From Nitrosopumilus sp. (lineage in GTDB: Archaea; Thermoproteota; Nitrososphaeria; Nitrososphaerales; Nitrosopumilaceae): a DNA stretch of 64,000 nucleotides. The stretch spans positions 704,001-768,000 of the forward strand of contig OZ242041.1 in the NCBI GenBank assembly GCA_965205215.1. The letters run 5' to 3'. The notes beneath the pieces were generated by a model. It worked only from the letters and a program-made list of their open reading frames with translations. It did not search any database and was not told where the DNA came from. The position numbers were made by a program, and so were the translations under genes. This document shows positions 1 through 64,000 of the stretch, piece by piece (position 1 is the stretch's first letter; each line of letters opens with the position of its first letter).

Positions 1-501
1 CTTTTGGTACGCGTCAAGCGTGATGTATACGGGAATCGAGCCGTTGCCCTCCAAGAGTCCGCGGACGCTGTACAGGGCCGTCTCCATGCCCCTCTCGGCG
101 GATTTTGCAAACTTTGCCTTGTTCAGGATGGCTCCCAGCGGGCCAAAGGGCATCTCATAGTCCACTGACATGGTAACCCTGGTCAGGTTGGCCCCCAGCT
201 CCTCGAACTCGTTCGTGATGGCCCACTTCTTGAACGGGCCCTCCGTCTGCTCTGCGGATATCCTCTTGTTGCGCACAAACTCGGTGGTCTCGCAGTCCCA
301 TTCCAGCCGCTTGCCCCCAAAGTCGCCTATAATCCGAAACGTGGTTCCGACCCCCATCCCCTCCTTGATGTCCATGGGGATTACGGTCATGCCCACCGTC
401 TCGCTCTTCATCTGATCCGAGACGTGCTCGGGCCGCGCGAAATAGGTAAAGACGCTATCTACTGGCACCTTTATCTCGGTGGACTTTGTGACAAGTGTCA
501 A
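1..501 (-). CDS. SRPBCC/START-like (polyketide cyclase) family protein, runs off window start
   Basis: Manual translation from TTG at 501: MTLVTKSTEIKVPVDSVFTYFARPEHVSDQM...GTTFRIIGDFGGKRLEWDCETTEFVRNKRISAEQTEGPFKKW; not in the ORF track because the 3' end lies outside the window. Confidence 0.75.
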   Translation of the reverse strand, partial: MTLVTKSTEIKVPVDSVFTYFARPEHVSDQMKSETVGMTVIPMDIKEGMGVGTTFRIIGDFGGKRLEWDCETTEFVRNKRISAEQTEGPFKKWAITNEFEELGANLTRVTMSVDYEMPFGPLGAILNKAKFAKSAERGMETALYSVRGLLEGNGSIPVYITLDAYQK

Positions 502-554
502 CGATCCGACTCTCGCCAATAAGGATTTAAAGCTTTTGAAGACGATCCCAGAGT

Positions 555-1175
555 ATGATGACAAAACCGGCGGGAAAGCGGGGGAAGGCCCCGGGATCCG
601 CCCGCGTCCGGGGCATGGCCGCGATCGCTCTGCTGTGCGCGGCGTGCGCCCTGGTGCCGGGCGCGCAGGAGGCGTCGGGGCACTCCATGTTCAACTCGGC
701 CGAGGAGTTTATGGCGGGGTACAGGGTGCAGGTTGCGACGGCCCCCGAGTTTCCCCAGATCGACGAGCAGTCGATGTTTCTGGTCAGGGTGACCGACACG
801 GACTTTGAGGAGGTCGACAGGTTTACGATGGGGATCCGGTTCTTTTACAACGGACAGCAGGTGGACGCGGTCCCGCCCACGGCCATTGAGGGGGGGCACT
901 GGGACTTTGGGCACACGTGGCGGTACCAGGGAAACCACATCGTAAAGGTGGATCTCTATGACATGGTGGACAAGCCCGGGGTCACTACGTATACGTTCAA
1001 CATGGGCACGCAGAGCCCGTTTGGGTACATCTTTATCATCTCAATTACCGTCGGGGCGTTCTGCTTTGCAGGCGTGATGGCGTACGTCTACCTTCCAAAG
1101 ATGCGGCGGCGATGGAGTCGTCGGGAGGGGGGAGACGGCGCTACAGACAGCAGGAATCCACCGTTTGGCCGGTGA
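555..1175 (+). CDS. Secreted/membrane-anchored protein (signal peptide, probable Ig-like domain, C-terminal TM)
   Basis: Hydrophobic signal ending ASG-HSMF, beta-rich core, TM helix YIFIISITVGAFCFAGVMAYVYL. Confidence 0.7.
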   Translation: MMTKPAGKRGKAPGSARVRGMAAIALLCAACALVPGAQEASGHSMFNSAEEFMAGYRVQVATAPEFPQIDEQSMFLVRVTDTDFEEVDRFTMGIRFFYNGQQVDAVPPTAIEGGHWDFGHTWRYQGNHIVKVDLYDMVDKPGVTTYTFNMGTQSPFGYIFIISITVGAFCFAGVMAYVYLPKMRRRWSRREGGDGATDSRNPPFGR

Positions 1176-1215
1176 TCTGGTGCGCTGCAGGCGGCGCTCC
1201 TTCGCCGTGACCTGG

Positions 1216-1806
1216 TCAGTGCGCGACGTCCGCGGCCGTTGCGGTATCCTGAATCATTTCGGCGCCGTCGTGGTTCCGACGACGTCCGCGGCCGTTGCGG
1301 CTGGCGCCGCTGTTGCCGTCACTATTGTTTCTGTTGCTGTCACCGTCGTTGCCGCCGCCGCGGCCGTGCGCCACGGCCTTTGCGGACGGTATGCGGAACG
1401 CGAACAGCGTCGTCATCAGCACCATTGCAAACAGCAGTATCCCTATCCCCAGGTGTATCGCGACCAGGACTGCGTGCAGCTTTAGGTCTATGACGAGCGC
1501 CCCGAGCGTGATCTGCACGATGACAAAGACGGTCGCAAGCGAGCTTGTGACCCTGATCTTGGCGTCGGCCCTTTTGTGCAGAAAGCTCGCGATCATGGTG
1601 GCGACCACTAGCGCGCCCGTGGTGGCGGCGGCCAGCCTGTGTATCCACTCTATCAGGTACTCTTCGGAGGGCATTATGCCGTCCGGGCACAGCGGCCACT
1701 CCGGGCACGTGAGCCCCAAACCCGCGGCGGATATGTACCCGCCAAGGAACATGAGCGAGTACAGCACGATCATGCTGGATAGTGCAAGGTACTTTATGGC
1801 AGCCAA
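1216..1806 (-). CDS. ctaA: Short-form heme A synthase (COX15/CtaA family)
   Basis: GLTCPEWPLC, EWIHR and H residues in TM helices; next to oxidase genes. Confidence 0.85.
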   Translation of the reverse strand: MAAIKYLALSSMIVLYSLMFLGGYISAAGLGLTCPEWPLCPDGIMPSEEYLIEWIHRLAAATTGALVVATMIASFLHKRADAKIRVTSSLATVFVIVQITLGALVIDLKLHAVLVAIHLGIGILLFAMVLMTTLFAFRIPSAKAVAHGRGGGNDGDSNRNNSDGNSGASRNGRGRRRNHDGAEMIQDTATAADVAH

Positions 1807-1808
1807 GG

Positions 1809-2834
1809 CTACTCGACGATCAGGGTCCCCTGCATCCCCTGCAGGGCGTGGCCTGGGACGGTGCAGATGTAGTAATACTTGCCCGGCGCCCCGGCCGTGA
1901 ACGTGACGGAGCCACTCTCGCCGTTCTTAAGCGGGCTTGTCATGGACCCTATCTCCGATTCCCACAGCACGTTTGCAAAGTCGGCGGGGTCTGCCACCAC
2001 CCCGAAGGAGTGGAACGAGACTCCCACGTTGACCGTGGTGACGGTAATCTCGTCGCCGGAGTTGACCACAATGTCGGGGTTTGCGCCCTCCTCGCCCTCC
2101 AGCCCGTTGAACCCGAACGTCCTAAAATCGTCGGATTCCACAAAGTCAAAATCAAACTCGTGCGACACGCCGGTCGGGGGGGCCGCCTCTCCGCCTCCAC
2201 CACCGCTGCCCCCGGACTCGGACTCGGGCGCGGGGCCCACCACAATGGTGCCCTCCATGCCCTGGACCCTGTGTCCCGGAACTGTGCATATGTAATAGTA
2301 GGTGCCCTCCTCGCCGGCCACGAACTCGGAGGTGCCGCTGTCACCCTTCAGCATCGGGCTGTTGGGGCTGCCGATCTCGGTGCCGGGTATGATGCCCGCG
2401 GTGCCCTCCTCATCCTGCGTGACGCCAAACGCGTGCAGCGAGATGCCGTCGCTTGCCACGTTGAACACAACCTTGTCGCCCACGTTCATGTTTATAGTCG
2501 GGTTGTTGCCCTCCTCGCCGGGCAGCGCGTTGAATGCCATCGTAATAAAGTCGTCGCTCTCTATGAATACCAGATCCGAGGTTATGGTCTGGCCCGTCTG
2601 CTCCGCCTGCTCCGCGACGGGCGCCGCGGTGGAGGCCGCCATTATTGCCACGATCGGGGCCGGCTCGGATATCCAGTAGTCCCACATCCCGAAGAAGATG
2701 GCGCCGCCTACAATGCATATGCCCAGCATTATGGCCATCATCTTGCCCGTCCTGGCCGGCGAGGTCCTGTACACCTGATGCTGCGTCCCTCCACTTCTGT
2801 TGTCGCCGCTGTTATTGCTACTTCCGTACCCCAT
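1809..2834 (-). CDS. Membrane-anchored blue copper protein with two cupredoxin domains
   Basis: Two type-1 Cu motifs H(A/S)FGV...YYICTVPGHxxQGM; N-terminal TM. Confidence 0.9.
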   Translation of the reverse strand: MGYGSSNNSGDNRSGGTQHQVYRTSPARTGKMMAIMLGICIVGGAIFFGMWDYWISEPAPIVAIMAASTAAPVAEQAEQTGQTITSDLVFIESDDFITMAFNALPGEEGNNPTINMNVGDKVVFNVASDGISLHAFGVTQDEEGTAGIIPGTEIGSPNSPMLKGDSGTSEFVAGEEGTYYYICTVPGHRVQGMEGTIVVGPAPESESGGSGGGGGEAAPPTGVSHEFDFDFVESDDFRTFGFNGLEGEEGANPDIVVNSGDEITVTTVNVGVSFHSFGVVADPADFANVLWESEIGSMTSPLKNGESGSVTFTAGAPGKYYYICTVPGHALQGMQGTLIVE

Positions 2835-2849
2835 CTGTCATCACCATGC

Positions 2850-4376
2850 TCAATGCGAGGGGTTCTTCGCCTCAAACGGGTAATAGTACCTGCCGCCCAC
2901 GCCGAACGGGTCGTCCGTGTTTGCCGGCTCGCCCTTTGCGGAGCTGTGTATCATGTTTGCCAGGAACACCACCATGCTGACCCCGATTATCATCGCCCCT
3001 ATCGACGCGATCTGGTTCATCGCGATCCACTCCGGTATGGGCGGGTAGTCAAATATGCGCCGCGGCATGCCGTACAGCCCGAGCACGTGCTGCGTAAAGA
3101 ACACCAAGACGGTGCCGATGAACGACATTACAAAGTGTATCTTGCCCATGGTCTCGTTGTACATCCTTCCGGTCACGTACGGGAACATGTAGTAGAGGTA
3201 CCCGATGGACCCGAACGCTATGGTCCCCATCACGAAGAGGTGGAAGTGCCCGACCACCCAGTAGGTGTCGTGCGTGGTAAAGTCCAGCGGCATTGCGCTG
3301 TTGACGACGCCGCCGGCGCCCGCCGAGAAGAAGAGCGCGATTCCGCCGACTGCCCACATCATGGGGGTGGAGAACCTGATGCGGCCGTTCCACATCGTGG
3401 CGATAAAGTTGAACACGTGCATGGCAGACGCGGGAACCGCCGCCAGCGTTCCGACCATGAACACGGTCTTTTCAGTAAACGACATGCCCGTCGCGTACAT
3501 GTGGTGGGCCCACGAGGAGAACCCGACTATCGACAGAAGGACGAACGCGAACACCCCGGAGCCGTAGCTGTAGATCGGCCTCCTGGAGAACCTCGGTATT
3601 ATCTCGTACATCATACCGATCGCCGGAATCACCAGCACGTACACCTCTGGGTGGAACGTGAACCAGAACAGGTGCGCGTACGCTATCGGGTCGCCGCCGA
3701 GCGCGGGGTTGAAGAAGCCGCTCACGCCGAGGCGGTCGGTGAGCAGCATCAGCAGCGCGGCCGCAAAGGTCGGGATTGCGACCAGTATGATGAGCGACGA
3801 GGAGAGGAAGGACCACGCCAGCAGCGGGACCTGCCCTATGGACATGTCCGGATGCTTGCACTTTAGTATGGTGACGACGAAGTTTATCGCGCCCAGCACG
3901 GAGGAGACGCCCAGGATCTTGAGGCCGAATATCCACATGTCAGCTGCCGGCCCCGGCGCGCTGATTATCGAGTAGGGGGGCGTCGCGTACCACGTAAAGT
4001 CCGCAAAGCCGAGCCATATCAGGGCGCCGGAGGGGGGTATCATCCAGAACGCGATCGCGTTGAGCTTTGGGTACGCCATGTCCTTGTACCTGACCATTAT
4101 CGGGACAAAGTAGTTGCCGACTGCCGACGCGAAGGGTATGATGAACAGGAAGATCAGCGTGGTGCCGTGGACCGTGAATATGCGGTTGAACGTCATCGCG
4201 TCGCCTATGATCTGGGCCCCCGGCAGGAACAGCTCCGCCCTGATTGCGAGCGCAAGCGCGCCGCCCAGGAACAGGAACGCCAGGGACGTTATGAGGTACA
4301 GGAGCCCCACGTCAGTGTGGTGGGTCGAGAACATTATCTGCCATATGGGGCGCGGCTTTTGCAGCTCTAGAACCAT
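2850..4376 (-). CDS. coxA: Heme-copper oxidase subunit I
   Basis: FTVHG, FWFTFHPEVY, WAHHM, HDTYWVVGHFH motifs. Confidence 0.97.
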   Translation of the reverse strand: MVLELQKPRPIWQIMFSTHHTDVGLLYLITSLAFLFLGGALALAIRAELFLPGAQIIGDAMTFNRIFTVHGTTLIFLFIIPFASAVGNYFVPIMVRYKDMAYPKLNAIAFWMIPPSGALIWLGFADFTWYATPPYSIISAPGPAADMWIFGLKILGVSSVLGAINFVVTILKCKHPDMSIGQVPLLAWSFLSSSLIILVAIPTFAAALLMLLTDRLGVSGFFNPALGGDPIAYAHLFWFTFHPEVYVLVIPAIGMMYEIIPRFSRRPIYSYGSGVFAFVLLSIVGFSSWAHHMYATGMSFTEKTVFMVGTLAAVPASAMHVFNFIATMWNGRIRFSTPMMWAVGGIALFFSAGAGGVVNSAMPLDFTTHDTYWVVGHFHLFVMGTIAFGSIGYLYYMFPYVTGRMYNETMGKIHFVMSFIGTVLVFFTQHVLGLYGMPRRIFDYPPIPEWIAMNQIASIGAMIIGVSMVVFLANMIHSSAKGEPANTDDPFGVGGRYYYPFEAKNPSH

Positions 4377-4493
4377 GATGCGTGTGCACCTCCCGCCACA
4401 TTATAATCGGTGGCATCAGCCGGACGCCCGGCCCGTACTGCTGTTATGATAATCGTTATGTCCATGCCCGTCTCCATCCCACATCCCCTCGCG

Positions 4494-4928
4494 TCAGGAC
4501 GACGGCTCCTCCACGTACAGCGTGCCGCGCATGTTGTAGTGTATCAGCCCGCAGTACTCGCGGCACTGTATGTCGTGCACGCCAGGCTGGTCGGGCGCAA
4601 ACCATACCGTGTTCACCCTTCCCGGGACCGCGTCTATCAGAACCACGTAGTCGTGTATGTTAAACGAGTGTATGACGTCAGTGGCCATAACCTCGAACTT
4701 GTAGGCCTTGCCCGCCTCAAGGTGCAGCTCGCCTATCTCCTTTGTGCCGTCCTCGTGCTCAAAGGTCCAGAACCACTGCTGCCCCGTCACCTTTATGATC
4801 TCCGCGTCGGCCGGGACGTGCTCGATGAGGCGCTCGACCTCCCAGGCCTCGGCCCCGACCCACGTCATGAGCGCCACCACGATCCCGATGTATATCCACT
4901 CGGGCCAGTTTGAGTGATGTCCGGCCAT
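4494..4928 (-). CDS. coxB: Heme-copper oxidase subunit II (CuA domain)
   Basis: GQQWFW, DVIHSF, CREYCGLIHYNM CuA motif. Confidence 0.95.
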   Translation of the reverse strand: MAGHHSNWPEWIYIGIVVALMTWVGAEAWEVERLIEHVPADAEIIKVTGQQWFWTFEHEDGTKEIGELHLEAGKAYKFEVMATDVIHSFNIHDYVVLIDAVPGRVNTVWFAPDQPGVHDIQCREYCGLIHYNMRGTLYVEEPSS

Positions 4929-5216
4929 CTACCAATCAGTCCCCTCGTACGGAGTAGGCTTTGCCTTGGGGTGCGACTCGCGGAAGCGCCACACCTGCCA
5001 GATTATGGTGCCGGATACGACCGCCCCGACCGTAAACGCGACTGTCATCATCCTGAAGAACAGGTTCCAGATGAGCACGCGGCGGTCGATGTACTCGCCG
5101 GGCTCGTCGCCGGCCGCAAGCGCGACGCCGGCGGCCGGTATGATCGCCACTGCCGCCGCTACTGCTATCAGTACCAAGGATATTCCAAGCATGCCCCTCA
5201 TCAGTAATTGAATCAC
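4929..5216 (-). CDS. Small membrane protein of oxidase cluster, resembles the subunit II N-terminal TM part
   Basis: Signal/TM helices, IWNLF...WRFRE; directly upstream of coxB; start uncertain. Confidence 0.65.
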   Translation of the reverse strand: MIQLLMRGMLGISLVLIAVAAAVAIIPAAGVALAAGDEPGEYIDRRVLIWNLFFRMMTVAFTVGAVVSGTIIWQVWRFRESHPKAKPTPYEGTDW

Positions 5217-5600
5217 GTGGTTTCAGATTTCTATTTAAGGGTTTAGCGGTCGGGTTTTGGTACAAACGTCAAATAATTGCGGCGCGGGGCGGATTTGGGC
5301 GCGCATGCGGCTCCGCCCGGGGGTTTCGTTGCCGGCTGCGCGTGCGCGCCGTCCGGGGACGGCCCGGGACATGCTGCGCGCGCCGGGCGCCGCCGCGATG
5401 CCCCCTGTCGCCGCGGCCCGCGCTTGCGAATCGTGGGGGAGTGAAGTCGCCGACGGCGCCGCTTGCCTGTTACTGTCTTGGTACGCCGGCCGATGCCGGC
5501 GCCGGGCTGCCAGTCCCGTGGGTTATGGCATGGCAGGAGAACGGCTTTTGGAATAACCCGTACTCAATAATTATAAGATAGCGTTGTCGTACCACTGTGA

Positions 5601-6170
5601 ATGATAGGCAAGATCATAATAGGACTCGCAGCGGTTGCTATAATTGGCGTCATGGTGTTGGCGTCCAACCTGTCGGACTACGATGAGCACAGATCCGATA
5701 TCAAGCGGTTCATAATGGACAACCCGCTGTCGGACGCTGTGAGGGGCGACTCGGAGCAGCCGGACGAGCCAGAGGAGGTCTGGAACACGGCAGGCGCCTT
5801 TGGAATCAACAAGGACACATACCGGCTCGGCGAGGACGTGTTCTTTGCAGGGACGCTGACACCGGGCCAGCAGGCGATAATCAGGGTGGCAAGCCCGGAG
5901 GGCAAGATCTTTTTGGAGAGGGCGTACGACGGGTCCGAGCGCGAGGTGGCAAAGTTTTACTTCAGGCCGGACACGTCTGCAATCAAGGGCCTCTACGAGA
6001 AGGACCAGCTGGTGGGGCAGTGGATGATATGGTTTGAGGGAATAAACAACGACGAGATATACTTCGAGGTGACCGACGAGTTCGTCCCCGGCGCCGAGAA
6101 GGACATCGTGGACTTGCATGGTCCGCCGGCCGCCGACAGTAGCGGCACCTCTCCCGAACCGGGGCAATAG
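5601..6170 (+). CDS. Hypothetical membrane-anchored protein
   Basis: N-terminal TM followed by a soluble acidic domain; normal codon bias. Confidence 0.7.
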   Translation: MIGKIIIGLAAVAIIGVMVLASNLSDYDEHRSDIKRFIMDNPLSDAVRGDSEQPDEPEEVWNTAGAFGINKDTYRLGEDVFFAGTLTPGQQAIIRVASPEGKIFLERAYDGSEREVAKFYFRPDTSAIKGLYEKDQLVGQWMIWFEGINNDEIYFEVTDEFVPGAEKDIVDLHGPPAADSSGTSPEPGQ

Positions 6171-6233
6171 CCCGGGTGCGGCCCCCTGGACTCGGCAGGT
6201 ATACGATACACGCCCCCTGCGCGCCCTAGGCCG

Positions 6234-6578
6234 CTACTTGCCTGCAAGCCTGTTGTGAAAGCACGCGCGCTCCCCCTTGTGGCACGCGGGCCCCGCCGGC
6301 TTGACCAGGTATATGATCGCGTCAGAGTCGCAGTCCACCAGTATCTCCCTGACGTCTTGGACGTTTCCCGACTCCTCGCCCTTCATCCAGAGCTTGTCCC
6401 TCGAGCGGCTGTAGAACCACGACCTGCCCGTGCTGGCCGCGAGCCCGAGCGACTCGCGGTTTGCGTATGCAAGGGTCAGCACCTCCCGCGTGTCCGCGTC
6501 CTGGACTATAACGGGGACGAGCCCGCCGCCCTTCTCAAAGTCGATTGCGTCAATGTCGATCTGGGCCACTGCGCCCAC
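6234..6578 (-). CDS. hisI: Phosphoribosyl-AMP cyclohydrolase
   Basis: YSRSRDKLWMKGEESGN, DCDSD, ACHKGERACF. Confidence 0.95.
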   Translation of the reverse strand: MGAVAQIDIDAIDFEKGGGLVPVIVQDADTREVLTLAYANRESLGLAASTGRSWFYSRSRDKLWMKGEESGNVQDVREILVDCDSDAIIYLVKPAGPACHKGERACFHNRLAGK

Positions 6579-6592
6579 GCGGCGTGCGCATC

Positions 6593-7450
6593 TTATAACC
6601 TTACAGGAACGCCCCTGTCCCTGAGTATGCGCTTTACGCCGGACACGCCGTACTCCTGGTAGTGGAATATGGAGGCGGCCAGCGCCGCGTCCACGCCGGT
6701 TGCCTCAAAGACGCCTGCCATGTCGTCTGGATGCCCGCAGCCGCCGGACGCTATCACGGGAATGGAGACCGCGTCCACCACGCGCTTGGTAAGCGCGTGG
6801 TCGTAGCCGTCCTTTGTGCCGTCCCTGTCCATGCTGGTCAGCAGTATCTCGCCTGCGCCGAGCCTCTGGGCCCTTCTTGCCCACCGTATGGCGTCCACGC
6901 CGGTGCCCTTCTTGCCCCCGTACGTGTGCACCTCAAACCAGAACCGGCGGCCGCTGCCGTCCTCCTCTTCCAGCATGACCGGCGAGTCGTCCCCGTCCCC
7001 GTCCCCGGCGCCGCCCTCGTCGCTGCGCCCGCGGTCCGCGGGCGTCCCGTAGTTTCTCTTCGCGTCTATTGCGACCACGACACACTGCCGCCCGAACAGG
7101 CCCATCATCTCGGTTAGGATCGGCGGGTTGTTTATGGCGCCCGTGTTGATCCCGACCTTGTCTGCGCCGCTCAGCAGTATGTTGCGGGCGTCCTCCATAG
7201 TCGAGACGCCGCCGCCGACGGTAAACGGGATGTCTATTACGGACGCCACCCCGCGCACCAGCTCCCGGATGGTCTTGCGCCTCTCGTCTGACGCGGTGAT
7301 GTCCAGGAACACGAGCTCGTCGGCCCCCTCGTCGCTGTACCGCTTGGCCAGCGCGACCGGGTCGCCCGCGTCCCTGATCTCCACGAACCTGGTCCCCTTT
7401 ACCACCCTGCCGTCCTTGACGTCAAGGCACGGGATTACGCGCTTTGTCAG
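6593..7450 (-). CDS. hisF: Imidazole glycerol phosphate synthase cyclase subunit
   Basis: [43 protein letters not shown]; frame extends upstream of the ORF-track start to CTG 7450 / ACG 7456. Confidence 0.93.
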
Positions 7451-8265
7451 GGCCGTTGCGGATCGCCCTCCTCCTCACTATTTCCGTCCGCTGCGGGGCC
7501 GCGCCGCGCCATCCTCTTGGCGGCCGGTATGGTTATCTTTCCGTCGTACAGCGCGCGCCCCAGTATGACGCCCCACGCCCCCGCGTCCCCCACGGCCTCG
7601 ACGTCGCGCTCGTGCGATATGCCGCCGCTTGCAATGACATCGATGCCGCCGGATATCTGGCAGGCCCTGCCCATGTACGACGTGTCGGGGCCCTGCAGCG
7701 TGCCGTCCCGGCCGACGCTTGTCAGCAGGTACTGGGTGACCCCGACCTCGCGATGCAGCGACGCGACGGACTCGATCATGTCAAGCCCCGTGTTGCTCTG
7801 CCATCCGCGCGTTACGATGCGGCCGTCCAGGTGATCCGCGGAGACCACCACGCGCTGCGGGCCCAGCTCCCGCACCAGCGCGGCAAGCGACTTCCTGTCG
7901 GAGAACGCAAGCGTCCCGACCACTATCCGGTCGGCGCCGGCCTCGGCCGCGTCCACTGCGGCCCGCACGGTGCGCAGTCCCCCTGCCACCTGCACGGGTA
8001 TGGAGACCGCGTCCACGACGCCGCGGACGGCGTCCGCGTTGCTCCCGGAGCCCAGCGTGGCGTCCAGGTCCACCACGTGCAGCATGTCGGCGCCCTCCGA
8101 CTCCCACCGGCGCGCAGCCTCGGCCGGGCTGTCGCCGTATACGGTCTTCTTGCTCGGGTCGCCCTTGTAGAGCCTGACCACCTTGCCGCCCATGATGTCG
8201 ACTGCCGGGATCACCTTTATGGCGTGCTGCCGCCGCCCCCCTGCCGCCGCGGGACTGTCGGCCAT
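7447..8265 (-). CDS. hisA: ProFAR isomerase
   Basis: [31 protein letters not shown]; ATG in TAATG overlap with hisH. Confidence 0.95.
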
Positions 8266-8966
8266 TACCTGCGGCACACCCCCAGAAAGTTCCGGATCAT
8301 CTGCCTTCCGACGGGGCCCGACTTTTCGGGGTGGAACTGCGTCCCGAGGTAGTTCCTGTACTCGACGGCGGCCGGTATTATGACGTCGTTGTACGAGGAC
8401 TCGGCAGTCACCACGTCGCCGGCAGACCCTCCCGGAGGGGGCGTCTCCGGCAGCCTGGCCATGTACGAGTGCACAAAGTACACCCACGCGCCGTCCTCCA
8501 CGCCCTCCAGCAGGCGGCCCCTCCTCCTTATCTGGAGGCTGTTCCACCCCATGTGCGGCACCTTCATCGTGTCAGGCAGGGAGGCCACATCGCCGGACAT
8601 GACGCCAAGCCCGGACTCGGATCCCTCCTGGCTCCGTGCAAAGAACATCTCCATCCCGAGGCATATCCCGAGGACGGGCATGCCGTGCCCCACGTAGTCT
8701 GAAAACTTGCTGTCCGGGTCGCGGGTGACCGCCTTCATTGCGGGGTCAAAGTTTCCGACGCCGGGAAGCAGCAGCCCGTCGTAGCGCCGGGCGGCGTCGT
8801 TGATGCCGTTGCCGTTGCTATCGCCACCGCGACGACGGTCACCGTCCCCCCCGGGCCGCGTTGCAAAGTCGCGTATGACGTCCACCGCTGCGCCCTCGCG
8901 CTCTAGCGAGTTTTTCAGGCTGAATATGTTGCCTGCCCCGTAGTCGAATATGGCGACGCGCGTCAT
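8265..8966 (-). CDS. hisH: Imidazole glycerol phosphate synthase glutaminase subunit
   Basis: DYGAGN, LPGVGNF, GICLGM, QFHPEKS. Confidence 0.95.
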   Translation of the reverse strand: MTRVAIFDYGAGNIFSLKNSLEREGAAVDVIRDFATRPGGDGDRRRGGDSNGNGINDAARRYDGLLLPGVGNFDPAMKAVTRDPDSKFSDYVGHGMPVLGICLGMEMFFARSQEGSESGLGVMSGDVASLPDTMKVPHMGWNSLQIRRRGRLLEGVEDGAWVYFVHSYMARLPETPPPGGSAGDVVTAESSYNDVIIPAAVEYRNYLGTQFHPEKSGPVGRQMIRNFLGVCRR

Positions 8967-9623
8967 CTACATGGAACCCTTCGTGCTTGGCGCCCTTCCG
9001 GCCCGTTTTGTATCTATTGCCAGCGCGGCCCTGAGCGAGACGGCCAGCGACTTGACGGCGGCCTCGGCCTTGTGGTGGTCGTTTTGGCCGTATCTGACGT
9101 CCAAGTGTATGCAGGCCGCCATGTTATCTAGCAGCGACTGGAAAAAGTGCTCGACGTCCTCCTGCGGCATGTCCTCGATTGCGGGGTTTTGGCCCGACGG
9201 CTTTAGCGCAAGCGACACCCTCACGTACGGGCGGCGCACCAAGTCTATGGTGGACTCGGCAAGCGACTCGTCAAGCGGGACCGACGCGTGGCCGAAGCGC
9301 GCTATGCCGGCCCTGTCCCCCAGGGCCTTGTCTATTGCCGCGCCGACAGTTATGGCCGTGTCCTCTACAAGGTGGTGCTTTATGCCGTCAAGCGACTCGG
9401 CTTTTACTGTCATGTCGATCATGGAGTGCTTTGCAAGGGATACAAGCAGGTGGTCAAGAAAGCTGAGCCCGGTGCTGACCGAAGCGGCGCCGTCCCCGTC
9501 CAGGCTGACTGAGGCGGATACGCGGGTCTCCCCCGTGGCGCGCTCCTCGGTGGCGCTTCTTACTGTCGTCGTCGTTGCGCCGCCGTCATTATCATTGTTA
9601 TCGGCGCCTTCAGCGGTGGGCAT
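8967..9623 (-). CDS. hisB: Imidazoleglycerol-phosphate dehydratase
   Basis: [28 protein letters not shown]. Confidence 0.95.
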
Positions 9624-9634
9624 TACACCTGTAT

Positions 9635-10699
9635 CTACCCCCTCTCTAGATTTAATGCCTTTGGAATCTCCAGTACGGAGCCAAGCGTAAAGTGCGGGAC
9701 CCCCGCCCCGGCCGCGCGCTCCAGGATCCTGCGCCGCTCATCGGGATTGACGCTTGTCCCCGTGATGCCGCAGAATACGACGTCGGACTCGGCGTCCCTT
9801 GCCATCGCCGCGTCCTCGGCGGAGTCCCCCACGTATATGGCCCTTTTGCAGCCCATGCCCCTTATGCAGTCGTCGAGCCTCTCCGGGTTGGGCTTTGCGT
9901 GATCCCGCGGCTCGTCCTCAAGAAAGGCAGAGTTCCCCAGGTCGAACCATCCCATGACGGGCTCAAGCGTGTACCTGGCCGCCTGCAGCCCGCGGCCCGT
10001 CACCATCGATATCCTCTTGCCAAACCTGCCTGACAGCGCCTCCATGACCGCGTCCGTCACGATGACGTCGTCGCACCTGATGTGTCCTGTCTCGTCTCCG
10101 AGCAGCGGCCTGCCCCCGCGCCCCTCGTATATGTACGAGCCGTAGAACTTCTCGTCAAAGACGCGGCACAGCAGCCCCTTTCTGTCCGGCGACGGGTGGT
10201 CCAGGAGATCCGCGGCGCGGGACATTCCCGCATAGTCCCGCATGTGCCTAATGACTGAGGCGATCCCGTCGGGACCGGAGTTTTTTACTGCCATGTCGAT
10301 TGCCGACTCGTACGTGCAGCCTCCTGCCAGGTGCGGCATTACGGCCGCCAGTGTTATGGCGCACGACACGTCGGTCTCGTCGTTGAAGAGCCCCGTGTTC
10401 TTGAGCCTTTCCACCGTGTGCCTTGACACCGCGCGGTGCGCGGGCATGTCGGGGATGGCAAGCTCCGAGGCTATCCTGCCGGTCATGTATTCTACAGTCT
10501 GCTGTATGGCGCGGTGGTAGGAGCCCGACACGTCCACCAGCACCCCGTCGCAGTCAAACACGATGCAGTCGGCGTCCCGGGTCACGTCCCGTATGGCGTC
10601 ATAGTCGGCCGGCGCCGTCTTGGTGGCCGTGCTGCCGTTGCCACTGTTGCCGTCGCCGTCCCCCGCCAACGAATCACTCCAGCAGGTCGCGGATTGCAA
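9635..10699 (-). CDS. HAD-superfamily hydrolase in his operon (candidate histidinol-phosphatase)
   Basis: [22 protein letters not shown] motifs; between hisC and hisB. Confidence 0.8.
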
Positions 10700-11897
10700 T
10701 CAGGAACCTGGAGTTCATCTCGCGCGTGCCGACCGTCACGCGCAGGCACCCCTGCCGCCCCGCAACCCTCCCAAGGCGGCGCACCGATATGCCCTGCTCT
10801 GCCAGGGCCGCATGCACGCGCTTGTAGGCCCCCTTTACGTCAAACAGGACAAAGTTCGCGTCAGAGTCGAACACGTCAAAGGCGTCGTGCTTCCTCAGGG
10901 CCTCTATGATGCGGGCGCGCTCGGACTTTACGGCCTTGGCCGTCTCGCGTATCTGGTCGGAGCGGCGCAGCGCCTCCAAGCCCGCCTCGATTGAGATCGT
11001 GCTGAGCGGGTACGGGTACTGCACCACGTCCGTAAACGCGCCGGCAAGGCGCCTGTCGGCTATCATGTAGCCCAGCCGCAGTCCGGCGAGGCCGAACGAC
11101 TTTGAGAGCGTGCGCACCACCGCCAGGTTCGGGTGCCTCCTTGCCATGCCTGATACCGTATACCTGCCAAACTCGCCGTACGCCTCGTCAATTATCACCA
11201 GGCCGTCGAACTTGGATATTATCCTCTGCAGATCGGACTTGGCAAACTGGAAGCCGGTCGGGTTGTTCGGGGAGTCCAGGTATAGGACGTCGGCCCCTTG
11301 CGCCCTCTCCAGAAACGCCGACGCGTCAAGCGTCATGTCGTCTGAGAACGGCACCCCGTCCACCTGCATGCCGTACAGCCGGCACCTGTCCTCGAAGAAT
11401 CCGAAGGTGGGGTCAGACGTCAGTATGCGCACTCCTCCTCCTTCCCTGCCTTGCTTCGCGCCCGCCGCCGCGGGGCCGCCGCGCCCGCCGCCGGCCACAT
11501 GCGCAAGCAGCATGTCCAGTATCTGGTCAGACCCGTTTCCGACTGCAATCATGGACGCCGGCATCTTGGTGAACCTTGAGAGGGCCGCCAACAGCCGCTC
11601 GGTCCCGCCAAGCGGGTACTCCCGCACGTCGGCGTTCCTGCGGGCCGCGATTATTGCGTCTATCTGGAACTGCTTTGGGACCGTATAGTTCTCGTTGGAG
11701 TCGAGCTTTAGCGCGCCGGACAGCATCTCGGGCTTTTGGTAGCCGCCCACCCTGGATATGGCGTCAAGACGGTCTGCAAGCAGCCTTGTCTTGGGTCCTG
11801 CGCGGGGGTGTTTGGGTGATGATTTGGGTGATGATTTGGGTGATGATTTGGGTGATGATGATGGCGACGCTGACGAGTTTGATGCGCGCCTTCCCAT
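10674..11897 (-). CDS. hisC: Histidinol-phosphate aminotransferase
   Basis: KLDSNEN, GNGSD, PNNPTG, DEAY, RTLSKSFGLAGLRLGY. Confidence 0.95.
   Translation of the reverse strand: MGRRASNSSASPSSSPKSSPKSSPKSSPKHPRAGPKTRLLADRLDAISRVGGYQKPEMLSGALKLDSNENYTVPKQFQIDAIIAARRNADVREYPLGGTERLLAALSRFTKMPASMIAVGNGSDQILDMLLAHVAGGGRGGPAAAGAKQGREGGGVRILTSDPTFGFFEDRCRLYGMQVDGVPFSDDMTLDASAFLERAQGADVLYLDSPNNPTGFQFAKSDLQRIISKFDGLVIIDEAYGEFGRYTVSGMARRHPNLAVVRTLSKSFGLAGLRLGYMIADRRLAGAFTDVVQYPYPLSTISIEAGLEALRRSDQIRETAKAVKSERARIIEALRKHDAFDVFDSDANFVLFDVKGAYKRVHAALAEQGISVRRLGRVAGRQGCLRVTVGTREMNSRFLIAIRDLLE
11811..11858. repeat. 12-bp tandem repeat x4 (TTTGGGTGATGA) encoding SSPK x4 in the HisC N-terminus
   Basis: Directly visible in sequence. 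Confidence 0.9.
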
Positions 11898-11996
11898 AAT
11901 CGTCCCGTTTTTTTGCTCTATTATGATGTTTCTGCAATGCTGCCGCTTGCTGCCGTCATCATCATCATCATCACCACCACCACCACAATGCCGCCG

Positions 11997-13421
11997 TCAT
12001 GCGTGCCGACGCCGGCGCCTTGCCCCCGCACCCTCGCGCTTTAGCCTGCCGCGCACGGCCTCGTAGTGGTTGACCAGCCCCTCTGCGTGCGTAAGCTCCC
12101 TCATCATGCCGTCAATCCCGCGGAGCGCGCCCCTCGTGGACCTGACTGTGGTGTGCACCTTGAGATAGTCAAGCACCGAGAGGGAGCCGCGTACTGCCCC
12201 GGTCCGGTTGGTCGGCAGGACGTGGTTTGAGCCAAGCAGGTAGTCGCTTGCAGCAGACGGCGAGTTGCGCCCGACCAGCACCAGCCCCGGCGACGTAACA
12301 ACAGACTCGGCCCGGGCCGCGCCCTTGGACATCATTATCTCCAGGTGCTCCGGCGCCAGCGCGTGGGCCACTGCGGCCCCGTCCTCCATGCTTCTCACCA
12401 CTGCAATGAACCCGTTTCTCGACAGGCTCTTTGATATCAGCGGGCCGCGCTCGAGGCCCGGCACCAGGCCATCTAGGATGCCGTTGACGCGGCGCGCCAG
12501 TGCGGCAGAATCGGTTATCAAATAGCACTGCGTATCCTCGCTGTGCTCGGCCTGTGACACGAGGTCCAGGGCGACTAGCCGCGGCGGCGCGTCCGCGTCT
12601 GCCAGTATGCCAAGCTCGGTGGGCCCTGCCAGCATGTCGATCCCCACGTCTGCTGAGACCAGCGACTTTGCGGCGGTCACGTACGCGCCGCCGGGGCCCA
12701 CTATCTTGTCCACGCGGGGGATGGACTCCGTACCGTACGCAAGGGCCGCCACCGCCTGGGCGCCCCCCGCGCGGTATATCTCCGTGGCCCCGCACATGTC
12801 GGCGGCCACCACCGTAAGCGGGTCGATCATGCGGCCGGCCGCCGCGGGCGCCCCGCCGTGCGGGGGCGTGGGGTCCGAGGCGGAGTCGGAAGGAGGCGGC
12901 GGGAAGGAGGACATGGGCGAGACTGCGACTATCCTCGGCACGCCTGCCACGGCGGCGGGCACTATTGACATTACCGCCGAGGACGGGTACCTTGCAAGTC
13001 CGCCTGGTATGTAGCACCCCACGCTGTCGATGGGGGCAAACCTGCGCGACACCGTGGCGCTGGCCGGGGGCCGCCCGTGGACCGTCTCGACCTTCTTGAG
13101 CGTCCTCATGGTGCGCCTCTCCAGCGCGGCCAGCCGCGCGGCCGCCTCCCTTATCGCCGCGTGCTGTGGCTTGGATACCATCCCGTATGCGGATCTGATC
13201 TCCGACTCCGAGAGCCGGAGGGGCACGCTGCCGTCTGAGAGCCCGCCGAACCTCCTCTCGTGGCGGTAGAGCGCCGCGTCGCCTCCCTCCCGTACGCTTC
13301 GCACTATGGAGCGCACGCGCGCGAGGTCGGGCCCCGCGCGGCGCCCCTTCCCGTCCCGCGCGAGCCGGGCCGCGAACCCCGCCGGGTCCGCCCCCTTTCG
13401 TTGTGTGATGACGCGGATCAA
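11997..13421 (-). CDS. hisD: Histidinol dehydrogenase
   Basis: GCYIPGG, GGAQAVAALAYG, KIVGPG, AGPTE, QAEH, APEHLE, NHVLPT; TTGA overlap with hisG. Confidence 0.95.
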   Translation of the reverse strand: MIRVITQRKGADPAGFAARLARDGKGRRAGPDLARVRSIVRSVREGGDAALYRHERRFGGLSDGSVPLRLSESEIRSAYGMVSKPQHAAIREAAARLAALERRTMRTLKKVETVHGRPPASATVSRRFAPIDSVGCYIPGGLARYPSSAVMSIVPAAVAGVPRIVAVSPMSSFPPPPSDSASDPTPPHGGAPAAAGRMIDPLTVVAADMCGATEIYRAGGAQAVAALAYGTESIPRVDKIVGPGGAYVTAAKSLVSADVGIDMLAGPTELGILADADAPPRLVALDLVSQAEHSEDTQCYLITDSAALARRVNGILDGLVPGLERGPLISKSLSRNGFIAVVRSMEDGAAVAHALAPEHLEIMMSKGAARAESVVTSPGLVLVGRNSPSAASDYLLGSNHVLPTNRTGAVRGSLSVLDYLKVHTTVRSTRGALRGIDGMMRELTHAEGLVNHYEAVRGRLKREGAGARRRRRHA

Positions 13422-14410
13422 TTCTCCTCATCGCGCTTTATCTCTTCGAGCTCCAGTATCTGGCGCGGCTCGTGGACCACCAGCCCCTGAGCCGTCCTTC
13501 TGAGGACCGGTATCAGCCTGTGGAACTCTTCTTTTGGTATTATGGTGTTGATTCCAAACCACCCCGGCTCGCTCAGGCTGCTGACAGTCGGCTTTTTGAG
13601 CGACGGCATCTCCCCGAGCAGCCTCTTCAGGTTCTTCTCCTCGACGTTGAGGTACAGGTGCAGGTACTTTACGCCGTGCACCGCCCCCCGCAGAAGCGTG
13701 ATGATGTCGTATATCTTCTCCCGCTTTGCCGCGTCGGCAAGCGAGTCCCTGTTTGCAATCAGGTGCGCCGACGACGTCAGTATCTCGTCGGCAATCTTTA
13801 GCTTGTTCTGGCGCAGGGTCGTGCCGGTCTCGGTCACGTCGATTATGCAGTCCATCTCCTCCGGCGGCTTTGCCTCCGTCGCCCCGAACGACAGGTGTAT
13901 CTGCACCATGTGGTTGGATCCGAGCCGGACCCACGGGGTGACCACGAGCGGCCTCTTTGAGCCGTAGTGCTTTTTGTACGAGGGGAGCCTCCTGATGAAC
14001 TCGGACGCCGTGGTGAGGTACTCGGAGGATATGCGCAGCGTCCTCTTCTTCCTGGCATAGTCTGCCACCATGGCGTCGAGCGTCGCGTAGCGGTACTTGT
14101 CTGGAAACGCCACCACGAGCCTGATGCGGCCGTACTCGAGGTCGAGCACGGGATCCACGTCCGAGTCGGTCTCCCCCACCCAGTCGCGGCCGGTTATGCC
14201 CACGTCGTAGAGCCCCTCTGCCACCATGTTTGGGATCTCCTGGGGCCTGAGCATCTTGACTATGATGCCGGGGTCGTCAAGATAGACGCGGTACGTGCGG
14301 TCCTTGCGGTTGACCTTGGTCCAGGCCCTCTCGAGCAGCTTGAACGTGGCCGCCTCAAGCGAGCCCTTTGGAATCGCAAAGCGCACCTGCGCGGCCTTCC
14401 TTGGCGCCAT
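13418..14410 (-). CDS. hisG: ATP phosphoribosyltransferase (long form)
   Basis: FAIPKGSL, RPQEIP, DVGITGRD, GATEAK, DVTETGTTL; start placed at ATG 14410. Confidence 0.95.
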   Translation of the reverse strand: MAPRKAAQVRFAIPKGSLEAATFKLLERAWTKVNRKDRTYRVYLDDPGIIVKMLRPQEIPNMVAEGLYDVGITGRDWVGETDSDVDPVLDLEYGRIRLVVAFPDKYRYATLDAMVADYARKKRTLRISSEYLTTASEFIRRLPSYKKHYGSKRPLVVTPWVRLGSNHMVQIHLSFGATEAKPPEEMDCIIDVTETGTTLRQNKLKIADEILTSSAHLIANRDSLADAAKREKIYDIITLLRGAVHGVKYLHLYLNVEEKNLKRLLGEMPSLKKPTVSSLSEPGWFGINTIIPKEEFHRLIPVLRRTAQGLVVHEPRQILELEEIKRDEEN

Positions 14411-14508
14411 GCGTGGTATCCCATGCGGGCGCTTATAATCTAGTAGCTTTCCCTGCGACCGCGCGCGCCGTGCGGTGGAAACTGTTGCTGCCGCTGCCGC
14501 TGCCACCG

Positions 14509-15942
14509 TCACTCCGCGGCCCGCCGCTCCGAGCCGAGTATGTCCCTTGCCCCCTGCATCGAGACCGTGCCCTCTGACACCATCTTGCGGACAACCCGGT
14601 CCACCTCGCCCGGACCGGCCCCTGCGGCGACTGCCAGGTTCCTTGCATGCAGCCGCATGTGCCCCTTTTGTATGCCGTCGGTGGCAAGCGCCCGCATGGC
14701 CGCATAGTTCTGGGCCAGCCCCGCGGACGCCATTATGCAGGCAAGCTCGCCGGCCGACCCTGCCCCCAGTATGCGCATGCACGCCCTTGCTACGGGGTGC
14801 ACGGTAACCACGCCGCCCACCACGCCGACTGACATGGGCAGCTCTATCGTGCCGACCAGGTCGCCGCTGCCGTTCCTGCCCCACTGCGTGATCGAGCGGT
14901 ACCTGCCCGTCCTGCACGCGTACGCGTGGGCGGCCGCCTCTATCGCCCTGCCGTCCTGCCCCGTCGCGTTTGCGACTGCTGTGATGCCGTTCATCACGCC
15001 CTTGTTGTGCGTGACGGCGCGGTACACGTCGCAGTCTGCAAACTCAAAGGCCGATATCATGTCGCCTACCACCCCGGGGCCCCCCACTACATCCTGCGGG
15101 AACGTGGCCTGGGCCCTGACCGTGCGGCGCGTGGAGTAGTTTGAGAGTATGCGCAGCAGGGCGCGTGCGCCCCTGTCCCCGTTTTTGTCCCCGCATATGT
15201 CCTCCAAGAGCGGCGCCACTGCCTCGCACATGCTGTTTGTAACGTTGGCGCCCATCGCGTCCCCCGCGTCTATCAGCAGCTCGGCAATCAGCATCCTTCC
15301 CGACGGCGCGTCCACAACGCGGCACGACACCTCCTTTGCGCCGCGGCCCATCTTGGAGAGGGTCGAGCTCTTCGTGTTTGCGAGCGCGATTATGTCCTCC
15401 GACCTCTCGGCTATCCTGCCGGCGGCCGCGTCCGTGTCGGCCACGTCCAAGAGCTGTATCTGGCCTATGCTGTATGCCTCTGACGCGGTTGCGCGAAACC
15501 CGCCGCCCCCGCGGGCCGCCTTTGCCCCCTTTGACGCGGCGGCGATCACGGAGGGCTCCTCTATGGCCATCGGGACCAGGACGTCCCTGCCGTTTACCAC
15601 GAAGTTGGTGGCGACCCCCAGGGGCGTGGCAAGCGTGCCGATGGCGTTCTCCACCATGTTGTCGGCCTGCTCGAAGGCGAGGCCGCCGGACGCGTCCCTT
15701 AGGGCCTCGATGTCCTCGGCGCCGAGGCCGGCGGCGTCGGATATTGCGCCCAGCCGCTCGTCGCGCGTCTTTTCAAAGAATCTTGGTATGGCCGATGATG
15801 ATGATGATGGTGACGATGACGACGCTGTTGTTGGCGATGACGACGCTGTTGTTGACGATGACGCTGACTGTGACGACGTTGGTAGTGACGACGGCGGCGA
15901 GCCGGAGCTCTCCTCCTCTCCTCTTCCCATGCAGGCCATCAC
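14509..15942 (-). CDS. hmgA: HMG-CoA reductase, class II, with poly-Ser N-terminal extension
   Basis: ENAIG, EEPSVIAA, DAMGAN, THNKGVMNG, GIQKGHMRLH. Confidence 0.93.
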   Translation of the reverse strand: MMACMGRGEEESSGSPPSSLPTSSQSASSSTTASSSPTTASSSSPSSSSSAIPRFFEKTRDERLGAISDAAGLGAEDIEALRDASGGLAFEQADNMVENAIGTLATPLGVATNFVVNGRDVLVPMAIEEPSVIAAASKGAKAARGGGGFRATASEAYSIGQIQLLDVADTDAAAGRIAERSEDIIALANTKSSTLSKMGRGAKEVSCRVVDAPSGRMLIAELLIDAGDAMGANVTNSMCEAVAPLLEDICGDKNGDRGARALLRILSNYSTRRTVRAQATFPQDVVGGPGVVGDMISAFEFADCDVYRAVTHNKGVMNGITAVANATGQDGRAIEAAAHAYACRTGRYRSITQWGRNGSGDLVGTIELPMSVGVVGGVVTVHPVARACMRILGAGSAGELACIMASAGLAQNYAAMRALATDGIQKGHMRLHARNLAVAAGAGPGEVDRVVRKMVSEGTVSMQGARDILGSERRAAE

Positions 15943-17099
15943 CTCTTGATATGTATAAGCCTGTCATCGTCGGGGCCTGCAAATCCCTTGCCGTCCGTGT
16001 TTGACGTTATTACGTACACGCTGCCGTCTTCCGGGTGCACCGCGACGTCCCTTATGCGCCCCGCGCCGCTCAGTATGGTCTGCTGGGACGGCAGCCCCTC
16101 CTCAAAGTCGATCTGGTACAGGTTGGACGCCCTCAGCGACGTCATCACAAACGGCTGGTCCAGCCCCAGCCTGTCGTGGTCGTAAAACGCGATTCCGCCC
16201 GGCTCTATGCTCGGGTCGTAGCACAGGACGGCCGCGCCCGCGCCGTCCTCGCCACCGGAGCACTCGCGGTCGGGCCACCCGTAGTCGGCGCCGGGTATGA
16301 TTATGTTGATCTCGTCGTTCTTCTCGGGCCCGTGCTCTGCGACGTACATGACCCCGTCGCCGTCCCACGCGATCCCCTGCGGGTTGCGGTGCCCCACCGA
16401 GTACACGGCCGAGTCCGGGCCAAACGGGTTGTCCTCCGGTATGGTCCCGTCGTCGTTTATGCGCAGTATCTTGCCGGCAAGCGAGCCGGTGTCGCGCGGC
16501 AGGTGGGACGCGTCAGATACGGTGCCCGTCCCGACGTACAGCTTGCCGTCGGGGCCGAACTTTACAAAGCCGCCGTTTGTGAACTTTGAGCCGGGGATGC
16601 CGTCGATTATGTCCGTCGCGTCGGCCAGCCTGCTGTCGGCCTCTGTGATGCGCACCACCTTGTTCCACAGCGTGGCGGCGCCGTCCTGCTCCCCGGCGCC
16701 GTCCTGCCGTACGTACGTGAGGTACACGTACAGGTAGTGGTTCTCGTCAAAGTCGGGGTGCGCGGCAATCCCGAGCAGCCCCCCGTCAAAGGTGTCGGCC
16801 GCGCGGAACGCGGCAAGCGGCTGCTCCAGAAGGGTGCCGTTCTGCACGACGCGGACTGCGCCCGCCTTTTCGGTCACAAATACGCGGTCCCCGTGTACGG
16901 CAATGGCGCGTGGCTTTTCGAGGCCGGTTGCAAGCGTGGATACGGACGACGCGGCCGACACTGACAGCGCGTCGCCGTCTTCCCGCCCCGACATTGCGGC
17001 CGGATCCGGCAGCGGCAGCGGGTCGGCCGGGGACGAGAGCACCATTACGGAGAACGCGATTGACCCGGCAACTGCCGCGATCTGGATCCTTTTGTCCAT
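15939..17099 (-). CDS. PQQ-dependent sugar dehydrogenase (GSDH beta-propeller)
   Basis: GGLLGIAAHPDF, FGPDGKLY, GHRNPQG, DEINII..GADYGWP. Confidence 0.9.
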   Translation of the reverse strand: MDKRIQIAAVAGSIAFSVMVLSSPADPLPLPDPAAMSGREDGDALSVSAASSVSTLATGLEKPRAIAVHGDRVFVTEKAGAVRVVQNGTLLEQPLAAFRAADTFDGGLLGIAAHPDFDENHYLYVYLTYVRQDGAGEQDGAATLWNKVVRITEADSRLADATDIIDGIPGSKFTNGGFVKFGPDGKLYVGTGTVSDASHLPRDTGSLAGKILRINDDGTIPEDNPFGPDSAVYSVGHRNPQGIAWDGDGVMYVAEHGPEKNDEINIIIPGADYGWPDRECSGGEDGAGAAVLCYDPSIEPGGIAFYDHDRLGLDQPFVMTSLRASNLYQIDFEEGLPSQQTILSGAGRIRDVAVHPEDGSVYVITSNTDGKGFAGPDDDRLIHIKR

Positions 17100-17150
17100 T
17101 ACAGCTGCAGATCGTGCCTGCTAATTATCTCTTGGTTGGGAATGCCCGCA

Positions 17151-17471
17151 CTACCGTCTGGCCGCCTTGGGCCTCTTCTTTGTCCGGCGGCGGCCGTTGC
17201 CGCTGCCGCTGCTGCCGCCTGCGCCCTTCTTGGCCCCCTCTGACTTTGCAGCAGAGGTGAGCCTTGCTATGTCCGCCTTTAGCTCCTTGCGCCTGGCCTG
17301 CAGCTCCTTGACTGACTTTGCCGTCTGCTTCATCTCCAACTTTGCGGCCTTTAGCTTTGCGTCGGTCCGGTGGGCGGGGCCGCAGTACACCACGATCCTG
17401 TCGCTCTTCTGGTAGTGCGTATAGTACAGGTACTTTTTGCCGTTTACCGTCCTGACCTCCTGCTTTGCCAC
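17151..17471 (-). CDS. Small basic coiled-coil protein, possibly DNA-binding
   Basis: VRTVNGKKYLYY...VYCG followed by a coiled coil and a basic tail. Confidence 0.55.
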   Translation of the reverse strand: MAKQEVRTVNGKKYLYYTHYQKSDRIVVYCGPAHRTDAKLKAAKLEMKQTAKSVKELQARRKELKADIARLTSAAKSEGAKKGAGGSSGSGNGRRRTKKRPKAARR

Positions 17472-17812
17472 GTGGTATGTTACGCTTCATTCTCTTTTAA
17501 CTTGTCGGTTGCAGCCGCCCCGGCGCCGCCCCACGGCCTTGTGGCAGAATGGCACAAATGCTTGCCGCAGGCATCGAACCGCCGGGGGCTTGGCAGACCT
17601 GCCAGCTTGTCTCCTGCGCAGTTCATGAGGCGGGCGGTGCGGGATGGCTGCTTGGGGGTCCGGGCGGTTCTGCGCGCCGTCGCTGCCCTGCTGCTACCGC
17701 TGCTGCTGCAGTCGGGCACGCCTGCTGGCGGATCCCCAGTGTGTGCACAAACTCCGGGCCGCGGACACTCGTATTGAAAGGCGTATATACGGCGCGGGTG
17801 CCGCCATTCTCT

Positions 17813-17902
17813 AGCGGGGTGGGGAAGTCAGACACTTGAGGGCTAGGTCATCCCGGCGGGCTCATAACCCGCAGATCAGTAGTTCAAGTCTACTCCCCGC
17901 TA
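17813..17902 (+). tRNA. Initiator tRNA-Met(CAT) with 15-nt D-loop intron (17832-17846)
   Basis: Acceptor AGCGGGG/CCCCGCT (A1-U72), anticodon arm GCGGG-CTCATAA-CCCGC, T arm AGTAG-TTCAAGT-CTACT; BHB motif; TATA-like element upstream. Confidence 0.9.
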
Positions 17903-19260
17903 TTATCATAAACGTGGAGCCACTCGAGGCCGCGGTCGGGCGCCCCCGCGCGGTTCCGCCTCCCCAGCCTCTGTGCGGGCCTGGTCAGGTGGCGCTGGGC
18001 TCCCGCGTCCGGAATGTACAGCCCGGTCCTCACCGCGCGGTCCCTTCTCACCTCCACCTTTGACGCCGCGCGGCTGTCCTCGCACCTGGCGCACTCGAAT
18101 CCCTGGCCCACCCCCTTTGACTTCATCCTCTTGCCGCATGCGGGGCACGCGGGGTTTGCGAGGTACGAGTCGTCGGCAAGCGATATGACCTCGATGTACT
18201 CTGCGTTGAGCACCCTCTGGTGGCCCTTTGAGGCCTTCCGGACGCCGCCTCCCACGCGCACCTCGTCGCCGGCCGCGAGGCGGCGGGCCACGCCCGTCAT
18301 CCCGGTGGGCTTGTACACGGCGCACCTGACTCTCGGCAGTCGCTGCTGTTGCTGTTGCTGCTGCCCCCCCGACTCCACCTCGAAGAACACGTGCCCGCCG
18401 CGCTCCGCTATGGGACTGTCGGTCACCGTGCCGCGTATCCACCCGGACGCAAAGGGCCTCATGGACTCTCCCGTCAGCTCGTTGCGCAGGTGCGCGCCCG
18501 TCCCCTGGTTCGTTCGGAAGACCATGTACCCCAGCGGGGACTCGTCGCTCCTGATCATCCGCGAGGCGGCCACAAGCGAGGCGGCGTCCTCGCCGCGTAT
18601 CCCGTAAAACACGGGGTCCGGCCCCCGCGGCGTGATCAGCACCCGGCCGCTTCCCTCGTCATAGCTGTTGAACGTGCTGGGAAACGTGCGATCCTGCATA
18701 CTTTTTACGCTTGCAGGCGACACGACGCGCCTGGTCCCACACATCTCGGCGCGGCGGTACGAGAGCAGCTCCATCGTGTGGTCGTCCCACTGGTATCCGG
18801 TGGCGCCGATGGCCCCGACCAGCCCCTGGCCGTTCCCCATGTAGTGGATCTCCAGGCCGTTGTCCCTTGCAAAGCCCCTGGCGTCAGCCCTGCCTATGAG
18901 CTGCCAGAGCGCCAGCCGGCCGAACCCGGCAAGCGGCTCCGGCACGTCATCCCCCTCCCAGAACACCAGTCCGGGGTTTGCGCCGCGCGCGACGTCCGCG
19001 CGCTCGAAGACGGTCCTGCGTATCTCGTCCTTGACGCGCCCGGGATCGCCTGTCCTGATGCGCATGGACACCGCGCCGTTTCCCCGCGTCTTCCACGGGA
19101 CGTTGGGGTTGAACCTGACCAGCCTCGGATAGTCAAGAAACTCTGCCGCGCCCCCCCTCCGGAGCGACCCCGCAATCACGTACGCAAGGTACGTGGTGCA
19201 CATCCCCGCGCGCGAGTCCGTGTCGTCAAACCCCACGTTGAGAGTGACATCCGAGCCCAT
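17890..19260 (-). CDS. tiaS: tRNA(Ile2) agmatidine synthetase
   Basis: GFDDTDSRAGMCTTY, NPNVPWKTRGNG, GPDPVFYGIRG, TNQGT, Zn ribbon, RHLTRP. Confidence 0.95.
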   Translation of the reverse strand: MGSDVTLNVGFDDTDSRAGMCTTYLAYVIAGSLRRGGAAEFLDYPRLVRFNPNVPWKTRGNGAVSMRIRTGDPGRVKDEIRRTVFERADVARGANPGLVFWEGDDVPEPLAGFGRLALWQLIGRADARGFARDNGLEIHYMGNGQGLVGAIGATGYQWDDHTMELLSYRRAEMCGTRRVVSPASVKSMQDRTFPSTFNSYDEGSGRVLITPRGPDPVFYGIRGEDAASLVAASRMIRSDESPLGYMVFRTNQGTGAHLRNELTGESMRPFASGWIRGTVTDSPIAERGGHVFFEVESGGQQQQQQQRLPRVRCAVYKPTGMTGVARRLAAGDEVRVGGGVRKASKGHQRVLNAEYIEVISLADDSYLANPACPACGKRMKSKGVGQGFECARCEDSRAASKVEVRRDRAVRTGLYIPDAGAQRHLTRPAQRLGRRNRAGAPDRGLEWLHVYDNSGE

Positions 19261-19365
19261 CGCCAGAGCTTGGGGAGGCGCATCATTTAGGTTGTTGTGG
19301 CAATGGCGGCAGCCGCAGCAGCGACCGCGGCATTCCTTTAAATTAATACGGGCGGTGCGTACCGC

Positions 19366-20376
19366 ATGATATCCGTAGACCTCGACAGGATCTTCCGCGT
19401 AATACGGGACAGGCGCCCCGCGTCGGTCTCGCTGAACGGCCCCGACGGTATGCTGCCGCAGGTGCAGGACGCCGCGGAGCGCATAGCAGCGGAGTTTGGC
19501 ATACCCGCGTACGTCATGGCCGACACCACGTGGGGCACCTGCGACCTGAACTCCAACGGGGCAAGGACGCTCGGCGCCGAGATCCACTTTAACATCGGGC
19601 ACACGATAAACTCCGAGACCATTCCGGGCAGCGAGAACACCGTGCTGATAGACGCGTTTGACGACGTATCGTTTGATGCTGTCGCCTCCAAATGCGCCGA
19701 GAAGCTGCGGGGCATGACCGCATCCCTCGTGACGGACAGCCAGCACCTGCGCCAGCTGGGCCGCGTCAAGAAGATACTCGAGGAGGGCGGCGTCGGCGTG
19801 GTGATCGGCGGGGGCTCCGGGCAGCTCAACGACGGCCAGGTGTTCGGGTGCGAGTTCTATCCTGCCCGAGAGGCGGCCGCGGACGGCGCAGCGGACGCGC
19901 ACGTGTTCCTGGGGCAGAGCAACTTTCACGCGGCGGGAATCGCGCTTGCCACCGGGCTGCCCACCTACGTGCTTGACCCGTACTTTGGCGAGGTGCGTGA
20001 GGTGTCCGAGTTTGCCCAGAAACTGAAGCGCAGGGCGACCCTAGCCGTGTACAAGGCCGCCGAGGCCAAAACGTTCGGGGTCATAGTGGGCCTCAAGGAG
20101 GGGCAGCTCTCAAAGACGTTCGCGCTGAAGATCAAGAGGGAGCTGGAGGGCGAGGGCAGGAAGGTGCACCTGTTTGCCATGACCGACATCACAAACGAGC
20201 GGCTGGCCAACATACGGGGGGTGGACGCGTTCGTGCAGGTGGCCTGCCCCCGCATATCGACTGACAACAAGTTTGACAGGCCCGTCCTGTCCACCCCGCA
20301 GGCCAGGATGCTGCTCCGGGTGATCCGCGGCGGGCAGGCCGACGAGAACTACATGCAGATTCCGCACTGGCTGTGA
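19366..20376 (+). CDS. dph2: Diphthamide biosynthesis protein Dph2
   Basis: TWGTCD, GQVFGC, KEGQ, ACPRI. Confidence 0.93.
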   Translation: MISVDLDRIFRVIRDRRPASVSLNGPDGMLPQVQDAAERIAAEFGIPAYVMADTTWGTCDLNSNGARTLGAEIHFNIGHTINSETIPGSENTVLIDAFDDVSFDAVASKCAEKLRGMTASLVTDSQHLRQLGRVKKILEEGGVGVVIGGGSGQLNDGQVFGCEFYPAREAAADGAADAHVFLGQSNFHAAGIALATGLPTYVLDPYFGEVREVSEFAQKLKRRATLAVYKAAEAKTFGVIVGLKEGQLSKTFALKIKRELEGEGRKVHLFAMTDITNERLANIRGVDAFVQVACPRISTDNKFDRPVLSTPQARMLLRVIRGGQADENYMQIPHWL

Positions 20377-20416
20377 CGCCGCAGTCGTTCCGGCGCGAGC
20401 CTGCTGACAAGTCCGG

Positions 20417-21529
20417 CTAGCCGCCGGACTCGGGCTCGGGGCTGGGCGCTTGGCGCATGTGTGGCTTTATCAGGATCTTTCCAAACAGCCCCCTGCCCTC
20501 CAGCATCCTCCGGTGCGCGCTGGCCGCGTCGTCGAGCGGAAACACAGAGTCTATCATCGAGCGTATCTTTTTCCTGGACATCCAGTACAGCCCCCGCTCA
20601 AGCTCGGCCCTGGTCCCCTGCGTCGAGCCCAGTATGCTTATCCCCTTGAAGAATATGTGCCTCAGGTCCGTCGGCGCGTCGTACCCTGTGGTGGCCCCCG
20701 TGGTGACTATGGTCCCCCCGTAGTTGAGCAGCCCGAGCTCCTTTTTCCAGTGCGAGCCCCCGACGTGCTCGAATATCACGTCGACTCCCGGCGGCTCCCC
20801 GTTCTGCTTTGGCATGCCGCCCGCGATGCGGCGCACCTCCCTGTGCCAGTCCTCCCTGCGGTGGTCCACCGCGTGGTCGGCCCCGAGCTCCAGGAGCCTG
20901 CCGAGCTTCTCGGCGCTTGCAGTCGCAATGACGCGGCATCCGAACAGCTTTGCGATCTGTATGCCGTAGCTTCCGACCCCCGAGGCCCCGCCCATCACCA
21001 GCACTATCTGGCCCGGGCGCACTGCCGCCCTGCCCACCAGCATGTGCCACGAGGTCAGGAGCGTCATCGAGGCCGCGGCCGCGTCGTCGTACGTGACGCC
21101 GTCCGGTATCGGGACCGCGTTTGACTCCGGCAGCCTAGAGTACTCGCAGTACCCGCCCCACAGCGGGCCGGTCTCAAAGCCCCAGATGCGCCTGTTCCTG
21201 CAGTCGTACTCCCTTCCGCTCGTGCACCTTCTGCAGGTGCGGCACGACAGGTTCCCGTGCGAGACTATCCTGTCCCCCGGCTTTACGGTTGTGACGTCGG
21301 GGCCCACCGCCGTCACCCTGCCCGCCGCGTCGCTGCCTGATATGTGGGGCAGCGGCACTGCCAGGGGCTTGCCCCTCATGCCCCATATGTCGTCGTAGTT
21401 GAGGGCGGCCGCCTCCACCCTGAACACCACGTCGCGGGGGCCCGGCTCCGGGTCGGGGACGTCCCTGACGTTGAGGATCGACGCAAAGTCGTCATTCTCG
21501 GCGTACCTGTCGTATACGAGGGCCCTCAT
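20417..21529 (-). CDS. Zinc-binding medium-chain dehydrogenase/reductase
   Basis: PHISGSDAAG, CxxCxxCxxxxxxxC, GGASGVG; start at MRALVYD. Confidence 0.9.
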   Translation of the reverse strand: MRALVYDRYAENDDFASILNVRDVPDPEPGPRDVVFRVEAAALNYDDIWGMRGKPLAVPLPHISGSDAAGRVTAVGPDVTTVKPGDRIVSHGNLSCRTCRRCTSGREYDCRNRRIWGFETGPLWGGYCEYSRLPESNAVPIPDGVTYDDAAAASMTLLTSWHMLVGRAAVRPGQIVLVMGGASGVGSYGIQIAKLFGCRVIATASAEKLGRLLELGADHAVDHRREDWHREVRRIAGGMPKQNGEPPGVDVIFEHVGGSHWKKELGLLNYGGTIVTTGATTGYDAPTDLRHIFFKGISILGSTQGTRAELERGLYWMSRKKIRSMIDSVFPLDDAASAHRRMLEGRGLFGKILIKPHMRQAPSPEPESGG

Positions 21530-21654
21530 GACTCGTCTCGTATGTATGCCGATTATATGGATTCTGAGGCCTGCTAGAGGCCCTTGGGCGGGCCCGGGGC
21601 CGGTTCGCCCCGTCGCCGACAAACAATTATAATCATACTGTCCCAAGCGGCCGC

Positions 21655-22284
21655 ATGGCTGCAGCGGCAACTACGGCGGGGAGCGCATCTGTGATACTTC
21701 CCGGCGACGGCATAGCCTCCATAGAGGAGTACGAGGCCGGCGCGAACACGTTTGATGACGGCGACATGGTAAGGGCCGCCACGGTCGGCGAAAAGATCAT
21801 AGACCGCGAGACGTGGACGGCAAGCATCAGGCACCCCAGGGTGTTCTCCGTTCCCAGGAAGGGCGATGCCGTGATAGGCACGGTAGCGGCCGTGATGTCC
21901 TCCATGATGGCAATCCGCATCGACTACATCAACGGCAAGCCGACGACCTCAAAGGTCGAGTGCATATGCTCCACGCGCAACATACGCAGAAAGAACGTGG
22001 CGCTCGTGGGAGACGTGGTTGCCCTGAAGATACTCGGAAGCCTCAACGGCGCCATACACAGCACTATGAGCGCGCCCGAGCTCGGCGTCGTGTTTACAAA
22101 GTGCCGCAAGTGCGGCGGCTCCGTCGTGCCGCTTCGGGACGTAATCAAATGTACTGAATGCTCGTGGATAGACGAGCGCAAGCTCTCAAACAGGCTCAAC
22201 AACGGTGACTTTGTAAGCCCGGAGCTGGCAGCCGACCCCGCCGCCCCGCGCGACGCAAAGAGCGGCAGCGATGCCTCGGGGTGA
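21655..22284 (+). CDS. csl4: Exosome complex RNA-binding protein Csl4
   Basis: LPGDGIASIEE, S1 domain, LGVVFTKCRKCG...CTEC..ERKLS. Confidence 0.9.
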   Translation: MAAAATTAGSASVILPGDGIASIEEYEAGANTFDDGDMVRAATVGEKIIDRETWTASIRHPRVFSVPRKGDAVIGTVAAVMSSMMAIRIDYINGKPTTSKVECICSTRNIRRKNVALVGDVVALKILGSLNGAIHSTMSAPELGVVFTKCRKCGGSVVPLRDVIKCTECSWIDERKLSNRLNNGDFVSPELAADPAAPRDAKSGSDASG

Positions 22285-23185
22285 GCGCGCCACGTCACCC
22301 GCCACCGATGACGGCGACAGCGACACGATCCGGGTCTCGTTCCCGGGCGAGCATGGCGCGTACAGCGAGGCGGCAGCAACATCATTCTTTGCGGGAAAGA
22401 AGGTGGTGGAAACCGTGCCACACCTCACCTTTGCGGCGGCGATAAGCGGCACGGTGGACGGCGACACGGACTATACCATACTGCCGGTGGAGAACTCGAT
22501 AGAGGGAAGCGTCGGCGAGAGCTACGACCTGCTCACCTCCACCCCGCTCGTGGCCGCCGGCGAGATGCACCACCGGATAAGGCACTGCCTCATAGGGTAC
22601 GGCCGGATCTCCGACGTAAGGCAGGTGTGGTCGCACCCGCAGGCCCTGGGGCAGTGCCGGAGGTTCCTTGAGGGGCGCGGGATGAGGGCGGTCCCCGCGT
22701 ACGACACGGCGGGCAGCATCAAGAACGTCAGGGATACAAAGGACCGGGAGGTTGCCGGGATCGCAAGCAAGGAGGCGGCCGAGCTGTACGGGGTGCCCGT
22801 AATCGCGGAGGACATCGCGGACAACTCGAGCAACTACACGAGGTTCCTGATACTGGCCGCGCGGGGCCGTGACACGTCGGGCCTGGCGCCCCCGCCAGGT
22901 GCGGGCGGCACCGCCGCGTACAAGACCTCGATAATACTCTCCCTAAAGCACGAGCCGGGCTCGCTCTACCGCGTCATCAAGAACTTTTACGAGAACGACG
23001 TCAACATGACGAAGATAGAGTCGAGGCCCACACGCGGAAACGCGTGGGAGTACAACTTTTACGTCGACTTTGAGGGGCATGCGGAGGACCCCCGGATAGC
23101 CGGCATGCTGGAGAGGATATGCAGCGACTCGTCCGTGCGCGTGCTCGGGTCGTACCCGTCCGCCGCGCCGCCCCCCGTCGAGTGA
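22271..23185 (+). CDS. pheA: Prephenate dehydratase
   Basis: PVENSIEGSV, SHPQALGQC, NYTRF, ACT domain KIESRP. Confidence 0.95.
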   Translation: MPRGERATSPATDDGDSDTIRVSFPGEHGAYSEAAATSFFAGKKVVETVPHLTFAAAISGTVDGDTDYTILPVENSIEGSVGESYDLLTSTPLVAAGEMHHRIRHCLIGYGRISDVRQVWSHPQALGQCRRFLEGRGMRAVPAYDTAGSIKNVRDTKDREVAGIASKEAAELYGVPVIAEDIADNSSNYTRFLILAARGRDTSGLAPPPGAGGTAAYKTSIILSLKHEPGSLYRVIKNFYENDVNMTKIESRPTRGNAWEYNFYVDFEGHAEDPRIAGMLERICSDSSVRVLGSYPSAAPPPVE

Positions 23186-23653
23186 TCAGAACCCCTTGGG
23201 CCTTCTGGCCGCAAAGCCCATGCTGAACCCTATGATTATGATCCCGGATATGATCACCATGAAGTCGAACGCGATCCATATGGGGTCCGAGCTTCTCACG
23301 ATGACCGGGTTTATCTGCAGGTCGCCGCCGCCGGTGTTCTTGATGCGTATGGTGGTGTCGCCGGACTCTGCGTGCGTCCACGACAGGGTGGTAGGGCCGC
23401 GGTATTCCGCGTTTGGAATCTGCAGCCCGCCGCCGGGGCTCGACAGCGTGACGTTGAAGCGGTCGCCGGTTATGCCCATAGTCTGGGCCGTGTTCTCGGG
23501 CGCCGGTATGAGATACGACACTGACTCGCCTGGCAGGACGGTGTACTCCTCCGTAACCGTGATGGGGCCCAGGTGCATGACGAGGGCCGTGGCGCCTATC
23601 CCTATGATTACGCTGCCGACTACCACGCCGATGATCGTAATCTTTGACCACAT
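23186..23653 (-). CDS. Hypothetical membrane protein (2 TM)
   Basis: N- and C-terminal TM helices around a beta domain. Confidence 0.7.
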   Translation of the reverse strand: MWSKITIIGVVVGSVIIGIGATALVMHLGPITVTEEYTVLPGESVSYLIPAPENTAQTMGITGDRFNVTLSSPGGGLQIPNAEYRGPTTLSWTHAESGDTTIRIKNTGGGDLQINPVIVRSSDPIWIAFDFMVIISGIIIIGFSMGFAARRPKGF

Positions 23654-23763
23654 GCGTGTGATCCGGCCGCTTCAAGATAAAAAGATTGGCAGGCGCCGGA
23701 GCCCGGCTCCCGGCATCGCGGTACCCTGTGCGGGCTGCCGCCTCCACCCCTCGTATCCGGGCA

Positions 23764-25200
23764 TCACATAAGCGAGACGTCGTGCGGGTTGCTCTCCGCA
23801 AACCCGGCCCTTGACATCTTGACGAACTCGGCGTTCTGCTGCATCTGCGGTATGGTGTGCGCCCCGCAGTAGCTCAGCCCGGAGCGCAGCCCACCTGCAA
23901 GCTGCTTTAGTATGTCCGTGACGCCCCCCTTGTAGGGCACCATCGCCTCCACGCCCTCCGCCACGTAGTCGTTGAGGTCGTCGTCAAGCGACACGTATCC
24001 TGTCTCCTTTGACTTGCGCCCTATGGACGCGGCGAGCGACGCCATGCCCCTGTACACCTTGAACCTCTTGCCGTTCTTTGTCAGTACCGTCCCCGGGGAC
24101 TCGTCGGTTCCGCCCAGCATGCTGCCCACCATCACGGAAGAGGCCCCGGCCGCGAGCGCCTTTGTGGCGTCGCCGGACGTGCGGGTGCCCCCGTCTGATA
24201 TTATCGGAACGTCGTTCTCCCGGCCCACCTTGGCGCAGTCGATCACCGCGGTCAGCTGCGGCACGCCGGATCCCGTAATCACCCTGGTGATGCATATCGA
24301 GCCGGAGCCCACCCCGACCTTTACGGCGTCGACGCCGGCCTTTATCAGGTCCTGTGTGCCCTGCGCGGTGGCCACGTTCCCCGCGATCAGCTCGCAGTCG
24401 GGGAACGCCTTTTTGATGTTGCGCACCGTGCCCATCGCGTTCTCGCTGTGGCCGTGCGCTATGTCCACCACCAGGACGTCGGCGCCCGCCTCTAGCAGGG
24501 CCTCGCTCCTCTCCATAAAGTCGCCCTTTACGCCGACTGCCGCCCCGACGAGGGGCCTGCCCTTGCCGTCGACTGACATGTTGGGATAGTCCGACGTGTT
24601 GATTATGTCGCGGGACGTGACAAGCCCGCACACTGTACCCTTCTCGTCCAGTATGGGGAGCTTTTCTATGCGGTTGTCGTGGAGTATCCTCTTTGCCTCG
24701 TCCAACCCCACCCCGGGGCCCGCCGTCACCACGTCCTTGGTCATCACGTCGCGGACACTGTCGGCAGGATCCGCAAAGAGGATGTCGCGCCCCGTGATGA
24801 TGCCCTCCAGCCTCCCCGTGCCCTTGTCAAGGACGAGCAGCCCGGACACCTGCTTGTCCTCCGAGTACTCGCGGGCTTCTTGCACCGTCCTGTCGGCCGA
24901 TATCGTGTAGGGGTGCTCTATCATGACACTGCCTGAGCGCTTTGCCCTGAGCACCTCTTCTGTCTGGTCCGCTATGGACAGGAAGCGGTGTATTATCCCT
25001 ATCCCGCCCGCCCTGGACATGGCGACTGCCATTGCAGACTCCGTTACGGTGTCCATGTTGGCGCTCACAAACGGCATGTTCAGCGTTATGTTGCGCGAGA
25101 GCTTGGTGGTAAGGTCGGTCTGCGACCTGCTTGTTATGTCAGAGTACTTGGGAACCAGCAGGACGTCGTCAAATGTCAGTCCCTCCCTGAACTCCGCCAA
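23764..25200 (-). CDS. guaB: IMP dehydrogenase
   Basis: LTFDDVLL, SANMDTVTE, CBS pair, GSGSICIT, YRGMAS. Confidence 0.97.
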   Translation of the reverse strand: MAEFREGLTFDDVLLVPKYSDITSRSQTDLTTKLSRNITLNMPFVSANMDTVTESAMAVAMSRAGGIGIIHRFLSIADQTEEVLRAKRSGSVMIEHPYTISADRTVQEAREYSEDKQVSGLLVLDKGTGRLEGIITGRDILFADPADSVRDVMTKDVVTAGPGVGLDEAKRILHDNRIEKLPILDEKGTVCGLVTSRDIINTSDYPNMSVDGKGRPLVGAAVGVKGDFMERSEALLEAGADVLVVDIAHGHSENAMGTVRNIKKAFPDCELIAGNVATAQGTQDLIKAGVDAVKVGVGSGSICITRVITGSGVPQLTAVIDCAKVGRENDVPIISDGGTRTSGDATKALAAGASSVMVGSMLGGTDESPGTVLTKNGKRFKVYRGMASLAASIGRKSKETGYVSLDDDLNDYVAEGVEAMVPYKGGVTDILKQLAGGLRSGLSYCGAHTIPQMQQNAEFVKMSRAGFAESNPHDVSLM

Positions 25201-25307
25201 TGAAACCCTGCTTGGATGCCTTGGATGCGATTATAAGTTTTGTGAGTTGCCTGCGCCTGCATATGCCGCGATAATGGCGGCGGGATCAACACGTTGTGCG
25301 CGGCGGG

Positions 25308-26417
25308 TCAGATCTTGCCTATCTTGTACAGCATCTCTGCCAGCAGGACGGCCCCCTTGCCTGACCCCATCTTTTTGTTGTGCGAGAACAGCATATACTT
25401 TAGGCCGTTCTCGAACAGCTCCTCCTTCTCGACCCTGCCGACGGTGGTGGTCATGCCGCCTCCCACCGAGCGCTCCATGCGGGGCTGCGGCCTGGTGGGA
25501 TCCTCGTGGAACGCATAGTACTCGTCGGGCGCCGACGGCAACCCCTCCGTTGACACGCTCCTGTTGTAGTCCTCGTATGCCTGCTTTGCGCGCTGGGGGT
25601 CGATCTCGCTCTTGGTCTCCACGAACACGGACTCCGTGTGACCGTCGACTACGGGCACCCTGGTGCACGTGCAGCTTATCCTGATGTCCGCGTCCTCTAT
25701 CCTCTCCCCGTTGAGGGTGCCCAGTATCTTGCGGGTCTCGAGCTTTACCTTTCCCTCCTCCTTGGGGATCCACGGCAGGATGTTGTCGGTGATGCCCATC
25801 GCCGAGACGCCGGTCTTGCCGCCGCCGGATATGGCCTGCATCGAGGTCATCATGACGCGGTCGACGCCGTACTTGTCATATAGCGGCTTTAGCGTGATTG
25901 CCAGACCCGTGGTGGTGCAGTTGGGAAGCGGGGCCACCCATCCGTTCCAGCCGCGGTTCTTGCTCTGCACCTCGAGCAGGTCGGCCTGGGCGTCGTTGAT
26001 GCCAGGTATGAGTATGGGAACGTCCTCCTCGTACCTGTACGCCGAGCTGGTCGATATGACCGGCAGCAGGGCCGCCATCTTGGTCTCGATGTCGCGGGCA
26101 GCCTGCGACTCTACTGCGGAGAATACCAGGTCAAGGCTTGACGTGTCGATCTCGTCTATGGAGCGCACCGTCATCGACTTGATGTACTCCGGTATCGGGC
26201 CCTCGACGTCCCACGCTATGATGCCGCCCGCGTTCCTTATGGCGTCCAGATAGTTCTTGCCCGCGGAGCGCTCTGACGCGGCAATCTGCGTGACCTCAAA
26301 CCACGGGTGGTTCTCTAGGGACTGGACGAACTCCTGTCCGACCGAGCCCGTGACGCCTATTATGGCTACCCGCTTCTTTCCGCCATTAGGGGACTGCTGC
26401 CGCTGCTGCTCTTCCAT
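25308..26417 (-). CDS. asd: Aspartate-semialdehyde dehydrogenase
   Basis: GVTGSVGQ, PNCTT, QAISGGG, RVPVVDGH. Confidence 0.93.
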   Translation of the reverse strand: MEEQQRQQSPNGGKKRVAIIGVTGSVGQEFVQSLENHPWFEVTQIAASERSAGKNYLDAIRNAGGIIAWDVEGPIPEYIKSMTVRSIDEIDTSSLDLVFSAVESQAARDIETKMAALLPVISTSSAYRYEEDVPILIPGINDAQADLLEVQSKNRGWNGWVAPLPNCTTTGLAITLKPLYDKYGVDRVMMTSMQAISGGGKTGVSAMGITDNILPWIPKEEGKVKLETRKILGTLNGERIEDADIRISCTCTRVPVVDGHTESVFVETKSEIDPQRAKQAYEDYNRSVSTEGLPSAPDEYYAFHEDPTRPQPRMERSVGGGMTTTVGRVEKEELFENGLKYMLFSHNKKMGSGKGAVLLAEMLYKIGKI

Positions 26418-26510
26418 GTGTGCACGGGGATATTTTCTTTTAATAATCCTTTAGCCGTCCATATGCCCGCACTCCAAAAGACACTATACCATCCACGCCG
26501 CCACAATGGC

Positions 26511-27623
26511 ATGGGCCGCGTACCACCCCGCATAGCCGGACACGTTGCTGTCAGGCACGGTGGCCGGCTGGCGTACGGGGCGGGATCCGGCATGGTAGAT
26601 TACAGCTCTAGCATCACGCCGCTTGGGACCCCGCCCGCGGTGGTGCGCGCGATCAGGGGGGCCGCCGGCACGGTCTCCGAGTACCCCGATCCCGGATCCG
26701 GCGCCCTGCTGGGGGCCCTGTCGCGGTATACGGGGCTGCCGCGCTCGAATTTGGTGGCCGGAAGCGGCGCGGTGGAGCTGATCTACGCCGCCGCGCACGC
26801 CTTTGGCGGGGGGAGGACGCTCGTGTGCGCCCCGACCTTTGGCGAGTACGAGGCGGCGGTGCGCATGTACCACGGCGGCTCGGGGATCGTGCGCCACGCG
26901 GGGAAGAAGAAGAAGAAGGATGCGTGGCTGTCCCCCACCGACATTGACGGGCTCGTAAGAAGGGTGCCGGACAACGGCATGGTGTTCCTGTGCAACCCCA
27001 ACAATCCCACCGGGGAGCTGCTGACGAGGAGGCAGGTGCGTGAGATACTTGACGCGGCGGCCTCCGCGGGCTCATGCCACGTGCTGGTCGACGAGTGTTT
27101 CATCGAGATGTCCCGGAGCCCGCGCGAGTCAGTCATGCCGTACGTGCGTAAGGAAAAGTATGGCAACCTCGTGGTGCTGCGCTCACTGACAAAGTCGTTC
27201 GGACTGCCCGGCATACGCGTCGGATACGCGGCCGCCGGCCGCGACGTGGCAGACATCATACGAAAGACGACGGTGCCGTGGAGCGTCAGCTGTCTGGCCG
27301 AGGCGGCCGGCGTGGCGGCCCTGAGGGACGCGCATACCATTCTCAGGAGGACGCGCGACGCGGTGCGGGCCGAGCTGCGGTATATGCAGGGGAGGCTGTC
27401 AAAGATACCGGGCGTCGAGTGCCGCGACACGGACGCGAACTTTGTCCTGGTGAAAACGAGGCTCGGGGCGCCGCGCCTGCAGAAACTGCTTGCCGGGAGG
27501 GGAATGCTCGTGAGGGACTGCTCTGACTTTGCAGGCCTTGACGGCCGCCACGTCAGGATCGCCATAAAGAGGCGCAGGGAGAACAGGATGCTTGCCGACG
27601 CGCTGGAGGATATCCTGCGATGA
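26511..27623 (+). CDS. cobD: L-threonine-O-3-phosphate decarboxylase (class I/II PLP enzyme)
   Basis: HGG..DYSSSITPLG, YPDP, CNPNNPTG, DECF, RSLTKSFGLPGIRVGY, RDCSDF; first gene of cob cluster; start uncertain. Confidence 0.85.
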   Translation: MGRVPPRIAGHVAVRHGGRLAYGAGSGMVDYSSSITPLGTPPAVVRAIRGAAGTVSEYPDPGSGALLGALSRYTGLPRSNLVAGSGAVELIYAAAHAFGGGRTLVCAPTFGEYEAAVRMYHGGSGIVRHAGKKKKKDAWLSPTDIDGLVRRVPDNGMVFLCNPNNPTGELLTRRQVREILDAAASAGSCHVLVDECFIEMSRSPRESVMPYVRKEKYGNLVVLRSLTKSFGLPGIRVGYAAAGRDVADIIRKTTVPWSVSCLAEAAGVAALRDAHTILRRTRDAVRAELRYMQGRLSKIPGVECRDTDANFVLVKTRLGAPRLQKLLAGRGMLVRDCSDFAGLDGRHVRIAIKRRRENRMLADALEDILR

Positions 27624-28483
27624 AAAACATAATGGTGCAGGGAACCTCGTCGGGCGCGGGCAAGAGCGTGATTGCGGCCGCGCTGTGCAGGATACTCTCC
27701 GACATGGGGTACGCGGTGGCCCCGTTCAAGTCGCAGAACATGTCGCGGTACTCGTATGTGGCGCCCGGCGGGCGCCTGGAGGTCGCGTCGGCGCAGGCCG
27801 TGCAGGCGGCCGCGGCCCGCTGCGACATCACGCACGAGATGAACCCGATACTGCTCAAGCCCAGGGGGGACGGCACGAGCGCCGTGTACGTCAACGGCAC
27901 GATGCGCGACGTGATGGACGCATCCTCGTACTATGACGGGTTTGCCCTCGGCGACGGGCTGGCGGCCGCGTCAAGGGCGCTGCGGTCCCTGATGGAGAGG
28001 TTCGAGGTGGTGGTGCTAGAGGGCGCGGGATCCCCCGCCGAGGTCAACCTTGCCAAGTATGACATTGCGAACATGAGGATGGCCCACATGGCAGGCGACG
28101 CGCCCGTGCTGATCACGTGCGACGTGGACAGGGGGGGCGCGTTTGCATCGCTTGCCGGGACCATGCGCCTGCTGCCCGAGGACGATGCCCGGCTGGTCCG
28201 CGGGTTCATACTCAACAAGTTCCGCGGCGACGCGTCCATACTGGAGCCCGGGTACGCCGTCCTCCGCGACGTGACCGGCGTGCCGGTCGTGGGCACCGTC
28301 CCGATGATTGACGACATGGGCATACCCGACGAGGACTCGCTTGACAGGCGCCCCGGATCCCCCCGGTGGGACTCGGGGGAGCCACCGCCCGGGCTTCAGG
28401 CGGAGCTGGACAGGCTCGCGGGCCACGTAAGGGACAGCGTGGATGTGGACGCGGTAGTTAAGATGATATCTGAGGGGAAGTGA
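27620..28483 (+). CDS. cobQ: Cobyric acid synthase lacking the glutaminase domain
   Basis: QGTSSGAGKS, PFKSQNMS, MNPILLKP, EGAGSPAEVNL, NKFRGD. Confidence 0.9.
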   Translation: MKNIMVQGTSSGAGKSVIAAALCRILSDMGYAVAPFKSQNMSRYSYVAPGGRLEVASAQAVQAAAARCDITHEMNPILLKPRGDGTSAVYVNGTMRDVMDASSYYDGFALGDGLAAASRALRSLMERFEVVVLEGAGSPAEVNLAKYDIANMRMAHMAGDAPVLITCDVDRGGAFASLAGTMRLLPEDDARLVRGFILNKFRGDASILEPGYAVLRDVTGVPVVGTVPMIDDMGIPDEDSLDRRPGSPRWDSGEPPPGLQAELDRLAGHVRDSVDVDAVVKMISEGK

Positions 28484-28502
28484 CAGGCGGGGTGGCGGGG
28501 TT

Positions 28503-29558
28503 ATGATGGAGTATGTGGTGCTGCACCTCGGGCTTGTCGTGTTCGGAGCCGTTGCAATCGACATGGTGCTGGGGGATCCAAGGAACCGGTACCACCCCAC
28601 CGCCTGGGTAGGCGGCCTGATGGCAAGGATGATCTCGTTTTCTGCCGGACGCGGGTTTTGGGCCCAGAGGCTCGGGGGCGTGGCGGCAGTGGCGGCGCCC
28701 GCGTGCGCCGCCGTGGCGCTGCTCTTGCCGCTGCACTATGCGGCGGGGCACGCATTTGCGGCCCTTGGCTGGGGCGGCGCCGCCGCCGTGGCTGCTGGAG
28801 CTGCTGCGGATCCCGTGCAGTACGTATATGCGGCCGTGCTCGCGGCGGCGTGCTGCGTGCTCTTAAAGTGCACCATCGCGGTGCGCGGCATGCAGGAGCA
28901 CGCCTATGCCGTAGTCGAGTCGCTTGAGGGCGAGGGTGGGGTGGCGGGCGCGAGGTCCAGCCTGTCGATGATAGTGAAGAGGAAGACGGGATCGCTTGAC
29001 GAGGAGCATGTCATATCGGGGGTGCTTGAGAGCATCGGCGAGAACACTGTCGACGGCGCGACGGGCTCGCTGTTCTATTACGGGCTGTTCGGGCTGCCCG
29101 GCGCGTTTGCGCACCGCATAGTAAACACCGCGGACTCGATGGCCGGGTACCGGGGCGAGATGCTCGGCAGGCTCGGGTGGTTTGCGGCCCACGCCGACAC
29201 CGTACTGAACTATGTTCCCGCCCGGCTCACCGGCATCGCGATGGTGGTCGCGTCCGCGGCGCTCGGATATGACTGGAGGGGGGCCCTCCGGTCGATGGGC
29301 CGAGACGGCGGCTCGACTGCAAGCAGGAACTCCGGATACCCCATGGCAGCCCTTGCCGGGGCGCTGAACGTCCGGCTCGAAAAGGAGGGGCACTACGTCC
29401 TGTGCAGCGGCGGGCGGGCCCCAAGCACCCGCGACGTGAGGCGCGCCGTGTCGCTCATGAAGGCAACCGTCCTAGTGTTTGCTGCCGGGGTGGTCGTCCC
29501 GGCCGGGGTGGCGTCGGGCGCCGTGTCGCTCATGATACTTGGCGCGAATGGGGCGTGA
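28503..29558 (+). CDS. cbiB: Adenosylcobinamide-phosphate synthase
   Basis: GDP...HPTAWVG, ESIGENTVDG, VNTADSMAGY, NSGYPMAALAGAL. Confidence 0.93.
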   Translation: MMEYVVLHLGLVVFGAVAIDMVLGDPRNRYHPTAWVGGLMARMISFSAGRGFWAQRLGGVAAVAAPACAAVALLLPLHYAAGHAFAALGWGGAAAVAAGAAADPVQYVYAAVLAAACCVLLKCTIAVRGMQEHAYAVVESLEGEGGVAGARSSLSMIVKRKTGSLDEEHVISGVLESIGENTVDGATGSLFYYGLFGLPGAFAHRIVNTADSMAGYRGEMLGRLGWFAAHADTVLNYVPARLTGIAMVVASAALGYDWRGALRSMGRDGGSTASRNSGYPMAALAGALNVRLEKEGHYVLCSGGRAPSTRDVRRAVSLMKATVLVFAAGVVVPAGVASGAVSLMILGANGA

Positions 29559-29741
29559 TGCGGGCATGATTATGAAGGGTCTGTTGGGGCATGCGGCGGA
29601 GGGCCGCGGTGATCACGGCAGCGGCGGTGGTTGCATAGGCGGTGGTTACGTAGACTATGGTGATATCGACAGCAATGACGCCTGCGGCATTCTCGGCGGC
29701 CGCGGCATCAGTATGATGCGGGGGCGCGGTGACGGTTTGTA

Positions 29742-30554
29742 ATGACTGCCTCGGCTACGAGCACGGCGGGCGGGCTTGCGTCCGTCTTTGCGTTTCTGAG
29801 CATAATTCCGGCGCGCCCGGGCGGGCGCGCAGACGGGGCGGCCTCCGCGCACGCCGGCCTGTACGGCGCGGCAAGAAGCATGCACCTGTTCCCGGTTGCC
29901 GGCTGCGTGATCGGGCTGCTTGCGGGGCTGCTTGCGTGGGTACTGCTTGCGGTTGCCGGGCTGGAGCCGCTGCTCGCCGGACTCGTGACCGCGGCCGCGC
30001 TGCTCGTCATAACGGGCCTGCACCACACGGACGGGCTGGCCGACTTTGCAGACGGGCTGATGGCAAGGGGGACACACAGCCGCCGGCGGGACGCAATGAA
30101 GGACAAGTCCACCGGGACGGCCGGGACGGCCGCAATAGTGCTGTGCGTGGCAGGCCTGATAATCACGATATCGATGCTTGGCGGCGGCATGGGGGACGAT
30201 GGCGGCATGCATATAGTGATCGGCATTATACTTGCAGAGGTCGCCGCAAAGTTCTCGATGGTCGTAATGGCGTATGCGGGGCGCCCCGCCCCGGGCGGCG
30301 GCTCGGGCGCCATCTTTGCCGAGGCCATGAAGGACGGGCGCAAGGTGGCCGCGTCGGCGGCCATGACAGTCCCGATACTTGTCATACTGGGTGGGCTGGT
30401 GCCTGGGCTTGCCATGCTTGCCGTGTGCGTGCTGGCGCCCGTGGCCATGGCGAGGCTTGCCGGGCGCAGCTTTGGCGGTGTGACGGGGGACGTGTTTGGG
30501 GCCGCAAACGACATAGTCAGGATAGCCTCGCTGGCGGTGTTCGTGTCGCTATGA
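29742..30554 (+). CDS. cobS: Adenosylcobinamide-GDP ribazoletransferase
   Basis: TGLHHTDGLADFADG, MKD, GGVTGDVFGA. Confidence 0.95.
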   Translation: MTASATSTAGGLASVFAFLSIIPARPGGRADGAASAHAGLYGAARSMHLFPVAGCVIGLLAGLLAWVLLAVAGLEPLLAGLVTAAALLVITGLHHTDGLADFADGLMARGTHSRRRDAMKDKSTGTAGTAAIVLCVAGLIITISMLGGGMGDDGGMHIVIGIILAEVAAKFSMVVMAYAGRPAPGGGSGAIFAEAMKDGRKVAASAAMTVPILVILGGLVPGLAMLAVCVLAPVAMARLAGRSFGGVTGDVFGAANDIVRIASLAVFVSL

Positions 30555-31360
30555 TTGGGATGGTGATGGCCGGAGGCAGGGGCAGCCGGATGGCTGCCTC
30601 AGCTGCTGCTGCCGTTGCCGCCAAAAACGATGAGTCCCTACCGGAATCATCGCCGCATGCGGCCGACCGCGCTGCATGGGACGAAAAGCTGTTGCTTCCT
30701 GTCGTCCCGTCCACCGCGTCCGATACAGGGGCGCCAAAGCCCGTGGTCTCGCACGTGATAGACGTGCTGCTGGGCTCCGACCAGATAGACACTGTAGTCG
30801 CGGTGGTGTCTCAGGGCAACGCCCCCCTCACAAGAAGGATGTTGTGGGATAAATACCATAACAGCAGCAGTGACGCCGATGATGATGGCGACGACGACGA
30901 CAACGACGACAATTCCATACGCATAGTGGACTCTGCCGGGGCCGGATACTCTGAGGATCTGGGTTCCGCCATGCGCCACGTACTGCAGAACCGATATCGC
31001 GGAATCCATGACGGCGTACTCGTGGTATCCGGAGACATGCCGCTCTTGGATCGCGGCGTCGTCGCATCCGTATCCGCCCGCTATGCACGCGGCGCCTGGA
31101 CCAGCATAGTAACGTCAAGGGAGTACGCCGGACTGTGGGGAATGAGCCTCGAGTACGAGGTTGTGGTGGACGGCACCGTGTGCTGCTATACCGGGGTCTC
31201 GCTGGTCGACCCTGCCGTCATGGGGCCGGGCGTGCACGGCGCGGTCCCGCAGCGGCACGCCATAGTGGACGACCACCGCATCGCGTTCACGCTGAATACC
31301 ATACAGGACTATGATCGTCTGGCGCAGCACATGCGGCGGTCGGGCATCGCGATGCCGTGA
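30551..31360 (+). CDS. cobY: GTP:adenosylcobinamide-phosphate guanylyltransferase (NTP transferase)
   Basis: MAGGRGSRM...EKLLL, GAGYSEDL, SGDMPLL, LNTIQD; ATGA overlap with cobS. Confidence 0.85.
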   Translation: MIGMVMAGGRGSRMAASAAAAVAAKNDESLPESSPHAADRAAWDEKLLLPVVPSTASDTGAPKPVVSHVIDVLLGSDQIDTVVAVVSQGNAPLTRRMLWDKYHNSSSDADDDGDDDDNDDNSIRIVDSAGAGYSEDLGSAMRHVLQNRYRGIHDGVLVVSGDMPLLDRGVVASVSARYARGAWTSIVTSREYAGLWGMSLEYEVVVDGTVCCYTGVSLVDPAVMGPGVHGAVPQRHAIVDDHRIAFTLNTIQDYDRLAQHMRRSGIAMP

Positions 31361-31361
31361 C

Positions 31362-31610
31362 TCACTTGGATGCCGGCTCTGCCCCGGCCGCGGCCGGGAT
31401 CTCGGCGACGTGGTCGACTGCCCCCTTTACGTGCCCCCCCTCGATGCGCGCCTTTGAGCCTGACGACGACGCAAGCGGGTTGCCGCACTGGTTGCAGAAC
31501 ACGCGGGTGGTTGCGTGCGAGTATACCACCTGCTGCTCGTCGCAGTCGATGCATTCGACCTTGTAAAACCTGCTGGAGGGCGCCGGTATGTCTACGTGAT
31601 CCTTTTTCAT
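31362..31610 (-). CDS. rps27e: 30S ribosomal protein S27e
   Basis: PSSRFYKVECIDC...CNQCGNPLASSSGSKARI. Confidence 0.93.
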   Translation of the reverse strand: MKKDHVDIPAPSSRFYKVECIDCDEQQVVYSHATTRVFCNQCGNPLASSSGSKARIEGGHVKGAVDHVAEIPAAAGAEPASK

Positions 31611-31891
31611 TATGCCGCCACCAACTCGAATTTCTTGATGCGTATGCCTGGCTTGTTGAATTTCTTCTTGCATGTGGTGCACATCAGTATGGGAGTGACC
31701 TTTTTTGTCACCTTGGCAGGCTTTGCCAGCTTGGGGAACTTCTGGCCCCCGTACCCCCGCTTCCGCTCGGCGTGCCTGCGCTCGCCCCTTGCCGAACCGC
31801 GCCTCTTGCCCGCCTTGTATATGGAGACCTTTTGCTCCGTGTGCGTCTTGCACTTGGCGCAGTACTTGCGAATCACCTTGGGGATGTTCAT
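31610..31891 (-). CDS. rpl44e: 50S ribosomal protein L44e
   Basis: MNIPKVIRKYCAKCKTHT...GYGGQKFP...CTTC. Confidence 0.96.
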   Translation of the reverse strand: MNIPKVIRKYCAKCKTHTEQKVSIYKAGKRRGSARGERRHAERKRGYGGQKFPKLAKPAKVTKKVTPILMCTTCKKKFNKPGIRIKKFELVAA

Positions 31892-32000
31892 GCAGGTGCG
31901 CCTCCTCGCCCGTAATTTAAGCATTGGATCGCCATGCGCGGCGGGGGCGGCGGCGACGCGACGGCGCCATGCGTATTGAAAATAAATAGATGCGGCGCGC

Positions 32001-33860
32001 ATGGGACGCATGGCCGCCGCCGCATCATCCTCCCCACGCGCGCCGCGCGACCCGGCCGATGCCACCAGCCTTGTCATAGCGGCCGCCATGGGGGACGAGC
32101 CGGCCGACACCATACTTGAAAACTGCTCCATATACTCTGTGTACACCGGCGAGATCCTGCACGACATGCAGATCTCCATATACGGCGACCGCATCTCGTA
32201 CGTGGGGCACGACGCGTCCCACACCAGGGGTCCCCGCACCGCCACCGTCGATCTGGGCGGCAGGCGCGTCGCGCCCGGGTACGCGGACCCGCACACCCAC
32301 ATCGACCAGTTCGTAATGCCCGCGGAGTTCGCCAAGGAGGCGCTGCTGTGCGGCGTCACCTCGCTTTTCTCGGATCCCATAGACGTGGTAAGCGTGGCCG
32401 GGCACAGGGGCTTTGAGGAGTTCCTGCGCGCGGGGCGCGGCCTGCCGATCCGCATATTCCAGACCGTGCCGGGCGGCCTGCCAGTCGATCCCAGGTTCAG
32501 CAGGCGCGGCAGTGGCGCCATGCATGCAAGGCAGGGCGCGGCCGTGCGCCGCAACCCGGACGTGCTCGGGATGGGCGAGGTGTTCTCGTGGACAAAGGTG
32601 ACCGAGCGGGACCCCCGGACCATGCGCTCCATATCTGACATGACGCAGCAGCACTGCATCATAAACGGGCACACGGCGGGCGCCTCCGGGAAAAAGCTGG
32701 CCGCGTACGTCGCGTCGGGCATAATATCGTGCCACGAGCCGATAAACTTTGATCAGGCAATAGAGCGGCTGCGGCTCGGGATGTGGGTGATGATACGCGA
32801 GGGCTCCATACGCCGCGACCTTGAGGGGATCGTCAGGGAGGTCATATCGCACGGGCCCTACCTTGAGAGGCTGATGTTCTGCTCCGACGGGCTTGATCCT
32901 GCAGCAATCAGGGAGTTCGGGCACATAGACCACTGCGTCAGGGAGGCAGTCCGGCTCGGCATACGCCCGGTCGACGCAGTTACAATGGCGACAAGAAACG
33001 TGTTTGACTACTATATGATGGGCCGCGATCTCGGCGGCATCGCCCCGGGCAGGCTTGCGGACATACTAGTGATGAGAAAGGGCGACCACTCCTCGTTCCG
33101 GCCGGAGACCGTGATGGTCGGCGGCAGGACGGTGGTCTCAAAGGGCCGCCTTGCCGTGGACGTCCCCACAAGGAGGACGCCGACATGGATACGGCGCACC
33201 GTGAGGACCCCCAGGCTCTCGGCGTCGGACTTTGCGGTGCGCGCAAGGAGTGGCCGCGCCGCGTCGGCCAACACCATCGTGCTGAAGACTGAGATCATAA
33301 CGGGGTTGGGCACGGCCCCGGTCGTATATGACGGCGACGGGCGGGTCGTGCCGCACCCGGACGCGGCAGACGTGTGGAAGGTGGCCGCCTTTGACCGCGT
33401 ACGCGGCGGCGGTGGTGGTGGTGGTGGCACCAGGGGCAGGCGCTCCGTGGGGTTCCTGGAGGGGCTCGGCGGGGACGTCGGGGCGTTTGCAAGCACATGG
33501 AGCTTTCATGAGAACGACATGATCGTCATAGGATCAAACGACGCGGATATGGCGGCGGCCGCAAACCACCTGACGAGAAGCAACGGCGGGGTGGCAGTGT
33601 CGCGCAACGGCAGGATTGTCGCGTCCATGCCCCTGCAGTTTGCGGGGATAGTGTCCACCGCCCCCTTTGATACCGTGCTCGAGCAGTTTGAGCAGGTAAA
33701 CGGCGCGATGTCCGACGCGGGGTGCCGGTTTGAGAGGCCCGTGCTGGTGCCCCTCTTCTTGCCGTTTCTGGCGCTGCCCCTGGTCAGGATGACGTCCGGC
33801 GGCATGGTGCACGTCACGGAGGGCAGGCGCATTGATCCCCTCCGTTATGGCGACGCGTAG
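32001..33860 (+). CDS. ade: Adenine deaminase
   Basis: PGYADPHTHID, HE, IREGS, SDG, GGIAPGRLAD. Confidence 0.9.
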   Translation: MGRMAAAASSSPRAPRDPADATSLVIAAAMGDEPADTILENCSIYSVYTGEILHDMQISIYGDRISYVGHDASHTRGPRTATVDLGGRRVAPGYADPHTHIDQFVMPAEFAKEALLCGVTSLFSDPIDVVSVAGHRGFEEFLRAGRGLPIRIFQTVPGGLPVDPRFSRRGSGAMHARQGAAVRRNPDVLGMGEVFSWTKVTERDPRTMRSISDMTQQHCIINGHTAGASGKKLAAYVASGIISCHEPINFDQAIERLRLGMWVMIREGSIRRDLEGIVREVISHGPYLERLMFCSDGLDPAAIREFGHIDHCVREAVRLGIRPVDAVTMATRNVFDYYMMGRDLGGIAPGRLADILVMRKGDHSSFRPETVMVGGRTVVSKGRLAVDVPTRRTPTWIRRTVRTPRLSASDFAVRARSGRAASANTIVLKTEIITGLGTAPVVYDGDGRVVPHPDAADVWKVAAFDRVRGGGGGGGGTRGRRSVGFLEGLGGDVGAFASTWSFHENDMIVIGSNDADMAAAANHLTRSNGGVAVSRNGRIVASMPLQFAGIVSTAPFDTVLEQFEQVNGAMSDAGCRFERPVLVPLFLPFLALPLVRMTSGGMVHVTEGRRIDPLRYGDA

Positions 33861-33935
33861 CGCGGCGGGCATTACGAGGGGGGATGCCACCAAGTAATAT
33901 TAAAAAAGGGGACTTCTTGCATCCGGATCCGAAGC

Positions 33936-35567
33936 ATGGCATCTATACAGCAGGGCCCAAACGGACCGGTACTCGTACTAAAGGAGAGCGCCCTCCAGCA
34001 AAAGGGCCGCGACGCCCAGCAGAACAACATTACGGCGGCAAAGCTGGTCGCGGACCTGGTGAAGAGCAGCCTGGGCCCCAGGGGCCTGGACAAGATGCTG
34101 GTCGACTCGCTCGGGGACGTCACGATTACAAACGACGGCGCCACGATACTAAAGGAGATAGACGTGCAGCATCCGGCCGCCAAGATGATAGTGGAGATAT
34201 CAAAGACCGTGGACAACGAGGTGGGGGACGGCACCACGTCCTCCGTGGTGTTCGCGGGCGCGCTTTTGGCCGCGGCCGAGGATCTGCTCAAAAAGGACGT
34301 CCACTCCTCGACCATCGTGGAGGGCTTCCAGGAGGCAGCCGAGAAGACCTTGGAGGTATACGGCCAGGTGTCCGAGAAGATCAGCCCCGGCGACAGGGCC
34401 GAGCTGCTAAAGGTTGCAAAGACCAGCATGGAGTCCAAGCTGATATCCGAGGACAGCGAGGAGCTTGCAGGCGTGGTGGTCGACGCCGTGCTGAGCGTGG
34501 CCGCAAAGGCAAAGGACGGCAGCACTACAGTTGATCTGGACAACATAAAGGTGGAGAAAAAGGCCGGCGGCTCCATACACGACACCCAGATTGTAAAGGG
34601 GATCGTGCTTGACAAGGAGATCGTCCACAGCGGAATGCCCTCAAAGGTCGAGGGCGCAAAGATAGCCCTGGTGGACACGGCGCTTGAGATTGAAAAGACC
34701 GAGATGAGCTCGGAGATCAGGATAACCGATCCTGCCCAGATGCAGATGTTCCTGGAGGAGGAGAACCGCATGCTAAAGGAGATGATTGAGAAGATAAAGC
34801 AGGCGGGCGCCAGCGTGGTGATCTGCCAAAAGGGCATTGACGATATCGCCCAGCACTATCTGGCAAAGCACGGCATGATGGCGGTCCGGCGCGTAAAGGA
34901 GAGCGACATGACAAAGCTTGCAAAGGCATCAGGCGGGCGGGTCATAAGCAACATCGACGACCTGTCCTCAGGTGATCTGGGCGCGGCCGACGTGGTGCAG
35001 CAGAAAAAGGTCGAGTCGGACAAGTGGGTCTTCATAGAGGGGTGCAAGGACGCGCGCTCCGTGTCCCTGCTGATACGCGGCGGCTCGCAGAGGGTCGTAG
35101 ACGAGGTGGACCGCTCCATACACGACGCCTTGATGGTGACAAAGGACGTGATTGAAAAGCCCGCCATAGTGGCAGGCGGCGGGGCGCCCGAGGCGTACGC
35201 GGCGGCCCAGCTGAAGACGTGGGCCGACAGCTTTGACGGAAGGGAGCAGCTTGCAGTCAAAAAGTTTGCAGAGGCCCTCGAGTCGATACCTCTTACAATA
35301 TCGGAGAACGCGGGGATGGACCCGATAGACACCATGGCCACCCTCAGGGCGCGCCAGGGCCAGGGCAACAAGTGGACCGGGATCGACGCGCGCAACACGG
35401 AGATTGCCGACATGCTAAAGAAGAGCATCGTGGAGCCCGTGGCAGTAAAGGAGCAGATAATAAAGTCCGCGACTGAGGCGGCGTGCATGATACTTAGAAT
35501 CGACGACGTTATCGCCGTGTCCGGGCCTCCGGGCGGCGGCGCCGGCGGCGGACCGCCCCCGATGTAG
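33936..35567 (+). CDS. ths: Thermosome (group II chaperonin) subunit
   Basis: LGPRGLDKML, TNDGATIL, GDGTTS, ILRIDD. Confidence 0.97.
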   Translation: MASIQQGPNGPVLVLKESALQQKGRDAQQNNITAAKLVADLVKSSLGPRGLDKMLVDSLGDVTITNDGATILKEIDVQHPAAKMIVEISKTVDNEVGDGTTSSVVFAGALLAAAEDLLKKDVHSSTIVEGFQEAAEKTLEVYGQVSEKISPGDRAELLKVAKTSMESKLISEDSEELAGVVVDAVLSVAAKAKDGSTTVDLDNIKVEKKAGGSIHDTQIVKGIVLDKEIVHSGMPSKVEGAKIALVDTALEIEKTEMSSEIRITDPAQMQMFLEEENRMLKEMIEKIKQAGASVVICQKGIDDIAQHYLAKHGMMAVRRVKESDMTKLAKASGGRVISNIDDLSSGDLGAADVVQQKKVESDKWVFIEGCKDARSVSLLIRGGSQRVVDEVDRSIHDALMVTKDVIEKPAIVAGGGAPEAYAAAQLKTWADSFDGREQLAVKKFAEALESIPLTISENAGMDPIDTMATLRARQGQGNKWTGIDARNTEIADMLKKSIVEPVAVKEQIIKSATEAACMILRIDDVIAVSGPPGGGAGGGPPPM

Positions 35568-35726
35568 TGTTTAATGCGCAGATTCCTTGTATTGTCGCCC
35601 GGGATGCGGCTTGCGCCAGGGCAGAATCATTTTTCCAAACGAAAATGTTCGTATGGCCGGTTCCAGCATGTGCGCGCATACCGCATATGGGAAAAATCAT
35701 AACACGCGTCCCGCATACGGTATCAG

Positions 35727-36647
35727 ATGGACCGGTACAGGATAGGCGTGGATCTGGGCGGCACGAAGACCGAGGCGGTGCTGCTTGACGGGCAATCCCG
35801 CATAGCGAGGAGGGAGAGGGTGCCGACCCCGGGCGACTACACCGGGATCGTGGGCGCCATTACGTCGCTGGTCGAGCGCGCGGCCGACGGGCTGCCCGGC
35901 GGCCTCGGCTCCGTGGACGGCATAGGCATCTGCACGCCCGGCACCGAGTACGGCCCCGACAGGCTCATTGCAAACAGCAACACGCCGTCCCTCAGGGACA
36001 GGCCGCTGCGCCGCGACATACGGGAGGCGCTGCGCCGCGACGACGTTGCCATAGAGAACGACGCCAACTGCTTTGCGCTGGCCGAGTCCGTGATGGGCGC
36101 CGGCTCCGGGTACGACGTGGTGTTTGGCGTGATAATGGGGACCGGCGTCGGCGGCGGGATTGTGATCGGCAAGAGGATACACCGCGGCGCAAGCGGCATT
36201 GCCGGGGAGTGGGGGCACCACACGCTTCACGCGGGAGGCAACCGGTGCTACTGCGGCAGGAACGGGTGCGTCGAGACGTACCTGAGCGGGCCCGCGCTAG
36301 AGTCCAGATGGGCCCAGATGACGGGGAGCGCGGCGGGCATGCCGCAGATAGCCACACAGGTCACGCAGGACGGCGGCATCGTAGGTGACGCGCGCGGCCT
36401 GGAGGGTGCGCGCGCGTGGCTTGAGGAGGCAATCGGAAACTTTGGCCTGGCCCTTGCAAACGTGGTCGGCATACTGGACCCGGACGCCATAGTCATGGGA
36501 GGGGGCCTCTCAAACATGGACGTCTGGTATGGCGCGGGCGCAGAGTCCGTCCGGAAGAACGTGTTTTCCAGCCTGGCGTCGGACGTGCCGATACTGAGGA
36601 ACAGGCTGGGCGACTCGGCAGGCGTGATAGGCGCCTGCCTGATATGA
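35727..36647 (+). CDS. ROK family sugar kinase
   Basis: GVDLGGTK, ENDANC, GTGVGGG, GEWGH, CYCGRNGCVE. Confidence 0.93.
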   Translation: MDRYRIGVDLGGTKTEAVLLDGQSRIARRERVPTPGDYTGIVGAITSLVERAADGLPGGLGSVDGIGICTPGTEYGPDRLIANSNTPSLRDRPLRRDIREALRRDDVAIENDANCFALAESVMGAGSGYDVVFGVIMGTGVGGGIVIGKRIHRGASGIAGEWGHHTLHAGGNRCYCGRNGCVETYLSGPALESRWAQMTGSAAGMPQIATQVTQDGGIVGDARGLEGARAWLEEAIGNFGLALANVVGILDPDAIVMGGGLSNMDVWYGAGAESVRKNVFSSLASDVPILRNRLGDSAGVIGACLI

Positions 36648-36744
36648 CGTGTGACGCTGGCACTAACGGCAGCCACAGCAGCACCTGCACCAGCACCAGC
36701 CCTACCGCGCAGCCAAGCAACCATGCTGCCACAAGCAATATCTC

Positions 36745-37323
36745 ATGCAGGCGGCAACGCCCCCCATGAAGCGGCAAGAGGCGGTGATAATGGTCGGCGT
36801 GCCGGGCAGCGGCAAGACCACCTATGCCAGAGAGAGGCTGTCCGGCCACGTCCACGTGTCCCTTGACGCCAATAACCTGGTGCTCACGGGCGCCGACAAG
36901 GTCACGCTGCTGAACAGGTATGAGCGGGAGGAGCCGCTGAATCTCGGGCGGCAACCGTACGGAATGCCCCCCAACCCGGCCGGCAGGAAATATTGCAGCT
37001 CCCTCAGCGAGGAACAGGGCAGCCGCAACAGGAAGCGGGAGTACGTGCAGATGGCCGACGCGCTCAGATCAGGTGGGGACGTCGTGATAGACGACACGAA
37101 CCTCACAGGTACGATACGCTGGCCCTACATACTGATGGCGCGGCAGCACGGGGCCACGGTCACGGCCGTATACTTTACGAACATTGCCTTGGCGCTGGAG
37201 CGCAACCGCGCGCGCACGGGCAGGGCCAGGGTGCCTGACCACGTACTGCGCAGGCAGTGCGGGATGCTTGAGATGCCCCATGCGGAGGAGGGCTTTGACT
37301 GCACGCGCTGGGCCGGCGCATAG
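36745..37323 (+). CDS. P-loop kinase (AAA_33 / PNK-like)
   Basis: GVPGSGKTT, VIDDTN, RNxxR. Confidence 0.85.
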   Translation: MQAATPPMKRQEAVIMVGVPGSGKTTYARERLSGHVHVSLDANNLVLTGADKVTLLNRYEREEPLNLGRQPYGMPPNPAGRKYCSSLSEEQGSRNRKREYVQMADALRSGGDVVIDDTNLTGTIRWPYILMARQHGATVTAVYFTNIALALERNRARTGRARVPDHVLRRQCGMLEMPHAEEGFDCTRWAGA

Positions 37324-37403
37324 TTGCCCGCGCATAGTTGCCCGCGCATAGTTGCCCGCGCATAGTTGCCCGCGCATAGTTGCCCGCGCATAGTTGCCCG
37401 CGC
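37316..37403. repeat. 14-bp perfect tandem repeat GCGCATAGTTGCCC x6.3
   Basis: Six identical units plus GCGC; starts at the stop codon of the kinase gene. Confidence 0.97.
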
Positions 37404-37446
37404 GGCGGCCGTTCACGCTTAATAGGCAAGGACTCCACTCCCACGT

Positions 37447-38136
37447 ATGGCCGACACGTTTGAGGAGGAGAACGAGAAGAGGGGCATGATATACCCGGCC
37501 GGGTACAAGCCGCAGGTACCGGCGGGTACGGACAACGCGGCGAGGCCCGATCCCGCGGTCAGAAACCAGCTGCTGAACTCCATACTGCAACAAAAGCCGT
37601 CTCCGGGGGGCGCCGTCCCTGTCGACACGGACCTGTTTGCGGTAATGGCCGCGCGCCGCTCCACGCGAAAGTTTGCAGACCGTCCCGTGGAGCCCGAAAA
37701 GGTCGACAGGATAATAGCTGCCGCCGACACGGCCCCGACTGCGGGAAACTACCAGGGGTTCGAGATATTCTTGGTGCGCGGGCCTGACACAAAACGAAGG
37801 CTGGTGGCCGCGTGCAACAACCAGCCGTACGTGGACGCCCCGCTCGTCCTGGTGTTCTGCAAGAACCCCGCGCGGGTAAAGTTCGACTTTCCGGACTACA
37901 TACTCAGAAAGTTTGCAATACAGGACGCCACGCTGGCCGCGGGTTACTCGCAGCTCGCGGCCCAGGCCCTGGGACTCAGCTCCATATGGATAGGCATGCT
38001 TGACGAGCAGAAGGTGATGGACGCCCTGGGCACCGACCTGGTCCCCTCCTCGGTGCTGTGCGTCGGGTATCCGAGGCAGACAAAGTACCCCAAGCCCAGG
38101 CGAAACCTGTCGGACCTGGTGCACGTGGTGTGGTAG
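37447..38136 (+). CDS. Nitroreductase family protein
   Basis: RRSTRKF, APTAGNYQ, LGLSSIWIG, VGYP. Confidence 0.9.
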   Translation: MADTFEEENEKRGMIYPAGYKPQVPAGTDNAARPDPAVRNQLLNSILQQKPSPGGAVPVDTDLFAVMAARRSTRKFADRPVEPEKVDRIIAAADTAPTAGNYQGFEIFLVRGPDTKRRLVAACNNQPYVDAPLVLVFCKNPARVKFDFPDYILRKFAIQDATLAAGYSQLAAQALGLSSIWIGMLDEQKVMDALGTDLVPSSVLCVGYPRQTKYPKPRRNLSDLVHVVW

Positions 38137-38170
38137 CCGCCGCCCTTGGCTGCCTTGGCTGCCACGACCG

Positions 38171-39703
38171 TCACTGCGGCTCTATGGTCGCCGGCGGCTT
38201 GCTTGATACCGCGTACGAGACCCAGGTCACGTTGTCTATCTCGTTTGTTATGCGGTTGCTCATCTTCTCCAGCAGGTCGTGCGGCAGCCTGGTCCAGTCC
38301 GCCGTCATCGCGTCCGTAGAGCTCACCACCCTTATCATCACGATGTTGCCGTACACCCGCCCGTCGCCCACCACGCCGACTGCCCTGTCGTCCCCGACTG
38401 CCGCGTACGCCTGCCAGACCTCCGAGTAGAGCCCCGCCTGCTGCAGCTCGTCCTCCACTATCTTGCCTGCCACGCGCGCAATCTCGAGCTTTTCTGGCGT
38501 CACCTCGCCCATTATGCGGACCGCCAGCCCGGGCCCCGGAAACGGGTGCCGCATGTAGATGCTCCGGGGCACCCCGAGTATGCGCGCCACCTCCCTGACC
38601 TCGTCCTTGTACAGGTCGCGGAGCGGCTCCAGGACCTCCAGGTCCAGCCACTCTGGCAGGCCCCCGACGTTGTGGTGGGACTTTATGACGGAGGCGGGGC
38701 CCTTTGAGACGCCGCTCTCAATCACGTCCGGGTACAGCGTCCCCTGGGCAAGCCACCTGAACGGGCCGCGGCTCTTTGCAAAGTCGCTGAACACCCTTAC
38801 AAACTCCTCGCCCACTATCTTGCGCTTTGCCTCCGGGTCTGCCACCCCCCTGAGCTTGCCGAGGAATTTTTGCGCCGCGTCCACGGCCTCAAAGTTCATG
38901 CCAAAGTTGTCCCGGAATATGCCCGTAATCTCCCGCGACTCGCCCTCTCGCAGGAGCCCGTTGTCCACGAAGACGCACTTTAGCCTCTCCCCTATGGCCC
39001 TGTGTATGAGGACGGCAGCTACGGTCGAGTCCACGCCCCCGCTGACGCCGCACAGCACGTTTCCCTCGATGTCTGATATCTTGCCGACTGCCTCCTCCAC
39101 GAACTTTGACATCGTCCAGTCCCGGCTTGCCTTGCATACGTTGAGGACAAAGTTCTCCAGTATCCGCGAGCCCTGCTCCGTGTGCGCCACCTCCGGGTGG
39201 AACTGTATCCCGTACACGGGCTGCCCGTCCCTTGAGGCGATCGCGGCGGCCTTGGAGTTCTCCGTGTGGCCTATGACCTCAAAGTTCTGCGGGACCTGCT
39301 CCGCCTCGTCCCCGTGGCTCATCCAGGCCCTGACCGAGCCGCCGATGCCGCCTAGCAGGTCCGCGCCGCCGCCGTCGACTGTGAGGGTGGAGGAGCCGTA
39401 CTCGCGGTTCACGCGCTTTACGCGGCCGCCGTACCTGTGCACTATAAGCTGGTGCCCGTAGCATATGCCGAGTATCGGCAGCCCGGACTCGAACACGGCG
39501 TCCTCCGGGATCGGCGCGTCCCTGTCGCTGACGCTTGCGGGCCCCCCCGACAGTATTATCCCCTTTGGGTCGTGCCGGGCCAGCTCTTCTGCCGTAATGT
39601 CGTACGGGACGAGCTCCGCGTATACCGAGAGGTCCCTGATCCTCCTGCATATGAGGTGGCTGTACTGGGAGCCAAAGTCAAGCACGGTGATCCTGTCAGT
39701 CAC
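38171..39703 (-). CDS. guaA: GMP synthase (glutamine-hydrolysing, fused)
   Basis: LDFGSQY, GICYG, QFHPEV, SGGVDS, IKSHHNVGG, KPPATIE. Confidence 0.97.
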   Translation of the reverse strand: MTDRITVLDFGSQYSHLICRRIRDLSVYAELVPYDITAEELARHDPKGIILSGGPASVSDRDAPIPEDAVFESGLPILGICYGHQLIVHRYGGRVKRVNREYGSSTLTVDGGGADLLGGIGGSVRAWMSHGDEAEQVPQNFEVIGHTENSKAAAIASRDGQPVYGIQFHPEVAHTEQGSRILENFVLNVCKASRDWTMSKFVEEAVGKISDIEGNVLCGVSGGVDSTVAAVLIHRAIGERLKCVFVDNGLLREGESREITGIFRDNFGMNFEAVDAAQKFLGKLRGVADPEAKRKIVGEEFVRVFSDFAKSRGPFRWLAQGTLYPDVIESGVSKGPASVIKSHHNVGGLPEWLDLEVLEPLRDLYKDEVREVARILGVPRSIYMRHPFPGPGLAVRIMGEVTPEKLEIARVAGKIVEDELQQAGLYSEVWQAYAAVGDDRAVGVVGDGRVYGNIVMIRVVSSTDAMTADWTRLPHDLLEKMSNRITNEIDNVTWVSYAVSSKPPATIEPQ

Positions 39704-39709
39704 GGCGCA

Positions 39710-40396
39710 TCATCTGCCCGGCTGCGCCGCGGCCGCGGCCTCCTCTTTCTCGAGCATCCTGGAAAACGACCATCCCGCCGTGCTCAGGATCTCGCTTGCG
39801 CGCCGCTCGTCCCCGTAGTTCTTGATCAGTATGCGCCTGAGGCGCCCCGTCCCGGGGTCGGCGTCTATCTCGTAGCTTATGGATTCGTGCTCCTGCAGCG
39901 AGCCGCTGCGCACCTTTTCGGCGTCGCCCTTCTGCATGCCGCCCAGTATCCTGTCTATGAAGAACGAGCGGAACGGGGGCACGTCCTCGGCCAGGCCCGG
40001 CAGTCCCTCTGCTATCGTGATGCTGATGCGGTCCTGCGTCCGCTGCACGTCGGCCAGGGGCTTGCCCGTGCCGCTGTCGGTGATGACCGCGCCGCTGTCA
40101 GACGGTGGCTCCGGCGCGGCATTATCCGTTGCCGTCGTCGTCGTCGAATCTGCGGCCTCCGCGCCGTCTGCGTTACCAACCTCTGTGTTTGCGCCGTCGT
40201 CGCTGTTGCTGTCGCTGCTGCTGCCGTCACCCAGTAGATCCGCCGCGCTCGTAAAGCTGGATTCCGTGACGATCTTTTCAAGTATCTCGTAATTGCGCTC
40301 AAGCAGCCTGATCTCCTTTTGGTGCGCCTCTATCTTTCCTGCAATTCTCTTCTGTATGGATATGACGTCTTTCATCTCGTCCTCGGAGAGCTTCAT
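39710..40396 (-). CDS. Hypothetical protein
   Basis: Coiled-coil N-terminus, low-complexity linker, PPFRSFFIDRILGGM domain. Confidence 0.7.
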   Translation of the reverse strand: MKLSEDEMKDVISIQKRIAGKIEAHQKEIRLLERNYEILEKIVTESSFTSAADLLGDGSSSDSNSDDGANTEVGNADGAEAADSTTTTATDNAAPEPPSDSGAVITDSGTGKPLADVQRTQDRISITIAEGLPGLAEDVPPFRSFFIDRILGGMQKGDAEKVRSGSLQEHESISYEIDADPGTGRLRRILIKNYGDERRASEILSTAGWSFSRMLEKEEAAAAAQPGR

Positions 40397-40499
40397 GGCA
40401 TGAAAGGGGGCCGACGGATATTAAACTCATTCTAGTGCCGCTGCGGCGCGCAGCGTGGTTCCTCTTCCCTCTATTCGCCCGCAGCGCCCGCGCCCGGCG

Positions 40500-41342
40500 T
40501 CACTCCTCCGGGCGCGCGGCCCCCCTGCGGCCCCCCGCGCCGGGCGCCAGAAGCCTGTCCACGCCGCCGTGTGTTATGCTCTCGAACCCCGCTATGCGGC
40601 AGCCGGATGCGGTGTACAGGCGGCGGCCCCGCTTGGGCCGGCCGGCAAGCCACACCTCTAGCAGCTCCCTTGCCTTTAGCAGTTTTTTTGCCTTCGTGGC
40701 ACGGTCGGACGCGGCGGTTCCGGAGTGCCTGCCCACCTCCCCGTCGAGGTCCATGCCAAACAGAATGATCCGGCCCGCGCCAAAGTGGTCGGCCGCAAAC
40801 ACGGCCCTGTCGCCGTCGGTAAACCCGCCCAGGTTCCTGATGCGTCCGACGGGGCCCGCCTGGGTCGTCCCCATGCATGCGCGAAACCTTCTGACGTGGT
40901 GCAGCATGTGCATGTTGTCCCCGTGGGCGTGAGCTATTATGACGGCCCCCCTCTCGGAGGCCTCCGCGTGGCAATCGATGTCGCCGTCCAGGTCGGTTAC
41001 AATGACGTGCGGCATGATGCCGCGGTCCACGAGGGGTTTCACGGCCGTGTCCGCGGCGATCAGGACGGCCGGGCCCGCATGCCTTGCAAGGGTATCAAAC
41101 GACTCGTCAAGGGAGGGCCCCGAGCCGGCCACCAGCACAGTATTTCCCTCGATCAGTTTGCGCAGCGCGGGGTATGCGTCGGGCATGCCCGCCTCATCCA
41201 GCATGCGGTCAAGTGTGCGGGCGCTCTTGTCGTCCCTTGTAGTGTCATACGCAAAGTCGGCCAGTATCGCGTTGTACATGTCCCGCCATGCCGTCGTTGA
41301 TTCCGTTTCCTTCTCCTCCTTCGCCGCCGCCGCGTCGCCCAT
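40500..41342 (-). CDS. mptE: 6-hydroxymethyl-7,8-dihydropterin pyrophosphokinase MptE-like
   Basis: GSGPSL, VTDLDG, HAHGDN, NLGGFTDGDRA; divergent from folP. Confidence 0.88.
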   Translation of the reverse strand: MGDAAAAKEEKETESTTAWRDMYNAILADFAYDTTRDDKSARTLDRMLDEAGMPDAYPALRKLIEGNTVLVAGSGPSLDESFDTLARHAGPAVLIAADTAVKPLVDRGIMPHVIVTDLDGDIDCHAEASERGAVIIAHAHGDNMHMLHHVRRFRACMGTTQAGPVGRIRNLGGFTDGDRAVFAADHFGAGRIILFGMDLDGEVGRHSGTAASDRATKAKKLLKARELLEVWLAGRPKRGRRLYTASGCRIAGFESITHGGVDRLLAPGAGGRRGAARPEE

Positions 41343-41387
41343 CACAGCATCACATGGTTCAATTATGCCGTGCGTTGATAAACCGTT

Positions 41388-42287
41388 GTGACCAGTGTGA
41401 TCGGGGGCATTCGCGCGGGTCCCGGCAGCCCGGTGCGCGTAATGGGAGTGGTGAACGCCAGCCCGGAGTCGTTCTACGGGGGGTCCGTGTATACCACGAG
41501 GCGCGCCATCAGGGACAGGGCAAAGTCGATAGAGGACGAGGGCGGCCACTACGTGGACGTGGGCGGCATGTCCACCGCGCCATACCTGGAGACCGGGGTC
41601 TCCGAGCGCGAGGAGTCGGACCGCGTCCTCAGGGCGGTGGGCGCCGTACAGGACGGGTGCAACCTGCCCATATCCGTCGACACGTGCAGGGCCGCGGTGG
41701 CAGAAAGGGCGCTGGAGGCGGGGGCCGCCATAGTCAACGACGTGTCCGGACTCAAGTATGACGCGGGGATGGCCGGGACGGCGCGGCGCCACCGCGCGTC
41801 TGTCGTGGTATGCTCGTACGGCGGGCCCGGCAGGCGGGTGACGGCCCCGGCGCGGGACTATGTGCGCGACGCGCGTCGCCTGCTTGCCGAGAGCCTTGAG
41901 ATCGCCTCGAAGGCGGGCATTCCCGCGTCGCGGATAGCGATAGACCCGTCGATAGGATTCTTTCGCAAGAGGGCCGGCGGCCCGCTTTACACCAGGATGG
42001 GATCGACTGACTGGGTGTCGCGGGACGCGGCCGTGCTGGACGGCCTGGCCTCCATCAGGGCCAAAAAGACGATGCCAGTCGTGGTATCCGTGTCAAACAA
42101 GTCGTTTCTGGGCGCAGTCACGGGGCGCGCGGGCGTGGCGGACCGCGCGTACGGGACTGTCGCCGCGGAGGCGGTCGCGGTGATGCGGGGGGCCGACATC
42201 ATCAGGACGCACAACGTGGGGGCCGCCGCGGACGCCGCGTCGGTGGCATCCAGGGTTGTGGGCAGGCGACGCCACGGCCGCCTATGA
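41388..42287 (+). CDS. folP: Dihydropteroate synthase
   Basis: MGVVNASPESF, DVGGMST, SVDT, NDVSG, DPSIGF, SNKSF, IRTHNV. Confidence 0.93.
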   Translation: MTSVIGGIRAGPGSPVRVMGVVNASPESFYGGSVYTTRRAIRDRAKSIEDEGGHYVDVGGMSTAPYLETGVSEREESDRVLRAVGAVQDGCNLPISVDTCRAAVAERALEAGAAIVNDVSGLKYDAGMAGTARRHRASVVVCSYGGPGRRVTAPARDYVRDARRLLAESLEIASKAGIPASRIAIDPSIGFFRKRAGGPLYTRMGSTDWVSRDAAVLDGLASIRAKKTMPVVVSVSNKSFLGAVTGRAGVADRAYGTVAAEAVAVMRGADIIRTHNVGAAADAASVASRVVGRRRHGRL

Positions 42288-42914
42288 CACCCGCACGAGC
42301 GTCATTCTGGTCTCGGCCGTCTCTGCGGGCGGGTCAGCTCCGTGTTCTGTCGCCATCGCCGCCGCATCATACACGGGGGCGTCTGCCATGACCTCTGCGC
42401 CCATGCCCGCCCACCTCCCTGCCATGTTCCGCAGGGTGCGGCGTCCGTCCATCGCGCCCTCCGCTGCGCCGGACCACTCGCAGCTCATCACGTGCTTTCT
42501 TGCCACCCTGTACATCTCGCGCATCCCGCCTGCCAGCGTATCCTCGTCAAGATAGTTCAGCAGCCTGTGCGTGAACACCAGGTCTATCGACGAGTCTGCA
42601 AACGGCATGTCAGTAATCATCCCCCTTGCAAAGCAGCCGGACCGCACGCCATCCCTCGCGGCCCCGACTGCCACGTGGTTGGGGTCGAGCCCGAATACGT
42701 GCACTCCGTCTGGCACCAGCCTGAGGTCGACGCCGGTCCCGCACCCCACCTCGAGCACGCTTGCGCAGCGCAGCTCGCCGGCCGTGTACGCCACCCTGCC
42801 TGCAAACCCCGCATCGTACCTTGACTCGTTTGATCTGGCGTACTCGTCCCAGAAATTCTTGTCATACCTGCCGTGGTGCCGCGGTGATCCGCCCATGCCT
42901 CTCGCAGTCTTCAT
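42282..42914 (-). CDS. Class I SAM-dependent methyltransferase
   Basis: VLEVGCGTG, MPFADSSIDLVF, EMYRV. Confidence 0.88.
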   Translation of the reverse strand: MKTARGMGGSPRHHGRYDKNFWDEYARSNESRYDAGFAGRVAYTAGELRCASVLEVGCGTGVDLRLVPDGVHVFGLDPNHVAVGAARDGVRSGCFARGMITDMPFADSSIDLVFTHRLLNYLDEDTLAGGMREMYRVARKHVMSCEWSGAAEGAMDGRRTLRNMAGRWAGMGAEVMADAPVYDAAAMATEHGADPPAETAETRMTLVRVS

Positions 42915-42935
42915 CCACCGTGTCGCCCCGCGCGC

Positions 42936-43100
42936 TCAGTGCCTGCAGCAGCACTTTACCATTACCGTGTCAAACGTGCAGTCGTGGGGCCCGCCGTCGC
43001 CTGACCTGCCCGCCGTCGGGATCTCCACCATGCACTCGGCGTGCCTTCCCTTCTTGCAGAACCAGCACACCCCGTCGCTGTCATTCTCGGCGCAGTCCAC
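42936..43100 (-). CDS. 54-aa Cys-rich microprotein
   Basis: Manual translation MDCAENDSDGVCWFCKKGRHAECMVEIPTAGRSGDGGPHDCTFDTVMVKCCCRH; GC3-biased codons; AT-rich promoter-like box upstream. Confidence 0.65.
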   Translation of the reverse strand: MDCAENDSDGVCWFCKKGRHAECMVEIPTAGRSGDGGPHDCTFDTVMVKCCCRH

Positions 43101-43209
43101 GCGTGACGTGGCGCGGCCTGATTAAAAAACCATTAATCTCAGGCGCCGGGTGTGGTCCGGACGGGCGGCGCCGCGCCCTGACGTGATCAATTGGTGCTGG
43201 TCGGCGCAG

Positions 43210-44124
43210 TCAGATGAACGTGAGCCACTGCCTGAACCTCTTGTCCTTGCCCATGGCGGCGCCCACGAACGACTTTTGCAGCGCCTTTGTGACGCGGCCC
43301 ATCCTGCCGCTCCCTATTCTAGTGCGGTCGACCTGCGTGACGGACTTTACCTCGGCGGCCGTGCCCGTCATGAATATCTCGTCGGCCGTGTACAGGTCGG
43401 CCCTGTACAGGTCGTACTCTGATATGTCGATGCCGTCGGCCGCGGCTATCTTTATGACGCTGTCCCTGGTGATCCCGCTGAGGCACCCGGTCGAGAGCGG
43501 GGGCGTCAGTATGCGCCCGTCCGTGCATATGAAGATGTTCTCCGCGCTGCCCTCTGCGACCCTCCCGTCGCCGTTGAGCATGATGGCCTCGTCGTAGCCG
43601 TTCTCCAGCGCCTCGACCCTTGCGAGCGCGGCGTTGGAATAGTTGGCGGCCGCCTTTGCCTGCACGGGCTGCGCCCTCGGGTCGATCCTGATCCAGCTCG
43701 ACACCATGCATCTTGCCCCTGAGAACTTGCCTGCCTTCGACTCGCCCATCTTCCAGGGCCAGCAGGATATGGAGACGTCCACCTTGTTCTTTGTGGGGGT
43801 GAGCCCCATCTCGCCGTACCCGTAGTATGCCAGGGGCCTGATATAGCACTCCTTGAGCCTGCATGCGCGCACCGTGTCGACGATGGCGTCTGCAATCTGG
43901 CCCTTGGTATATCTAATCTTCATCGAGTACATCTTTGCGGAGCGGAACATCCTGTCCACGTGGTCGTCCAGCCTGAATATGGCGGGGCCCTCCGGCGTGT
44001 TATAGCACCTGATCCCCTCGAACACCGACGTCGAGTAGTGCAGCGCGTGCGTCAGGACGTGCACCTTTGCATCGGCAAACGGCACCAGCTTCCCGTTCAT
44101 CCATATCTTGCCGGACTCTTTCAT
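43210..44124 (-). CDS. ilvE: Branched-chain amino acid aminotransferase
   Basis: HALHYSTSVFEGIR, YIRP, EGSAENIF, GITR, GTAAEV. Confidence 0.95.
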   Translation of the reverse strand: MKESGKIWMNGKLVPFADAKVHVLTHALHYSTSVFEGIRCYNTPEGPAIFRLDDHVDRMFRSAKMYSMKIRYTKGQIADAIVDTVRACRLKECYIRPLAYYGYGEMGLTPTKNKVDVSISCWPWKMGESKAGKFSGARCMVSSWIRIDPRAQPVQAKAAANYSNAALARVEALENGYDEAIMLNGDGRVAEGSAENIFICTDGRILTPPLSTGCLSGITRDSVIKIAAADGIDISEYDLYRADLYTADEIFMTGTAAEVKSVTQVDRTRIGSGRMGRVTKALQKSFVGAAMGKDKRFRQWLTFI

Positions 44125-44307
44125 AGCGGGGCCAAAATGCATGCTAATTTAAAGAATGCACGCCGCGTTGCGGGACTACCGTATGGCGGCGCCGCGCGCG
44201 GGCGGGACCTGGGGCTACATCACGTCGGTCTGGCGCAGCGCTACTGCCTCGAGTCTTGGCCTCCGCCGAACCCCAAGCTAGAAATCTTACGTGTGCGTAT
44301 GTAATGC

Positions 44308-44511
44308 GTGGACTGGACGCTGGGGTTTGTCGCAATCGCGCTGCTTGTGGCGGGGCTCGTGGGCCAGGCCTTTGAGATGCGCCGCATCCGGGTGGCGCAG
44401 AGCGGCAGCGAGATGGGCTCGCCCAGCGTGTTCACGCACCGCTCCAACTTCAAGTGGTATGCCATAATAGGCGCCGGCATCATAATCTGGTACGTGGCCG
44501 AAAGGAGCTAG
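44308..44511 (+). CDS. Small hypothetical membrane protein
   Basis: Two TM helices, GQAFEMRRI...NFKWYAII. Confidence 0.7.
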   Translation: MDWTLGFVAIALLVAGLVGQAFEMRRIRVAQSGSEMGSPSVFTHRSNFKWYAIIGAGIIIWYVAERS

Positions 44512-44564
44512 ATCCAGACCCGATCTATATAGATCAGCCATAAATACTCAGACGTACAACATAT

Positions 44565-44660
44565 GTCAAGCGTGTTAAGGGTAACGCCCGGGCTGAATCA
44601 TGATACAGGCCCAAGAACAAACCCTTGATGGCGGTAACGGGAAACCGTTAACGCCAATAC
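44565..44660 (+). ncRNA. Candidate structured ncRNA (5S rRNA beta-domain-like layout)
   Basis: Helices 44574-82/44621-29 and 44590-95/44606-12; GAAA-tetraloop hairpin 44630-55; TATA-like ATAAATA at 44540-46; lies between convergent genes. Confidence 0.5.
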
Positions 44661-44685
44661 TAATCCGGTTGCGGGCGGCTGCGCG

Positions 44686-46125
44686 CTAGCCCGCGGCCAC
44701 TATCTCGCCGTGTATCGACGCGATGGCCCTTGCGACGTTGTCGGCCGCGTCCTCTATTACGATGATTATCCTGGACGTCTCCTCCTGCGCGTCCATGTTC
44801 AGTATGTTGAGCCCCGCCGAGCCGACGCACGCGCTGGCCCTTGACGCGACCTGCTGCGCGCGCCACATCTCGTCGCCGATCAGCGTGACCACCCCGCGGT
44901 TGTACGTTATGGTGGCAAGCGAGTCGAACGCCATAAAGTACTTCTCATTGCGCCGGATGTAGTCGGCGTCCAGGAACAGCATGCGCCCGAACTCGGTTCC
45001 GTCCTTCGTATACGGGGACAGTATGACAAACTCGCTGTACCTCTTGTCGTTTTCAAGCGACGTGAGCAGCCTCTCCATCGCGGCCTTTTCTATCCTGAAT
45101 ATGGCGCAGTTTGACTTGCCCGTGACCATCTTGATCGGGCTCGAGGATCCGTCGGGATCCAGCGCCCTCGTGATGGTGGTGGTCTTTTCGGGGCGGTTCA
45201 GGTTCGTTATGATGATGGGAACGTCCGCCCCGTTCTCCACTATCTCCTTGATCGCGATCGGGTCGAGTATCTTCATCCCGAACATCCCCGCGAGCCTGGC
45301 CTCGTTGTACGACAGCTGGGGCACCTCGCTGAGGTCGTCCTTCACTATCTTGGGGTCCGCGGAGACCACGGAGCTGTCCTTTTCAAAGTCGATGCTAGCG
45401 TCGTATTCCTTGTGGAACAGTATGGCGACGTCGGCCGCCGTGCGGTCGGTGCCGCCGCGCTCGTACGTGGTGATCGTGCCGTCCGTGGTGCGGCCGATAA
45501 AGCCGCCGATCGAGACCGCGTCGTTTGCCTCGAGCATCGCCTCCATGGGCCCCAGGCGCTTCCTTGACTCCTCGGCAAGAAAGTTCGACGACTCGATGTT
45601 GCTGTCGGTGATGATGGGCCAGTTGTCCAGCTCGACTGAGTCCGACCTGATGCCGTTGTGCGCCAGTATGTGCTTCATTATGTGCGACATTAGGACCTCG
45701 CCGGAGAACGCGAGCGCCCTTGACCTGACCTCGCCCTCAAACCTCCTCTCCGTGCGCGCCTCCTCTAGCGCCTCCCGGGTCCTTGCAAGGCCCTCTTCTG
45801 CGATGGCGCCGCACGCGCCTGCAGTCTCGGCCGTAGCCCCGCGCAGGTTGCTGCGCATCAGCGCGGCGTACGCGTCCGTGACTGTATCAAGCGAGTATTC
45901 TGCACCCGACTCGGCGTTTCTGCCCTGCTCCAGTACGATGTCAGTCAGCGAGCGTATGGTGCCGTCCTGGTTGGCGGTGAGGGGGGCCGAGAACACCGCG
46001 ACCACCTTGGTGTCCGCGTCACGCTTCAGCTCCCTTATGCGCTCGACTATCCTTGGTATGTGCACGCCGTTGGGGCCGAGCGCGCTGCCGCCAAACTTTG
46101 CTATGACCAGCCTCTTCTTTGCCAT
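44686..46125 (-). CDS. lysC: Aspartate kinase
   Basis: AKFGGS, VFSAP, RGGTDRTA, SADPK, GMKILDP, ACT domain. Confidence 0.9.
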   Translation of the reverse strand: MAKKRLVIAKFGGSALGPNGVHIPRIVERIRELKRDADTKVVAVFSAPLTANQDGTIRSLTDIVLEQGRNAESGAEYSLDTVTDAYAALMRSNLRGATAETAGACGAIAEEGLARTREALEEARTERRFEGEVRSRALAFSGEVLMSHIMKHILAHNGIRSDSVELDNWPIITDSNIESSNFLAEESRKRLGPMEAMLEANDAVSIGGFIGRTTDGTITTYERGGTDRTAADVAILFHKEYDASIDFEKDSSVVSADPKIVKDDLSEVPQLSYNEARLAGMFGMKILDPIAIKEIVENGADVPIIITNLNRPEKTTTITRALDPDGSSSPIKMVTGKSNCAIFRIEKAAMERLLTSLENDKRYSEFVILSPYTKDGTEFGRMLFLDADYIRRNEKYFMAFDSLATITYNRGVVTLIGDEMWRAQQVASRASACVGSAGLNILNMDAQEETSRIIIVIEDAADNVARAIASIHGEIVAAG

Positions 46126-46223
46126 GACAAGGTATCGGACAGTCCATCTATATGTTGATCACCGGCGGGCCGCAAACCCGGGGGCGAGACGGTGCGGATG
46201 CGGCAGCGGCTCGCCGCCACCAC

Positions 46224-47294
46224 TTATCTGGCGACAACCGATGCAATCAGCTTGGCCGCGTCCACGGCCCCGGCCGCGGCCCCGGCCGGCCTGCGCGGCT
46301 CGTCAAGCTTTGCGCCTATAATTTCTGCAAGCCTGTCGATGTCGGATGCCACAAACCCGAGCCTTGCCGCGTTTGCCTCCTGCTCAAAGTGGCCTGCAAT
46401 CGGGATGAACACGGACGGCGTGCCTGCCGCCTCCGCCTCGTCAATGGTCGAGCGCCCGGCAAGCGAGACCAGCACGTCTGCTGCCAGGATCAGCTCGTGG
46501 AGGTTGTCCACGTATCCCATGACCCTGGCGTTGCGGCCGCGGGCTCCTCTCATTTCTGCGGCCGCGACTGCAATCGAGGGACCGGAAACTATCACCGTCT
46601 CCGTGTTGCCCCCGTCCCCGCCGCGGTCAACTTCGGCCATGGCGTCCAACACGCGGTCGATCAGAAAGGCCCCCGCGTCCGTGCCGCCGACTGACACCAG
46701 CACGGTCTTCTTCTCAAACCCGCAAGCTCGACGGATCTCCTCCCTTGTCCTGCCCGGACTTCTCGTTATGGGGCCTACCCTGAACACGTTTCCGGCACTG
46801 TGGCCGGTCTCCGGCATTATCACGGCATCGCATTTTTCCATCATTCCGCGCATGGCCCTGTTCATCCTCCCCTCGATGGCGGTGCCGGGCCAGCCCGCCG
46901 TAAAGCTGGTCTGCAGTATGTCGGTAATTAGTATCGTCTTGATTCCCATCTCCTGCGCCACGGCAACCGATGCAAAGTCCTCGTCGCTCACCACCGCGTC
47001 CGGGTTCTCGCGCGCGATGATCCTGGACGCGATCCTCTTGCAGTCCTTGTAGTACCGGTAGTATCTCCACAGCCACCTTGCGGGGTTTCTGAGCCTGCCG
47101 TTTTCGTCGACCTCGAACCTCGGGGGCCTGTACTCGTCGCGGACCGACTCCCCGGCGCCTGCAAGCAGGCGCGCCGCGCCGCCGCCGGTCGTAAAGCTGA
47201 CGCCCGATCCTAGGCGCGCCGAGATCGCCGCGTCGCGCGTGGCGTGCCCGAGGCCTATGGGGCTTGTGAAGAAGCTGATTCTCTTGTCTGGCAT
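46224..47294 (-). CDS. GT-B glycosyltransferase (GT28/MurG-like)
   Basis: GLGHATR, VSVGGT, SLAGRSTIDE, HFEQEANA. Confidence 0.85.
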   Translation of the reverse strand: MPDKRISFFTSPIGLGHATRDAAISARLGSGVSFTTGGGAARLLAGAGESVRDEYRPPRFEVDENGRLRNPARWLWRYYRYYKDCKRIASRIIARENPDAVVSDEDFASVAVAQEMGIKTILITDILQTSFTAGWPGTAIEGRMNRAMRGMMEKCDAVIMPETGHSAGNVFRVGPITRSPGRTREEIRRACGFEKKTVLVSVGGTDAGAFLIDRVLDAMAEVDRGGDGGNTETVIVSGPSIAVAAAEMRGARGRNARVMGYVDNLHELILAADVLVSLAGRSTIDEAEAAGTPSVFIPIAGHFEQEANAARLGFVASDIDRLAEIIGAKLDEPRRPAGAAAGAVDAAKLIASVVAR

Positions 47295-47453
47295 GGACGT
47301 ATCCTCTTTTTGCATGCATGAATTTCTAGCTTCTTTGGCCGTTTCATCTGCAACCGTCGCCGGCCGGCCGACAGGAACTTGGGTAGGCAGCTGCCGTGCG
47401 CAAGGGCCGGCCTCCACTCAAGATTTAAATGGATTTTGGCAGCGTCTGCCCTT

Positions 47454-47528
47454 GGGCTCATAGTCCAGCTCGGTTATGACGTCGCCCTTACACGGCGAAG
47501 ATCCGGGGTTCAAATCCCCGTGGGCCCA
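47454..47528 (+). tRNA. tRNA-Val(TAC)
   Basis: GGGCTCA/TGGGCCC acceptor, TCGCC-CTTACAC-GGCGA anticodon arm, GGTTCAAATCC T arm; TTTAAAT upstream. Confidence 0.96.
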
Positions 47529-47768
47529 TTTCTGCCTTGTTTGAATCGGTTTTAATTCGAACTTTGCCGCCTAAACCCGTGCCTGTCAACGTATAGGTTG
47601 GGGATGATTTAACATTTAACCCTGCTGGTTGAGTTCAAATTACTTCCGATTCAAACTCTGCAAGGTATGGATTCAATAACACACGTATAGAGGAAGGTCG
47701 GACATCGACGCGGGCGGAATTTATATAGATACTTGCTAAATCTTTTATTCTACCGATGTACACAGCAC

Positions 47769-48056
47769 ATGATGGCATACAGACGAAAACGAGGAAACAT
47801 CCGCAGGAACGCCGCGCAGGGCAGGCGAGCGGAACGCATGGTGCGTAGAAAGTACAAAATGCGGGGGTACAGTATACGACGCACTGGATACGGGCACGAC
47901 TTCAAGGCGACTCGACGCAACATCTTTGGAGGCAAGGAGACCAAGTTCGTCGAGGTGAAGTCTGGAAATGGCCAGCTGTCCCCCACACAGTGGCGCGCAA
48001 AACGTAGGCTTGGCTCCCGATATGTTGTAGAGCGCGTGGCAGTCAGTTGGTGGTGA
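47769..48056 (+). CDS. Small basic PD-(D/E)xK nuclease (Hjc/YraN-like)
   Basis: GRRAE...GY...HDF...FVEVKSG..LSPTQ. Confidence 0.7.
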   Translation: MMAYRRKRGNIRRNAAQGRRAERMVRRKYKMRGYSIRRTGYGHDFKATRRNIFGGKETKFVEVKSGNGQLSPTQWRAKRRLGSRYVVERVAVSWW

Positions 48057-48248
48057 AGAATATGACCGCAGACCCTGTTGCAAAATTGTCGGTCCTTGCT
48101 ATAATAATAGTGCCCTCGGTGATACCAAACTGATCAATGAAATCTAGGGAGTTTGGTGTGTTGCCGCGAGACTCCACTTTCACGCAGGCACCGGATCTTG
48201 CCAGACGAGGATGTCTTTCTTTAAATACTACTATCCCTAACTTGATGT

Positions 48249-48566
48249 ATGTACATAACACTGGATCAAGTGCTATCATATCCAGAACAATGGGTTGATA
48301 CGAGCTACCTGAGATCAGACGGCAAGATCGAGTACAGAGAAAGGAAAAAGTTTGGGAACGCGCATGCGGTTTTTGAACGAGGCCAACGATACGGAGTCAT
48401 TCATCATGATCGATACAATGCGACCGACTTTCCTGTGGGGATGGTCAGGCACGCCTCGCAATTCGTTGAGGAAAAAACGGGAATTCCGGAGAAAGCAACC
48501 ACTGCTGCCATAGCTGTGACGGCGGTTGGTGCTCTCGCCTACGCGATCTACAAGATCAGCAAGTAG
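48249..48566 (+). CDS. Hypothetical protein with C-terminal TM helix
   Basis: HHDRYNA motif, C-terminal hydrophobic helix. Confidence 0.6.
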   Translation: MYITLDQVLSYPEQWVDTSYLRSDGKIEYRERKKFGNAHAVFERGQRYGVIHHDRYNATDFPVGMVRHASQFVEEKTGIPEKATTAAIAVTAVGALAYAIYKISK

Positions 48567-48984
48567 AACAGCTGTCATCACGCGCCTCTTTCCCATCCGA
48601 CGTGTCCAGATGGTGTCTGCAGGATGAACGGTTTTTGCAATACCATCAGACTCACTGATCCTGTTCCGTCTCTATGCTTCATACTGATTGACTGTCGGTA
48701 CGTAGAAAGCCGCCGATGCCTACCAAGATTTGCTATCCTGAACGTTAGTAGTGGCAGGCAGAGATCCACTGCGTCGAGAATCAACCGTAGCGGTATAGGA
48801 CATCTGACACAGGATACCAACGCCGGTACTGCTTCCAAGTCGTGATATAGACACGCCCTGATTCCGATGAGAATCGGGGAACCCCCGGCAGGGTATGCTA
48901 ACGATCCAAGCGCTGTCGTCCCTCTTGTCTGAATTTCAGAGAAGATCGCGATTCCCATACCTAGAATCCATATCACGAATTGGA

Positions 48985-49207
48985 AGCGGTACCTGGCCTG
49001 CCGGGCTGCATCGGAGCCGTCAAGCGAGCTGCGCCCTCCTGCCAGGAACTTCTCCTTCCACATGTATACCGTCCTCGGCACTAGGTTGTACTGGCGGCAC
49101 AGCTCGGCCACGCTGGTCTCCGGATTGAACGTCTGAAGGATTATCCGGATCTTCTCGTCCGTACTCCGTCTTGTCTTCTTGTCTGTCATGTTCCGTATCG
49201 CCTCCAC
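48985..49207 (-). pseudogene. Truncated IS3-family transposase OrfA (HTH)
   Basis: RRSTDEKIRII...SVAELCRQYNL....YMWKEKFLAGG; similarity stops after about 70 aa; no OrfB. Confidence 0.75.
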
Positions 49208-49274
49208 GCGCTAAAGTGTGCATTGATGATCGATCTCCTTCTAGCAAGGCTCCCGCCAATGACAATTTATAACA

Positions 49275-51239
49275 ATGCAGGCTGTATCCGGACTCATGCC
49301 AAGATCGTACTATTCTTGTGAGCTGTCAAAGTTTCTGGACGATGACAGAGGAGTTATACTGGAAACGATACTTGGCAACGATATTTTTGAGCCAGACAAG
49401 AAGCAGATCGCCGCATGGAAGGAGCAGATCGACATATTGAAAGATCAGCTTTGTGATCTGGGGTCGGGCCGAATCATGTTCGAGTATTCCATACCCAGAA
49501 TGGGCAAGAGAGTGGATAACGTCCTGATCTATTCAGACTTTGTCTTTGTGATGGAGTTCAAGGTGAACAAGACGGTGTATCAGAAACAAGATGAGGATCA
49601 GTGCATTGACTACGCGCTAGATCTCAAGAACTTTCATGAAGCAAGCCACTGCGCATCGATAGTACCGATCCTTGTGTCAACAAAAGCCGGCGCAGCAGAT
49701 CCCGCTGGGATTGGAAAGTGCAGCGATGGGGTGTACGATCTCGCACGGACAAACAAGGACGGCATAACTTGCGTCATAAGACACGTCAGTGACGAAGCGC
49801 CCGGCTGCAGAATCGCCGTCTCGGATTGGGAACGCTCTAGGTACAGCCCCACCCCTACAATTACGGAGGCCGCCACTGCACTGTGCAGCAACATCTCGGG
49901 ACTTGATGGCATAACCCGTTCTGATGATGACACAAAAAACCTGAGCGTCACCGCGGGCGCCGTCGCCGAGATAATCGAGGAATCAAAGAGGAACAGGGCA
50001 AAGTCAATCTGTTTTATCACGGGGGTTCCGGGATCTGGCAAGACGCTGGCCGCGCTCAACGTAGTGTGCGACAGGCTGAATCGAAAGGATGAGCGGGCCG
50101 TGCTGCTGTCGGGCAACAAGACGCTTGTAGACGTCCTCCGAGAGTCGCTTAGGAGGGGCGTGGACTGCATGGAGCAGTATGGCGGTACTGCGGCAGCGGC
50201 CTCGCTCATACAGCATATTCCGACGTTCAGGGACGCGATAGCAGACGACAGAGCGCCTCCCGAGAAGATCGTCGTATTTGATGAGGCGCAGAGGGCCTGG
50301 TCGGCCGAAAAGCTCTCCAAGAATGACAGGATCAAGGGAAAGGCGCGTCAGGGAAAGTCGGATCCGGAGCTGCTGATCGGCGCGATGGACAGGCACGACG
50401 ACTGGGCAGTCGTAGTGTGCCTGATCGGAGAAGGACAGGAGATCCATGACGGGGAGGTCGGACTGTCTGGGTGGATCGAGGCCGTAAAAGAGGGGTATCC
50501 GGAGTGGCGTGTATATCACCCAAGCGAGATCAAGGACCGCGCATATCTGGGCGGAGTAGCTCCAGAACTGCTGAATAACGTAGATCACAGGACGCGCGCC
50601 GGCCTGCACTTGGGCATGTCGATCCGATCCTTCCGGGGCGAGATGCTTGCGGACTTGATCAGGGAGGTTCTGGACTGCCGGATAGAGAGGGCACAAAGCA
50701 TCTGGAAGGAGCTGGCAGGTCGGTACCCGATTGTAGTAACGCGCGATATTGACAGTGCAAAACGGTGGGTCAGGGACAGAGCGCGCGGAACCGAGAGGTA
50801 CGGCATCGTTGCAAGCTCCGGAGCCAAGAGGCTGAAGCCGTACGGGATATACGTGAGATCCAAAATCGAGCCCACGAAGTGGTTTCTGGCAGGTAAAGAC
50901 GATCTGCGCTCCTCATATTACATGGAAGACACTGCTACGGAATTCGAGATACAGGGCCTTGAGCTGGACTGGGTTTGCCTCGCGTGGGACGCAAACCTAA
51001 GATATGACAATGGTGGGTGGTTGCACCGTACATTCTACGGACGGGACTGGAGGCCAATCCGCCAAGAAAGGGATCGATTGCATCTGGTCAACGCATACAG
51101 GGTGTTACTGACTAGGGCCAGACAGGGGATAGTCATATTTGTGCCGAAGGGGGACGACGAGGACGCCACACGAAGATCCGAGTTCTATGACGGGACGTAT
51201 GGATTCCTCAGAAAGATCGGGTTCGATGAGATTGCGTGA
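49275..51239 (+). CDS. DUF2075 / Schlafen group 3-like helicase with N-terminal nuclease-like domain
   Basis: RVD...MEFK, GVPGSGKT, VFDEAQRAW, TEFEIQGLELDW, NAYRVLLTRARQG. Confidence 0.88.
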   Translation: MQAVSGLMPRSYYSCELSKFLDDDRGVILETILGNDIFEPDKKQIAAWKEQIDILKDQLCDLGSGRIMFEYSIPRMGKRVDNVLIYSDFVFVMEFKVNKTVYQKQDEDQCIDYALDLKNFHEASHCASIVPILVSTKAGAADPAGIGKCSDGVYDLARTNKDGITCVIRHVSDEAPGCRIAVSDWERSRYSPTPTITEAATALCSNISGLDGITRSDDDTKNLSVTAGAVAEIIEESKRNRAKSICFITGVPGSGKTLAALNVVCDRLNRKDERAVLLSGNKTLVDVLRESLRRGVDCMEQYGGTAAAASLIQHIPTFRDAIADDRAPPEKIVVFDEAQRAWSAEKLSKNDRIKGKARQGKSDPELLIGAMDRHDDWAVVVCLIGEGQEIHDGEVGLSGWIEAVKEGYPEWRVYHPSEIKDRAYLGGVAPELLNNVDHRTRAGLHLGMSIRSFRGEMLADLIREVLDCRIERAQSIWKELAGRYPIVVTRDIDSAKRWVRDRARGTERYGIVASSGAKRLKPYGIYVRSKIEPTKWFLAGKDDLRSSYYMEDTATEFEIQGLELDWVCLAWDANLRYDNGGWLHRTFYGRDWRPIRQERDRLHLVNAYRVLLTRARQGIVIFVPKGDDEDATRRSEFYDGTYGFLRKIGFDEIA

Positions 51240-51532
51240 CGCGAACCGCCTGGAATGTGTCTGCGCAGACGTGATCTGGTAAAGACCCCTCAAATTGATA
51301 ACCTTGCTCCAAAACCTCCGTTTTCCATCCAGAACATCTCTACTATGCGGATTGCCTCTCTCTAGTACCGCTTGCATACGAAGCGTATTCTGATCGAGAT
51401 TACTCTGCTCCTTCCCTTAGTCACCCCGTGGCCCCCTACTGGTGCAAATTTGTTTCCATTCAGGTGGTCTCAATGTGGCGGGATCCAACCACGCGGCACA
51501 GATCTGCATGCGAGACGCGGCAGGTTGCCTGC

Positions 51533-52285
51533 TCACGTTATGTTTGCCGGCAGATCCGACAGCTTCCTGATCCGTGATTCGTCTGCAAACCTGTCGTCCT
51601 TGACCCTGTCGGGCACGTACAGGAATATTCCGTGATCAACGATGTTCTGAGCCACCCTGTTGGACAGTACCTCGTTCTGCAGGATTGTCAGCAGGTGAAT
51701 AATCTGGCCCTGGTTGTGGAGGAACAAACGCCGCCTCCATCGATCCCGCAGCGACGTCTTCAGGGACAGGAAGTGCGTTCTGTCGGGCGACGCGACGGCA
51801 GTCTCCCTGTCGGGTATGACAAGGTCTATCCTGTTCAGCCCGGCCCTTTTACCCCCCCGGGTCACGCGCTCGCTTGGTATTCCAATGATGTGGAGCAGCT
51901 CCTGCACTATGGCTTCGAAGCTGCTTCCGGCCCTGGATGATCGTGACTGGCTAAGGCTCTTCTCCATCCTGATGGCTTCCGTGACTGCCGTCCTGAACAT
52001 CTCATGTGCCTCTTCTCTGCCAAGGGAACTGCTCCATTTTGATAGAAACGTTTCCTCTGCAAAGGAGTTGATCGTGTTTTCCTCGTACCTCTTGTACGTC
52101 TCATACGTCACGCTGAACACCTTCTCCAAAGCATCCGAAAAGTGGCTTCTGACAAAGTCGGGCTTCAGCATTTCAGGGCTATCCCTATGGATCTGTTCTA
52201 TGGACTCGAGTATGATCTCAGACGTACTTGGAATGTCTGTCTTGGCGGCCAATATCCACCCTTCTACAAGCATGCCTATAAGCAA
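51533..52285 (-). CDS. EcoRII-C-like type II restriction endonuclease, active site disrupted by micro-inversion
   Basis: SRSSRAGSSFE, RIDLVIP, LKTSLRDRW, HLLT; start may be TTG 52252. Confidence 0.8.
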   Translation of the reverse strand: MLIGMLVEGWILAAKTDIPSTSEIILESIEQIHRDSPEMLKPDFVRSHFSDALEKVFSVTYETYKRYEENTINSFAEETFLSKWSSSLGREEAHEMFRTAVTEAIRMEKSLSQSRSSRAGSSFEAIVQELLHIIGIPSERVTRGGKRAGLNRIDLVIPDRETAVASPDRTHFLSLKTSLRDRWRRRLFLHNQGQIIHLLTILQNEVLSNRVAQNIVDHGIFLYVPDRVKDDRFADESRIRKLSDLPANIT

Positions 52286-52504
52286 TTCATCCGGGTTGCA
52301 GTTCTACCATGCCTGTGGCAACAGGCGCTTCCGAGATATGCCACGATCCCCGTCCATTACGTCTTTTGTCCAACGAAGTCGAGGCATGATCCGGATTACC
52401 CGCATTGCATTCTGGTCTTGGATAGCGCTGCATGACGCGTAATGCAGCTATTAGATGCCGCGTTCCGCATCTCTTTATTATGGTGTGTGGCAGAAGTGGT
52501 TGCG

Positions 52505-52921
52505 TTGACGGACGTGTTTACGCCGGAGAAGCGCTCGTGGGTCATGTCAAGGATCAGGGGCAAGTGGACTGGAATAGACCTGAAGATGAGAGAAATCTTG
52601 GCCGGTATGGGCACGCGGTTTGAGATGTATCCGAGCATGCTGGGGAATCCGGACTTTGCGCATCGCCAGATGAGAATAGCCGTGTTCTGCGACGGGGACT
52701 TTTGGCACGGATACCTCTACCGACATGGGAAAGTTCCTAGGCAAGCGTTCTGGAGGGAGAAGATTCTAAGAAATATGAAGCGTGATCGCTACGTCACCGG
52801 AAAGCTGCGACGCGAGGGATGGTCCGTGCTGCGGTTCTGGGAGCATGACATAAACTCCAATCCTGAGAAATGTGCTCGGAAGGTTAAAAAAAAGATTGCA
52901 GAACGGCGCCATGTGCGATAG
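52505..52921 (+). CDS. vsr: Very short patch repair endonuclease
   Basis: DVFTPEKRSWVMSRIR, GNPDF, FCDGDFWHG, FWREKILRNMKRD, GWSVLRFWEH. Confidence 0.93.
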   Translation: MTDVFTPEKRSWVMSRIRGKWTGIDLKMREILAGMGTRFEMYPSMLGNPDFAHRQMRIAVFCDGDFWHGYLYRHGKVPRQAFWREKILRNMKRDRYVTGKLRREGWSVLRFWEHDINSNPEKCARKVKKKIAERRHVR

Positions 52922-53025
52922 CAGTCCGGCAAAACCCTGTCAAACGCTTATTTCGTATTTGTTGCTGGTGCCTTCCATGAATTGTTTTATATGATGTTTA
53001 TATATCGTTGTCAAGAAAGATCTCT

Positions 53026-53508
53026 ATGAATAGCAAAATTAACAGCGAATTAGACGCTTGGATAATTACATATATGGCTACATTGGGTGATTATAGAGTC
53101 ACACCATACGCCATAATTTCAAAAGCGCCTCAACAATTAGCGGTTAAAATCCCAAATGAACGAACACTAGTAGAAAATCTATTTGCTTTAGAACAAAAGG
53201 GATTAATACATCGTCAAGTGTATGCTGAGTTCGAGCTCACTAATGATGGGTTGTTAGAATATAGAAAATATATTAATCCGCTATGGGAATTATCTCGCCA
53301 TAAACCAAAATATGAAAATATTTTAGACAAAACCGATGGAGACATAAAATCAAAAGAAAGCGTCAAAAGAATTCTAAAAAAAATTAGAGATCTGACAATA
53401 GAACAAGCATATGGCGTACTTACTACTTTCCTAAAACAGACTGGAAACGAATCTATTTATCTTATAATACGCATACTATCAGAATTAACAAACTCTGCGA
53501 GTATTTAA
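53026..53508 (+). CDS. AT-rich hypothetical protein (possible wHTH)
   Basis: Very low GC; LEQKGLI...FELTNDG. Confidence 0.6.
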   Translation: MNSKINSELDAWIITYMATLGDYRVTPYAIISKAPQQLAVKIPNERTLVENLFALEQKGLIHRQVYAEFELTNDGLLEYRKYINPLWELSRHKPKYENILDKTDGDIKSKESVKRILKKIRDLTIEQAYGVLTTFLKQTGNESIYLIIRILSELTNSASI

Positions 53509-53658
53509 TGACAAAGTTGTCACATATAGCCATTTTGTGATGCTTGCAAGATGCTTTGTCGGAATTCAGATCTCTATCATACTCAAAATAGTAATTTGTC
53601 GATCTGTTTGAATAAATTGAAAAAATAAGGGGAGGAGTTTGCAGGCACTCCTATAGCC

Positions 53659-53714
53659 TTCTGCCGTCTATGATGGACTTGAACCCGGCCCGGGATCAAT
53701 CCCCGTGGGCCATT
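53659..53714 (+). repeat. att-like site copy 1 (palindrome plus tRNA-Val 3' end)
   Basis: AATCCCCGTGGGCC identical to tRNA 47513-47526; inverted repeat TTGAACCCGG/CCGGGATCAA. Confidence 0.75.
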
Positions 53715-54342
53715 GTGATTAATTCTTGGTTCGGATCCCATCAAATTACGAATATCCAATTGGGCCTTATTTGGCACAGTAGGAGGATCCATCTCGGCCT
53801 TATTCCTATGTGAGATCGTGACGGTGGCCTTTGAGAACAAGAAAGCAACAGAGTGATCAGAAAAACCCTCATGCGTGGGGAGAAGTATAAGAGTAACGGG
53901 CCTATTTTTCATATGCTACATTAGATGGGTGACAGGTGGGCACTCATAATCTGATAACGCTGGTGGTGCCTGTCACTGATGCTGCCTTGTATGCACTGAT
54001 TACAATTGACATGTAGCGTGAATGGGGGTGATGTCTGTTCATTATAGTGTGACATGACCTCTTAACCTGTCAACGACTGTTCTGACTTCTTTTTCTGAGA
54101 ATATTTCTCTCTGGCCTGTTATAAACGCGTTAATATTTGCCAAGTTTCTTACTAGGACGAATCTGAAACTAGGATCATATCTCATGTTGTCTTGAATCGG
54201 CAACAACACCTTTGTGACAGGCGGGTTGCTTGGATCCTTCCAGGACTTTAGTGAAATCCACAACACCATTCCTGCTCTATCTACTTGTTCGTGGGGACTA
54301 ATGCCTTTGTTTTGCGCATAGTATGCACGGCTCCAGTTCTTG

Positions 54343-55668
54343 CAGTCAACGCAAATGTGACTCGAACAAGCCCTCCGGCAGGTCTGGCGGGGGCTTCGGC
54401 TCGAGGGTCGGATCGGTGAGAAGGTTGTGGAGGGCCCCTGCAAACTCCCCCCACTTGAGGTCGGGGGCGTTTGCGGTTCCCATCAGGAGGTACGCCCGGG
54501 ACATCAGGGCCCTGGCGATTATCCACGCGTCGTAAAAGAGGCACGTGTACATGAAGCAGAACATCCGGGCCGCCGGGGCCCTGCACCGCGTCTTTGCATT
54601 GCCCTGTTCAAGCAGCCTGTATCCGGTCTCTATGTTCCACCGCCGCCCGTACCTGTCGGGGTCCGCGTCCGGCACGTTGGTGGCAAACGCGATGTACCTT
54701 TCCTCCGGCGGCTCCGGGTACGGCGCGTGTTTTTTCCTGCGCCTCCTCTCCGTTATTACGGCCCAGTACGTGGCCGTGCGCCCCCCGCCGCCCTCGCTTA
54801 TCTCCAGCTCCGACACGCGGTGCCTGGCCCTTCTCGAGTACTGCCCCAGCGCGTCCACGACGGTGTCGGTGTTCCTGCACGGGATCAGGAACCGTATCCC
54901 GTTTTCGCTGAGGTACCTTATCACCCCCGTGTTGAAGAACTCGCGGTCCATCATGACGAGGCCGATCTCGACCCCCACGCGGCCGCATATGTGAATTAAC
55001 TCAGGCACGAAGTCGGGGGTGGACTGGAGCTTGCGCACCGGAACCACCCCGAGCACGAGCTTTTCCCCGTTGACGACGCACTGAGCCGTGGCATATCCCT
55101 CGAACCTGTCGGTCCCGTTCCTTGGCTTTTTGCGCACCAGTTCGGGGCCGTCCCTCTTGTCGTATCTCTCCCTGTAGTGAAAGTCGATTGCAATGTCGAC
55201 GGGCCCGCTGAACAGTCCCATCGCCTTCATGCGGTCCACGTACATCCCCGTGTCCCTTATGAACAGCTCGCGCAGGCTCACGCCGTCGACGGCCCTCATC
55301 CACTGCATCATTCGCTCGCCGCACGGCAGGGCGCGCGCACCGGGCTGCCCGACGTTGGTGCCGTTCCTGTCCATCGCGATGGAGGTCACGTTGCGATTCC
55401 TCATGCACGCCTCGTACATGACAAAGTCCATGTCCTCCTTGCCGTAGAGTGCGTTGTACCTGCTCGAGAATGGCAGCGCGCTTGACAGGTCCCCCAGCTG
55501 CAGGCTACGCAAAATAGATTGATATATCGCGTAACCCCGCGCAGATCGTCTTAGGCGGCTTTTCTTCAATTCGCAATCAGCCGCCTTAAGACGTCACATA
55601 TAGATCTTTTTCATATGCGCGCATTATAGCCTTGCGCCCCCTCTCTTGGGGCACATTTGCGTTGACTG
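54343..55668 (-). mobile_element. ISH3-family (IS4-like) insertion sequence, 1326 bp
   Basis: Perfect 17-bp TIR CAGTCAACGCAAATGTG; 5-bp TSD TCTTG at 54338-42 and 55669-73. Confidence 0.93.
54346..55569 (-). CDS. DDE transposase
   Basis: IAIDFH, MDREFF, YGRRWNIETGYR (YREK-like); stop inside the TIR. Confidence 0.92.
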   Translation of the reverse strand: MKKSRLRRSARGYAIYQSILRSLQLGDLSSALPFSSRYNALYGKEDMDFVMYEACMRNRNVTSIAMDRNGTNVGQPGARALPCGERMMQWMRAVDGVSLRELFIRDTGMYVDRMKAMGLFSGPVDIAIDFHYRERYDKRDGPELVRKKPRNGTDRFEGYATAQCVVNGEKLVLGVVPVRKLQSTPDFVPELIHICGRVGVEIGLVMMDREFFNTGVIRYLSENGIRFLIPCRNTDTVVDALGQYSRRARHRVSELEISEGGGGRTATYWAVITERRRRKKHAPYPEPPEERYIAFATNVPDADPDRYGRRWNIETGYRLLEQGNAKTRCRAPAARMFCFMYTCLFYDAWIIARALMSRAYLLMGTANAPDLKWGEFAGALHNLLTDPTLEPKPPPDLPEGLFESHLR

Positions 55669-56441
55669 TCTTGACCTCTATGATTATTACACCCCTCTTT
55701 GAGGCTATTACAAAATCCATCTGCGCGGATTTTAGGTTTTTTTGGCCCTTGTATGTCACGTAGTGTGGTAGCACAAATTCGACCCCGCACATTATGTTAT
55801 ACGTATCTGGCAGCTTGGAAAGCTCACTTAGAACCCTTAATTCGCCACTGGTGCCTGCATGTCCCGGATCTTTTCTGTTTTTCTCAAACGTGTCTAACTG
55901 CCACTGCATGTGCCATTTTCTAATACGGCTAAAAAACCCCCCGCCCTCTTTTTCGATTCGTTGTTTCAAATCTTCATGGACTCTGTCGATGTCATCCATT
56001 GTTTTTACGGAACGGGGATACTTGTCCAACAGCTCCCTCTCGCTGCCTGAAATCCCGTAAATTATGGCCATGACGCTTTAAGACTAAAGACAGAGCAAAA
56101 TACTTTCCGTCTGCTGACTTTACACCGTATCTGATTTTGGCATGACACTGTCACCTGCCAACGTGCCACTAAATGTGTTATATGGCGCATCAAAAGATGG
56201 CAGCACAGGGCGGTTCTTCAGCACAAGGCAAAATCTTGTCCCCTTCAACAATCAAAAAGATATTGTAATTGTTCCAATCGCTTTCTGCAAACTCGACTAG
56301 AGACTGTCAAGTTAACGTGTGATAGACCCGTCCGAATACATTGTCAAATCCTTGTGATGAAGGGGTAACATCGTACCCTGTCGTAATGTAAGTCCCACAA
56401 AACCTATACCGTTATTTACAACCTATTTGTACTGTGGTATA

Positions 56442-56738
56442 ATGGGATCGCAGCACACGGTTTTTCTTGACGTTCAATATGAAGGAATGAAGGAGTTTCT
56501 TAAAGATTTTGGTTGGAATGTTGAAACGATAACTGAAATTTACGGTTCTACTAAAAAAGATCGACATGATGATAATGTCATGAAGTATGCAGAAGAGCAC
56601 AGTGATGCGGTCATAATAACGCAAGACAATAAGCTTGTCAAAAGGCTAGAAAACAAGGGGCACAAGGTCATTGAAATAGACATGGCAAGGTTAGCAAAGC
56701 TGGCTAATGATGATCTAAAAAATAAACTTGGAACATAA
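56442..56738 (+). CDS. PIN-like (DUF5615/Mut7-C-like) protein
   Basis: VFLD.....L...GW.V, DDNVM.YA, IITQD. Confidence 0.75.
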   Translation: MGSQHTVFLDVQYEGMKEFLKDFGWNVETITEIYGSTKKDRHDDNVMKYAEEHSDAVIITQDNKLVKRLENKGHKVIEIDMARLAKLANDDLKNKLGT

Positions 56739-56819
56739 GTAAAATGTAAGATGACCCGCAGAATCAGGAGATCTAGCGTTTTGCACAGTCCAAAGGATGT
56801 TGCAAGCGTCCCAATCGAT

Positions 56820-56898
56820 TTCTGCCGTCATGAGAGGTGTCTGAATCCACTCTGGGTTCAGATTCTCGTGGGCCCACTCCCACTCCGGGTTCAAGTCC
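56820..56898 (+). repeat. att-like site copy 2 plus partial third copy
   Basis: GGGTTCAGATTCTCGTGGGCCCA matches the tRNA 3' end at 20/23; shares TTCTGCCGTC(T)ATGA with copy 1; extra GGGTTCAAGTCC at 56887-98. Confidence 0.75.
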
Positions 56899-57074
56899 TT
56901 TTCTGCAGTACGATCTTGCCGTTTGGCAGCACTCCGCGAACGTCCACTCTTGGGTCAAGCGGGGCAGGCCTGTGATCGGGCCCACAAATGAGCGGCACTG
57001 GGCGCGAATCCCACCAACGGACGAGTCCCCGTCACCCGTCCAAGCTAAAATAATGCGGCACCCAATACAATACC

Positions 57075-58031
57075 ATGGAGATCATGGGCCGGGGGCTCAG
57101 GCAGATCCTGCAAGAGTCCCCGCTGTACTTCCATCTTGGGCTCAAGTTCGCATCCTACAAGCTGCTGCACAGGACCAGTCCCTTCTATGGCTCTGCGGAC
57201 ATCATAAACGTCTGCAACCTGCACTGCACGCACTGCTACTGGTGGCTCAACAGGAAGGACAACAAGGAGGAGCTCACCGTGGACCAGTGGAAGGAGGTAA
57301 TCGACGAGAAGTTCAAGAAGAACCACGTGTTCATCGTCACCCTGGTCGGCGGCGAGCCCATGATGAGGCCCGACGTGGTGAGGCTTTTCGTGAGGGAGTT
57401 TCCAAGGAGGGCGTGCGTAGTCACCAACGGCACGTATCCCATACCGTACCTCAGGGACATCTACTTTTACTGGATCTCGGTTGACGGCTCAAGGCAGGTC
57501 CACAACGAGATCCGCGGCGACGGGGCCTGGGAAAAGACCAGAGAAAACGTCCTCGACTATGTAAATGGCAACGGCAAGGACGCATGGAAGGACATATGGA
57601 TCACCATGACGATCAACTCAAGGAACTACATGACCGTCGGGCAGGTGATAGACGACTGGCGCGATCACTCAAACAAGATCGGGTTCCAGTTCCACACGCC
57701 GTTTATGAAAAACGACCCGCTGTGGCTCCCGTTTGGCAGCGAGCGCGACAGTGTGATCGACGGGCTGCTCGACATGAAGGCGGGACGGTACGGGGACTAC
57801 ATCGTAAACCCCCGAGAGCAGCTGGAGATAATGAGGACCAGCTGGGGCGGAAGGGGGACCACCCCGGTAGACTGTCCGACGTGGGCCATCATGTCCGTCG
57901 ACCACATGGGCAGGGAGAAGATGCCGTGCTGCATCGGCAGCGCAGAGAAAAAGTCCATGAAGCCAAGGTGCGGGGAGTGCGGGCTTGGCTGCTATTCCGT
58001 GCTCATGGGCTACGGGATAAAGGGGATCTGA
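57075..58031 (+). CDS. Radical SAM protein with C-terminal Cys cluster
   Basis: CNLHCTHC, GGEP, TNG, SVDG, C...CC...CGEC. Confidence 0.9.
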   Translation: MEIMGRGLRQILQESPLYFHLGLKFASYKLLHRTSPFYGSADIINVCNLHCTHCYWWLNRKDNKEELTVDQWKEVIDEKFKKNHVFIVTLVGGEPMMRPDVVRLFVREFPRRACVVTNGTYPIPYLRDIYFYWISVDGSRQVHNEIRGDGAWEKTRENVLDYVNGNGKDAWKDIWITMTINSRNYMTVGQVIDDWRDHSNKIGFQFHTPFMKNDPLWLPFGSERDSVIDGLLDMKAGRYGDYIVNPREQLEIMRTSWGGRGTTPVDCPTWAIMSVDHMGREKMPCCIGSAEKKSMKPRCGECGLGCYSVLMGYGIKGI

Positions 58032-58056
58032 CTGCGGGCGGCGGGCCCTGATCCCG

Positions 58057-58699
58057 TCAAACTGAGGGCGCCCGGACGGGCTCATCTGGTCGATTATGCC
58101 GTCTATCGTCTCCCGCGGAACCTTTCTGGGCCTGCCTGCTCGTGGGAGATCGGAGGCTGTCCACGCCTCCCTGCATACCGGCCCGTCTTGCCCGGTTCAG
58201 CTGTGAACAATGTGCACACCCAACTGTCATGAAATGGGGGTGCGGCAGGAGCGCTGCCGCAACTGTGCTAGGGCTCTGGCGTAGGTGGTGTTTACATAAA
58301 CACACTCGCCAGTCTTGACTGCCGCATGGCCCTGAACTCTTCTGGCATGCGCGATGACATGGCCACGCTTACCGTATGCCTGCTGACAGTCGTTTTGCTG
58401 GCCTGTTTCACGGAGTCCTTCCCTGCCCCATGCGGCGTCTCTATTATGGTGCGCGGCGACTTCTCGCCCTGTACCAGTATGCTGGGCTTCCTTCCGTGAT
58501 CCAGGAGCGTCCCGGATGACTCCACCACGAAGACACCCGGCTTGGATTTCCAGCGTGCCCTCTTTTCGGTGAGTGCGTCTGCAATGGCCCTGCCGGGCAA
58601 CTGCTTGCTGGCGTGCATGCCGTGTCTGGCCGCCGCACGTGCTCCCGCGCAGTCTTGCGCATCTTTCGCGTTGGTATCTTTCATACGTATAGTACGCAT
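58057..58699 (-). pseudogene. Probable degraded N-terminus of a fused restriction-modification enzyme
   Basis: AIADAL...RARW...ESSGTL...RKPSILV...SPRTIIET resembles a PD-xE nuclease start with D replaced by S; frame breaks. Confidence 0.35.
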
Positions 58700-58831
58700 A
58701 ACAAGTATATGAAGTTACTTCCTAATGTAATACCAAGAAATTCTGGCACCGCCGATCTGTATACTACGTAATTTTGGGCATGCACTACCGTGCACGCCGG
58801 GGATTTCAGATTTCCGCCGTCCAATCTTCCG

Positions 58832-59362
58832 TCAGCCGGCGCTGTCGATGCGGCAGCAGCTGCGGCTCTGCAGTCCGCGCGTGATCCACCATATTGAGAA
58901 CACGAGCACTCCGGCCGATATCATCTTGAGCTCCAGTCCCTGCATGGGGAACAGGGACAGCCCGCCCACCGCTCCCAGTATCACGGCCAAGGGCGCCGTG
59001 CACGCGGGGCAGCCCGGCGTGAATGCCGCAAAGATGCCGCCAAGTATGGGGGTGGCCGACCTTGCCGAGCCCGGCTTCTTTACAAGCAGGCTTGACATCA
59101 TCCTCATGCGCCTTATCTTGAACGCCATCAGGGCAAAGTTGATCCCCGCAAGCCCCGAGATGACTGCTGTAAGCGATATGGATGCCGCGATGTACGAGGG
59201 GGCGGCCGCCATTGCAACCCCCGACTCAAGGTGCAGGGGCAGCATGGACATCGTCAGTACGTAGTATACGGCGCCGAGCCCGGCCCCGCTTGCCGCGGCT
59301 ATCCCGGCGTACCTCCGCGTGCGGAGCACATCTTTAATGACCTGCATCTTGGTCTGCATCAT
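58832..59362 (-). CDS. Membrane protein with intramembrane CPAC motif
   Basis: Several TM helices, PGCPAC, C-terminal SCC. Confidence 0.7.
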   Translation of the reverse strand: MMQTKMQVIKDVLRTRRYAGIAAASGAGLGAVYYVLTMSMLPLHLESGVAMAAAPSYIAASISLTAVISGLAGINFALMAFKIRRMRMMSSLLVKKPGSARSATPILGGIFAAFTPGCPACTAPLAVILGAVGGLSLFPMQGLELKMISAGVLVFSIWWITRGLQSRSCCRIDSAG

Positions 59363-59509
59363 ACCAGTGACCGTAACCGCGTACGACTATTTTACCATTC
59401 TGCGGCCGCGGCCGCGGCCGCGGTAGCGGTAACTGATGCGGTTGCTGCAACTGTCACTGCCACGCGGCAGCGACGATGCTGCTGCTGCTGCTGCTGCTGT
59501 GATGCAGCG

Positions 59510-60403
59510 TCAGAACCCGCGCAATCCCTGGGGCCGCGCCACCTCGGGGTGCTGTCTGAGCCAGTCTATCTGGGAGAGCATCTCCAGCTTGTCCTGGGGG
59601 AATGTCCCCTTTATCATGTAGGCGTTGGAGCCGTGGTTTGCGCGGAATACCGTCTGGCTGCCGTCGCCGGGGACCTCTATCCCACTGACTATATCGTACA
59701 GCTCGTCGAGCGCCTCCCCGTCGTTTATCGTTGCAAACGGCTCTGCAAACTTGTCGTGAAACTCCTTCTTGATGCCCTCGTCAAGGTGCAGCGTGAGCGT
59801 CCCCACGTAGTTCGGGGCGCACGCGCTGATCACCTCTGCCGTGCCCCTTGCGTGCTCCTTCGAGTGCGCGGTGCCGCCGAGCCCCAGTATTATCATGCAC
59901 GACATGACGTACCCCGCGGCCTTTGCCTTGTTCACCGACTTTATGATGGTCTTTGCGATGGCCCCCTTTGTGACCTTTTTGAGTATCACGTCAGAGCCGC
60001 TCTCTATCCCCAGGTACAGCATGTCGAGGCCCGCCTCCTTCATGCGGCGCAGGTCGTCCTCGCTCTTCTTGAGTATGTTCATCGGCATCGCATAGCACGA
60101 TATGCGCTCGGCGCCTGCAAACTTTTCGCGTATGTACCTGGTTATCTTTATCATGTAGTCCGTGTCCAGGTTCAGCGCGTCCCCGTCGGCGAGGAAGAAG
60201 CGCCTCGCGTCAGGCTGGTATCTGGCCATCATGTCTATCTCCTCCCTGACTGCCTCCCAGGGCCTCTCCTCGTACTCCTTTGAGCGGTACATGTCGCAGA
60301 ACGAGCACTCGTTAAAGGAGCAGCCAAGCGTCACCTGGAATATCACGGACCGCGCCTCGGACGGCGGCCTGTACAGGGGCATGTCGTATGACAGCATACG
60401 CAT
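59510..60403 (-). CDS. Radical SAM protein
   Basis: YRPPSEA, GCSFNECSFC, YLGIESG, FRANHGSN. Confidence 0.9.
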   Translation of the reverse strand: MRMLSYDMPLYRPPSEARSVIFQVTLGCSFNECSFCDMYRSKEYEERPWEAVREEIDMMARYQPDARRFFLADGDALNLDTDYMIKITRYIREKFAGAERISCYAMPMNILKKSEDDLRRMKEAGLDMLYLGIESGSDVILKKVTKGAIAKTIIKSVNKAKAAGYVMSCMIILGLGGTAHSKEHARGTAEVISACAPNYVGTLTLHLDEGIKKEFHDKFAEPFATINDGEALDELYDIVSGIEVPGDGSQTVFRANHGSNAYMIKGTFPQDKLEMLSQIDWLRQHPEVARPQGLRGF

Positions 60404-60531
60404 GTATGGGCCGCCGCGTCGTTATATGCCTTTATTATCAGTACGGCCGCGCGCCGGGGCGGCGGGGGCCAAGGGCGTGCGGCCCGCTTTGGATAAAAGT
60501 AATTAAGATACGGGGGGCATCCAGCTCTCAC

Positions 60532-60816
60532 ATGGAGCCCCCGCTGCTTGTCCTGTCAATCATATCGCTTGTCAACATTGGCATACTGTCCGCGCTTATC
60601 GTGCTGTTTGCAAGGATGTTTGCCGCGACAAGGGCGCATCTGCCGCTCGGCATGATCGTGGTGGCCGTCTCGCTGCTGCTGAACAACGTGATAGGGGCGG
60701 CGGCATTCTTCTCGCACGACATGCTGATATCCGAGTCCGTATTCCCGTATATGCTGGCAGTCGGGATCACGGAGCTTGTGGGCCTGAGCATATTCCTCAA
60801 GATAACGATGGACTAA
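60532..60816 (+). CDS. Small hypothetical membrane protein
   Basis: Three TM helices; ATG 60532 after an AT-rich promoter. Confidence 0.65.
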   Translation: MEPPLLVLSIISLVNIGILSALIVLFARMFAATRAHLPLGMIVVAVSLLLNNVIGAAAFFSHDMLISESVFPYMLAVGITELVGLSIFLKITMD

Positions 60817-60843
60817 AAGTCAGGCTTTTGGTACAGTCCTGTA

Positions 60844-61383
60844 ATGCTGCGCGACTATGTCAGGCTGAACCAGAGCATGTTTGTCGCAATAGCCGTGGCG
60901 CTTCCGGTGTCCGCGGTCGCGGCCGATGCCCTGTCCGGACTGGAGCCGCACCTCAACGCCACGTACGCCACCATAGTGGACTATGCCGCGTATCTGGGCA
61001 CGTTCGGGCTCATGTTCTACATTACAAACAGGCACAGGTACAGGGCGGGCCCCAGCGGCCGGCCCGCCGAGGCCGATCCGCGCTCCGACCTCAAGAAGAT
61101 ACTCGCCTCGCTGGGGGCGGGCGAGGTGGCGTACGGGGTCGTCAGGTGGGTCCTGCACTACTACATGATTGACGCGTGGGGCTACGAGCCGTACGCGTCG
61201 TCGGTGACCGCCCAGGTGGCGGCAATTGCGGTGTATCTGGTTGTGATGAACCTGAGCGTGAAGGCCACTAGGATGTACAGCAGCAGCAGCAGCAGCAGCG
61301 GTAGCGGCAGCAGCAGCAGCGGTAGCGGCAGCAGCAGCAACAGCAACAGCGGTAGCGGCGGCGGCAAGGAGGGCCAGAAATAA
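60844..61383 (+). CDS. Membrane protein (GtrA-like) with poly-Ser tail
   Basis: Four hydrophobic segments; (AGC)n repeat at the 3' end. Confidence 0.65.
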   Translation: MLRDYVRLNQSMFVAIAVALPVSAVAADALSGLEPHLNATYATIVDYAAYLGTFGLMFYITNRHRYRAGPSGRPAEADPRSDLKKILASLGAGEVAYGVVRWVLHYYMIDAWGYEPYASSVTAQVAAIAVYLVVMNLSVKATRMYSSSSSSSGSGSSSSGSGSSSNSNSGSGGGKEGQK

Positions 61384-61407
61384 TACGTGCTGCCGCTAGG
61401 CCCCGGT

Positions 61408-61785
61408 ATGACAGTCAGCATGTACGTGGACGGCTCCGGAAGCCCAAGGGGCGGGTTTGGCTGGCTTGTAAAGGAGACAGGCGAGTCGCACTACGAGAGG
61501 CGCGACGACGTGACAAACAACCAGGCCGAGTACATGGCCATAATATCGGCCGTGCGGCACGCGCGCTCAAAATCGGGCGAACCGCCCTATGACGACGTGG
61601 TCATATACAGCGACTCCCTGAACACAGTAAAACAGCTCAACCACGAGTACGCCATAAACAACGAGGCGCTCCGGGAGCTTGCCATGAGGTGCTGGTCGGA
61701 GATTGCCGAATTTGGCGGCCGCCGGCCGGCCGTGCTCTGGGTCAGCCGCAAGGAGAATCCCGCAGGCAAGATGCTTGGCAGCTGA
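61408..61785 (+). CDS. rnhA: Ribonuclease HI
   Basis: YVDGS, TNNQAEY, YSDS, WVSRKEN. Confidence 0.88.
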   Translation: MTVSMYVDGSGSPRGGFGWLVKETGESHYERRDDVTNNQAEYMAIISAVRHARSKSGEPPYDDVVIYSDSLNTVKQLNHEYAINNEALRELAMRCWSEIAEFGGRRPAVLWVSRKENPAGKMLGS

Positions 61786-61906
61786 GGCGCATACGGCGGC
61801 GGCTTCTGCAGCCCCACTCCCCCCGATGCCACCATAACTGCGCGGGGCCGGTTCGCCCGGCTTGGACAAAAAACAGATTTATTGTATTGCCAAGCCTCGC
61901 AGGTCA

Positions 61907-64000
61907 GTGAGTGCTACATCTTCGTTCCTGTCCCCCAAGGCCATTGCCGTCATCGGGGCGTCCGACAAGAAGGGCAGCGTGGGGGCCACCATCACCTCCA
62001 ACATCATGCACGGCTTTAAGGGCAGGGTGTACCCGATCAGCCCCACTAGGGACACCGTGTTTGGCAAGAAGGCGTACAAGTCGGTCCTTGACATGCCCGC
62101 CAGGGCGGACCTGGCAGTCATAGTGATCAAGAACACGCTCGTGGCGCCGGTTCTGGAGGAGTGCGGCAAAAGGGGCATCAAGTCAGTCGTCATAATCACG
62201 GCTGGATTCAAGGAGGTCGACGAGAAGGGCGCCGCCATGGAGAGGCAGCTAAAGGAGATCGCAACCAAGTACGGCATCCACGTGATAGGGCCCAACTGCC
62301 TGGGCGTGATGAACCTCGACCCGAAGACCATGATGAACTCCACGTTCCTCAAGATCACCCCAAAGTCGGGCAAGATCGCGCTCGTATCGCAGTCGGGCGC
62401 CATCTGCGCGGCGCTGGTGGAGGACGCCAGCGCGCAGGGCATCGGATTCTCCGCGGTCGTCAGCCTAGGAAACAAGGCCGCCATGAGCGAGGTCGACGTG
62501 CTCAAGATCCTGGCAAACCACCGGCAGACCAAGGTCATCGTGATGTACCTTGAGGACATGGGCGACGGGCAGGAGTTCCTGCAGGTCTGCCGCGACATTA
62601 CAAAGCGCCTCAAAAAGCCCGTCCTCGTGCTAAAGTCGGGCCGCAGCCCCGAGGGCGCAAAGGCGGCCATGTCCCACACGGGCGCCCTGATGGGCTCCGA
62701 CGAGATATACGAGGCGCTGCTGCAGCAGAGCGGCGCCATCAGGGTGGACACGATGGAGGAGCTGTTCGACTACGCCACCGCGTTCTCAAAGCAGCCGCTC
62801 CCGACCAAGGGCGACCTGGTCATAGTATCAAACGCGGGGGGTCCCGCCATAATATCCACCGACGCCTGCTCAAAGGCCGGCATAAGGATGGCCGACATCT
62901 CCAGCATATCCTCAAAGATAGACGAGGTAATCCCGCCGTGGGGCAGCTCCCGCAACCCCGTCGACATAGTGGGCGACGCGGACTTTGAGCGGTTCCGCAA
63001 CGTGCTTGAACGCGTGCTGAAGCACCGCAACGTCGGCTCCGTCATTACGATGTGCACCCCGTCCGGGACCCTGGACTACGACGGCCTTGCCCGCGTCATA
63101 GTGGAGATGTCAAAAAAGCACAGAAAGACGATGCTTGCCAGCCTGATGGGCCTCGACGAGGGCACCACCAACCGCGATATCATGGCCGCAGGCGACGTCC
63201 CCTACTACACGTACGCGGAGGGCGCCATAAGGGCGCTAAAGGCGATGGTCAGGTTTGCGGGATGGGCGGGCTCGCCTGCCGACAAGCCCAGAAGGTTCGC
63301 GCGCGTCTCTAGGCCCGCCGTGAGGCGCATAATAGACGGGGCCCGCAGCCAGGGCCGCTCGGCCCTGCTGGAGGACGAGGGCAGGGACGTGCTGCAGGCG
63401 TACGGCCTGCCGCTCCCGGAGTCCGTCCTGGCCACCACCGCGAGCCGGGCGGTGTCCGCCGCGTCCAAGATCGGCTACCCGGTCGTAATGAAGATATCCT
63501 CGCCGCAGATCATACACAAGTCCGACGCCGGCGGCGTCATGGTGAACCTGAAGAGCGCCGCGGAGGTCCGCTCGGCGTTTGATGCCATAATGTCCAACGC
63601 CCGCAAGTACGACAAGAATGCGGAGCTGAGGGGCGTCATAGTGGCCGAGATGGTCTCAGGCGGCAAGGAGATGATCATCGGCTCCAAGCTCGAGCCTGGG
63701 TTCGGGCCCGTGATAATGCTGGGACTCGGAGGCATATACGTCGAGGTGCTCGGCGACGTCACGTTCAGGCTCGCCCCCGTGGGGGCCGCCGAGGCCGCCG
63801 CGATGCCGCTCTCCCTCCGCACCTCAAAGCTGCTCGGCGGCGTGCGGGGCGAGAAGCCGTCAGATGTGGCAAAGCTTGCAGAGTGCATACAGCGCCTGTC
63901 CCAGCTGGTCACGGACTTTGCCGACGAGATCGCGGAGCTTGACATGAACCCCGTGCTGGTGCTCGCCAAGGGCAAGGGGTGCCGCGTCCTTGACGTGAGG
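61907..64000 (+). CDS. ADP-forming acyl-CoA synthetase, likely 4-hydroxybutyryl-CoA synthetase (3HP/4HB cycle); runs off window end
   Basis: Manual translation from GTG 61907: LSPKAIAVIGASDKKGSVGATITSNIM...GPNCLG...SQSGAI...SHTGALMGS...NPVD...HKSDAGGV; resembles the thaumarchaeal 4-HB-CoA ligase as recalled. Confidence 0.88.
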   Translation, partial: MSATSSFLSPKAIAVIGASDKKGSVGATITSNIMHGFKGRVYPISPTRDTVFGKKAYKSVLDMPARADLAVIVIKNTLVAPVLEECGKRGIKSVVIITAGFKEVDEKGAAMERQLKEIATKYGIHVIGPNCLGVMNLDPKTMMNSTFLKITPKSGKIALVSQSGAICAALVEDASAQGIGFSAVVSLGNKAAMSEVDVLKILANHRQTKVIVMYLEDMGDGQEFLQVCRDITKRLKKPVLVLKSGRSPEGAKAAMSHTGALMGSDEIYEALLQQSGAIRVDTMEELFDYATAFSKQPLPTKGDLVIVSNAGGPAIISTDACSKAGIRMADISSISSKIDEVIPPWGSSRNPVDIVGDADFERFRNVLERVLKHRNVGSVITMCTPSGTLDYDGLARVIVEMSKKHRKTMLASLMGLDEGTTNRDIMAAGDVPYYTYAEGAIRALKAMVRFAGWAGSPADKPRRFARVSRPAVRRIIDGARSQGRSALLEDEGRDVLQAYGLPLPESVLATTASRAVSAASKIGYPVVMKISSPQIIHKSDAGGVMVNLKSAAEVRSAFDAIMSNARKYDKNAELRGVIVAEMVSGGKEMIIGSKLEPGFGPVIMLGLGGIYVEVLGDVTFRLAPVGAAEAAAMPLSLRTSKLLGGVRGEKPSDVAKLAECIQRLSQLVTDFADEIAELDMNPVLVLAKGKGCRVLDVR

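Follow-up and report, generated by a model that had tools for sequence, protein, structure and literature searches.

The window, a 64,000-nt stretch of a Nitrosopumilus sp. contig (OZ242041.1), contains a short intergenic element that lies between two convergent genes, as the original prediction had described. The gene on its left encodes a small protein on the + strand, with a class IV aminotransferase gene (ilvE) farther upstream, and the gene on its right encodes an amino-acid kinase on the − strand. Each of the sequence features noted earlier was found again at the same position in the window sequence (Table 1). The GC content dips to 0.46-0.50 at the element, compared with about 0.6-0.7 in its surroundings.

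Table 1 Coordinates of the RNA gene, its candidate promoter, its structural elements and its neighbours in the window
Feature	Position	Strand	Remarks
Upstream neighbour, 67-aa ORF	44308..44511	+	Conserved; no Pfam family; outside the RNA
Promoter palindrome GATCTATATAGATC, 14 bp	44522..44535	+	Contains the TATA-like CTATATAG
Second TATA-like box ATAAATAC	44540..44547	+	TCTAAATA in relatives; ATAAATA at 44540-44546
RNA gene	44570-44655	+	~90-105 nt; conserved core ~60 nt
5' GCGUGUU, predicted RNA 5' end	44570..44576	+	Single-stranded; invariant; start placed by promoter spacing
Extended helix 1 in the window	GUUAAGGGU 44574-44582 / ACCCUUGAU 44621-44629	+	
Helix 1, 5' strand AGGGU	44578..44582	+	Pairs with 44621-44625
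Internal loop, 5' strand AACGCC(C)	44583..44589	+	AACGC invariant
Helix 2, 5' strand GGGCU	44590..44594	+	Pairs with 44608-44612
Inner helix in the window	GGGCUG 44590-44595 / CAGGCCC 44606-44612	+	Loop AAUCAUGAUA at 44596-44605
Apical loop	44595..44607	+	Self-complementary hexamer UCAUGA at 44598-44603
Helix 2, 3' strand GGCCC	44608..44612	+	Covariation in 96 sequences
Internal loop, 3' strand AAGAACAA	44613..44620	+	Consensus AAGAAYAA; A-rich, nearly invariant
Helix 1, 3' strand ACCCU	44621..44625	+	Covariation in 96 sequences
Hairpin 2	44630..44655	+	Sequence varies, stem covaries
Downstream neighbour, amino-acid kinase	44686..46125	−	Aspartate-kinase-like ('lysC'); PF00696, E = 2.4e-25

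Two candidate promoter elements precede the RNA. The last A of the second TATA-like box (44546) stands 23 nt before G44570, or 24 nt in L034, a relative close to the consensus. As 23-24 nt is the usual distance between an archaeal TATA box and the start of transcription, we placed the start of the RNA at about 44570. The 14-bp palindrome may be a first TATA box or the binding site of a regulator. Of 180 distinct upstream sequences from relatives, 140 were listed, and nearly all of these carry the motif (G)A(T/A)CTATATAGATCA(G/A)SYCTAAATA at a fixed distance from GCGUGUU. The composite promoter is present once in the window's genome, and on this ground a promoter class shared with other genes was rejected.

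The strand of the RNA could be assigned from its base pairs. At the top of helix 2, 78 of 96 sequences have a U-G pair, 5 have C-G and 7 have U-A, and wobble pairs (G-U or U-G) are also found at three more positions, in 8, 22 and 14 of the 96. All of these wobble pairs would become A-C mismatches on the − strand, which, together with the promoter and the U-rich tail that follows hairpin 2 in low-GC relatives, places the RNA on the + strand; the use of G-U pairs as a sign of the strand, proposed from the window alone, thus holds in the larger set. A − strand RNA with the look of an H/ACA RNA (an ACA lies 14 nt from the upper stem) was rejected for the same mismatches.

Sequences from RNA libraries also cover the region. 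A 117-nt query from L034 returned 12 RNA-library rows with at least half of the sampled words, and contigs of four metatranscriptome studies mapped across the RNA on L034:1101-2000; such contigs are strandless and their libraries can contain DNA, so that they indicate presence rather than ends, strand or level, and the stretches they leave uncovered carry no information. A contig of 199 nt spans the RNA from about 10 nt ahead of the conserved block to 85 nt beyond hairpin 2, and one of 197 nt begins 1-4 nt ahead of the predicted RNA start. The RNA is joined to lysC in a 658-nt contig, and in a 174-nt contig the end of the small ORF is joined to a diverged copy of the RNA, also with UCUAGA. Thaumarchaeal start sites have been reported in supplementary tables (PMC5069720).

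Folded as a single sequence, the + strand reached a minimum free energy of −38.3 kcal/mol (z = −2.31; 5 of 200 shuffles were as good), and the − strand folded almost equally well (z = −2.14). With so mild a signal on both strands, the window's sequence alone proves little, and the case for a structured RNA rests on comparison. A BLAST search with 121 nt against 41 relatives detected the element in 14 further genomes of the same genus (E ≤ 2e-8). In a MAFFT alignment of this genus, the body of the RNA and the upstream TATA-like elements were conserved, a spacer of ~20 nt was not, and RNAalifold returned two hairpins. This alignment of 15 sequences, which was fitted to no structure, had 95.3% of its cells paired and eight pairs changed on both sides, a result that none of 500 shuffles reached. 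The original prediction had proposed a search for covariation among relatives, and a wider set of 96 distinct sequences aligned to a covariance model (R1) provided it: 96.4% of cells were paired, 17 of 20 pairs had changes on both sides, none of 500 shuffles did as well, and slid controls dropped to 22-56% paired, with the caveat that fitting to R1 itself favours the structure. Both-side changes affected all five pairs of helix 2 and all ten of hairpin 2. In helix 1, one pair changed from GC to CG in 5 of the 96 sequences and to AU in one, and the outer pair appeared in UA, AU, GU and UG variants.

Three blocks are invariant across genera: the 5' GCGUGUU; GG-AACGC, from helix 1 into the 5' side of the internal loop; and GAA-AAACC, from the 3' side of that loop into helix 1. 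GCGUGUU was intact in all 84 loci found with the model and in 89 of 89 core sequences, and the invariance extends from AT-rich relatives, in which the RNA matches have 32-50% G+C, to the window's roughly 60%. Other details proposed from the window did not survive the comparison. Helix 1 can be extended back to 44574 in the window's genome, and its outer four pairs (GUUA/UGAU) are not conserved in relatives; the GAAA loop of hairpin 2 occurs only in the window's genome; and the CUGA of the apical loop is CUAA in most relatives. A C/D box sRNA, which would need conserved C (RUGAUGA) and D (CUGA) boxes, was rejected because both CUGA and UGAUA are replaced, by CUAA and AGAUA, in most relatives. 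We also rejected a pairing of the 5' UGUU with AAYA in the loop, as about 11 of 81 sequences have a purine (A or G) at Y.

Diverged second copies of the RNA were found in four genomes. Two of these, near ilvD (L250 and L251), have CGGU/ACCG as helix 1, lack hairpin 2 and carry ACAUUUUU directly after helix 1. Another paralogue, in genus g1, has a CCUAGG loop, and L253 in genus g33 has AAUCGAUU in its loop. The three invariant blocks are precisely what the paralogues retain, and their helix 1 covaries. From this make-up and from the conservation across genera, the functional core is thus likely to consist of the 5' tail and hairpin 1, ~60 nt in all. Hairpin 2 is probably a terminator or a hairpin that protects the 3' end.

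To describe the distribution of the RNA, we scanned genomes with R1 and with a model restricted to the core (R2). R1 matched 117 of 151 genomes of the family Nitrosopumilaceae (114 of 148 without three positive genomes that are unpublished), in 20 of 27 genera and nearly always in one copy; among high-quality family genomes, 96 of 115 were positive. Of the genomes sampled across the class, R1 detected the RNA in 75 of 80 from the family and in none of 70 from eleven other families. R2 gave 54.8-88.2 bits on family members and nothing above 23.3 bits in 130 genomes of the phylum's other families. A pattern scan over one genome per species recovered at least 119 stretches, and the 80 titles among the matches listed were those of Nitrosopumilus, Nitrosopelagicus, Nitrosotenuis, Nitrosarchaeum, Nitrosotalea and Cenarchaeum or of unnamed archaeal metagenome-assembled genomes (labelled Thaumarchaeota/Nitrososphaerota, Nitrosopumilales, Nitrososphaeria, Marine Group I or 'Archaeon MnTg01'). 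There were no matches in viral contigs. Across the genomes scanned, the RNA gene is therefore confined, on the evidence of sequence searches, to one archaeal family. The seven genera that lack it (g21, g24, g26, g29, g34, g37 and g39) encode amoA, as do all 27, so its absence does not reflect a loss of ammonia oxidation, and a tie between the RNA and ammonia oxidation was rejected.

Gene order around the RNA is strongly conserved. In 81 of 84 loci, the RNA and lysC lie tail-to-tail; ilvE is upstream in 71, and the 67-aa ORF was recovered by tblastn in 63. Genus g29 keeps the order ilvE, small ORF and lysC with the small ORF abutting the kinase gene and no RNA between them, which shows the RNA to be a separate gene, present or absent at a syntenic site; in four RNA-less genera, we found no diverged copy near lysC (best score, 8.8 bits). 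By these comparisons, the element is a real small structured RNA gene. The proposal of a novel, independently transcribed + strand ncRNA with its own promoter is supported by its conservation, its covariation and a conserved TATA-type promoter at a fixed distance.

The constancy of lysC, which exceeds that of ilvE and of the small ORF, raises the possibility that the element acts in cis, as a convergent antisense RNA or two-way terminator that tunes expression of the aspartate kinase, either by read-through or by pairing with the 3' UTR of lysC. RNA-library contigs that extend beyond hairpin 2 by about 85 nt or continue into lysC fit such a role, and the − strand GGGUUUGUUCUU after hairpin 2 could, we infer, provide an oligo-U stop for lysC. 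However, three loci with the RNA (L066-L068) and the four paralogues have no lysC nearby, the spacing between RNA and lysC varies from about 115 to 320 nt, and RNA-less genera regulate lysC without it. Neither antisense action nor termination needs an invariant internal loop, an invariant 5' end or a covarying palindrome, and we consider a role tied to lysC improbable. A cis riboswitch was rejected, given that the downstream gene is convergent in nearly every locus and that alternative pairing occurs only in the window's own genus. The pairing in question, between the 5' strand of hairpin 2 and the loop, was also rejected as a switch in its own right: it is limited to that genus, with a mean z of −0.61 over 78 sequences. 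The repeated GUAACGCC that had hinted at switch-like pairing in this genus is not kept in other genera.

We next consider known RNA families. Rfam 15 matched the window only at a tRNA (47454-47528). The original prediction had suggested relaxed searches with RF00001 and all of Rfam, and these assigned the RNA to no known family: the element region and six relatives yielded only noise below threshold, namely chrB-b and mir-998 (− strand, 17.7 bits) and, in one relative, SNORA54 with 18.2 bits and E = 2.4, where the threshold is 60. The genes for RNase P RNA (173.2 bits), SRP RNA (111.4 bits), 16S and 23S rRNA all lie elsewhere in the genome, and a reduced RNase P or SRP RNA was rejected, both genes being present.

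A relationship to 5S rRNA had been the central idea of the original prediction, either as a diverged paralogue or as a decoy for uL18/uL5. The RNA does share with 5S an outline of helix, asymmetric loop, helix and 10-13-nt loop; it has a local likeness to the genome's own 5S (AAGUCAAACCUGAUG compared with AAGAACAAACCCUUGAUG); and the C-G pair that may follow an AA bulge is reminiscent of helix III. Nevertheless, RF00001 found no match on 44400-44800 at E ≤ 10, and a search of the whole genome at the same threshold returned three places (the gathering score is 38 bits), none of them at the RNA locus. A canonical 5S gene is present at G000:C1:1011951-1012070 (78.2 bits, in the window's genome), and neither R1 nor R2 matched a 5S gene in any genome set scanned. 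The likeness to 5S helix II (GUCAGG...AAGUCAAACCUGAUG) uses positions of helix 1 and the linker that vary across genera; helix I and the gamma domain are lacking, and the consensus comprises two hairpins with no conserved equivalent of helix I, loop E or helices IV/V. By eye, no conserved pairing of the 5' and 3' tails was seen in the alignments, and an extended 5S-like helix between the 5' tail and the linker was rejected as it is broken in other genera. The 5S reading is largely refuted, and we regard it as very improbable.

An H/ACA-like or other pocket-type guide, in which the internal loop would pair on both sides with an rRNA or tRNA target, appeared equally improbable. A hairpin with a large internal loop and two invariant strands is what such a guide would present, and the weak SNORA54 match points the same way. 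On the + strand, however, no ACA or ANA box follows helix 1: the linker is NNNUGG, with UGAUGG, CUUUGG, GCGUGG and similar sequences after ACCCN, and the one strand with an ACA, the − strand, is excluded by the G-U pattern. By eye, no K-turn or K-loop with tandem G-A pairs fits the RNA, and the loop of relatives holds only one GA (CUAAAUCUAGAUAAUGG). The best two-part rRNA matches were 11 of 14 positions in 23S and 10 of 14 in 16S, G-U pairs included. The only exact 16-nt complement to both loop strands in the genome, at G000:947878, is found in no other genome, and matches with up to two mismatches were as frequent as in controls. Calculated for the window's genome, duplexes with pre-rRNA spacers reached −16 kcal/mol.

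The main rival to a folded particle is a regulatory sRNA that base-pairs through its 5' end, with GCGUGUU and the adjacent 2-3 nt as an mRNA seed, hairpin 1 as a handle for a protein, and hairpin 2 with the U-tail as terminator. In bacterial sRNAs of the RybB/OmrA type, a 5' seed is likewise followed by a structured body and by a terminator hairpin with a U-tail. Here, too, the most conserved single-stranded stretch is at the predicted 5' end, and the paralogues keep GCGUGUU and finish in a U-tract. The seed model does not need the strands of the internal loop, which are equally invariant, and it leaves the palindromic loop unexplained. The 10-mer of the loop, GGGUAACGCC, has no conserved complement elsewhere: in most of 61 genomes, the sole site is the RNA gene. 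AACACGC, the complement of the 5' heptamer, does not occur in the window's genome in any of 42 tRNAs or in the rRNAs (16S, 23S and 5S), RNase P RNA or SRP RNA. We know of no Hfq-type partner for the archaeal RNA. Taken together, a seed-pairing sRNA seems unlikely, yet it is the alternative we take most seriously.

The apical loop provides evidence of a different kind. We examined 101 distinct cores, drawn from 216 loci and chosen without regard to the loop, and all 101 contain a 6-nt palindrome: TCTAGA in 92, TCATGA in 7, CCTAGG in 1 and TCGCGA in 1. Every departure among the nine loops other than UCUAGA is a symmetric double change, and no asymmetric, single-change variant occurs among the 101. 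The variants are spread over several genera, with UCAUGA in g1, g33 and g19, CCUAGG in g40 and UCGCGA in g19. Self-complementarity is thus kept through compensatory change, as would be expected of a kissing loop, and the loops of the paralogues are palindromic too. Because a two-base loop cannot close an intramolecular helix, we read the symmetry as selection for pairing between two copies, suggesting that the RNA works as a pair. Nearest-neighbour calculations, which treat the dimer as an extended duplex of hairpin 1 and not as a true kissing complex, predicted a dimerisation gain of −11.4 kcal/mol, compared with −6.6 kcal/mol for shuffled loops; for 29 of 62 sequences, the native estimate was equalled by no more than one of 30 shuffles.

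The palindrome can alternatively be read at the level of DNA or by a dimeric protein. In the extreme form of this idea, no functional RNA would be made, and the inverted repeats of the locus would be binding sites for a dimeric regulator; palindromes are indeed present in both the promoter (14 bp) and the loop, and symmetric changes would also keep the half-sites for a protein matched. Three separate helices covary, however, including the variable hairpin 2; DNA symmetry is broken by the wobble pairs at four positions (U-G in 78, G-U in 8, U-G in 22 and G-U in 14 of 96 sequences); and the region is found in RNA-library contigs. We therefore hold this explanation to be exceedingly improbable.

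Of the readings weighed, the one we favour, tentatively, is a trans-acting folded RNA that dimerises through the loop hexamer and binds a conserved protein or ligand. A folded, partner-binding particle is suggested by the three unpaired blocks, which are invariant, and by the lack of a conserved complement to the loop sequences searched. The RNA would act in trans as such a particle, not as an antisense guide. Pairing of two molecules at the apical-loop hexamer of hairpin 1 would take the form of a kissing loop or of an extended duplex, and the unpaired GCGUGUU, AACGCC and A-rich AAGAAYAA would form a compact site for the protein or small ligand. This site may arise by an H-type pseudoknot, with GCGU at the 5' end paired to ACGC in the internal loop; the helix so formed would be stacked between helices 1 and 2 with AAGAAYAA along its groove, and such a fold would account for all three blocks. 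Hairpin 2 would serve solely for termination or 3' protection.

Two observations concern details of this model. All bases of the putative pseudoknot are invariant, and the comparison thus speaks neither for it nor against it; by our estimate, two invariant 7-mers would share four complementary bases by chance as often as about 1 time in 15. The strict tail-to-tail link with lysC (81 of 84 loci) is left unexplained by a purely trans role. A bolder version, in which the RNA would define a new class of compact, pseudoknotted and self-dimerising sensor or ribonucleoprotein RNA of the Nitrosopumilaceae, acting in trans and controlled by a dedicated regulator at the 14-bp promoter palindrome, is speculative and in our judgement unlikely. 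If this is correct, candidates for its nature would include a metabolite aptamer that stands alone and the RNA component of a particle so far unrecognised.

The RNA is previously undescribed, and represents a new small structured RNA: full-text literature searches found neither a description of it nor any ncRNA specific to the Nitrosopumilaceae. Marine small RNAs were reportedly described by Shi et al. in 2009, which may bear on the Nitrosopumilaceae RNA. The family includes some of the most abundant archaea of the ocean and is important in soils. A single-copy RNA with invariant unpaired bases must touch a conserved partner, and the 60-nt core is a defined object for pull-downs, ligand screens and structural work in organisms for which genetics is lacking. 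Dimerisation through the loop, if true, would be one of few cases in cells where selection for RNA dimerisation can be seen.

Among known systems, the RNA resembles helix II, loop B, helix III and loop C of 5S rRNA in its two helices, internal loop and short local likeness, but has no covariance-model signal, helix I or gamma domain, and the true 5S gene lies elsewhere. Archaeal H/ACA sRNAs share its lower stem, large conserved internal loop, upper stem, size and own promoter; the RNA differs from them in lacking an ACA box, a K-turn or K-loop and a two-part rRNA target. With sRNAs of the RybB/OmrA type it shares a 5' end that does not vary, a folded body, a hairpin or U-tract at the 3' end and an intergenic position with its own promoter, whereas here the RNA is archaeal, the internal loop is invariant, the loop is palindromic and no target was found.

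Closer to the favoured reading, preQ1-I, SAM-II and guanidine-III are small H-type pseudoknot aptamers in which an A-rich strand lies in the groove of a helix. The possible GCGU:ACGC pairing, crossed by the A-rich AAGAAYAA, would resemble them, as does the strong conservation of unpaired bases; unlike them, the RNA is not upstream of any gene, shows no switch beyond its own genus and has no Rfam match, and its pseudoknot is putative. The kissing loops of the HIV-1 DIS type present a 6-nt self-complementary sequence amid a purine-flanked hairpin loop, and their natural variants stay self-complementary. Both features recur here, in a cellular archaeal small RNA with a loop of 13 nt instead of 9 and a dimer inferred from sequence.

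The small ORF upstream of the RNA adjoins it in 63 of the 84 loci at which our model found the RNA in Nitrosopumilaceae, and is also present in g29, a genus of the family that lacks the RNA. Its 67-residue product matched no Pfam family; by eye, it contains two hydrophobic stretches. The ORF's stop codon lies 10 nt upstream of the promoter palindrome, which includes two GATC sites. Judged from its sequence, the palindrome could support bidirectional transcription or the binding of a dimeric regulator. On the other side of the RNA, the distance from hairpin 2 to the end of the match to lysC, the convergent amino-acid kinase gene, is ~200 nt in six loci and ~20–40 nt elsewhere.

The only match within the window to reach the Rfam gathering level was a tRNA gene. 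Outside the window, in the same genome (G000:C1, ~51100–54900), we observed a motif recurring with a 285-nt period in at least 13 copies; the pattern resembles an extended tandem repeat that may lie within a large gene. Elsewhere on C1, a 16-mer, GGCGTTACTTGTTCTT, is complementary to both internal-loop strands of the RNA (16/16, exact). It was not conserved among 100 other genomes of the family, in which matches with up to two mismatches equalled control counts, and the complementarity is probably due to chance.

Coordinates of the RNA's neighbours, diverged copies and other features
Feature	Location	Strand	Remarks
67-aa ORF	window 44308-44511	+	Pfam family, none; conserved neighbour of the RNA
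Promoter palindrome	window 44522-44535		symmetric about TATA-like core
tRNA gene	window 47454-47528	+	Rfam gathering-level match, 62.6 bits
Long RNA-lysC spacer	~+110 to +320 from RNA start		L069, L076, L077, L082, L086, L090
Exact 16-mer	G000:C1:947878-947893, outside window		AT-rich stretch
Second, diverged RNA copies	L250:4001-4100, L251:4001-4091, L252:4001-4113, L253:4001-4104		one per genome in four genomes
Diverged RNA copy GGGCUGAGUCUAGAUAAUGGCCC	L034:1456-1524, run X9		environmental RNA-library contig

Four genomes each carry a second, diverged copy of the RNA. Two of these copies lie ~0.9–2.2 kb from ilvD, one is adjoined by AhpC and PNPOx-like genes, and one is flanked by EF-2 and a menaquinone-synthesis gene. 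A PNPOx-like gene also adjoins the RNA of locus L254, the sole copy there. A further diverged copy was found in an environmental RNA-library contig (run X9) aligned to the near-consensus relative L034; its helix-2 changes are compensating, and the UCUAGA loop is unchanged.

Follow-up and report, generated by a model that had tools for sequence, protein, structure and literature searches.

The DNA stretch analysed in this study (hereafter the window) comprises 64,000 nt of a Nitrosopumilus sp. genome (assembly GCA_965205215.1, contig OZ242041.1, positions 704,001-768,000). It carries a restriction endonuclease gene of the PspGI/Ecl18kI/EcoRII-C type (the R gene) and, beside it, a gene for a very-short-patch repair endonuclease (vsr); these and the smaller features discussed below are collected in Table 1. 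The R protein matched PF09019 (Pfam) over residues 92-239 with 54 bits, where the cut-off is 25, and, among PDB sequences, PspGI (6e-06), Ecl18kI (1.1e-05) and EcoRII-C (2.5e-05). Its AlphaFold model (pLDDT 85.1) was aligned by Foldseek with 3bm3, 2gb7/2fqz and 3hqg (TM 0.66-0.79, E 3e-11 to 6e-09), i.e. the fold is common to the window protein and these enzymes, and it is, like PspGI, a single domain of ~250 aa.

Table 1. Features of the R locus (positions within the window; canonical, the un-flipped form; X2, a sponge-metagenome run whose contigs end at the block).
Feature	Position	Strand	Remarks
Spacer 3' of the R gene, site of a C5-methyltransferase gene in related loci	51240..51532	.	
PspGI/Ecl18kI/EcoRII-C-type restriction endonuclease gene, inverted allele	51533..52285	-	ORF, 250 aa, single domain
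Codons 195-196 (ATT ATT, Ile-Ile; canonical Arg-Thr), locked to the block	51698..51703	-	X2 loose end
CCTGG across the junction, created by the inversion	51709..51713	.	canonical loose end there CCCTGC
18-nt micro-inversion core, codons 186-191, RLFLHN (ancestral VVEEQT)	51713..51730	-	
TGGAGG/CCTCCA inverted pair, 6 nt, 11-nt spacer, created by the inversion	51717..51739 (arms 51717-51722 / 51734-51739)	.	
Codon 189 (CTC, Leu), site of the catalytic Glu at K+13 from Lys176	51719..51721	-	
Codon 185 (CGG, Arg; close canonical DNA GAG, Glu), junction codon	51731..51733	-	X2 loose end
Codon 181 (GAT, Asp), middle of the R-(D/E)-R recognition triad	51743..51745	-	Glu in the 7 closest canonical relatives
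Catalytic Lys, codon 176	51758..51760	-	invariant alignment column K176
vsr (very-short-patch repair endonuclease)	52442..52921	+	Pfam Vsr 67.6 bits; divergent from R

According to the available text of two reports, the catalytic set is Glu271/Asp299/Lys324/Glu337 in EcoRII, with Lys328-Asp329-Arg330 as recognition residues (PMC2770665), and Glu105/Asp138/Lys160/Glu173 in PspGI, with Gln94/Arg164/Glu165/Arg166 (PMC2577326). The window protein shares with PspGI, Ecl18kI and EcoRII-C the K-x3-R-(D/E)-R-W recognition helix, the recognition Gln and the catalytic E, D and K; the residues expected for CC:GG recognition are present (Q113, R180, D181 and R182), and it is placed in the CCNGG/CCWGG class by family only. 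The catalytic set E...D...K...E is incomplete in that position 189 is Leu. A preliminary description of the locus had correctly stated that the Glu at K+13 is lost to Leu, the spacing being that of Glu337 after Lys324 in EcoRII and of Glu173 after Lys160 in PspGI, as these are numbered in the available text of the same reports. Across 40 aligned proteins (rows), column 189 holds E in 30, D in 2, Q in 2 and L in 6, the last being the inverted rows described below and no others. Judged by its sequence, the window protein is a family member by descent that is catalytically incomplete. It differs from the three enzymes in carrying RRLFLHN, the reverse-complement reading, where they have the Glu at K+13 within an acidic helix, and in its archaeal, sponge-associated host.

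In related loci of this type the gene order is vsr, R and C5-methyltransferase. A divergent vsr lies at most ~130 nt from the R gene in 8 of them, while it is 5 kb off in locus L006 and a weak match in L019; the window keeps vsr beside R, and its product scored 96.5 bits against TIGR00632, slightly below the cut-off of 97.85. A C5-methyltransferase gene follows the R gene in 8 of the 11 related loci with downstream sequence. Unlike these systems, the window locus is without an adjacent methyltransferase gene: tblastn found no C5-methyltransferase in the window, and the similarity to locus L004 stops at ~51497 (blastn of L004 against the genome). Two C5-methyltransferases are encoded elsewhere in the genome (C1:613-619 kb, ~137-141 kb from the R gene), and an 80%-identical homologue of the methyltransferase of the related loci is found 141 kb away, in another vsr-linked cluster. 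The proposal that the enzyme was detoxified after methyltransferase loss is only partly borne out: the adjacent gene is gone, but the proposal is weakened by this distant homologue and by canonical R genes that also have no adjoining methyltransferase (L005, L006 and L015). No repeat was found at 51000-51540, a stretch unique in the genome, which leaves repeat-mediated methyltransferase loss without support, and there is no tRNA gene in the same interval, the nearest being tRNA-Val at 47453-47529. IS and transposase genes are present near the R locus. The observed/expected ratio of CCWGG sites (0.76-0.77) is uninformative because that of the control GGWCC is similarly low (0.79-0.83).

The stretch 51710-51733 encodes RRLFLHNQ on the minus strand, in the sense of the gene, and translates as LVVEEQTP on the plus strand, as had been noted before and is now confirmed. 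In the alignment, which is gap-free at this block, 34 of the 40 rows are canonical, with (E/Q/L)VVEEQTQ-like residues (typically K-TSLRERWR-EVVEEQTQ). The remaining 6 are inverted, RRLFLH(N/D)(Q/R), and consist of the window and the close relatives P0001-P0004 and P0008. The survey of homologues that had been suggested earlier recovered the same flip in these five relatives. Homologues with RRLFLHNQ-like residues had been held to speak against an inversion, and they do exist, but the canonical form prevails by far. It is also the form of the three outgroup structures (PspGI, Ecl18kI and EcoRII), and the polarity of the change runs from canonical to inverted. The un-flipped DNA is present in a sponge-metagenome relative that is ~10% diverged (run X2; the nearest full canonical DNA, L004, has 73% amino-acid identity). 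The X2 contigs end exactly at the block, leaving loose ends CGTCCTCTGGCCCTGCGTCTG behind 51697 and TCCTCCACAACCTC before 51734, which translate in gene sense as QTQGQRT and as EVVE followed by GA, the start of the next codon. When the window block is reverse-complemented it matches these loose-end letters at 19 of 23 known positions, as opposed to 10 of 23 in its native orientation; within the 18-nt core, 16 of 17 known letters match after reverse-complementing and 6 of 17 before. The core is, in other words, the reverse complement of the ancestral sequence in situ with the length unchanged, as a micro-inversion requires.

A flip-and-score control was performed with a profile of the 34 canonical rows, on which the native window protein scores 367.3 bits. 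Only 2 of the 243 possible 8-codon flips of the gene raised the score, by 15.5 bits at codon 185, in agreement with the earlier expectation that the flipped version should fit the homologues better, and by 0.4 bits at the adjacent position; the best flip of all those tried covered 6 codons (186-191, +17.6 bits). These comparisons show that the ancestral sequence of the catalytic helix was inverted in place with the reading frame preserved.

The extent of the flip was previously given as exactly 24 nt or 8 codons, which does not hold, as codon 192 is CAG (Q) in both forms and the mismatch at codon 185 is not explained by the flip. From the sequences compared, the inversion is one of 18-20 nt in place, or of 22 nt with a 2-nt shift. 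One extra base on each side of the core (51712 and 51731) is ambiguous because G...C is self-complementary, and this 1-nt ambiguity is all that was seen at the ends by way of microhomology or short inverted-repeat arms. Codon 185 differs from close canonical DNA by two letters, beyond what a simple flip yields; one change is required with a 22-nt shifted copy and two with a 20-nt exact flip. The residue at this position is R in all 6 inverted rows and E, L or Q in all 34 canonical rows. That both orientations are stop-free is true, yet uninformative, since so are 216 of the 243 8-codon flips. Of the sequence features pointed out earlier around the block, the CCTGG overlapping the junction was found, and its presence there is probably coincidental. 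The TGGAGG/CCTCCA hairpin likewise exists as a pair, but has one arm within the block and the other outside and is therefore not a flanking repeat; in canonical DNA (X2 loose end) the inner and outer copies point the same way. The reported lack of long flanking inverted repeats was upheld: none of the 9 inverted pairs found in 51600-51850 brackets 51710-51733.

The inverted form was observed in several independent assemblies. ENA, Logan and JGI supplied diverged alleles that carry it (P0001-P0004 and P0008, 82-91% identity), and three studies contributed runs whose contigs have it as well (X1, X10 and X4). Along their whole length the X4 contigs show neither a G>C nor a T>G change, both of which a canonical block would need. 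Judged from contigs, which are prone to drop minority variants, X1, X10 and X4 are inverted and two X2 strain contigs are canonical. Homologues of the R gene were absent from 60 other genomes of the genus and order. Ten alignment columns, all within residues 181-196, split the 6 inverted rows from the 7 close canonical ones, and 4 of the 10 lie outside the inverted core, where a flip would not toggle them. The substitutions E181D, E185R, R195I/M/V and T196I are in complete association with the inverted orientation; residues 195 and 196 are I/M/V and I in inverted rows, and R/K/G and T/F in canonical rows.

In a maximum-likelihood (ML) tree built without the block columns the inverted rows do not form one clade, 3 changes of orientation are needed, and none of 200 bootstrap trees has a single change. 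An AU test of the inverted rows as one clade gave p = 0.294, i.e. a single origin is not rejected. The tree bears out neither a single nor a multiple origin because the branching inside the 12-row clade is unresolved. The inverted alleles are mosaic, and since their N-terminal parts are closest to different canonical alleles, the scatter of these rows points to recombination, recurrent flips being the less probable cause.

All catalytic and recognition residues outside position 189, including E124, D154 and K176, are intact in every inverted row. Because the metal-binding Glu at K+13 is lost and these residues are untouched, the product is, by homology, most likely nuclease-dead or severely impaired, and foldable; by the same comparison the inverted protein probably still binds its site. 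The mean pLDDT of residues 181-190 is 59, while the matching stretch of the canonical P0007 reached 82 and 81 (same 40 sequences); this drop is only a hint because AlphaFold-type models respond little to point changes. In a comparison of X4 with the window that covered 40 of 162 difference rows, 11 of the 19 listed differences inside the gene are synonymous against a neutral-transition expectation of 34% (p = 0.029, omega ~0.38 for the same listed differences), and every one listed for X4 is also found in canonical X2; this borderline result is modest, rather thin evidence of purifying selection on the inverted allele. Root-to-tip lengths, summed from tree branches, are 0.07-0.12 for inverted and 0.03-0.20 for canonical rows, the inverted ones being no longer. 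Intact reading frames are weak evidence of selection, as 21-50% of genes stayed stop-free in a neutral simulation at 9-18% amino-acid divergence. The five diverged inverted alleles are all full-length, and a search for shorter homologous proteins yielded one match, which is canonical, and no truncated inverted allele.

Two readings of the block itself compete with a one-off event. Invertons have inverted-repeat flanks, site-specific recombinases and both orientations in one population, and recoding intragenic ones have been described in prokaryotes (bioRxiv 10.1101/2023.03.11.532203, available text). A programmed toggle between nuclease and binding-only forms (phase variation), which the preliminary description had entertained, would agree with such cases, with the presence of both orientations among close relatives and with the scatter of inverted rows in the ML tree. 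As in the window gene, the inversions described in the available text of Chanin et al. recode a protein from within without a stop codon, but the window block lacks flanking repeats and, for the two families searched, a nearby recombinase, and shows one orientation per run (contigs only, for X1, X10, X4 and X2). In the search for these two families, no serine recombinase (PF00239) matched in the genome, and the 4 tyrosine recombinase (PF00589) matches are all outside the window. Moreover, the substitutions at codons 181, 185, 195 and 196 track the orientation fully and cannot be made by flipping. A switch is for these reasons highly improbable and the earlier idea of it found no support; the inverted form is best read as a fixed historical allele. 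The one-off template switch that had been favoured fits the absent flanking repeats, the lack of a recombinase nearby and the block-locked flanking substitutions. An assembly or sequencing artefact, also raised earlier, or a chance resemblance is too improbable to be entertained and had nothing in its favour: three source collections hold alleles with the same block, three studies yielded contigs with it, its core equals the reverse complement of canonical DNA at 16 of 17 letters, and its clear profile gain is unique among 243 flips.

With respect to function, it is quite possible, though not what we would expect, that the enzyme was killed and the gene is an inert relic, a decaying, functionless pseudogene that looks intact only because time was short and gene callers report open frames. 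The missing methyltransferase, the IS and transposase genes nearby, the lack of a homologue in the 60 other genomes, the stop-free fraction in the neutral simulation and the commonness of degraded restriction enzymes in restriction-modification (R-M) decay (PMC3424554, available text) all suit a relic. They have to be set against five diverged full-length alleles, a sole shorter protein that is canonical, the synonymous excess among the listed differences, protein branches no longer than canonical ones and the other catalytic and recognition residues being intact in all inverted rows. By contrast, an inverted protein that still cleaves, using another acidic residue or a one-metal mechanism, is improbable: the block has no acidic residue in 5 of the 6 inverted rows, the three Glu have become Arg, Phe and Leu, and an active solitary nuclease would need the distant methyltransferase to share its specificity. 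Continued activity would be consistent with the retention of E124, D154 and K176 and with an Asp at position 191 of P0008. In the wider CCGG family catalytic residues are known to have moved to other positions, and 'Alternative arrangements of catalytic residues' are reportedly the subject of a 2002 study by Tamulaitis. More probable than such activity, but still rather unlikely, is domestication as a nuclease-dead, sequence-specific CCWGG/CCNGG-binding protein, in which the linked changes refitted the helix and selection keeps the OFF allele recombining beside active alleles in sponge-symbiont archaea. Such a protein might sit on sites and so reserve or protect them for Vsr repair, or weaken the attack of related incoming R-M systems, and, if so, three metal-binding glutamates would have given way in one step to a hydrophobic stretch rich in arginine.

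As regards the history of the allele, we consider it likely that one in-place inversion of ~18-22 nt disabled the R gene and has since been inherited as a non-switch allele. This single historical flip lies in the helix behind the catalytic Lys, its likeliest cause being that replication switched template or that a break was misrepaired, and the reading frame was kept because an in-place inversion preserves length. The acidic E-VVEEQT became R-RLFLHN, with loss of two adjacent Glu besides the metal-binding one at K+13, and E124, D154, K176, Q113 and R180-D181-R182 were left unaffected. The inverted allele presumably then gained the linked substitutions (E181D, E185R, R195I/M/V and T196I) by descent and was moved by recombination onto different backgrounds of the R gene, and it coexists with active-looking alleles in sponge-associated Nitrosopumilaceae-like archaea. 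With vsr beside R and the methyltransferase gone, the locus would be an R-M system on its way to decay or domestication.

Short template-switch inversions are a known mutation class in yeast and human genomes, and short template-switch mutations were reportedly treated by Loytynoja and Goldman in 2017. Like the window block, the template-switch/IR-spacer inversions described in the available text of Abraham and Hazkani-Covo 2021 (PMC8604942) produce adjacent base changes in one opposite-strand copy event and, in coding DNA, neighbouring amino-acid replacements without a frameshift. The cases given there are human and yeast and affect up to 5 neighbouring residues, whereas the window block changes 6-7 residues of an archaeal gene, hits a catalytic helix, has no clear inverted-repeat arms and persists across diverged strains. 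Our literature search found no prokaryotic report of a single in-frame micro-inversion that precisely recodes a catalytic helix and whose allele goes on to persist, recombine and acquire linked changes across strains. The case is relevant to the disarming or domestication of R-M systems, as it suggests that a toxic nuclease can turn in one step into a full-length protein that is foldable and probably (by prediction) binds DNA. Clustered adjacent amino-acid changes that resemble rapid adaptation or misalignment can be single inversions, and standard annotation and dN/dS pipelines can misread them. The active-looking and inverted alleles form a natural pair suited to biochemical comparison.

Restriction genes are known to decay. 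Degraded restriction enzymes are described as common intermediates of R-M decay in the available text of Seshasayee et al. 2012 (PMC3424554), and the window locus resembles the E. coli Dcm-Vsr versus EcoRII case and the degraded restriction genes given there in being an R-M system part-way through decay, its nuclease probably inactive and both vsr and a homologous C5-methyltransferase still encoded in the genome. It differs from these genes in that its nuclease was, as predicted here, inactivated by an in-frame micro-inversion and not by a frameshift, a stop or general divergence. Compared with E. coli Dcm-Vsr, as it is described there, the R gene of the window stays beside vsr, and the methyltransferase is located elsewhere, with another neighbour.

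The restriction-endonuclease gene of the window (the R gene; see table) encodes a protein that matches the Pfam profile EcoRII-C (PF09019) with 54 bits (cut-off 25) and the sequences of the solved PspGI, Ecl18kI and EcoRII structures with E-values of 6e-06 to 7.5e-05. Its AlphaFold model (mean pLDDT 85.1, with 40 aligned sequences as input) is closest to the structures of PspGI, Ecl18kI and EcoRII-C (E 3e-11 to 6e-09, TM 0.66-0.79). These profile, sequence and structural matches identify the product as a predicted single-domain PspGI-like type II restriction endonuclease of the CCNGG/CCWGG class.

Features of the R gene neighbourhood and of the second vsr-linked cluster of the same genome
Feature	Position	Strand or orientation	Details
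R gene	51533-52285	minus	250-codon ORF
vsr	52442-52921	divergent, upstream of R gene	profile match
DUF2075/Schlafen group 3 helicase gene	49275-51239	convergent with R gene	654 aa; 230.6 bits
Transposase HTH fragment	48578-49207		flanks helicase gene
DDE transposase	54346-55569
tRNA-Val	47453-47529
Second vsr-linked cluster	L026 7402-10413 (G000:C1:613402-616413)	minus	vsr2 (146 aa), 367-aa ORF, C5-methyltransferase

The preliminary description had reported a flipped catalytic block (51710-51733) in this EcoRII-like gene, and both the alignment of homologues and the DNA of relatives bear this out. A database search (525 candidates) revealed 39 homologues with E <= 0.001. In the 40-row protein alignment, 34 rows (canonical) read KTSL(R/K)ERW(R/K)-(E/Q/L)VVEEQTQ-GQRTH or close variants, and six rows (inverted: the window and proteins P0001-P0004 and P0008, which share the flip looked for in this survey) read RRLFLH(N/D)(Q/R) followed by (G/S)Q(I/M/V)IH. 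The window's protein reads K176-TSLRDRWR-RRLFLHNQ-GQIIH, and the plus strand of the block translates as LVVEEQTP. In PspGI, Ecl18kI and EcoRII (3/3, alignment), a Glu lies 13 residues past the catalytic Lys (K+13); the available text of PMC2577326 gives the PspGI catalytic set as Glu105, Asp138, Lys160 and Glu173, with one metal ion bound by each Glu, and that of PMC2770665 gives the EcoRII set as Glu271, Asp299, Lys324 and Glu337. At alignment column K+13, 30 rows have E, two have D and two have Q, while all six inverted rows have L. The 34 rows, the solved enzymes and this column together show that the canonical orientation is ancestral and the window's form derived.

Contigs of four public sequencing runs (X1, X2, X4 and X10) were compared with window positions 51300-52500. 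X10 showed 0 differences and X1 four, the window's block being present in both. X4 is ~9% diverged, and one 5575-nt contig crosses the block; a canonical block would require at least six G>C changes and one T>G (letter-by-letter reading) and, since neither type occurs among its changes, X4 is also inverted. The X2 contigs (~10% diverged) end exactly at the block, with loose ends CGTCCTCTGGCCCTGCGTCTG behind 51697 and TCCTCCACAACCTC before 51734, which in the gene sense read QTQGQRT, and EVVE plus GA (the first two letters of the next codon), i.e. the canonical form. The reverse complement of the window's block matches 19 of the 23 known X2 letters and the native block 10; for the 18-nt core (51713-51730) the counts are 16/17 and 6/17. 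As a chance control, a profile built from the 34 canonical rows (native protein, 367.3 bits) was used to score the R gene after each possible in-place flip. The score was raised by just 2/243 eight-codon flips, by 15.5 bits at codon 185 (the flipped version thus fits the homologues better, as anticipated) and by 0.4 bits next to it, while the best flip overall spans six codons (186-191, +17.6 bits). The earlier argument that both orientations are stop-free carries no weight, because so are 216 of the 243 eight-codon flips.

Codon 192 is CAG in inverted and canonical forms alike, and codon 185 is CGG in the window and GAG in close canonical DNA. The certainly inverted segment comprises 18 nt; a further base at either end is ambiguous, G...C being self-complementary. 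Codon 185 requires two further changes under an exact 20-nt flip, and one under a 22-nt opposite-strand copy shifted by 2 nt. The exact 24-nt (8-codon) extent originally proposed is not supported, as the ancestor would then have had Leu and Pro at the block ends, residues which occur in some distant homologues (loci L013 and L015) and in 0/7 closest canonical relatives.

The block had been interpreted either as a one-off inversion removing the catalytic Glu or as an ON/OFF switch. The six inverted rows are told apart from the seven nearest canonical ones by ten alignment columns, all within residues 181-196, and four of these substitutions (181 E>D, 185 E>R, 195 R>I/M/V and 196 T>I) could not toggle with the flip because they fall outside the inverted core. 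Also against a switch, no inverted repeat bracketing the block was found near it, in agreement with the reported absence of long flanking repeats (the sole nearby inverted pair, TGGAGG/CCTCCA, has one arm inside the block), and a whole-genome profile search for serine recombinases (PF00239) came back empty; the four matches to tyrosine recombinase PF00589 all lie far outside the window. The lack of bracketing repeats and the linked substitutions support the one-off event, which puts Leu in place of the Glu at K+13, and the block is most likely a fixed allele, not a switch. The features defining intragenic invertons in the available text of bioRxiv 10.1101/2023.03.11.532203 were not found here, the contigs of each run showing one orientation; the mutation probably represents a short template-switch/spacer-inversion event, a class known from the genomes of human and yeast (PMC8604942; see also PMC5453318).

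In a maximum-likelihood tree built without the separating columns, the 12 close sequences form one clade (support 99/98), poorly separated internally, with inverted rows scattered (3 changes); their monophyly was not rejected (AU test, p = 0.294). The informative sites form a mosaic: in the N-terminal third, the window and P0003 are nearest canonical P0005/P0006, and P0002 and P0004 nearest canonical P0007; near the block, P0002 and P0003 cluster with the window; and the middle segment of P0004 and P0008 is nearest canonical rows. This mosaic suggests a single origin, followed by recombination among alleles.

All inverted rows retain E124, D154, K176, the recognition Gln113 and the R180-D181-R182 triad (K-D-R in EcoRII itself, according to the available text of PMC2770665), and Arg, Phe and Leu replace the Glu residues at K+9, K+12 and K+13. 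The protein is a member of the EcoRII-C/PspGI/Ecl18kI family by descent and fold but lacks its full catalytic residue set. Its model keeps the fold at locally lower confidence, with a mean pLDDT of 59 and a five-residue helix at residues 181-190, versus pLDDT 82 and 81 and a seven-residue helix in the matching stretch of canonical P0007 (model from the same 40 sequences). Most likely, cleavage has been lost, and folding and site binding retained. Between inverted X4 and the window, 11/19 R gene differences are synonymous (neutral-transition expectation 34%, p = 0.029, omega ~0.38) and between canonical X2 and the window 23/36 (omega ~0.29), each among 40 of the 162 difference rows. Root-to-tip distances in the 12-row clade are no longer for inverted than for canonical rows, and 5/5 non-window inverted alleles encode full-length proteins; a search for shorter homologues returned one canonical fragment and nothing else. 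The synonymous excess, root-to-tip distances and full-length alleles argue modestly for a gene still under selection and against an inert relic, which nevertheless stays a serious rival because 21-50% of genes remain stop-free in a neutral simulation at 9-18% amino-acid divergence. If the inverted protein is a maintained binding-only derivative, the finding gains interest.

In related loci, a divergent vsr and R are followed directly downstream by a C5-methyltransferase gene, which lies 3' of R in 8/11 closer loci with downstream sequence (L004, L009-L014 and L016) and does not follow it in L005, L006 and L015. No C5-methyltransferase match was found anywhere in the window, whose similarity to L004 stops ~39 nt beyond the R stop codon. 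This agrees with the earlier proposal of detoxification after methyltransferase loss, but the second vsr-linked cluster holds a methyltransferase (C1:613-614 kb, 141 kb away, same strand) 80% identical to that of L004, a partner of canonical R genes elsewhere. Methylation of the relevant sites may therefore persist in this genome, and inactivation of R after loss of its partner is possible though unproven. The R gene fits as a stage of the 'degraded RE' picture of restriction-modification decay in the available text of PMC3424554, its inactivating lesion being unusual; the literature covered on prokaryotic in-frame micro-inversions and degraded restriction genes, which excludes most subscription journals, contained no equivalent.

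The helicase gene occupies the place where the methyltransferase would be expected and, with its flanking transposase fragment, suggests a rearranged defence island. Just 3' of the R gene, ~40-80 nt within 51423-51504 reach contig depths of ~350-2400 in sponge metagenomes, versus 35-100 over the gene; to either side of this stretch the contigs part from one another. The stretch is single-copy in its own genome and may be a short element common to other abundant organisms of those samples. The relatives of the R gene belong to Nitrosopumilaceae-type archaea and sponge metagenomes; 60 further genomes from its genus and order yielded no homologue. One relative, on a Nitrosopumilus chromosome (L006 6001-6708, genome G062), is canonical, with Glu at K+13 and no adjacent methyltransferase; the family methyltransferase query had no match in the whole of that genome, and this restriction gene looks intact and apparently stands alone. 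In the vsr2 cluster, the restriction-gene slot is filled by the 367-aa ORF, which has no Pfam match and no relation to the window's R (BLAST) and may be an undescribed nuclease. At L026 12221-15263 (G000:C1:618221-621263), a HATPase_c_3 (GHKL-type ATPase) protein of 663 aa comes immediately after a second C5-methyltransferase (356 aa). Another HATPase_c_3 protein, of 770 aa, lies close to the R gene of L006, and the combination is possibly a defence-island pairing. Near these methyltransferases, G000:C1:621757-622373 carries an ORF of tandem repeats with the 17-residue unit ARAPAQHGHRHSTGTGT.
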